A stretch of 24,249 bases of DNA from a virus (lineage: Duplodnaviria; Caudoviricetes): positions 1 through 24,249 of IMG/VR virus record IMGVR_UViG_3300006484_001348. One strand, written 5' to 3'. Below are positions 1-24,249 of this stretch, one piece after another. The translations under genes and the position numbers were made by a program. The notes under the pieces were generated by a model. That model was not told the DNA's origin. It did not search any database and saw only the letters and a program-made list of their open reading frames with translations. Position 1 is the stretch's first letter, and every line of letters starts with the position of its first letter.

Positions 1-890
1 GTGTTACTGGTACTGCTACTCAAGGTACCCAAGGTATACAGGCAAGTCAAGGTACTCAAGGTACTCAGGGTATTGCTAGTAATCAAGGTATTCAAGGTGT
101 ATTTGGAGGTCAAGGTACTCAAGGTACTCAAGCAAGTCAAGGTACTTTTGGCACCCAAGGGTCTCAAGGTACTCAAGCAAGTCAAGGTACTTTTGGCACC
201 CAAGGGTCTCAAGGTACTCAAGCAAGTCAAGGTATTCAAGGAACACAAGGAGTACAGGCAAATCAAGGTACTCAAGGTCGCCAGGGTACTCAAGCAAGTC
301 AAGGTGTTGCAGGTACTGGTGGTCAAGGAATACAAGGAGTACAAGCAAGTCAAGGTACTCAAGGCCGCCAAGGTGTTTTAGGTAGTCAAGGTGTTACCGG
401 AACTGCTACTCAAGGTGTTACCGGAACTGCTACTCAAGGTACTCAAGGTCGCCAAGGTACTCAAGCAAGTCAAGGTGTTACCGGAACTGCTACTCAAGGT
501 ACAACCGGTAATCAAGGTGTTACCGGAACTGCTACTCAAGGTGTTACCGGAACTGCTACTCAGGGTGCAACTGGTCAAGGAATTCAAGGTATTCAAGGTG
601 TACAAGCAAGTCAAGGTGTATTAGGCGTTCAAGGCGACTTGGGTATTCAAGGTACTCAAGGTACTCAAGGTAATCAGGGTATACAAGCAAGTCAAGGTAC
701 TCAAGGTGTATTAGGTAATCAAGGTACTACAGGTGCAGGTACACAAGGTCTTACCGGAACTGCTACTCAAGGTCTTACCGGAACTGCTACTCAAGGTATT
801 CAAGGTGCAACCGGTCAAGGAATTCAAGGTATTCAAGGTGTACAAGCAAGCCAAGGTGTTACTGGCACAGGCACACAAGGTGCCATTGGT
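1..890 (+). repeat. Coding tandem and dispersed repeats of the fibre gene
   Basis: 24-bp unit CAAGGTGTTACCGGAACTGCTACT (QGVTGTAT) exact at 387, 411, 471, 513, 537, with CTT variants at 744 and 768; exact 45-bp tandem pair at 120-164 and 165-209; near-identical 60-bp blocks at 561-620 and 801-860. Confidence 0.95.
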
Positions 891-1295
891 CCTGCTGTAC
901 AACCACTAGCTACTACCAACAGTCCAACATTTGCTGGACTTACTATAAATGGTGCAATTACTGCTACTGGTGATGTTACTGCTTTCTATAGTGCCTCAGA
1001 TAAAAGACTTAAAGAAAATATTGTTAAGATAACAGGTGCATTGAAAAAAGTATCTCAAATTAATGGATATCATTATAATTATATTCATAAAAAAGATGTT
1101 AAGTTAGTCGGTGTTATAGCTCAAGAACTTGAAACTGTATTACCTGAGGCTATATTTAAACATACTCCTCTGGGACAAGAAAATAAAAACGATCCTAACA
1201 ACCCATTTAAGGCTGTTAGATATGATCTTATTATTCCACTATTAATCGAAGCTATTAAAGAGCTAGAAGAAAAAATTGAAAAATCTCAAATATAA
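3..1295 (+). CDS. Collagen-like (QG-rich) tail fibre/appendage protein with C-terminal peptidase S74 intramolecular chaperone; 5'-partial
   Basis: Frame starting at base 3 is open with no stop to TAA at 1293-1295 (the ORF track starts it at an internal TTG, 639). It reads VTGTATQGTQGIQASQG... then SASDKRLKENI...GVIAQELETVLPEAI...VRYDLIIPLLIEAIKEL, the S74 chaperone signature (SD-x-RLK, G-x-IAQE, coiled-coil end). Confidence 0.9.
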   Translation, partial: VTGTATQGTQGIQASQGTQGTQGIASNQGIQGVFGGQGTQGTQASQGTFGTQGSQGTQASQGTFGTQGSQGTQASQGIQGTQGVQANQGTQGRQGTQASQGVAGTGGQGIQGVQASQGTQGRQGVLGSQGVTGTATQGVTGTATQGTQGRQGTQASQGVTGTATQGTTGNQGVTGTATQGVTGTATQGATGQGIQGIQGVQASQGVLGVQGDLGIQGTQGTQGNQGIQASQGTQGVLGNQGTTGAGTQGLTGTATQGLTGTATQGIQGATGQGIQGIQGVQASQGVTGTGTQGAIGPAVQPLATTNSPTFAGLTINGAITATGDVTAFYSASDKRLKENIVKITGALKKVSQINGYHYNYIHKKDVKLVGVIAQELETVLPEAIFKHTPLGQENKNDPNNPFKAVRYDLIIPLLIEAIKELEEKIEKSQI

Positions 1296-1330
1296 AACAT
1301 CAATATATATTCTTCTAGTACATGCCCTTA

Positions 1331-1363
1331 TATAAATATCGTTAACAATGTACATAATAGGAG
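1331..1363 (+). promoter_or_regulatory. T4-type late promoter TATAAATA plus AGGAG Shine-Dalgarno
   Basis: TATAAATA at 1331-1338 (exact T4 late consensus); AGGAG at 1359-1363, 6 nt before GTG at 1370. Confidence 0.7.
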
Positions 1364-1369
1364 AACATC

Positions 1370-1552
1370 GTGAACGAACAACAACAATCGGTTACATTAA
1401 AATTAGATATTAATCAACTTAATACAATATTAACAGGAGTGGCCAAATTACCAATTGAAATGGGTCTTGAAACTTTCACAGAAATACAAAAACAAGCAAA
1501 ATTGCAACTAGGCGATCCAAATATTAATTCTCTACCAGCAAGTGCTCAATGA
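1370..1552 (+). CDS. Small hypothetical protein (possible fibre accessory/chaperone)
   Basis: 60-aa ORF with its own late promoter and strong SD; amphipathic-helix-like sequence (LDINQLNTILTGVAKLP); directly follows the fibre gene. Confidence 0.7.
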   Translation: MNEQQQSVTLKLDINQLNTILTGVAKLPIEMGLETFTEIQKQAKLQLGDPNINSLPASAQ

Positions 1553-1647
1553 AAAATAAACCATTAATATAAAATATCACTAGGATTTTGCAAGATTATC
1601 AATTATAATTAACTGAGTATTTTATTCAACTAAATAAAAGCTCAATT

Positions 1648-2628
1648 ATGACAAATCTTGCAAAATTCGCTCTAGATAAAGGCGGTAGTATACATCCTCT
1701 TATCATCCCGTCGGAGCAAACAAATGGCACGGGGTTAATGAATCCATCTATTTTAATAGACCACGGTAAAATTATTGTTAATATTCGCCACGTTAACTAT
1801 ACATTTTTTCATTCTGAAAAGAAATTATTTCAACATCCATGGGGTCCGCTAACGTATTTGCATCCTGAAAATGACATTCATTTAAGGACTGACAATTATT
1901 ATTGCGAGCTCAATGATGATTTTGAAATTAGTAGAATCAATAAAATTGACACATCTAAATTTGATACATATGAACCCATGTGGGATTTTGTGGGATTAGA
2001 AGATGCAAGATTAATAAGATGGAACGGAAAATTATATATAACTGGTGTACGTAGAGATACTACTACCAATGGACAAGGTAGAATGGAACTTTCTGAAATA
2101 GTAGTTTCAGAAAATGCTGTTACAGAAATATCTAGATTTAGAATTCCTCCTCCTAAAGACCTAGAGTCGTATTGTGAAAAGAATTGGATGCCTGTATTAG
2201 ATGTTCCATATCATTATGTTAAGTGGACTAACCCTACCGAACTAGTAAGTGTTAACCCAGAGTCCCAAACTTCTAAAACAGAATATTTAAGTGGATCAAT
2301 ATGGCTACCTAGGGATATACGCGGTGGGTCTCAAGTGATGAAATTTAATGACGGGTATATTGCATTAACACACGAAGTGGATTTATTCAAAAGTGAAGTT
2401 GGTAGAAAAGATGCGGTATATAGACATCGATTTATTATTTGGGATAAAAATTGGAATGTAATTAAATATACCAATGATTTTTCTATCATGGATGCTCATG
2501 TTGAGTTTGCCATAGGCATGTGCAAATATAATGATGATATATTAATTACATTTGGATTCCAAGATAATGCTGCCTACCTGCTAAAACTTCCAGTAAAAGA
2601 ACTTGAAAATTTTATAAATTCTCATTAA
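1648..2628 (+). CDS. Five-bladed beta-propeller glycoside hydrolase/phosphorylase-like protein (GH130/GH43-like clan)
   Basis: Motifs MNPSI, GLEDARL, EKNWMP, IRGGS, VEFAIG and ITFGFQD occur in the order expected for GH130-like propellers; TAAATA at 1631-1636 upstream. Confidence 0.65.
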   Translation: MTNLAKFALDKGGSIHPLIIPSEQTNGTGLMNPSILIDHGKIIVNIRHVNYTFFHSEKKLFQHPWGPLTYLHPENDIHLRTDNYYCELNDDFEISRINKIDTSKFDTYEPMWDFVGLEDARLIRWNGKLYITGVRRDTTTNGQGRMELSEIVVSENAVTEISRFRIPPPKDLESYCEKNWMPVLDVPYHYVKWTNPTELVSVNPESQTSKTEYLSGSIWLPRDIRGGSQVMKFNDGYIALTHEVDLFKSEVGRKDAVYRHRFIIWDKNWNVIKYTNDFSIMDAHVEFAIGMCKYNDDILITFGFQDNAAYLLKLPVKELENFINSH

Positions 2629-2635
2629 AAATAGT

Positions 2636-4597
2636 ATGAAAACAAATAGTACACTTATCACCTTATTAGAAAAATTTATATATGACCCAGCAGATGCTGA
2701 AACTAATTTTGCATTAGCAATATACTATAATAGAATAGGACAAACAGCATCGGCAGTTTCTTATTATATACGAACTGCCGAACGAACAGACAATGATTTG
2801 TTGAAATACGAATGTTTGGTAAAAGCCGCAATATGTTTTGAAAAACAAGGAACACGGGCATTTTCTGTAAAGGGCCTACTACAACATGCTATTGCATTAT
2901 TGCCAACTCGTCCAGAGGCATATTTCTTTTTAAGTAGATTACATGAAATTGAACAAAAAGAAGGCGATTGGTTTTTATGTTATACGTTAGCATCTATAGG
3001 ATTAGGCGTCTGTGACCATAATTCTCCACCATTGATTACAGATGTAGGATATCCTGGAAAATATGGATTATTATTTGAAAAAGCAGTTAGCAGCTGGTGG
3101 TGTGGATTGTGCGAAGAATCTAGAACATTGTTTAAAGATTTACTAGTTAATCATAATATTGATTCTGTGCATAGGGCAGCAGTTATAACAAACTTAAAAT
3201 ATTTTGATGAAATTGGAAATAAAGAAAATAAATTAACGTTGTTTGATAAAGAAAAATATAGCCAACTGAAATTAAAATTTCCGGGATCAGAAAAAATTGA
3301 AAAAAACTTTTCCGAATCATACCAAGATATGTTTGTGTTAACTATGTTAAATGGAAAACGCAAAGGAACTTATTTAGAGATAGGTGCTGCTGATCCATTT
3401 TATGGAAATAATACAGTGTTACTGGAACAAAATTTTGAGTGGACAGGAGTATCTCTAGATATAGATCAGCAGTTCATTGATGCATTTTCAAAAGAAAGAA
3501 AAAATCCATGTCTGTTGAAAGATGCAACGTCGGTAAATTATGAAAAATTTTTACCTGGATTAGATTTTCCTAACAATATAGATTATTTGCAATTAGATTG
3601 TGACCCACCTAATATCACATATAAAATACTATTATCCATGCCTTTTGAAAAATATCAATTTGCAGTTATTACTTATGAGCACGATTACTACTGTGATGAA
3701 TCTAAAAGTTTTAGAGAAAAATCAAGAAAATATTTAGAATCTTTTGGATATGTTATGGTAGCAGGCGATATTGCACCCGACGAATGGCGTAATTATGAAG
3801 ACTGGTGGATACATCCAGATTTAATAGATCCATCAATATTGGAAAAGATGAAACTTACTAATTCAAAAATTAAAAAAGCAGAAGATTATATGTTTGGTAA
3901 AATCACAGATGATGCTTTCGACTGGGGAGAAATTCAAGAAAATCAATGGTTCCTTGAAGTAGTTAAAGACGAAATATTTGTACAAGATGTGTATCAAAAG
4001 TTTTTTAAAGTTGAAGAAGGCGATGTGGTATTGGATGTAGGTGCTAGTGTTGGCCCATTTACATATAGTATCATTGATAAAAAACCATCAAAAGTAATTT
4101 GCCTAGAACCTAGCAAGAATTTATATGAAACATTAACTAATAATTTGAAAAAGTATGATAATGTTATCTGTGTTAACAAGGCAGTAGCCCATGTTAATAC
4201 CGCATTTAAATCTTGGGGAATATTTGACAAAGATGTACAACAAATATGGGGTAAAGAATCAGATGCTGACGGAATTACATTCAAAACGTTGATAAACACC
4301 TACAGCATTGATCAAATTGATTTCTTAAAAACTGATTGTGAAGGCGGTGAATATGATATGTTCACTGATGAAAACAAAGAATGGGTTTTTAGTAATGTAA
4401 AGAAAATTGCTGGAGAATTCCATCTTAGTAATGAAGAGTTAAAAACTAAATTTAGAAAATTTAGAGATACATACTTAAAAGATTTTAAGAAAATTGAAGT
4501 ATTTTCAATGGATAATGTAAATATAAAGTGGGATCTATGGAATGATCATTTTATTGATTATTACGGTGCAATCACCATATATATAGACAACAGATAA
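2636..4597 (+). CDS. TPR-repeat protein fused to two FkbM-family SAM methyltransferase domains
   Basis: N-terminal helical TPR-like part (AETNFALAIYY, AIALLPTRPEAYFFLSR); MTase 1: YLEIGAADP...IDYLQLDCD; MTase 2: VVLDVGASVGPFT...CLEP...IDFLKTDCEGGEY. Confidence 0.8.
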   Translation: MKTNSTLITLLEKFIYDPADAETNFALAIYYNRIGQTASAVSYYIRTAERTDNDLLKYECLVKAAICFEKQGTRAFSVKGLLQHAIALLPTRPEAYFFLSRLHEIEQKEGDWFLCYTLASIGLGVCDHNSPPLITDVGYPGKYGLLFEKAVSSWWCGLCEESRTLFKDLLVNHNIDSVHRAAVITNLKYFDEIGNKENKLTLFDKEKYSQLKLKFPGSEKIEKNFSESYQDMFVLTMLNGKRKGTYLEIGAADPFYGNNTVLLEQNFEWTGVSLDIDQQFIDAFSKERKNPCLLKDATSVNYEKFLPGLDFPNNIDYLQLDCDPPNITYKILLSMPFEKYQFAVITYEHDYYCDESKSFREKSRKYLESFGYVMVAGDIAPDEWRNYEDWWIHPDLIDPSILEKMKLTNSKIKKAEDYMFGKITDDAFDWGEIQENQWFLEVVKDEIFVQDVYQKFFKVEEGDVVLDVGASVGPFTYSIIDKKPSKVICLEPSKNLYETLTNNLKKYDNVICVNKAVAHVNTAFKSWGIFDKDVQQIWGKESDADGITFKTLINTYSIDQIDFLKTDCEGGEYDMFTDENKEWVFSNVKKIAGEFHLSNEELKTKFRKFRDTYLKDFKKIEVFSMDNVNIKWDLWNDHFIDYYGAITIYIDNR

Positions 4598-4598
4598 T

Positions 4599-5519
4599 AT
4601 GAAACCGGAACATAAAATAAAAGTATTTCCAGGAGTTTATACTGAAAAGTGGAGACTTTCTCGCGCTCCTACATTGGAAATTACTACAATAATTCCAAAA
4701 AAAGGATGTGTAGTTGATTGTGTGTTCTGTCCACAACGTATTTTAGAATCTAAATATAAAGGTGAGGCAATTCTATCTATAGAAGGGTTTAGAACTCTAA
4801 TAGATAAAGTACCTAAAGAAATAAGAATTACATTTGCAGGATTTACTGAACCCTGGATGAACAAATATTGTACAGACATGGTATTATATGCACACGATCA
4901 AGGTCATCCTGTCTCTATATTCACCACTGGTATAGGAATGTCCATAGAGGATATGGAACGTATTAAACATATTCCGTTTGCGGGAAATCCCAACGGTGGG
5001 TTCATTCTACATTTGCCTGATCAGGGGCGTTTAGCAAAACATCCAATAACTAAAAGCTATATTAAATTTTTAGAATATATAAAAACAATTCAACATGAAA
5101 TAAATAATTTTCATACCATGTCTATGGGAACCGAAATGCATGAAGATATTAGGCATATATATTCATCTGCACCAGTACACGAAATGTGGCATCGTGCAGG
5201 AAACTTGTTAGGTGAAGCATTATTAAAACCCGAGTTAGAAAATTTAAAAAATGAATATAAAACAGTATTTCACGGAAATCATGACATGACATGTAATTGT
5301 GAAGAAAGAGTATATCATAATGTTTTGTTACCAAATGGAGATGTTTCTCTTTGTTGTATGGACTATAGTTTGGAAAATATTATAGGTAACTTGTATGATC
5401 AGAGTTACGAAGAAGTAATTCCAGAACCTTACTCTACTTTTAAAATTTGTAGATCATGTGAAAATGGAATAAAGTTAGATTCCGAAGTAATTAAATTTGA
5501 AAAAGGTTTTATAAGATGA
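4599..5519 (+). CDS. Radical SAM protein with C-terminal SPASM/twitch-like Cys cluster
   Basis: CxxxCxxC = CVVDCVFC; FAGFTEP and IFTTG core motifs; C-terminal CNC...NGDVSLCCMD...IGNL...CRSC. Confidence 0.85.
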   Translation: MKPEHKIKVFPGVYTEKWRLSRAPTLEITTIIPKKGCVVDCVFCPQRILESKYKGEAILSIEGFRTLIDKVPKEIRITFAGFTEPWMNKYCTDMVLYAHDQGHPVSIFTTGIGMSIEDMERIKHIPFAGNPNGGFILHLPDQGRLAKHPITKSYIKFLEYIKTIQHEINNFHTMSMGTEMHEDIRHIYSSAPVHEMWHRAGNLLGEALLKPELENLKNEYKTVFHGNHDMTCNCEERVYHNVLLPNGDVSLCCMDYSLENIIGNLYDQSYEEVIPEPYSTFKICRSCENGIKLDSEVIKFEKGFIR

Positions 5520-6304
5520 GCACACAAAAATCAATTCCAGTTGTTGGAACAGCAGTGGTTAATAGTAATTTCTGGGTGACTAGATTATTAATGAGTATTG
5601 ATTATCCTGTTGACAACTTTGTTATTATTAATAATAATGGTCGTGGTGAGTTGGACGACGATTTAGATAATTTAAAAAAAATAAATCATAAATTTGTTAA
5701 GAATATAAAAATAGTACATCTGCCTGCAAATATAGGAGTTTCGGGTGCATGGAATCTTATAATCAAATGCTATATGAATAGCCCATATTGGATTATAGCC
5801 AACGACGATGTATCATTTGGTCCCGGTGTATTAGAAGAAATGTCAACCAAGATAGAAAATGATTCCAACTTAGGTTTGATACACGGTAACCCAGGAGCAT
5901 TTGGCGTTGGTAGTTGGGATTTATTTTTAATAAGAGATATTATTATTCAAACATTTGGGTTATTTGACGAAAACTTATATCCAGCATATTGTGAAGATGC
6001 AGACTATATTATGAGATTTATTCATAGACCAATTAAAAAAATATTGTCTTTAGAAAAACCATACTATCACGGATTAGAAATAAGCGACGGCGAATATCAT
6101 TATCAAACACAAAAAAATGATCCTAGCTTAAAAGAAAAATTAGATGATGTTAATGCCATGAATATAGAGTATTTGACAACAAAATGGGGGACAGGATGGA
6201 GATTATGTTCTCCAACAGTCGAACCATTTGAAAATCAAGAAGGAAATTCTTATCAATCTAATTACGATTTAGAATTTGTTAGAAAGAAACATTTAGGATT
6301 TTAA
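5516..6304 (+). CDS. Glycosyltransferase family 2-like protein
   Basis: GT-A-type motifs VIINN, NIGVSGAWN, IIANDDV (DxD equivalent) and GLFDENLYPAYCEDADY; ATGA overlap with the upstream gene. Confidence 0.8.
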   Translation: MSTQKSIPVVGTAVVNSNFWVTRLLMSIDYPVDNFVIINNNGRGELDDDLDNLKKINHKFVKNIKIVHLPANIGVSGAWNLIIKCYMNSPYWIIANDDVSFGPGVLEEMSTKIENDSNLGLIHGNPGAFGVGSWDLFLIRDIIIQTFGLFDENLYPAYCEDADYIMRFIHRPIKKILSLEKPYYHGLEISDGEYHYQTQKNDPSLKEKLDDVNAMNIEYLTTKWGTGWRLCSPTVEPFENQEGNSYQSNYDLEFVRKKHLGF

Positions 6305-6305
6305 A

Positions 6306-6929
6306 ATGAGTACTGAATTACTGAAAAATTCATATGTAATACATACACCAGTATATGTACATGACATTGAAGATAAGGTAATTAATGACGTAATCTTTGG
6401 ACCAAATTTTCCATGGTATTGGCAAGACTATCAAACAACTAGCGATGATGAAACAGTAAGGAATTCATTACCAATACAACTACGTGATCGTATAATGTTT
6501 CATAATGGTCCATATCTGAGTCATACATTATTAAAACGTGCTCAATCAGATATAGAAACACATAATGATCGCCCAGACGATCATTATAGTATATATTGGA
6601 GAATGTTTTTAGAAATATTTCACAGATTTACTATTAAAAATAATATAAAATATACAAATATATTTCGAGCCAATTTAAATTTAACCTGGCACAGCAGCAA
6701 CGCACATACGGCGCCGCATTTAGATCACGAATGGCCACATAATAATTTTATTATGTATTTAACCAATTGCACAGATGGCAAAACCATAATATGGACAGAT
6801 GATTTTTCAACTAATTCCCTTGTGCCTTGTATAAAATATACTGCATCAACGTTTAAACAGCATTGGCATGCACAACAGTCTCCATTGCCTGGAACAAAGA
6901 GAATAGTATTTGTTGTAACTTATATATAG
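6306..6929 (+). CDS. 2OG-Fe(II) oxygenase superfamily protein
   Basis: HxD (PHLDH), distal His (HWHA) and terminal Arg strand (KRIVFVVTY); FPWY N-terminal motif typical of phage 2OG-Fe(II) enzymes. Confidence 0.75.
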   Translation: MSTELLKNSYVIHTPVYVHDIEDKVINDVIFGPNFPWYWQDYQTTSDDETVRNSLPIQLRDRIMFHNGPYLSHTLLKRAQSDIETHNDRPDDHYSIYWRMFLEIFHRFTIKNNIKYTNIFRANLNLTWHSSNAHTAPHLDHEWPHNNFIMYLTNCTDGKTIIWTDDFSTNSLVPCIKYTASTFKQHWHAQQSPLPGTKRIVFVVTYI

Positions 6930-7370
6930 TTAAAATAAATCCAATAATAATTCTAATTTAGCTCTAATAATTTTACTGCTAAATGAAGTCTTTACTGCTC
7001 TATGTAATGGTTTGGGCCAGTGGTCGTAACCAACCCAGGCATATCCATCATGTTCATCATTCAGTACAGGTATAAATTCTCTATCAACAATCAATAGATA
7101 GGTGTTATACTGAAATTGTAGATCATTACTGATAAACAATTCTAAAGGAATTATTTTTTTTATAGTAGGCATTTTGCCTATTTCTTCATGTATTTCTCGT
7201 ATAAGAGCATCATACGGAGTACTGTCCGACGGTTCTTTTTTACCGCCAACTAGTCCCCATGTGCCTGCGGTTTTAGACTGTGTTCTTGATAAAAATAAAA
7301 AGCGTTTGGTGTCTTTGGCAAGAAATAACCCACCGCTACATATTACTTGATTTAAAGAATCATTCTCCAT
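6930..7370 (-). CDS. NUDIX hydrolase
   Basis: WGLVGGKKEPSDSTPYDALIREIHEEIG Nudix box (slightly variant); LNDEHDGYAW C-terminal motif. Confidence 0.9.
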   Translation of the reverse strand: MENDSLNQVICSGGLFLAKDTKRFLFLSRTQSKTAGTWGLVGGKKEPSDSTPYDALIREIHEEIGKMPTIKKIIPLELFISNDLQFQYNTYLLIVDREFIPVLNDEHDGYAWVGYDHWPKPLHRAVKTSFSSKIIRAKLELLLDLF

Positions 7371-8749
7371 AATGCTAAATTATAAACGCCTTCGTAGCTC
7401 TTACTCCATGCTTTGTTTTCCCACTTATACTGTGTGCTTGTATATGAGTTAGTTATATATATTACACTTGTAACAGTAGCAGAACTGAATACAATATTCC
7501 ATCTAGAACCGTTCCACGCTATGATGTCGTTAGCAAATGCCTGAAAATCTGTACCATCGGCATTTTGCCATGCGACCGGTCCCTGAAACCCTGTGAGTCC
7601 AAATAATGGATCGTTGTTGATATCTTCTAATATTAAATATCTTGTATTTGTTGCAACTGTTTGGGGATTAAAAGTTTCAGGATTAACTACAGCATCAACT
7701 GTTCCTCTACCTGCAATAATTGTATTACTTGGTACGGTGTCTGTGTTTATGTTCAATCTCATAGCAAAGTCGTCACTGGGATCTAAGCTCATATAAGCAA
7801 TTACTTCATTGCCTCCTGATTGAGCAAATCTTAATTCACTTAACCCTGCTCTAAATTTTCCAGGGTATAGATCTAATATTTTATGCCACGATGCTGTATT
7901 TTTTGGTGCAGTAATATCAATGTTTTCACCAACTCCGTTGCTATGTATTAGCCTTGCAGTATTATTTAAAACTAATAAATCATAATTTCCAGGAGTTATT
8001 GTAATTGTTGCATCTGGAGAAATATTTGAAAATACATCAGCAGCATCTTCTACATTATATAGACTAGAAATTGTTCCTTGTGCATTACCTGCAAATATAT
8101 TAGATATAATTTTAGTAATGACTCCTAGTTTTTTTACTTTAGCAGGAGGAGTAATCCATACAGGCGTATCAAACGTCATAGTCATGATATCTATATCTTC
8201 TGTAACTCCTTGGGGAATTTGACGACTAGTCCAGCTTACATCATCTAATCTAACAGTACTTAAACTGGTCCAATCGAGATAATTATCTGTAGTTTGTATT
8301 TCAAAACTTGGAGTAAAGAAAATTGCTATTTGTTCAAATATTTGTAATTTTTGATCGTTACTGGTAGTCCATATATCTGCATTTAACGTTAATTTATACG
8401 GACTTGGCATAATACGTTCAATGGTATAGTTATTACCTTTGGTATTCAGGTATTGTTGATTTTCAACGTCCCTTTCTATTATATTAATTTTACTAATAAA
8501 AGTTGGATCTTGTAGACGTTCTCTATCAAATTCTAATTCTTTAATATAGCAAGAAATAAATGGAGCACTGGGAATTGTGTTCTCACTATTTTTTCTTAGT
8601 ATTTGTCCAACTTGTCTAGTCATGTCTCCATAACGGACAGGCACCTGTACTAAATTACCCTTAGAATCTTTGTAGGCAAAATTACTAAGTATTTGAATAA
8701 ATTGTGACAAATATCTACGTATTTGCCCATCATAAAACCAGTCGATAAT
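7352..8749 (-). CDS. Tail terminator / sheath stabiliser (T4 gp15-like) with C-terminal extension; start codon uncertain
   Basis: QVPVRYGD, MPSPYKLTLNADIWT and QKLQIFEQIAIFFTPS match gp15-family motifs. The frame is open upstream of the track's TTG (8710) through I-I-D-W-F-Y-D-G-Q-I-R-R-Y to the TAA at 8764-8762, with no in-frame ATG or GTG. The start given here is the ATT at 8749 (inference). Confidence 0.8.
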   Translation of the reverse strand: MIDWFYDGQIRRYLSQFIQILSNFAYKDSKGNLVQVPVRYGDMTRQVGQILRKNSENTIPSAPFISCYIKELEFDRERLQDPTFISKINIIERDVENQQYLNTKGNNYTIERIMPSPYKLTLNADIWTTSNDQKLQIFEQIAIFFTPSFEIQTTDNYLDWTSLSTVRLDDVSWTSRQIPQGVTEDIDIMTMTFDTPVWITPPAKVKKLGVITKIISNIFAGNAQGTISSLYNVEDAADVFSNISPDATITITPGNYDLLVLNNTARLIHSNGVGENIDITAPKNTASWHKILDLYPGKFRAGLSELRFAQSGGNEVIAYMSLDPSDDFAMRLNINTDTVPSNTIIAGRGTVDAVVNPETFNPQTVATNTRYLILEDINNDPLFGLTGFQGPVAWQNADGTDFQAFANDIIAWNGSRWNIVFSSATVTSVIYITNSYTSTQYKWENKAWSKSYEGVYNLALWRMIL

Positions 8750-8777
8750 AGCACATCGGTATTAAACCGAAGCCTCC
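8744..8777 (-). promoter_or_regulatory. Putative hairpin-bridged ribosome binding site for the gp15-like gene
   Basis: Minus strand reads GGAGG(8777-8773)-CT-[TCGGT TTAAT ACCGA](8770-8756)-TGTGCT-ATT-ATC-GAC-TGG; the 5-bp stem carries the endonuclease stop codon in its loop. Confidence 0.5.
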
Positions 8778-9271
8778 CGTTCTACCCATCGTTTTTTACC
8801 ATCTATCATTTTTAAAGTTTTTCCTTTTAATGAGCTTGTTCCGCCCTTGTTAGGATGAGATTTCCCCTTCATAGGACCACCATCTTTCCTGGTCCATCCT
8901 CGATCAGTTCCTTTGAGTCTTCTAAGAACCCTTGCTGCCTTTTGTGATTCACTCATTTTCTTAATACTTTCAGGGTGGTGTGTTTTATTTCCGCCGCCAT
9001 TTCTAATATTAAATCCATTTGTGATACTATTAAATTTGGCAATATAGATTTCTTCTAATGTATTTAACTCATCTAACGTAGTTGCTTTATCTATTACTTC
9101 AAAAGTAAAAGCATCAACTCCGTATTTTTTCAAAGCATTATGAAAATGATATGTTTTTGGTGTATGTTTACTATCACAAATATGCTCTAGTCTACGTTGA
9201 TTAGGATCTTGTATAGTCTGCCCTATATAACATCTGCCTGTTTCTATATGAGTAAATTTGTAAATAACCAT
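8762..9271 (-). mobile_element. Free-standing GIY-YIG homing endonuclease (Seg-like) with NUMOD3-type DNA-binding tail
   Basis: MVIYKFT...CYIGQT (GIY-YIG), RRLEH, E...I..FNS..NGFN catalytic module; HHPESIKKMSESQK and PMKGKSH NUMOD3-like motifs; inserted between gp14-like and gp15-like genes. Confidence 0.9.
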
Positions 9272-9272
9272 A

Positions 9273-10472
9273 TTATAAATCTGCCCTTGGTTTCAATACT
9301 TGACTCAATGCCTGTCGTTCTGGAACAACTACACCAGCAATTGTGCCAGTTGTTTCGTTGTTAACAAAACCAGCTTTTAATTTTCTTCTTACTAGTAACG
9401 GATTATCTGTTTGACTTTCTCCCAACGTACTTGTAGTCATTCTTACATTATCTTCATGTTTAATCCAATGTATTCCATCATATCTAAATAATCTATTAGG
9501 CAAATAATCAGTTCTTAAGAAAAAATCACCAAGTGTGGGGTTTGCAGGAAATATAATACCAAATCCATAAGGAATACCATTTGGCGGGATTCCATCTCCA
9601 GTTAAATATCCAATATAATAATTTTTACCAGGCGTATTTAAAACAGCCGATGCATCTAAATATGATGATCCTATTGTAATATCATTATTATCAATTGTGA
9701 CATCAGACACAGATACTAATCCTGTTCCAGTATTGCTAATTGGAACAATATAAAATTGATCTGTTTGATATCCACTGGCTTCAACATCTGCCTGTGCTTG
9801 TTGAATAATTTGATTATTAATTTCTATATTTTTACTATATGATGATAGTAAATCACGTAATGTACTACCATCTTCTGCTCCAGAATCTGCATCAAGAATT
9901 TCTTTAAATTCCTGACTATCAACTAAAGGTGAACATTTTGCTCTAACTAAATGTGGATACCAAGTTTGACTATATCCACTGGCAGGACGTGTAACCTCTG
10001 AAACAACATAAAATCTTCTTAGTGCAACGAGGCTGTCATCCAATGCATATTCATCTTTTTGATGTGGTAATTCTATAACATCGCCTGCCATAATTTTTCT
10101 ACCTAACGCATCAAAACTACTACGTAGGTGAAAGTTAATCATAATATTATCATTCTGAAGAAATAATCCAAATTGACTCAAATTAAAATCTAAATCCTGC
10201 AGAGTATATATTCCACGTATAACATATATATCAGGGTCGTAATGACGATCTCTATTTTCCATGAACAACACATCTTGTATTCCTAATTCCGGAATAGGAT
10301 TAGAATTATTAGGTTGTGTAGGAGTACTATTCCCTGCTTCGGGATTAATGGGGCCAAGATATTTGTGTATATAAACATCTGTACCACCAACTTGAAATTC
10401 TTCGTTAATTACACGATCTATAAATCTAAAATCATTGCCCTTTTCGGGCTTGTACATGGAAAGTCTTGGCAT
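9273..10472 (-). CDS. Neck / head-closure protein (T4 gp14-like), extended
   Basis: LSQFGLFLQND, GDVIELPH and GGTDVYIHKY motifs resemble gp14-family proteins; position between gp13-like and gp15-like genes. Confidence 0.65.
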   Translation of the reverse strand: MPRLSMYKPEKGNDFRFIDRVINEEFQVGGTDVYIHKYLGPINPEAGNSTPTQPNNSNPIPELGIQDVLFMENRDRHYDPDIYVIRGIYTLQDLDFNLSQFGLFLQNDNIMINFHLRSSFDALGRKIMAGDVIELPHQKDEYALDDSLVALRRFYVVSEVTRPASGYSQTWYPHLVRAKCSPLVDSQEFKEILDADSGAEDGSTLRDLLSSYSKNIEINNQIIQQAQADVEASGYQTDQFYIVPISNTGTGLVSVSDVTIDNNDITIGSSYLDASAVLNTPGKNYYIGYLTGDGIPPNGIPYGFGIIFPANPTLGDFFLRTDYLPNRLFRYDGIHWIKHEDNVRMTTSTLGESQTDNPLLVRRKLKAGFVNNETTGTIAGVVVPERQALSQVLKPRADL

Positions 10473-10479
10473 AGTATTC

Positions 10480-10494
10480 TATTTATGGTAAATA
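10480..10494. promoter_or_regulatory. Back-to-back late promoter cores TATTTA-TGG-TAAATA
   Basis: Minus-strand TAAATA (10485-10480) is 7 nt before ATG 10472; plus-strand TAAATA (10489-10494) is 5 nt before ATG 10500; the whole intergenic gap is 27 bp. Confidence 0.7.
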
Positions 10495-10499
10495 TTAAC

Positions 10500-11258
10500 A
10501 TGACTGAGAACGAAAACGAACGCCAACAAATTGTAGAATACGTCAAATCCATGTTAGGTAGTGGTATGGTTGATGTAGAACTAGACCCTGTACATTACAA
10601 CACAGCAATTAATAAGGCATTGGCTAAATTCCGCCAACGAAGTAGTAATGCTGTAGAAGAAAGTTTTGGATTTTTAACACTTGAAGAAGATCAAAATGAA
10701 TATCTGCTCCCACAAGAAGTTACCAATGTTCGACAAATTTTCCGTCGTAGCGTTGGTAGCAGATCAGGTGGCGGCCAAGGTGGATCGCTATACGAACCAT
10801 TTAATCTAGCATATTCTAACACGTATTTGCTAACAAGTACAAACATGGGTGGGTTAGCAACTTATTACGCATTTGCCAGCTATCAAAAGTTAGTGGGTAA
10901 AATGTTTGGTAGTGAAATTAACTTTACCTTTAATAAAACTACTAAAAAACTAACTATCATGCAACGTCCAAGAGTCGAGGAAGAAGTTATGCTGTGGTTA
11001 TATAATTATCGTCCAGACTTTAATTTAATGCAAGATCAATTTGCTGGTCAGTGGTTAAAAGATTATTCATTGGCAACTGCTAAACTTATGCTAGGCGAAG
11101 CACGTGAAAAGTTTGCAAGTATTGCTGCACCATCTGGAACTACACAATTAAATGGTGCAGCTCTTAAAAGTGAAGGTAAAGCCGAAATTGAAGGCCTCGA
11201 ACTTGATTTAATTAATTACAAAGATGGAGGGACCCCTCTTACATTTGTAATTGGCTAA
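10500..11258 (+). CDS. Neck protein (T4 gp13-like)
   Basis: MTENENERQQIVEYVKSMLGSGMVDVELD, WLKDYSLATAKLMLGEAREKF and GTTQLNGAAL are gp13-family motifs. True start is ATG 10500, not 10314 as in the track, which would overlap gp14 antisense. Confidence 0.85.
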   Translation: MTENENERQQIVEYVKSMLGSGMVDVELDPVHYNTAINKALAKFRQRSSNAVEESFGFLTLEEDQNEYLLPQEVTNVRQIFRRSVGSRSGGGQGGSLYEPFNLAYSNTYLLTSTNMGGLATYYAFASYQKLVGKMFGSEINFTFNKTTKKLTIMQRPRVEEEVMLWLYNYRPDFNLMQDQFAGQWLKDYSLATAKLMLGEAREKFASIAAPSGTTQLNGAALKSEGKAEIEGLELDLINYKDGGTPLTFVIG

Positions 11259-11265
11259 TGAATTC

Positions 11266-11294
11266 TTGACAAATTAATATAATTGTAATAAATT
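11266..11294 (+). promoter_or_regulatory. Sigma70-like promoter for the dNMP kinase gene
   Basis: TTGACA (11266-11271), 17-bp spacer, TAAATT (11289-11294). Confidence 0.55.
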
Positions 11295-11315
11295 ATAGTA
11301 TTACTTGGGGATGCT

Positions 11316-11972
11316 ATGATCATTGGTTTTGTGGGATTAATTGGTAGCGGAAAAGATACCGCGGCTGATTATTTGGTTAATTTTCACGGATTTAGAAGAG
11401 ATAGTTTTGCCGGAACTTTGAAAGATGCAGTTGCAGCAGTATTTGGGTGGGATAGAACACTACTCGAAGGGCGTACAAAAGAAGCACGTGAATGGAGAGA
11501 ACAAGTAGATACCTGGTGGGCAAAACGTCTAGGAATGCCCGATCTTACTCCACGTTGGATCCTTCAATACTGGGGCACCGAAGTTTGCCGTAAAGCATTT
11601 CATAATAGTATATGGATTGCCAGTTTAGAGCACAAACTATTATCTACAAACGACGACATTGTTATTAGTGACGTACGGTTTCCTAACGAAATTTCTGCTA
11701 TTCATACTGCCGGTGGATTGGTGGTAAGAATTAAACGGGGCGAAGATCCTGACTGGTTCCCTGCTGCTGAGTCATATAATCGTGGACCAAATGGTAATTC
11801 AACCTGGGCGTTGAGCGGTATGAAATTAGAAAGATCAAAAATACATGCTAGTGAGTATTCATGGGTTGGTGGTAAAATTGACCACACTGTGTTTAATGAC
11901 ACTACTATTGATTCGTTATTTGAACAAATTAAAAATCTGGTCGAAGATCTCCCTGTCGCCAGGGCAATTTGA
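11316..11972 (+). CDS. Deoxynucleoside monophosphate kinase (T4 gp1-like)
   Basis: P-loop GLIGSGKDT, SFAGTLKD, TPRWILQYWGTEVCR, VISDVRFPNE and HASE motifs. Confidence 0.92.
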   Translation: MIIGFVGLIGSGKDTAADYLVNFHGFRRDSFAGTLKDAVAAVFGWDRTLLEGRTKEAREWREQVDTWWAKRLGMPDLTPRWILQYWGTEVCRKAFHNSIWIASLEHKLLSTNDDIVISDVRFPNEISAIHTAGGLVVRIKRGEDPDWFPAAESYNRGPNGNSTWALSGMKLERSKIHASEYSWVGGKIDHTVFNDTTIDSLFEQIKNLVEDLPVARAI

Positions 11973-12264
11973 GTTTGTGTAGTATTCGCTGACAGTTAGC
12001 ACATACTGTTTTAAGATTTGTATATCTACAATTTGTTATATTGCCATCGATGTAAAATACGTTGAACTGATCAGGATATTTAGAAACAAAACCGCATTTA
12101 TCACATGTAGATTTTTTAATGTATCCTGCTTTTTCCCATAAAGGTATACCTTCTTTGCGTTGACTTGCACAATGATCACACTTTGATCTATAGAAGGCTT
12201 TATCCAATTTATAATAGTTAATTGCTACAGGCCGTTTACCGCATTCTTTGCATAAATCTCTCAT
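11929..12264 (-). CDS. Zn-finger protein with degenerate HNH fold
   Basis: Four CxxC pairs; VFYIDGNITNCRYTNLKTVCANCQR aligns to the HNH pattern HH(I)DGN..NN...NL..LC.NCH but lacks both His positions. Confidence 0.7.
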   Translation of the reverse strand: MRDLCKECGKRPVAINYYKLDKAFYRSKCDHCASQRKEGIPLWEKAGYIKKSTCDKCGFVSKYPDQFNVFYIDGNITNCRYTNLKTVCANCQRILHKLKLPWRQGDLRPDF

Positions 12265-12295
12265 TTTGCGCCCTTTTTGTTGCCCTTTTCACTAG

Positions 12296-12354
12296 TATTT
12301 AACCCCTTGTTTTTTCATATACTAGGTAAATAATTCAAGTAATCCAATTAGGAG
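12296..12354. promoter_or_regulatory. Divergent late promoter cores and sheath-gene SD
   Basis: Minus-strand TAAATA at 12301-12296; plus-strand GGTAAATA at 12325-12332; AGGAG at 12350-12354 before ATG 12364. Confidence 0.65.
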
Positions 12355-12363
12355 AAATTACAT

Positions 12364-15324
12364 ATGGCAACATTGAATTCACCGGGCGTATTAGTAACAG
12401 TAATTGATGAGAGTTTTTATACTCCGGCGGCACCGGGAACAGTGCCTTTATTATTTGTAACATCTTCCCAAGACAAAACAAATGCAGGCGGCACCATTGC
12501 AGCTGGTACTACAGCAGCAAATACTGGTAAATTATGGTTGATGACCAGTCAGCGTGATCTAGCTGACACATTTGGTGTACCACAATTTTATACAGATGCT
12601 AGTGGTAATGCGTTACATGGCAATGAATTAAATGAATATGGTCTGCAAGCAGCCTATAGTTTACTTGGTGTTAGTAGCAGAGCATATATTATTAGAGCCG
12701 ATGTTAATACAACAAATTTAATACCATCATCTAGCATGCCAAAAGGTAATCCAGAAGCTGGACAATATTGGATTGACACCAATGATAGTAAGTATGGTAT
12801 TAAAGAATGGAATCAAACCACACTAACATTTGTTGATAAAACTCCTATTGTATTAAATGACGATTCTGATGCAGGAAGTTTTAGTGCTGATAAACCTGCT
12901 ATCACTATTGGAAATATAGGCGATTATTGTTTAATCATTACTGGAGATAACACTAATAGATTATTCTATAAGACCAGCGGAGTATTATGGGATTTTGTTC
13001 TTAGTGCATCAAAAAGTCTTGAAATGACCCCTCATTATCAGGTTCCTAATTGGACCAGTGGTACTGCTGACAAGAGCGTATGGATTGTGACAACTACAGC
13101 CAATAATGGTGCAAACTGGAGTGTAAAACGTTTTAACAGTGCATCTCAGAGTTGGGATAAACTAACAGCACCAATTTATGACAAAGTATTAGAAGCTACA
13201 GCAGGATTAGATACCAAAGGCGGAGCAGCAATTCCTATAGGATCTGTTTTTATTGAAACAAATTACGATAATAATGCAAACAATCCATTTGCCAATTTCA
13301 AAGCCTGGAGACGTGCAAATACAGGAGCAACTACTATAGTTAGTAGTTTAAGTCCTAAATCCGGAGCAGGTACTTATAGATTCCTTATCAAAGAAACACT
13401 TGCAGGATCTAAAACGTGGTACGGTGCTACTACTACAGGCACCACAATAACTATTTCAGGTGGAACAACAACTACCAGTCTTGCATCTTTAATTCCAGCA
13501 GGTATAGCAGCCGCAGGACTTACTAATATTATTTCCTCCTACAATGCTACAAGTGATTCTATATCAATTTCACATAAGTTAGGTGGCGATTTTGAAATGA
13601 CCGATATCACCGCTGCTCCATTAGCTGCACTTGGATTTATTGCAGGAACTACTGACAATCTATATATTCCTGCACCTGGAGATAGTCCTGCTGCGTTTCT
13701 TGCTACAAATTGGTCACCATTGACTTATGTTGCATCCGATGATGCTCCATATAATACACCAGCTGACGGAACACTATGGTATAATTCAGTAGTTGACGAA
13801 GTTGATATTATGTATCACAATGGTACAACTTGGGTTGGATATCGTGATTCCACAGCATTTCCTAACTCGGACCCAGCAGGCCCGATTGTAAGTGCAACTG
13901 CTCCAGCAGCCACTAATGGACAAAGCGACGGCACCGCACTAGTAGCTGGAGATATATGGATTTCTACCGCAGAAATGGATCGCTATGGTAAAGACATTTA
14001 TGTTTATAGTACCACTGCCGGTTGGGTCAAACAAGATGTAACAGATCAATCAACTTCTAATGGTTGGTTATTTGCAGATGCACGTTGGGCTAATACAGGA
14101 ACAACATTGACTGCTAGTCCTATAGTTACATTGTTAACCAGTAATTATTTAGACCCAGATGCACCAGATCCTGCAATATATCCTAGAGGTATGCATTTAG
14201 TTAACACTCGTCGTAGTGGATTTAATGTTAAAGAATATAAGACTGGATATATTGATATATACGCCAACAGTGGTAGAAATCAACGTTATCCAAGTACAAC
14301 TGGTGAATTGTTAGATGCATATGAAACGGATCGTTGGGTATCACAAAATAATGTGGCCCAAGACGGGTCTGGAGTATTTGGACGTCATGCACAGCGAGCA
14401 CAAATTGTTGCAGCATTAAAGTCTACAATTGATACAAATTCAATTATTAGAGATACGGATACAGTTAACTTCAATTTAATGGCTACACCGGGTTATCCAG
14501 AAGCTATACAAAATATGGTTGGTTTTAATGTCGACAGAGGACAAACAGCATTTGTTATTGGTGATACACCATTCCGTTTACAACCAACAGGAACTGCACT
14601 AAATGCATGGGGTAAAAATACTGCCCTAGCATTTGACAATAACGACGATGGTGCGGTAACATATGATGAATACATGGCAATGTATTATCCAAGTGGTTTT
14701 GCCAACGATAACACAGGTAACTATATTGTTGTTCCACCAAGTCATATGATGTTACGTACTATCATTAATAGTGATGCAAAAAGCTATCAGTGGTTTGCAC
14801 CAGCAGGTACACGTCGCGGCGGCATTGACAATGCTACATCAGTTGGATATATTACCGAAGAAGGTGAGTTTAAAACTACTGCGTTATCACAAGGTATACG
14901 TGATGTATTAGACTCAGTTAAAATTAATCCAATTGCAACCTTTACAGGTGTTGGAATTGTAGCATATGGTCAACGTACTCGTGCTAAAAATGCCAGTGCA
15001 TTGGATAGAATTAATGTTGCTCGATTAGTTTGTTACTTACGTAGACAATTAGATGTTCTTGCAAGACCATTCTTGTTTGAACCCAATGATGCACAAACTC
15101 GTAGAGAAATTAAGGCGGCAGCAGAAAGTCTAATGCTTGAATTAGTGGGACAACGTGCATTGTATGACTACATTGTAGTATGCGATGAAACAAATAATAC
15201 TCCTTCAAGAATAGATCGTAACGAATTATATATGGATATTGCTATTGAGCCTGTTAAAGCAGTTGAATACATTTATATTCCTTTAAGACTAAAAAATACT
15301 GGCGATATCAAGGCCGGCCTATAA
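12364..15324 (+). CDS. Contractile tail sheath protein (T4 gp18-like) with large internal insertion domains
   Basis: N-terminal LNSPGVLVTVIDES; C-terminal VPPS, WFAPAGTRRG, INPI, YGQRT, ALDRINVARL, FLFEPND, VVCDETNNTP and IEPVKAVEYIYI. Confidence 0.96.
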   Translation: MATLNSPGVLVTVIDESFYTPAAPGTVPLLFVTSSQDKTNAGGTIAAGTTAANTGKLWLMTSQRDLADTFGVPQFYTDASGNALHGNELNEYGLQAAYSLLGVSSRAYIIRADVNTTNLIPSSSMPKGNPEAGQYWIDTNDSKYGIKEWNQTTLTFVDKTPIVLNDDSDAGSFSADKPAITIGNIGDYCLIITGDNTNRLFYKTSGVLWDFVLSASKSLEMTPHYQVPNWTSGTADKSVWIVTTTANNGANWSVKRFNSASQSWDKLTAPIYDKVLEATAGLDTKGGAAIPIGSVFIETNYDNNANNPFANFKAWRRANTGATTIVSSLSPKSGAGTYRFLIKETLAGSKTWYGATTTGTTITISGGTTTTSLASLIPAGIAAAGLTNIISSYNATSDSISISHKLGGDFEMTDITAAPLAALGFIAGTTDNLYIPAPGDSPAAFLATNWSPLTYVASDDAPYNTPADGTLWYNSVVDEVDIMYHNGTTWVGYRDSTAFPNSDPAGPIVSATAPAATNGQSDGTALVAGDIWISTAEMDRYGKDIYVYSTTAGWVKQDVTDQSTSNGWLFADARWANTGTTLTASPIVTLLTSNYLDPDAPDPAIYPRGMHLVNTRRSGFNVKEYKTGYIDIYANSGRNQRYPSTTGELLDAYETDRWVSQNNVAQDGSGVFGRHAQRAQIVAALKSTIDTNSIIRDTDTVNFNLMATPGYPEAIQNMVGFNVDRGQTAFVIGDTPFRLQPTGTALNAWGKNTALAFDNNDDGAVTYDEYMAMYYPSGFANDNTGNYIVVPPSHMMLRTIINSDAKSYQWFAPAGTRRGGIDNATSVGYITEEGEFKTTALSQGIRDVLDSVKINPIATFTGVGIVAYGQRTRAKNASALDRINVARLVCYLRRQLDVLARPFLFEPNDAQTRREIKAAAESLMLELVGQRALYDYIVVCDETNNTPSRIDRNELYMDIAIEPVKAVEYIYIPLRLKNTGDIKAGL

Positions 15325-15326
15325 TA

Positions 15327-15349
15327 GGTAAATAACATAGATTAAGGAG
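15327..15349 (+). promoter_or_regulatory. Late promoter core plus SD for the tail tube gene
   Basis: GGTAAATA at 15327-15334; AAGGAG at 15344-15349; ATG 15357. Confidence 0.7.
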
Positions 15350-15356
15350 CATTTAT

Positions 15357-16001
15357 ATGCCAGTTGCAAGTTTAAATAGATTTACAGTACCATTAGCAGC
15401 AAGTCAAGGGCCTAACACCCAAGGCTTGTTAATGCCAAAATTACAATATCGTTTCCGTGTTACAATGGATCAATTTGGTGTAGGTGGTCAACCAAGCACT
15501 GAATTAACTAAACAAGTTATGACCGTTAGTCGTCCTGAAATTACATTTGAAGAAGTTCCAATACATGTTTATAATAGCACAGTTAAATTGTTAGGAAAAC
15601 ACAAGTTTGGTGATGTTAAACTAAAAATTAGAGACGATGCCAGCGGTGTTGTTACTAAAAAAATTGGCGAACAAATGCAGAAACAGTTTGATTTCTTTGA
15701 ACAAAGTGGAGCAGCATCTGGTTCAGATTATAAGTTTAGAATGCGTGTTGAAATTCTTGATGGCGGTAATGGCGCTTACGAACCGGTTACACTAGAAAGT
15801 TTTGAATACTTGGGTTGCTGGATTAAGGCTGCTACTTATGCAGGCGGCGATTATACAAAGAATGATCCATTTGATATTGATATGACAATTTGTATAGATA
15901 ATGCAATTCAACTTGAAGCACCAGGCGGTGCAGCTAGTGGTATTGGATTAGATGTTGGTCGTGTTGTAAGAGCATCTAACGCACAAGGTCTAGTTAACTA
16001 A
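15357..16001 (+). CDS. Tail tube protein (T4 gp19-like)
   Basis: Follows the sheath gene; PKLQYRFRV, VSRPEITFEEV, LLGKHKFGDVKLKIRDD and FEYLGCWI match the tube fold pattern. Confidence 0.85.
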   Translation: MPVASLNRFTVPLAASQGPNTQGLLMPKLQYRFRVTMDQFGVGGQPSTELTKQVMTVSRPEITFEEVPIHVYNSTVKLLGKHKFGDVKLKIRDDASGVVTKKIGEQMQKQFDFFEQSGAASGSDYKFRMRVEILDGGNGAYEPVTLESFEYLGCWIKAATYAGGDYTKNDPFDIDMTICIDNAIQLEAPGGAASGIGLDVGRVVRASNAQGLVN

Positions 16002-16017
16002 TAATCGCGTAATAATT

Positions 16018-16045
16018 AAAAACCTGGATTAATCTCCAGGTTTTT
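16018..16045 (+). terminator. Intrinsic terminator (potentially bidirectional)
   Basis: AAAAACCTGGA-ttaatc-TCCAGGTTTTT perfect inverted repeat just after the tube gene stop. Confidence 0.85.
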
Positions 16046-16052
16046 ATTTGAC

Positions 16053-16058
16053 TAAATA
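16053..16058 (+). promoter_or_regulatory. Late promoter core TAAATA, 5 nt before ATG
   Basis: TAAATA-TTAAT-ATG(16064), immediately after a terminator; no SD. Confidence 0.65.
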
Positions 16059-16063
16059 TTAAT

Positions 16064-17266
16064 ATGAGCAATCCATTTAATGACTATATAACCAAGAAAG
16101 GATTTGGTACAATACTCAAGTCCTACGAACATGCAAATAGATTGTATATAGGTAGTGGTACTAGTGCTTTTGCTAAATCACCTAAATTTAGTTTTTTATA
16201 TTTTGTAAAATTTAATATAAATTCAATTTATATAAAAGATGACGAATTTTTTTCAAAAGATAGATTCAATGTTGGATTATTGGCAAAGAAGATTGATCTT
16301 CCTAAATTCAACATTGCTACAGAAACATTAAATCAATATAATAGAAAAACAGTAATACAAAAAAGTATAAGTTATAATCCTATTAATATAGATTTACACG
16401 ACGATAATACAAATATTACACATCTTCTTTGGGTTAATTATTATAAAAGTTATTATGTTGATGGACAACAAACTAATGCAGCATTTGGAGATACCAAATA
16501 CGGAAATATTGATTATAATTATGGTAGATATGATTCTGACCGGTATACTAATTTTTTTAATTCAATTGAAATTTATGTAATGCATCAAGGAAATTTTACA
16601 AAATATACGTTGGTTAATCCTAAAATTAAAGATTGGAAACACGATGGTGTAGATCAAAGTGCTGGTTCTAAAATATTAGAAAATAAATTAACAGTTGAAT
16701 TTGAAACGGTGTTTTATGATCAAGGGAAACTTGAAAAAAATGGTGATAACTATTTTGATTTAAAATATTATGATCAAACACCAGGCCCCCATACAGTAGG
16801 AAACGACCTTCTTTATAATAAAAGAGGAATATCAGCATTTGATAAAACTTTACAGTCGCCAAGATTTAAATCAAGTAGACCACCAACTTCTATAAATTCA
16901 GAATACGATAAAAAAAGTGGTACAAGAGAATATGGAATAATTAATCGTCCAGCCGCTTCAGATATATTAACTCAATTAGGAACTGTTGTACTTAAAAATT
17001 ATGTTAATCAAAACGGACTAACTAGACAAAATGCTACTGCATATAATATTGCAGGTAGTTTATTAGGATCTACTTTAAATAGTGGTGCAGGAAAGTATGG
17101 AAAAGCTGGCCCAGCAAATGAATACGCTGAACCAACTGCAAATGCCCCAGGTGTGTTTACGTTACCAGGCGGAATTGGAATTAATATATTCAAAGGATTT
17201 AATACCAGCGTTGATGGAAAAATTAGAGCTAATCCTGCTTCAATAATTTTTCCTCCTAAAAGATAA
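16064..17266 (+). CDS. Tail-tube-fold baseplate protein (gp54/gp48-like tube initiator)
   Basis: KKIDLPKFNIATETLNQYNRK...YNPINIDLHDD and YTLVNPKIKDWKHD...LTVEFE parallel the tube protein pattern; position after the tube gene. Confidence 0.6.
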   Translation: MSNPFNDYITKKGFGTILKSYEHANRLYIGSGTSAFAKSPKFSFLYFVKFNINSIYIKDDEFFSKDRFNVGLLAKKIDLPKFNIATETLNQYNRKTVIQKSISYNPINIDLHDDNTNITHLLWVNYYKSYYVDGQQTNAAFGDTKYGNIDYNYGRYDSDRYTNFFNSIEIYVMHQGNFTKYTLVNPKIKDWKHDGVDQSAGSKILENKLTVEFETVFYDQGKLEKNGDNYFDLKYYDQTPGPHTVGNDLLYNKRGISAFDKTLQSPRFKSSRPPTSINSEYDKKSGTREYGIINRPAASDILTQLGTVVLKNYVNQNGLTRQNATAYNIAGSLLGSTLNSGAGKYGKAGPANEYAEPTANAPGVFTLPGGIGINIFKGFNTSVDGKIRANPASIIFPPKR

Positions 17267-17268
17267 TT

Positions 17269-17742
17269 ATGTCGCAATATTCCAACTTACCGCCAGCAGC
17301 ATTGCCTTCTAATTCTGATACTGTGAATGCTATGAATAACTATTATTCTAAATCTATCGAATTAAATTCAACAGTATTAGCAGCAATGACTGGATATTTT
17401 ACCAATAGAGGATTTGGAAATGTTGCTGCCGAGTCAATTACACTAACCATTATGACACAGGCCCACACGGATGGTTATAATCCAATGCAAATATTGGATA
17501 CATTAAAAGGGTTAACTAATGTTCAATTATCAGGATTAGTATCTGAACTATTAAATTATAGAAGATTTAAGTCCAGTAGTTTAGGATATTCTCGAGGATT
17601 TACTCCCAATCCTCAAATACAAAGAAATATAGTAGATGGCTACTATGAATCAACTGTATCTGTTAATACAACATTTGCTTTGTTTGATGAAAACGGAGAA
17701 TTAATAACCAATGAAAGTGGAGAACTTCTAACAACGGAATAA
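17269..17742 (+). CDS. Hypothetical virion protein with acidic C-terminal repeat
   Basis: 157-aa ORF coupled to neighbours; ends DENGELITNESGELLTTE. Confidence 0.7.
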   Translation: MSQYSNLPPAALPSNSDTVNAMNNYYSKSIELNSTVLAAMTGYFTNRGFGNVAAESITLTIMTQAHTDGYNPMQILDTLKGLTNVQLSGLVSELLNYRRFKSSSLGYSRGFTPNPQIQRNIVDGYYESTVSVNTTFALFDENGELITNESGELLTTE

Positions 17743-17747
17743 CTAAT

Positions 17748-18470
17748 ATGCCAAAAATTACAGAATTACCAATTATACCAGCTATTATCGATGCTACAAC
17801 TTTTGTGGTAGTTAATAACGGTCTAACACGCAGATTTCCCTATCAAGATTTATCTAGTCAAATATTGGCAAACGTACCAATAGCAACACAAGGTACTTTT
17901 GGTACGCAAGGACTCGAAGGCCCCCAGGGAGTCAGGGGGTTGCAAGGGTTATCTGGACAGGGTACTCAGGGGGTGTTAGGTGCTCAAGGTAGCTCCACAG
18001 GTACACAAGGAATACAAGGCGCAAACGCTGGGCAAGGCGTTCAAGGTGTTACTGGTACTGCTACTCAAGGCGTCACTGGTTCAGGTAGTTCATATGCTAG
18101 AAGTACAGCAGCGGGTGCAACTGCAAATATTGCAAATAATGCAACTGGTAATATTTCAATTACAGGATTTAAATCTTATTCATTATTTAAAGTGCAAACA
18201 AGTGCAGCAGCCTGGGTTCGACTATATCTAACTGATGCAGCAAGAACCAACGACAATACAAGAATACAAACCACAGACCCTACTCCGGGATCAGGTGTAA
18301 TAGCCGAGGTAATTACAACAGGAGCACAAACACAATTAATGACGCCCGCTATATTTGGATTCAACGATGATACAACACCGGGCAATACAATATATCTAGC
18401 AATAACTAACCTAAGCGGATCAACTGCTTCAATAACAGTTACATTAACACTATTACGACTGGAAACATAA
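17748..18470 (+). CDS. Short collagen-like fibre protein
   Basis: N-terminal MPKITELP, central G-X-Q triplets (QGTFGTQGLEGPQGVRGLQG...), Thr-rich beta-type C-terminal domain. Confidence 0.8.
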   Translation: MPKITELPIIPAIIDATTFVVVNNGLTRRFPYQDLSSQILANVPIATQGTFGTQGLEGPQGVRGLQGLSGQGTQGVLGAQGSSTGTQGIQGANAGQGVQGVTGTATQGVTGSGSSYARSTAAGATANIANNATGNISITGFKSYSLFKVQTSAAAWVRLYLTDAARTNDNTRIQTTDPTPGSGVIAEVITTGAQTQLMTPAIFGFNDDTTPGNTIYLAITNLSGSTASITVTLTLLRLET

Positions 18471-18471
18471 A

Positions 18472-19731
18472 ATGTCCGAGATAGATGAAATTATTGAATC
18501 TACCAATTTAAAAACATTTGATATTCTTGATATTAATCCACTATTTCGTATAGGAGATTATGTAGGACTTACACCACCGGAAATTGCAATTGCGTATAAC
18601 ATGCCTGCAAGTACTGGAGCAGGAGTTAAGGTTGGTATTATTGCACCGTTAGGGGGCGGTTTTTTGCAAAGTGATCTTGATAAAACATTTGATGATTTAA
18701 AATACAGTGGATTAATTGCCTCAGGTACTGCTGCACCTACAATCAACCAAGTACTACTAGACGGAACATCTGGTACATTTACCGGTGCTGGTGCAGATAT
18801 GGAAAATACACTTGATATCTATGCAATAGCCACATTAGTTCCTGCTGCTAATATTACTATATATTTTAGTGGTAGTTTTGTAACCGCAATTAATAGAGCA
18901 GTATCAGACGGCTGTCATGTTCTTAGTATAAGTTATACATATTCCATTGGTGAGCCTGGCTCGAGTACTATAGCAGCCGTAGAAACCGCATTGTCAACGG
19001 CATCCGCTGCTAAGGTTGCAATTTGTGTATCATCCGGAGATAGCGGATCAACATTCTCAGGATTATCAACTGTAAAAGTAGCATATCCATCATCTAGTCC
19101 AAATGTTATTTCTGTAGGTGGAACAAAACTTATATTAAATTCAAATAAAACAAGACAGACCGAAACTGATGATAATAGAGATCTTGATTTTTCAGCAACC
19201 TGGGGTGGAGGCGGCGGTATAAGTGGATATTTTTCATTACCTAGTTGGCAATCTGGATTATACTACACGCCTATTAATAGTAGTACTATTGGATCATCAA
19301 CAGCATTAACTATGAGAGGATTGCCCGATATTTCGGGTCCAATGAATGGGCATTTATGTTATTTTAATGGATCTATAGTATCAGTTGGTGGTACTAGTGC
19401 GTCAGCACCTGTAATGGCAGGTATGCTGACAAGAATACAAGCGTTAACAGGTAATCAACGTTCGTCTGCTGAATATAATACATTATTTTATAAACATAAA
19501 ACATCATTTTATGACATAATTGTTGGAAGTAATAACACTCTTATTACTAGTGGATACGTTGGTACTACAGATTGGGATCCTGTTACTGGACTAGGCCCCC
19601 CTGTAGGAAACTCAGTCCACCAATATTTAAAAAATGGATTACGACCAATTTCGGGCAAGATATTTCCTAATACTAAGTTTGATCGTAGGCCCACATCTGG
19701 ACAAATGTGGCCCCGTACTAAAACATTATGA
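18472..19731 (+). CDS. Peptidase S53 (sedolisin/kumamolisin-like serine-carboxyl protease), catalytic domain only
   Basis: E-x-x-L-D (ENTLD), SSGDSG oxyanion Asp, YPSSSPNVISVGGT, GGGGIS, RGLPDIS, GGTSASAP catalytic Ser, FYDI..GSN and WDPVTGLG Ca-site motif. Confidence 0.9.
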   Translation: MSEIDEIIESTNLKTFDILDINPLFRIGDYVGLTPPEIAIAYNMPASTGAGVKVGIIAPLGGGFLQSDLDKTFDDLKYSGLIASGTAAPTINQVLLDGTSGTFTGAGADMENTLDIYAIATLVPAANITIYFSGSFVTAINRAVSDGCHVLSISYTYSIGEPGSSTIAAVETALSTASAAKVAICVSSGDSGSTFSGLSTVKVAYPSSSPNVISVGGTKLILNSNKTRQTETDDNRDLDFSATWGGGGGISGYFSLPSWQSGLYYTPINSSTIGSSTALTMRGLPDISGPMNGHLCYFNGSIVSVGGTSASAPVMAGMLTRIQALTGNQRSSAEYNTLFYKHKTSFYDIIVGSNNTLITSGYVGTTDWDPVTGLGPPVGNSVHQYLKNGLRPISGKIFPNTKFDRRPTSGQMWPRTKTL

Positions 19732-20171
19732 GTCTAAAATTTAGTCAAGGTGTTTATCAGGTAAAAAATATTGAAAAATATATTGGCAGTAAACCCCCCT
19801 ATTGCAGAAGTAGTTGGGAAACTACATTTTGCATGTTTTGTGATAATAATCCTAGTATACAAGAATGGGCTAGCGAACCCGTGAAGATACCTTACAGAGA
19901 TCCACTGACAGGCAAAGCTACAGTATATGTTCCTGATTTTTTAATTTCTTACATTGATAAACATATGAAGAAACATGCAGAACTTATAGAAATAAAACCT
20001 GCCAATCAAATGCTTAAAGAACGTGTGGGTAAAAATCCTTACAATCAGGCACAATTTGTTAAGAATATGGCCAAGTGGGCTGCTGCTGGAAAATGGTGTC
20101 AACAGCAGGGAATTAAGTTTCGAGTTATCAACGAAATGGACATATTTTCCAACGGGAAAAAATCTAAATAA
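19728..20171 (+). CDS. Head completion nuclease (T4 gp4-like, TnsA-type PD-(D/E)xK)
   Basis: RSSWE, WASE, IPYRDP, YVPDF, IEIKP and NMAKWAAA motifs. Confidence 0.88.
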   Translation: MSLKFSQGVYQVKNIEKYIGSKPPYCRSSWETTFCMFCDNNPSIQEWASEPVKIPYRDPLTGKATVYVPDFLISYIDKHMKKHAELIEIKPANQMLKERVGKNPYNQAQFVKNMAKWAAAGKWCQQQGIKFRVINEMDIFSNGKKSK

Positions 20172-20179
20172 GTAAGAGT

Positions 20180-20662
20180 ATGACTAAAAAACTCGAAGAT
20201 CTCCTAGACTTGCCTACCACTGTAGATACTGTAATGATACCAACCGCAGTAGATGCCAAACCTATTCCTACCATTGATATTGAAGATAAATTAGAAGAAT
20301 TTGATAAAATATCAGCCGCCCTACCACGTGTAAAAGGCTTAGGCGATATCAGCGATGCCGAGTTTGATGAACTTGCTGCTAAAGCAGAACAAGCCTATGA
20401 TGACTTAATGGACTTAGGTATGAATGTAGAAGCAAGATATGGTAGTAGAATGTTTGAAGTTGCGGCATCTATGTTAACTGCTGCAATTACTGCTAAAAGT
20501 GCTAAAATTGACAAGAAATTGAAGATGATTGATCTACAGATTAAGAAATTAGCTGTGGATAAAAAGCACGGAAATGAGAATAATGAAACTGTAAACGGAG
20601 AAGGATATATCCTTACTGACAGAAATAGCATACTCGCTAAGTTAAAAGATTTGAAATCTTAA
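20180..20662 (+). CDS. Probable terminase small subunit (gp16-like)
   Basis: Helical core AYDDLMDLG...RMFEVAASML...KLKMIDLQIKKL resembles the T4-family TerS central helices; size and proximity to TerL. Similarity judged by eye only. Confidence 0.5.
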   Translation: MTKKLEDLLDLPTTVDTVMIPTAVDAKPIPTIDIEDKLEEFDKISAALPRVKGLGDISDAEFDELAAKAEQAYDDLMDLGMNVEARYGSRMFEVAASMLTAAITAKSAKIDKKLKMIDLQIKKLAVDKKHGNENNETVNGEGYILTDRNSILAKLKDLKS

Positions 20663-20673
20663 TAAATAATAAT

Positions 20674-21264
20674 ATGAAAACATTTACTCAATACCTATCA
20701 GAATCTACTAAAAAGTATGATTTCCGCGTGAAAGTAGCTGGTGAGTTCACTACTGAGCAAGAAGCATCAATGAAATCATTGTTGAACAAATATGCAGTTA
20801 GTGGATTTAAAAAGACCGGTACTACTCCTATCCAATCATTGCCTTTAGACTTTCCTCAGGTTAAAAACTGTGAAGTAAGTATATATGAAGTGGTATTAGA
20901 TTATCCTACCACTCAACAAGAACTTACTGAATACTTGACTTCAGAATTGAAAGTTAATAAACAAAATTTAGTAGTCCGTAGTCCATTCGAACACACCGAA
21001 GAATATCAACATATTGAAGAGCCACGCAAAGGTGCATTGTTAGATGATCCTAACTACGCAGAAGCTGGTACTCCTAAATTTGAAGATTACTACGGAGATA
21101 AGTACAATAGCGGTTTTGTTAAAGAATTAAACGATATTCTTAAACTTCAACGCAAAGCCCGTGGAGAAGAAATCCCCACAGAAGGTGCAGCTAAATTTAA
21201 TACTGACACCGATGAAAAGCAAACGAGCCTATTTAACTCTCAGGCCGAAGACCCAAGGAAATAA
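20674..21264 (+). CDS. Hypothetical protein, possible internal head/core protein
   Basis: Starts MKTFTQYLSE, similar to T4 internal-protein capsid-targeting sequences; TAAATA (20663-20668) 5 nt before ATG. Confidence 0.6.
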   Translation: MKTFTQYLSESTKKYDFRVKVAGEFTTEQEASMKSLLNKYAVSGFKKTGTTPIQSLPLDFPQVKNCEVSIYEVVLDYPTTQQELTEYLTSELKVNKQNLVVRSPFEHTEEYQHIEEPRKGALLDDPNYAEAGTPKFEDYYGDKYNSGFVKELNDILKLQRKARGEEIPTEGAAKFNTDTDEKQTSLFNSQAEDPRK

Positions 21265-21266
21265 TT

Positions 21267-21944
21267 ATGCAAATGATCGATGTAATGAAACGTTTAGCCG
21301 AACTTGATAGTACTAATCCTACTATCGTTAAGGAAGGACAAGTAGAAGAATTTAGTATTATGCCCAACATGGGTATGATGGGTAGCATGCCTGAGCGTCC
21401 TCCAATGCCAGCAAGTATTAATATGACAGCAGGTAGCGGTGAAGAACTCAGCGACATGCTAGCCACTATTATGCAATTAGCAGGTGTTAAAAAATACGGT
21501 CAAGAAGAACCGATGCCAATGGCAGCTGAACCAGCTGTGGCATTAACTGCTGAACCAGAAATGGATGCAGGAGATCCAACATCTGATATGCGTTCTATGA
21601 TTGACAAACTAAATCCTATGGGCGGCGATGATCAGGGCCCGGACCAGGGCGGCGATGATGTTAGCGTATCACACGGCGATTTTGATAATGATGGCGATCA
21701 TGATATGGATGACCATAACGCAGAAAAAGATGAAAAAGAAACAGACGAAGGCCAGTATGACAATAGTCCATCTGATCCACGTAAGCCTCCTCCATTTGGT
21801 GCTAACCAGTTTGCAAATCAAGAAAATCAATCAGGCGGCGGCAATACTAGCGACGGTAAGACACGACAAAGCAATCTGCCTACTGCTACAATGGAACAAC
21901 AATTAATGTCTGATTACAAAAAGTTTATCTCTGAAAACAATTAA
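21267..21944 (+). CDS. Acidic, Met/Pro-rich low-complexity protein (possible prohead core/scaffold component)
   Basis: 225-aa ORF with AAGGA SD; DFDNDGDHDMDDH motif; followed by a terminator. Confidence 0.65.
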   Translation: MQMIDVMKRLAELDSTNPTIVKEGQVEEFSIMPNMGMMGSMPERPPMPASINMTAGSGEELSDMLATIMQLAGVKKYGQEEPMPMAAEPAVALTAEPEMDAGDPTSDMRSMIDKLNPMGGDDQGPDQGGDDVSVSHGDFDNDGDHDMDDHNAEKDEKETDEGQYDNSPSDPRKPPPFGANQFANQENQSGGGNTSDGKTRQSNLPTATMEQQLMSDYKKFISENN

Positions 21945-21966
21945 TCAAAAAACTAGAACGTAGTTC

Positions 21967-21994
21967 AAATAGCCTCTTCGGAGGCTATTTTTTT
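21967..21994 (+). terminator. Intrinsic terminator with cUUCGg tetraloop
   Basis: AAATAGCCTC-TTCG-GAGGCTATTT-TTTT; UUCG-capped terminators are characteristic of T4-like phages. Confidence 0.92.
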
Positions 21995-21997
21995 CAT

Positions 21998-22003
21998 TAA
22001 ATA
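21998..22003 (+). promoter_or_regulatory. Late promoter core TAAATA, 5 nt before the TerL ATG
   Basis: TAAATA-AACAT-ATG(22009), 3 nt after the terminator U-tract; no room for an SD. Confidence 0.7.
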
Positions 22004-22008
22004 AACAT

Positions 22009-23592
22009 ATGGGATCAAAAAACTTAGACGGGCAACTGGTAAAAAAAGCTCACAGTACACAAAAGTTTACAGAACAAGATATTGAAGATCTATTACAATG
22101 TTCTGATCCTATTAATGGTCCACATTATTTCCTAGAACATTTTTTCCACATACAGCATCCTATTAAGGGTAAACTATTGTATGAGCCATATGAGTATCAA
22201 CGTAGACTAATTGATAGTTATCATAACAATCGTTTTAATGTAAATCTACTGCCTCGTCAAACTGGCAAAACAACCACAGCAGCAGGATATCTACTCTGGT
22301 TTGCTATGTTTGTTCCAGATAGTACCATTCTTGTAGCAGCACATAAACACACAGGTGCCCAGGAAATTATGGCACGTATTAGATATGCATATGAACTATG
22401 CCCTGATCATATTAGATGCGGTGCTACCAGTTATAACAAACAAAGTTTGGAGTTTGACAACGGTAGTCGTATTATTGCACAGACAACCACAGAAACAACA
22501 GGGCGTGGTATGTCATTATCACTACTATACGCAGATGAGTTTGCGTTTGTGCCACCTAACATTGCCAGTGAATTCTGGACTTCAATATCTCCTACACTAA
22601 GTACAGGTGGTAAAGCAATTATTACAAGTACACCTAACAGTGACGAAGATCAATTTGCACAGATATGGAAAGAAGCAAACTATCAATTTGATGAATTTGG
22701 TAATGAACAAGAATTAGGTCGTAATGGATTTGCACCATTTAGGGCATACTGGCATGAACACCCTGATCGCGATGAAGCATGGGCAGCAGAAGAACGCGGA
22801 CGTATTGGTGAGGAACGATTCCGACGTGAGCACAATTGTGAATTTTTGGTATTTGATGAAACATTGATCAACAGTATAAAATTAGCCACATTAGATGGAA
22901 TTAAACCTATAATGAACATGGGTGAAGCACGTTGGTATAAGAAGATCAATCCACAATCAACATATATTATCAGTCTTGATCCAAGTTTAGGTACAGGTGG
23001 AGATCCTGCTGCTATACAAGTTTTAGAAATACCTAGTTTTGAACAAGTAGCAGAATGGCAACATAATTTAACCATTGTACAAAGTCAGGTACGCATATTG
23101 CGTGATATTTGTAATTATATCAACGATGAGTGTGCTAGAAAAGGCGGAACATCTAGCATATATTACAGCGTAGAAAATAATAATATAGGAGAAGCTGCAT
23201 TGGTTTCTATCAATGAACTAGGTGAAGAAAGTATACCCGGACTATTCCTTAGTGAACCCATTAAAAAAGGGCATGTACGTAGATATCGTAAAGGATTTAA
23301 CACCACACATTCCGTTAAAATCAACGCTTGTGCCAAACTAAAATATCTAATTGAAAGCGACAGATTAAAGATAAATTCACGTGCTTTTATTAGTGAATTA
23401 AAAACATTTGTGGCAAAAGGATTAAGTTTTGAAGCCAAAGTGGGAGCACATGACGATCTTGTTAGCAGTATGTTATTGGCAATTCGTATGACATTGGTGC
23501 TGCAAGAATGGGATCCTGCAATCTACGATAGAATGCGTGAAGAGCGTGAAGAAGAATTTATCATGCCCATGCCCATCTATATTAGTTCCTAA
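22009..23592 (+). CDS. terL: Terminase large subunit (T4 gp17-like)
   Basis: YEYQ adenine-binding motif, Walker A PRQTGKTT, Walker B LLYADEFAF, coupling motif ITSTPN, nuclease acidic residues ISLDPS, VENN and HDDLV; uninterrupted. Confidence 0.97.
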   Translation: MGSKNLDGQLVKKAHSTQKFTEQDIEDLLQCSDPINGPHYFLEHFFHIQHPIKGKLLYEPYEYQRRLIDSYHNNRFNVNLLPRQTGKTTTAAGYLLWFAMFVPDSTILVAAHKHTGAQEIMARIRYAYELCPDHIRCGATSYNKQSLEFDNGSRIIAQTTTETTGRGMSLSLLYADEFAFVPPNIASEFWTSISPTLSTGGKAIITSTPNSDEDQFAQIWKEANYQFDEFGNEQELGRNGFAPFRAYWHEHPDRDEAWAAEERGRIGEERFRREHNCEFLVFDETLINSIKLATLDGIKPIMNMGEARWYKKINPQSTYIISLDPSLGTGGDPAAIQVLEIPSFEQVAEWQHNLTIVQSQVRILRDICNYINDECARKGGTSSIYYSVENNNIGEAALVSINELGEESIPGLFLSEPIKKGHVRRYRKGFNTTHSVKINACAKLKYLIESDRLKINSRAFISELKTFVAKGLSFEAKVGAHDDLVSSMLLAIRMTLVLQEWDPAIYDRMREEREEEFIMPMPIYISS

Positions 23593-23608
23593 TTAAATAA
23601 ATAACAGT

Positions 23609-24249
23609 ATGAAACCTATACAACTAATCTCCCAAGATCTTTTTGACAAAGTCCGCAGTCGTTTTACCAATTTAGAAATGGGCGATGAAACCGGTGCAGT
23701 TACCATTGACCCAGTAGAAGCACGTTTCTTTGATTTTGACTTTGTTAATGAAGGAGTTGATCTTGGCCGTGTTAGCATTAGTTTAAACGATCTTGGCAGT
23801 TTAAAGATTTACTACAGCCAGGGTATTACAGAAAATCAAGACGATGTTGCTACACAAATGTGGTACAATTTTCTTAAAGAAATGCGACTATTTGCCATGC
23901 GTAGATTGCTGAGATTTGACACAAGAGATATTGCGAAAACTAATTTAGACAAAAATGATTTTCAACATTTGGCCGCAACACAAGGCCCTAAGGAAGAACC
24001 AGATATGAATACTATGAACGAAACTAAAAAAATTAAAAAAGAAGACAATTCAGAGTCCGAAAAAGATTTCAAGGCTCGCCAAGAAAGATTGGCCGCAGCG
24101 GCCGCACAAACTGCAAAAGATCCAGAAAGATTAAAAAGAATGATGAAAATTCCTGGGTACGCTGCTGCAATGGATTTGGCCAAAAAAACAACTAAAAAAG
24201 AAGTGCAAGGTGTGGCGGAAGGCCTGCAAGAAGGCCGTAATAAAATAGC
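23609..24249 (+). CDS. Hypothetical protein, 3'-partial (absent from the ORF track)
   Basis: ATG 23609 preceded by TAAATA (23598-23603) plus 5 nt; open to the window end: MKPIQLISQDLFDKVRSRF...WYNFLKEMRLFAMRRLLRFDTRDI...QGVAEGLQEGRNKI. Confidence 0.85.
   Translation, partial: MKPIQLISQDLFDKVRSRFTNLEMGDETGAVTIDPVEARFFDFDFVNEGVDLGRVSISLNDLGSLKIYYSQGITENQDDVATQMWYNFLKEMRLFAMRRLLRFDTRDIAKTNLDKNDFQHLAATQGPKEEPDMNTMNETKKIKKEDNSESEKDFKARQERLAAAAAQTAKDPERLKRMMKIPGYAAAMDLAKKTTKKEVQGVAEGLQEGRNKI

Follow-up and report, generated by a model that had tools for sequence, protein, structure and literature searches.

A mobile GIY-YIG endonuclease gene that takes the start codon of a phage gp15 gene and probably supplies a replacement

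How is a phage gene translated when an endonuclease gene has taken over its start codon? The question is raised by gp15 in the window analysed here, a stretch of 24,249 nucleotides from a virus of the Caudoviricetes (IMG/VR record IMGVR_UViG_3300006484_001348). All coordinates are those of the window.

Layout of the locus

The following genes and junction features were identified:

9273..10472, minus strand: 399-aa virion structural gene upstream of the endonuclease, in the position of gp14; PHROG 11591 'virion structural protein'
9269..9271, minus strand: captured ATG, the gp15 start in empty alleles and the endonuclease start in the window
8762..9271, minus strand: free-standing GIY-YIG endonuclease ORF, 169 aa, open (Pfam, PHROG; activity predicted)
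8744..9268, minus strand: mobile insert, 525 nt, boundaries ambiguous by 1 nt (from the empty alleles of L003 and run X7)
8738..8740, minus strand: TGG codon, likely to have come along with the element by co-conversion; the empty sister has TAC (allele comparison)
7352..8746, minus strand: gene of the gp15 family (tail terminator / sheath stabiliser), 464 codons when counted from ATC (PF16724, T4 gp15 alignment)

The upstream gene, found in the same gene order in phage PA5oct, ends with TAA (9275-9273), followed by T and the captured ATG (9271-9269). A preliminary description of this DNA named the gene gp14, which holds for its position only: no match to T4 gp14 was found, and the gene belongs to PHROG 11591 instead. 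The same description had the ATG open a GIY-YIG ORF, and here coordinates and Pfam match agree: PF01541 scores 30.8 bits on the ORF (curated cut-off 22.6), which also falls in PHROG homing endonuclease families. Residues Y4, Y15, G17, R27, E73 and N88 are invariant in 10 of 10 aligned relatives; we take their catalytic roles to be those assigned after I-TevI. No PDB match was found for the endonuclease, and all matches to it from cultured phages are below 60%. The gp15 tree and the allele comparisons show that it occupies one fixed site, which stands empty in sister alleles, and it would home by cutting empty junctions.

For gp15, PF16724 scores 84 bits (cut-off 25), and the solved structures 4HUH and 3J2M are matched with E-values of 1.6e-05 and 1.7e-05, respectively. 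The alignment to T4 gp15, to which the cited account gives a hexamer role (PMC12929629), begins at T4 residue 4, and F-Y-D-x-Q-x-R-R-Y is near-invariant in the hairpin alleles described below while synonymous sites vary freely; the earlier reading had FY...RRY as the conserved N-terminus of the family. The homologues in cultured phages share about 30-35% identity (annotated regions of six were inspected), and that of PA5oct is annotated ESI-MS/MS. Past the endonuclease stop (TAA 8764-8762), the frame runs on as YRCAII-DWFYDGQIRRYL; as described before, it holds no ATG or GTG there, and the first canonical codon is TTG 8710-8708.

The insertion point can be read from two empty alleles. In L003 the junction is TAA-T-ATG-GAC-TAC-TTT, with 2 mismatches to the window among the first 60 gp15 bases. 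A lake DNA contig of run X7 joins 9268 to 8742, so that exactly 525 nt are skipped, and shows 11 differences in 729 nt. Both keep the ATG at the junction and support the proposed insertion right behind the initiator codon; judged from these alleles, the GIY-YIG gene is placed directly after the ATG that starts gp15 when the site is empty. The predicted empty allele was recovered as to ATG-GAC (removal of 525 nt, L003) and not as to TGG, which is TAC in L003; the empty allele closest in IMG/VR encodes M-D-Y-F-Y. The TGG codon is common to the window and its closest endonuclease-bearing relatives (L050 and L053) and not to the closest empty allele, so it likely travelled with the element. An assembly error of ATC for ATG was rejected, in line with the earlier reading, by a 13-kb contig from another study (X2) that covers 8300-9700 with 8744-8746 unchanged; the same position is ATT in a relative in X3.

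A putative initiation module at the 3' end of the insert

Four elements were recognized between the last endonuclease codons and gp15:

8773..8777, minus strand: Shine-Dalgarno (SD) GGAGG in the last endonuclease codons; GAGG invariant in 31/31 aligned variants
8754..8772, minus strand: hairpin, 19 nt, -5.8 kcal/mol (fold and covariation)
8747..8753, minus strand: spacer, 7 nt, ending in an in-frame ATT that may be a second start
8744..8746, minus strand: ATC, predicted gp15 initiation codon; this register is ATH, TCG or ATG in relatives

The predicted SD duplex is calculated at -10.3 kcal/mol, compared with -4.3 ahead of the captured ATG. The TCGGT/ACCGA hairpin that had been noted next to GGAGG, with the stop in its loop, is indeed present: its arms lie at 8770-8766 and 8760-8756, and pair C8772-G8754 lengthens the unit to 19 nt, so that it consists of C-G, U.U, five pairs and the loop UUAAU containing the endonuclease stop. 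Among 31 ungapped variants (out of 40), 6 of 7 pairs covary, with 30 two-sided changes; 85.3% of the cells are paired as compared to 74.9% after shuffling (0 of 500 shuffles reach the observed value, and slid controls give 25-65%). Pair 7-23 of the alignment is unpaired in 16 of the 31 variants. Since the local fold of the window is no better than shuffles (z -0.07 and -0.73), the support for the hairpin is comparative; across types the hairpins are weak (median -3.9 kcal/mol), and 29 of 42 beat 90% of shuffles. Of the two replacement starts suggested before, ATT or ATC behind the SD and hairpin, the likelier is ATC 8746, in the 7-nt register, rather than ATT 8749; on these sequence data gp15 most likely initiates at AUC 8746. 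A candidate SD-sequestering cUUCGg hairpin (-0.5 kcal/mol) is not conserved and was dropped, and a sigma-70 promoter scan gave matches at chance level only.

The module in related phages

The module recurs in dozens of related uncultured phages. The counts that follow are of related alleles spread by homing, so they cannot be treated as independent, and several of the scans selected loci by pattern. In a codon-blind scan all 90 loci (55 junction types) precede gp15, and the codon 7 nt past the hairpin is ATH in 41 types, TCG in 13 and ATG in 1. Among 88 hairpin types, ATG occupies the start register in two, and GTG, TTG, CTG and ACG in none. L084 and L061 have ATG in this register. A second scan, which chose only ATH and gp15 codons and had no SD in its pattern, gave 70 types, 4 of them with ATG three codons upstream. 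Of the 65 tallied as ATH starts, 22 have the SD core 6-8 nt from ATH and 43 have it 23-27 nt away; none lacks an SD core and none shows an intermediate distance, and this bimodality is what a looped-out hairpin predicts. No such SD core occurs within 45 nt in 102 of the 109 canonical alleles.

About 47 SD-ATH types lack the hairpin, and 17 endonuclease-bearing junction types have a canonical start and no hairpin. Hairpin and non-AUG codon are thus not needed in general, and such elements have other means than a non-AUG start of keeping gp15 alive. Of 28 TCG-type junctions, 20 place A-TCG in the register; 18 of these 20 have no in-frame ATG, GTG, TTG, ATH, CTG or ACG within 12 codons upstream and the other two only a distant ATA, so simple near-cognate initiation does not account for them. 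A strict dosage rule, by which a strong SD never occurs with ATG, was rejected by 24 ATG types with SD at or below -7 kcal/mol (among 115 SD-selected types).

The element is distributed patchily over the gp15 tree (251 leaves), with at least 42 state changes and with empty/occupied sister pairs, and module types are interleaved in the nuclease tree. In 30 of 36 distinct deletion remnants the captured ATG still shares its frame with the loop stop (binomial P 9e-10); remnants of about 30-60 nt retain the module, many without the ATG, and in L346 and L392 the loop stop TAA is swapped for TGA. The cassette was called portable, which the data support across gp15 backgrounds and endonuclease lineages at this one site; 0 of 90 pattern matches and 0 of 9 GKRVW-GGAGGC types lie outside gp15. 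A search of 1,110 long frames (the window and related records G001 and G003) gave 12 candidates, 3 of them gp15 and 9 others; a single GTDB match was a chance match, and no cultured phage carrying the module was found.

How gp15 may be translated

We consider it likely, from sequence comparison, that the GGAGG-hairpin-7-nt-spacer 3' end of the insert lets ribosomes start gp15 at AUC 8746 without splicing; the comparative data support the original proposal of a splicing-free SD-hairpin-ATH rescue of the host gene. The SD would pair with 16S rRNA with the 19-nt hairpin looped out, giving an effective spacing of 7 nt, and fMet-tRNA would decode AUC, with an output expected to be at most a few percent of that at AUG; this may suffice for a six-copy virion protein. 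Initiation at AUA, AUC and AUU has been put at 1-2% or 0.02-3% of AUG in the figures cited from 10.1101/063800. Ribosomes terminating in the loop, already anchored on the SD, would likely add reinitiation, and de novo initiation must work as well. The element would decay by in-frame deletion to mini-ORFs and then to the bare module, with hairpin-less SD-7nt-ATH scars as a probable further product. Of the possible reasons for avoiding AUG, loss of the nuclease target ranks slightly above dosage tuning.

A tentative extension of this explanation, rather than a competitor, is that SD and hairpin act as a positional ruler that fixes the P-site and sets the frame almost whatever the codon, so that AUH and UCG (or a bulged AU(C)G) could all be used. 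Of the 88 hairpin types, 18 have TCG as the register codon (12 A-TCG and 6 ATH-TCG), and FYD.Q.RRY is retained in the TCG alleles. The hairpin-less TCG types L716 and L720 occur beside ATH sisters L336 and L343 with equal spacing, the close gp15 pairs L130/L096 and L162/L141 differ by ATC versus TCG at equal distance, and in L094 a TGA lies in frame three codons upstream, so that ribosomes have no other way into the frame. However, the AUC one base out of frame is kept in 20 of 20 A-TCG types and 18 of them reach UGA at codon 6 of the AUC frame, making AUC followed by a +1 slip possible; TCG may have a single origin and have spread by homing, and GTG, TTG, CTG and ACG never occur in the register. 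It is thus possible, though our confidence is low, that a mobile initiation element sets the frame by geometry and not by codon, so that translation of a core phage protein begins at AUH and sometimes even at UCG. If so, the element could erase the ATG of its own target while the host gene is kept alive.

Less probable is that free 30S subunits are unable to start at gp15, which would then come only from ribosomes ending at the loop or a nearby upstream stop. Such obligate reinitiation would fit the in-frame remnants and an SD placed 5 nt ahead of the last sense codon; passages cited from PMC2268962 report that an SD raises reinitiation and that non-AUG reinitiation was obtained with mutant initiator tRNAs. 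However, in 11 hairpin types the upstream stop is followed by no ATG (they are still near the stop of the upstream gene, so coupling is possible there), the loop stop is missing in L337 and L341, the endonuclease reads through the hairpin in L061 and L064, and the excess of in-frame remnants might just as well mean that out-of-frame ribosomes are kept from crossing the start region. The termination-coupled reinitiation proposed earlier is therefore favoured by the remnants (30/36) and not required. An endonuclease-gp15 fusion by stop readthrough or a gene-60-like hop, previously offered as an alternative, is improbable. The loop stop is in the gp15 frame in 80 of 88 types, hairpin stop and SD resemble the bypass cassettes of 10.1101/2022.08.31.505936 as there depicted, and GUU and AUH differ by a single base; the comparative tests nevertheless go against it, with a second in-frame stop in 28 of 88 types (and 6 types offset by +1), a take-off-matching codon in only 2 of 78, the module kept without upstream ORF in 11, and hairpin-less SD-ATH and SD-hairpin-ATG alleles in the same register.

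It is very improbable that gp15 starts at TTG 8710 or later, with the N-terminal motif a relic. In the window no canonical codon precedes this TTG, but it lacks an SD (-2.1 kcal/mol), ATG, GTG and TTG are all missing from that position in 107 of 133 non-canonical types, 27 types lack a canonical codon within 20 codons, and the residues that would be skipped are near-invariant, vary synonymously and align to T4 gp15 from residue 4 onward; this start did not displace the first reading. Hardly credible is an intron whose splicing restores AUG-GAC. Removal of 525 nt does restore the empty reading frame, but no Rfam intron matched at E<=5 over 8400-9600, the ORF occupies 507 of the 525 nt and leaves no room for a ribozyme core, the module-bearing remnants often lack the ATG, and the 5' ends are not conserved. 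Two RNA-labelled runs of low coverage (X19 and X20), which contained relatives' fragments only, showed no joint spanning the insert and carry little weight as to splicing or expression.

Phage-encoded IF3 was found in 0 of 5 records and IF1 in 1 of 5. Three anticodon-stem G-C pairs adjoining the loop were the hallmark sought among tRNAs, and no Ile or Met tRNA in G001 and G003 had them. PF13522, sought as an amidotransferase lead, was absent from 10 of 10 records searched.

Comparison with known systems

The primary papers on the split ribosome binding sites of T4 genes 38 and 25 are said to be Nivinskas 1999 and Malys 2009. In these late structural genes, as in the module, a hairpin bridges the two halves of the site and shortens the SD-start spacing (from 22 to 5 nt and from 27 to 11 nt in T4, from 26 to 7 nt here), whereas the T4 genes start at AUG and no mobility is described for them in the text cited (PMC3014915), and the module uses AUH/UCG and moves between phages. 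Distant SD and conserved hairpin are thus shared, and an AUG start is rare here (2/88). Unlike the T4 sites as depicted there, the module has its SD and 5' arm within endonuclease codons and a stop in its loop.

MobA with the gene 60 bypass likewise combines a free-standing endonuclease and a translation signal in one mobile unit at a fixed core-gene site, where the signal persists after the nuclease is lost and one nuclease can replace another; its bypass insert blocks self-nicking (10.1101/2022.08.31.505936). According to the same excerpts, however, MobA is an HNH enzyme that splits its gene internally, with a matched-codon hop in elongation, whereas the GIY-YIG element takes the initiator codon only and likely acts at initiation; matched codons were found in only 2/78 types, and 11 hairpin types had no coupled ATG. 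Seg-type GIY-YIG genes of T4-like phages also have no intron core, a start that overlaps or abuts the upstream stop, variable presence and decay, but their hairpins regulate the endonuclease's own ribosome binding site, and the cited passages describe no downstream split non-AUG start (PMC2988022). E. coli infC and pcnB share an AUH initiation codon and low expected output; as presented in 10.1101/063800 they are chromosomal, vertically inherited and AUU only, whereas the register codon of gp15 alternates between the three AUH codons and UCG and lies within a mobile element.

Our literature search found no description of this endonuclease-borne start module. If true, it would add to introns, inteins, split genes and bypassing another route into a conserved coding target, in which the endonuclease takes the start codon and brings a replacement. 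The natural alleles (ATG, ATH or TCG, with or without hairpin and upstream ORF) are a ready test of SD/structure versus IF3-dependent start selection. In an unselected sample, 6 of 116 gp15 junction types have ATH or TCG in the start register, and gene callers likely truncate gp15 in such phages.

The gp15 junction in the window

The window, 24 kb long, comes from a large, uncultured myovirus; it contains neck, sheath, tube and terminase-like genes, most of them identified by eye. On its minus strand, a virion structural gene terminates in TAA-T-ATG, and the same ATG starts a 169-aa GIY-YIG ORF; the gp15-family gene (PF16724) is the in-frame continuation beyond the TAA of this ORF, and its product aligns to T4 gp15 beginning at T4 residue 4. 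The name gp14, given to the upstream gene in the preliminary description, agrees with its position but is otherwise unsupported. Sequence inspection confirms the positions described there for GGAGG, for the hairpin whose loop holds the stop and for ATT-ATC, and ATC 8746-8744 is not an assembly error, being unchanged in a contig (n = 1) from an independent study that spans the region.

9271-9269, minus strand: captured ATG
8762-9271, minus strand: endonuclease ORF
8772-8754, minus strand: 19-nt hairpin
8746-8744, minus strand: ATC, predicted gp15 start
8710, minus strand: TTG, first canonical start codon in the gp15 frame, without a Shine-Dalgarno sequence (SD)
1-1295 and 17748-18470: tail-fibre ORFs with collagen-like G-x-Q-G repeats
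18472-19731: by eye, like a subtilase-type protease

An insert-free allele with ATG-GAC after TAA-N had been predicted and was found. The related locus L003 (gp15 94% identical, two differences from the window in the first 60 gp15 bases) reads TAA-T-ATG-GAC-TAC-TTT, with TAC instead of the expected TGG, and a contig of sequencing run X7 joins 9268 to 8742, with exactly 525 nt missing. Since TGG is common to the nearest endonuclease-bearing relatives and absent from the empty sister, the mobile tract likely extends a few bases into gp15. Runs X1, X2 and X7 also contain a more distant phage whose TAATG junction is empty; in X2 it matches 18 and 24 nt on the two sides of the joint 8737-9272, and it is a potential homing target.

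In a sample chosen on gp15 codons alone (at least 120 loci and 116 types, i.e. distinct junction sequences), 109 of the 116 types listed have a canonical gp15 start, 4 the hairpin module, 2 SD-7nt-ATT and 1 an out-of-frame arrangement. Among these listed matches, 95 of the 109 canonical types overlap the upstream stop and 102 have no SD core within 45 nt. Small ORFs (56-91 aa) in the same junction (L184, L196, L202, L244, L278, L491, L538, L578) do not match the window endonuclease and are coupled to canonical gp15 starts.

A conserved SD-hairpin module

The gp15 junction module is real, conserved and mobile. Among 31 of 40 distinct hairpin variants (those fitting the 19-nt register ungapped), two-sided changes occur in 6 of 7 pairs, and one pair is open in 16. 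The pairing or covariation score was reached by 0 of 500 shuffles, a control inflated by kinship of the variants, and slid controls scored far lower.

A codon-blind pattern (SD and hairpin, nothing specified after) matched 90 viral loci of 55 types, all of them ahead of gp15; the codon 7 nt past the 19-nt hairpin is ATH (ATA, ATC or ATT) in 41, TCG in 13 and ATG in 1. Two more scans, again codon-blind and this time selected on the SD, yielded 32 hairpin types, none with ATG, and in the pooled, partly pattern-selected scans (590 loci, 328 junction types) the 88 hairpin types have ATH in 68, TCG in 18 and ATG in 2. The reverse pattern, which specified just ATH and gp15 codons, matched 70 types, 4 of them with an ATG three codons upstream. 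L437 and L127 have a longer gp15 N-terminus, yet the codon is still 7 nt from the hairpin. The SD core lies at 6-8 nt in 22 and at 23-27 nt in 43 of the 65 types counted as ATH starts. The median SD duplex is -4.6 kcal/mol for ATG (n=106), -8.35 for ATH without hairpin (n=22) and -11.3 for ATH with hairpin (n=43), calculated with an E. coli-type anti-SD that may not be the host's.

About 47 types without hairpin have an AAGGAG-like SD 6-8 nt from an ATH (e.g. L312, L344, L353, L359, L460, L474, L514); an endonuclease was detected in 6, and several of these endonucleases end K-E-N-stop. A search of cultured phages found the module in none.

Translation of gp15

Initiation of gp15 at AUH from the split site is, in our judgement, probable, and we infer every translation step of the restart. 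Most likely, the SD would pair with 16S rRNA, the hairpin would be looped out between SD and start, as in the ribosome binding sites of T4 genes 25 and 38 (available part of PMC3014915), and AUC would be decoded by fMet-tRNA. AUH codons in E. coli reporters reach 1-2% or 0.02-3% of AUG (available part of 10.1101/063800), and in T4 there is one gp15 hexamer per virion (available part of PMC12929629).

In-frame readthrough to a fusion protein, the alternative in the preliminary description, does not hold: a second in-frame stop is present in 28 of 88 types, and the frame is offset in 6. Nor does bypass, as the landing codon matches in only 2 of 78 types, and for splicing there is no ribozyme (no Rfam intron match) and no room in the insert. 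Near-invariant F, Y, D, Q, R and Y in hairpin alleles, with both synonymous codons common, make a start downstream of the motif (TTG 8710) unlikely, as do the lack of an SD there and of ATG/GTG/TTG at that position in 107 of 133 non-canonical types.

Every component has precedent, and the module belongs with systems pairing an endonuclease with a translation cassette, as a further variant. In the accessible parts of the literature searched (largely without subscription papers), no paper was found with an endonuclease that seizes an initiator codon and gives a split non-AUG start; such a replacement start is absent from the available parts of PMC2988022, PMC3073962, PMC10448857 and PMC2268962.

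Mobility and decay

A gp15 tree of 251 leaves (built with FastTree on the 200 residues that begin at F, the first residue of the motif F-Y-D-x-Q-x-R-R-Y; shorter loci excluded) requires at least 42 changes of hairpin state (shuffled mean 68), and empty and occupied alleles form sister pairs, e.g. window/L003 and L012/L019. On the nuclease tree (38 rows; 19 of 35 inner branches unresolved), types with hairpin-ATH, hairpin-TCG, SD-ATH and canonical starts are scattered among one another, and therefore the 3' module seems to pass between nuclease lineages. The window endonuclease itself looks mosaic: its nuclease part is nearest L004/L055 (TCG module), its C-terminus and module nearest L050/L053.

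Remnants range from the full ORF through mini-ORFs (e.g. MEASV) and the module alone behind the upstream stop (11 types) to SD-7nt-ATH, which we infer to be the last decay step. By manual tally, the loop stop ends 30 of 36 distinct remnants retaining ATG (P 9e-10 vs one third), or 22 of 28 after rough manual collapse (P 1e-6). Termination there is favoured, either feeding reinitiation or sparing the start from out-of-frame ribosomes.

In L477, a short ORF (MQQFFYLDA*) before the endonuclease, ~570 nt ahead of the F codon of gp15, repeats the old gp15 N-terminus, which places the insertion several codons inside gp15; the new start is SD-7nt-ATT.

Why not AUG

An ATG lies exactly three codons before F in 1 of 55 endonuclease-bearing types (with an altered F codon) vs 101 of 112 unselected endonuclease-negative types among the matches listed; clades whose native N-termini are longer, and pattern selection, confound this comparison. 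Of 19 canonical-start endonuclease types, 18 have GTG or other spacing. Such a deficit would fit self-immunity, with occupied alleles losing the ATG target, but the junction is split by the insertion in any case. Self-nicking in the MobA system is blocked by the bypass insert itself (available part of 10.1101/2022.08.31.505936). A weak start offset by a strong SD could instead set dosage: weaker starts have stronger SDs and four out-of-frame types agree, but 24 ATG types also have a strong SD.

Those four types (L211/L459/L572, L488, L520, L547) combine a strong SD with an ATG/GTG/TTG that is off frame by one base; a T7 run follows, close ahead of the gp15 F codon, and one extra T in it gives M-D/N-F-F-Y; T8 occurs in 0 of 49 canonical types tallied. 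A -1 frameshift or transcriptional slippage possibly starts gp15 here, homopolymer error being an alternative.

TCG alleles and initiation factors

TCG precedes the gp15 motif in 42 loci of 28 types (1 ATG-TCG, 7 ATH-TCG and 20 A-TCG). The A-TCG types (18 with hairpin, 2 without) have no in-frame start nearby, and co-occur with open endonucleases and intact gp15; possible routes are a geometry-determined UCG start, a bulged AU(C)G, and initiation at AUC followed by a +1 slip.

IF3 is encoded in 0 of 5 related records; in two of these, no Ile or Met tRNA is a clear initiator able to read these codons. Initiator tRNAs are marked by a 1:72 mismatch and G-C pairs in the anticodon stem. A CAT-anticodon tRNA (L737:18439-18512) with a 1:72 mismatch and only the middle G-C pair in its anticodon stem is possibly an unconventional initiator. 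Both large relatives, L737 (41 tRNAs) and L760 (48), encode a long-variable-arm tRNA with UAU anticodon and G1-U72 (L737:14500-14589, L760:12121-12212); the related record G003 adds a tmRNA, a CTA-anticodon tRNA and IF1. On the minus strand of L766, a 119-codon frame at 5488 has AGGAG and ATA, lacks any canonical start over 89 codons and is a possible second non-AUG gene.
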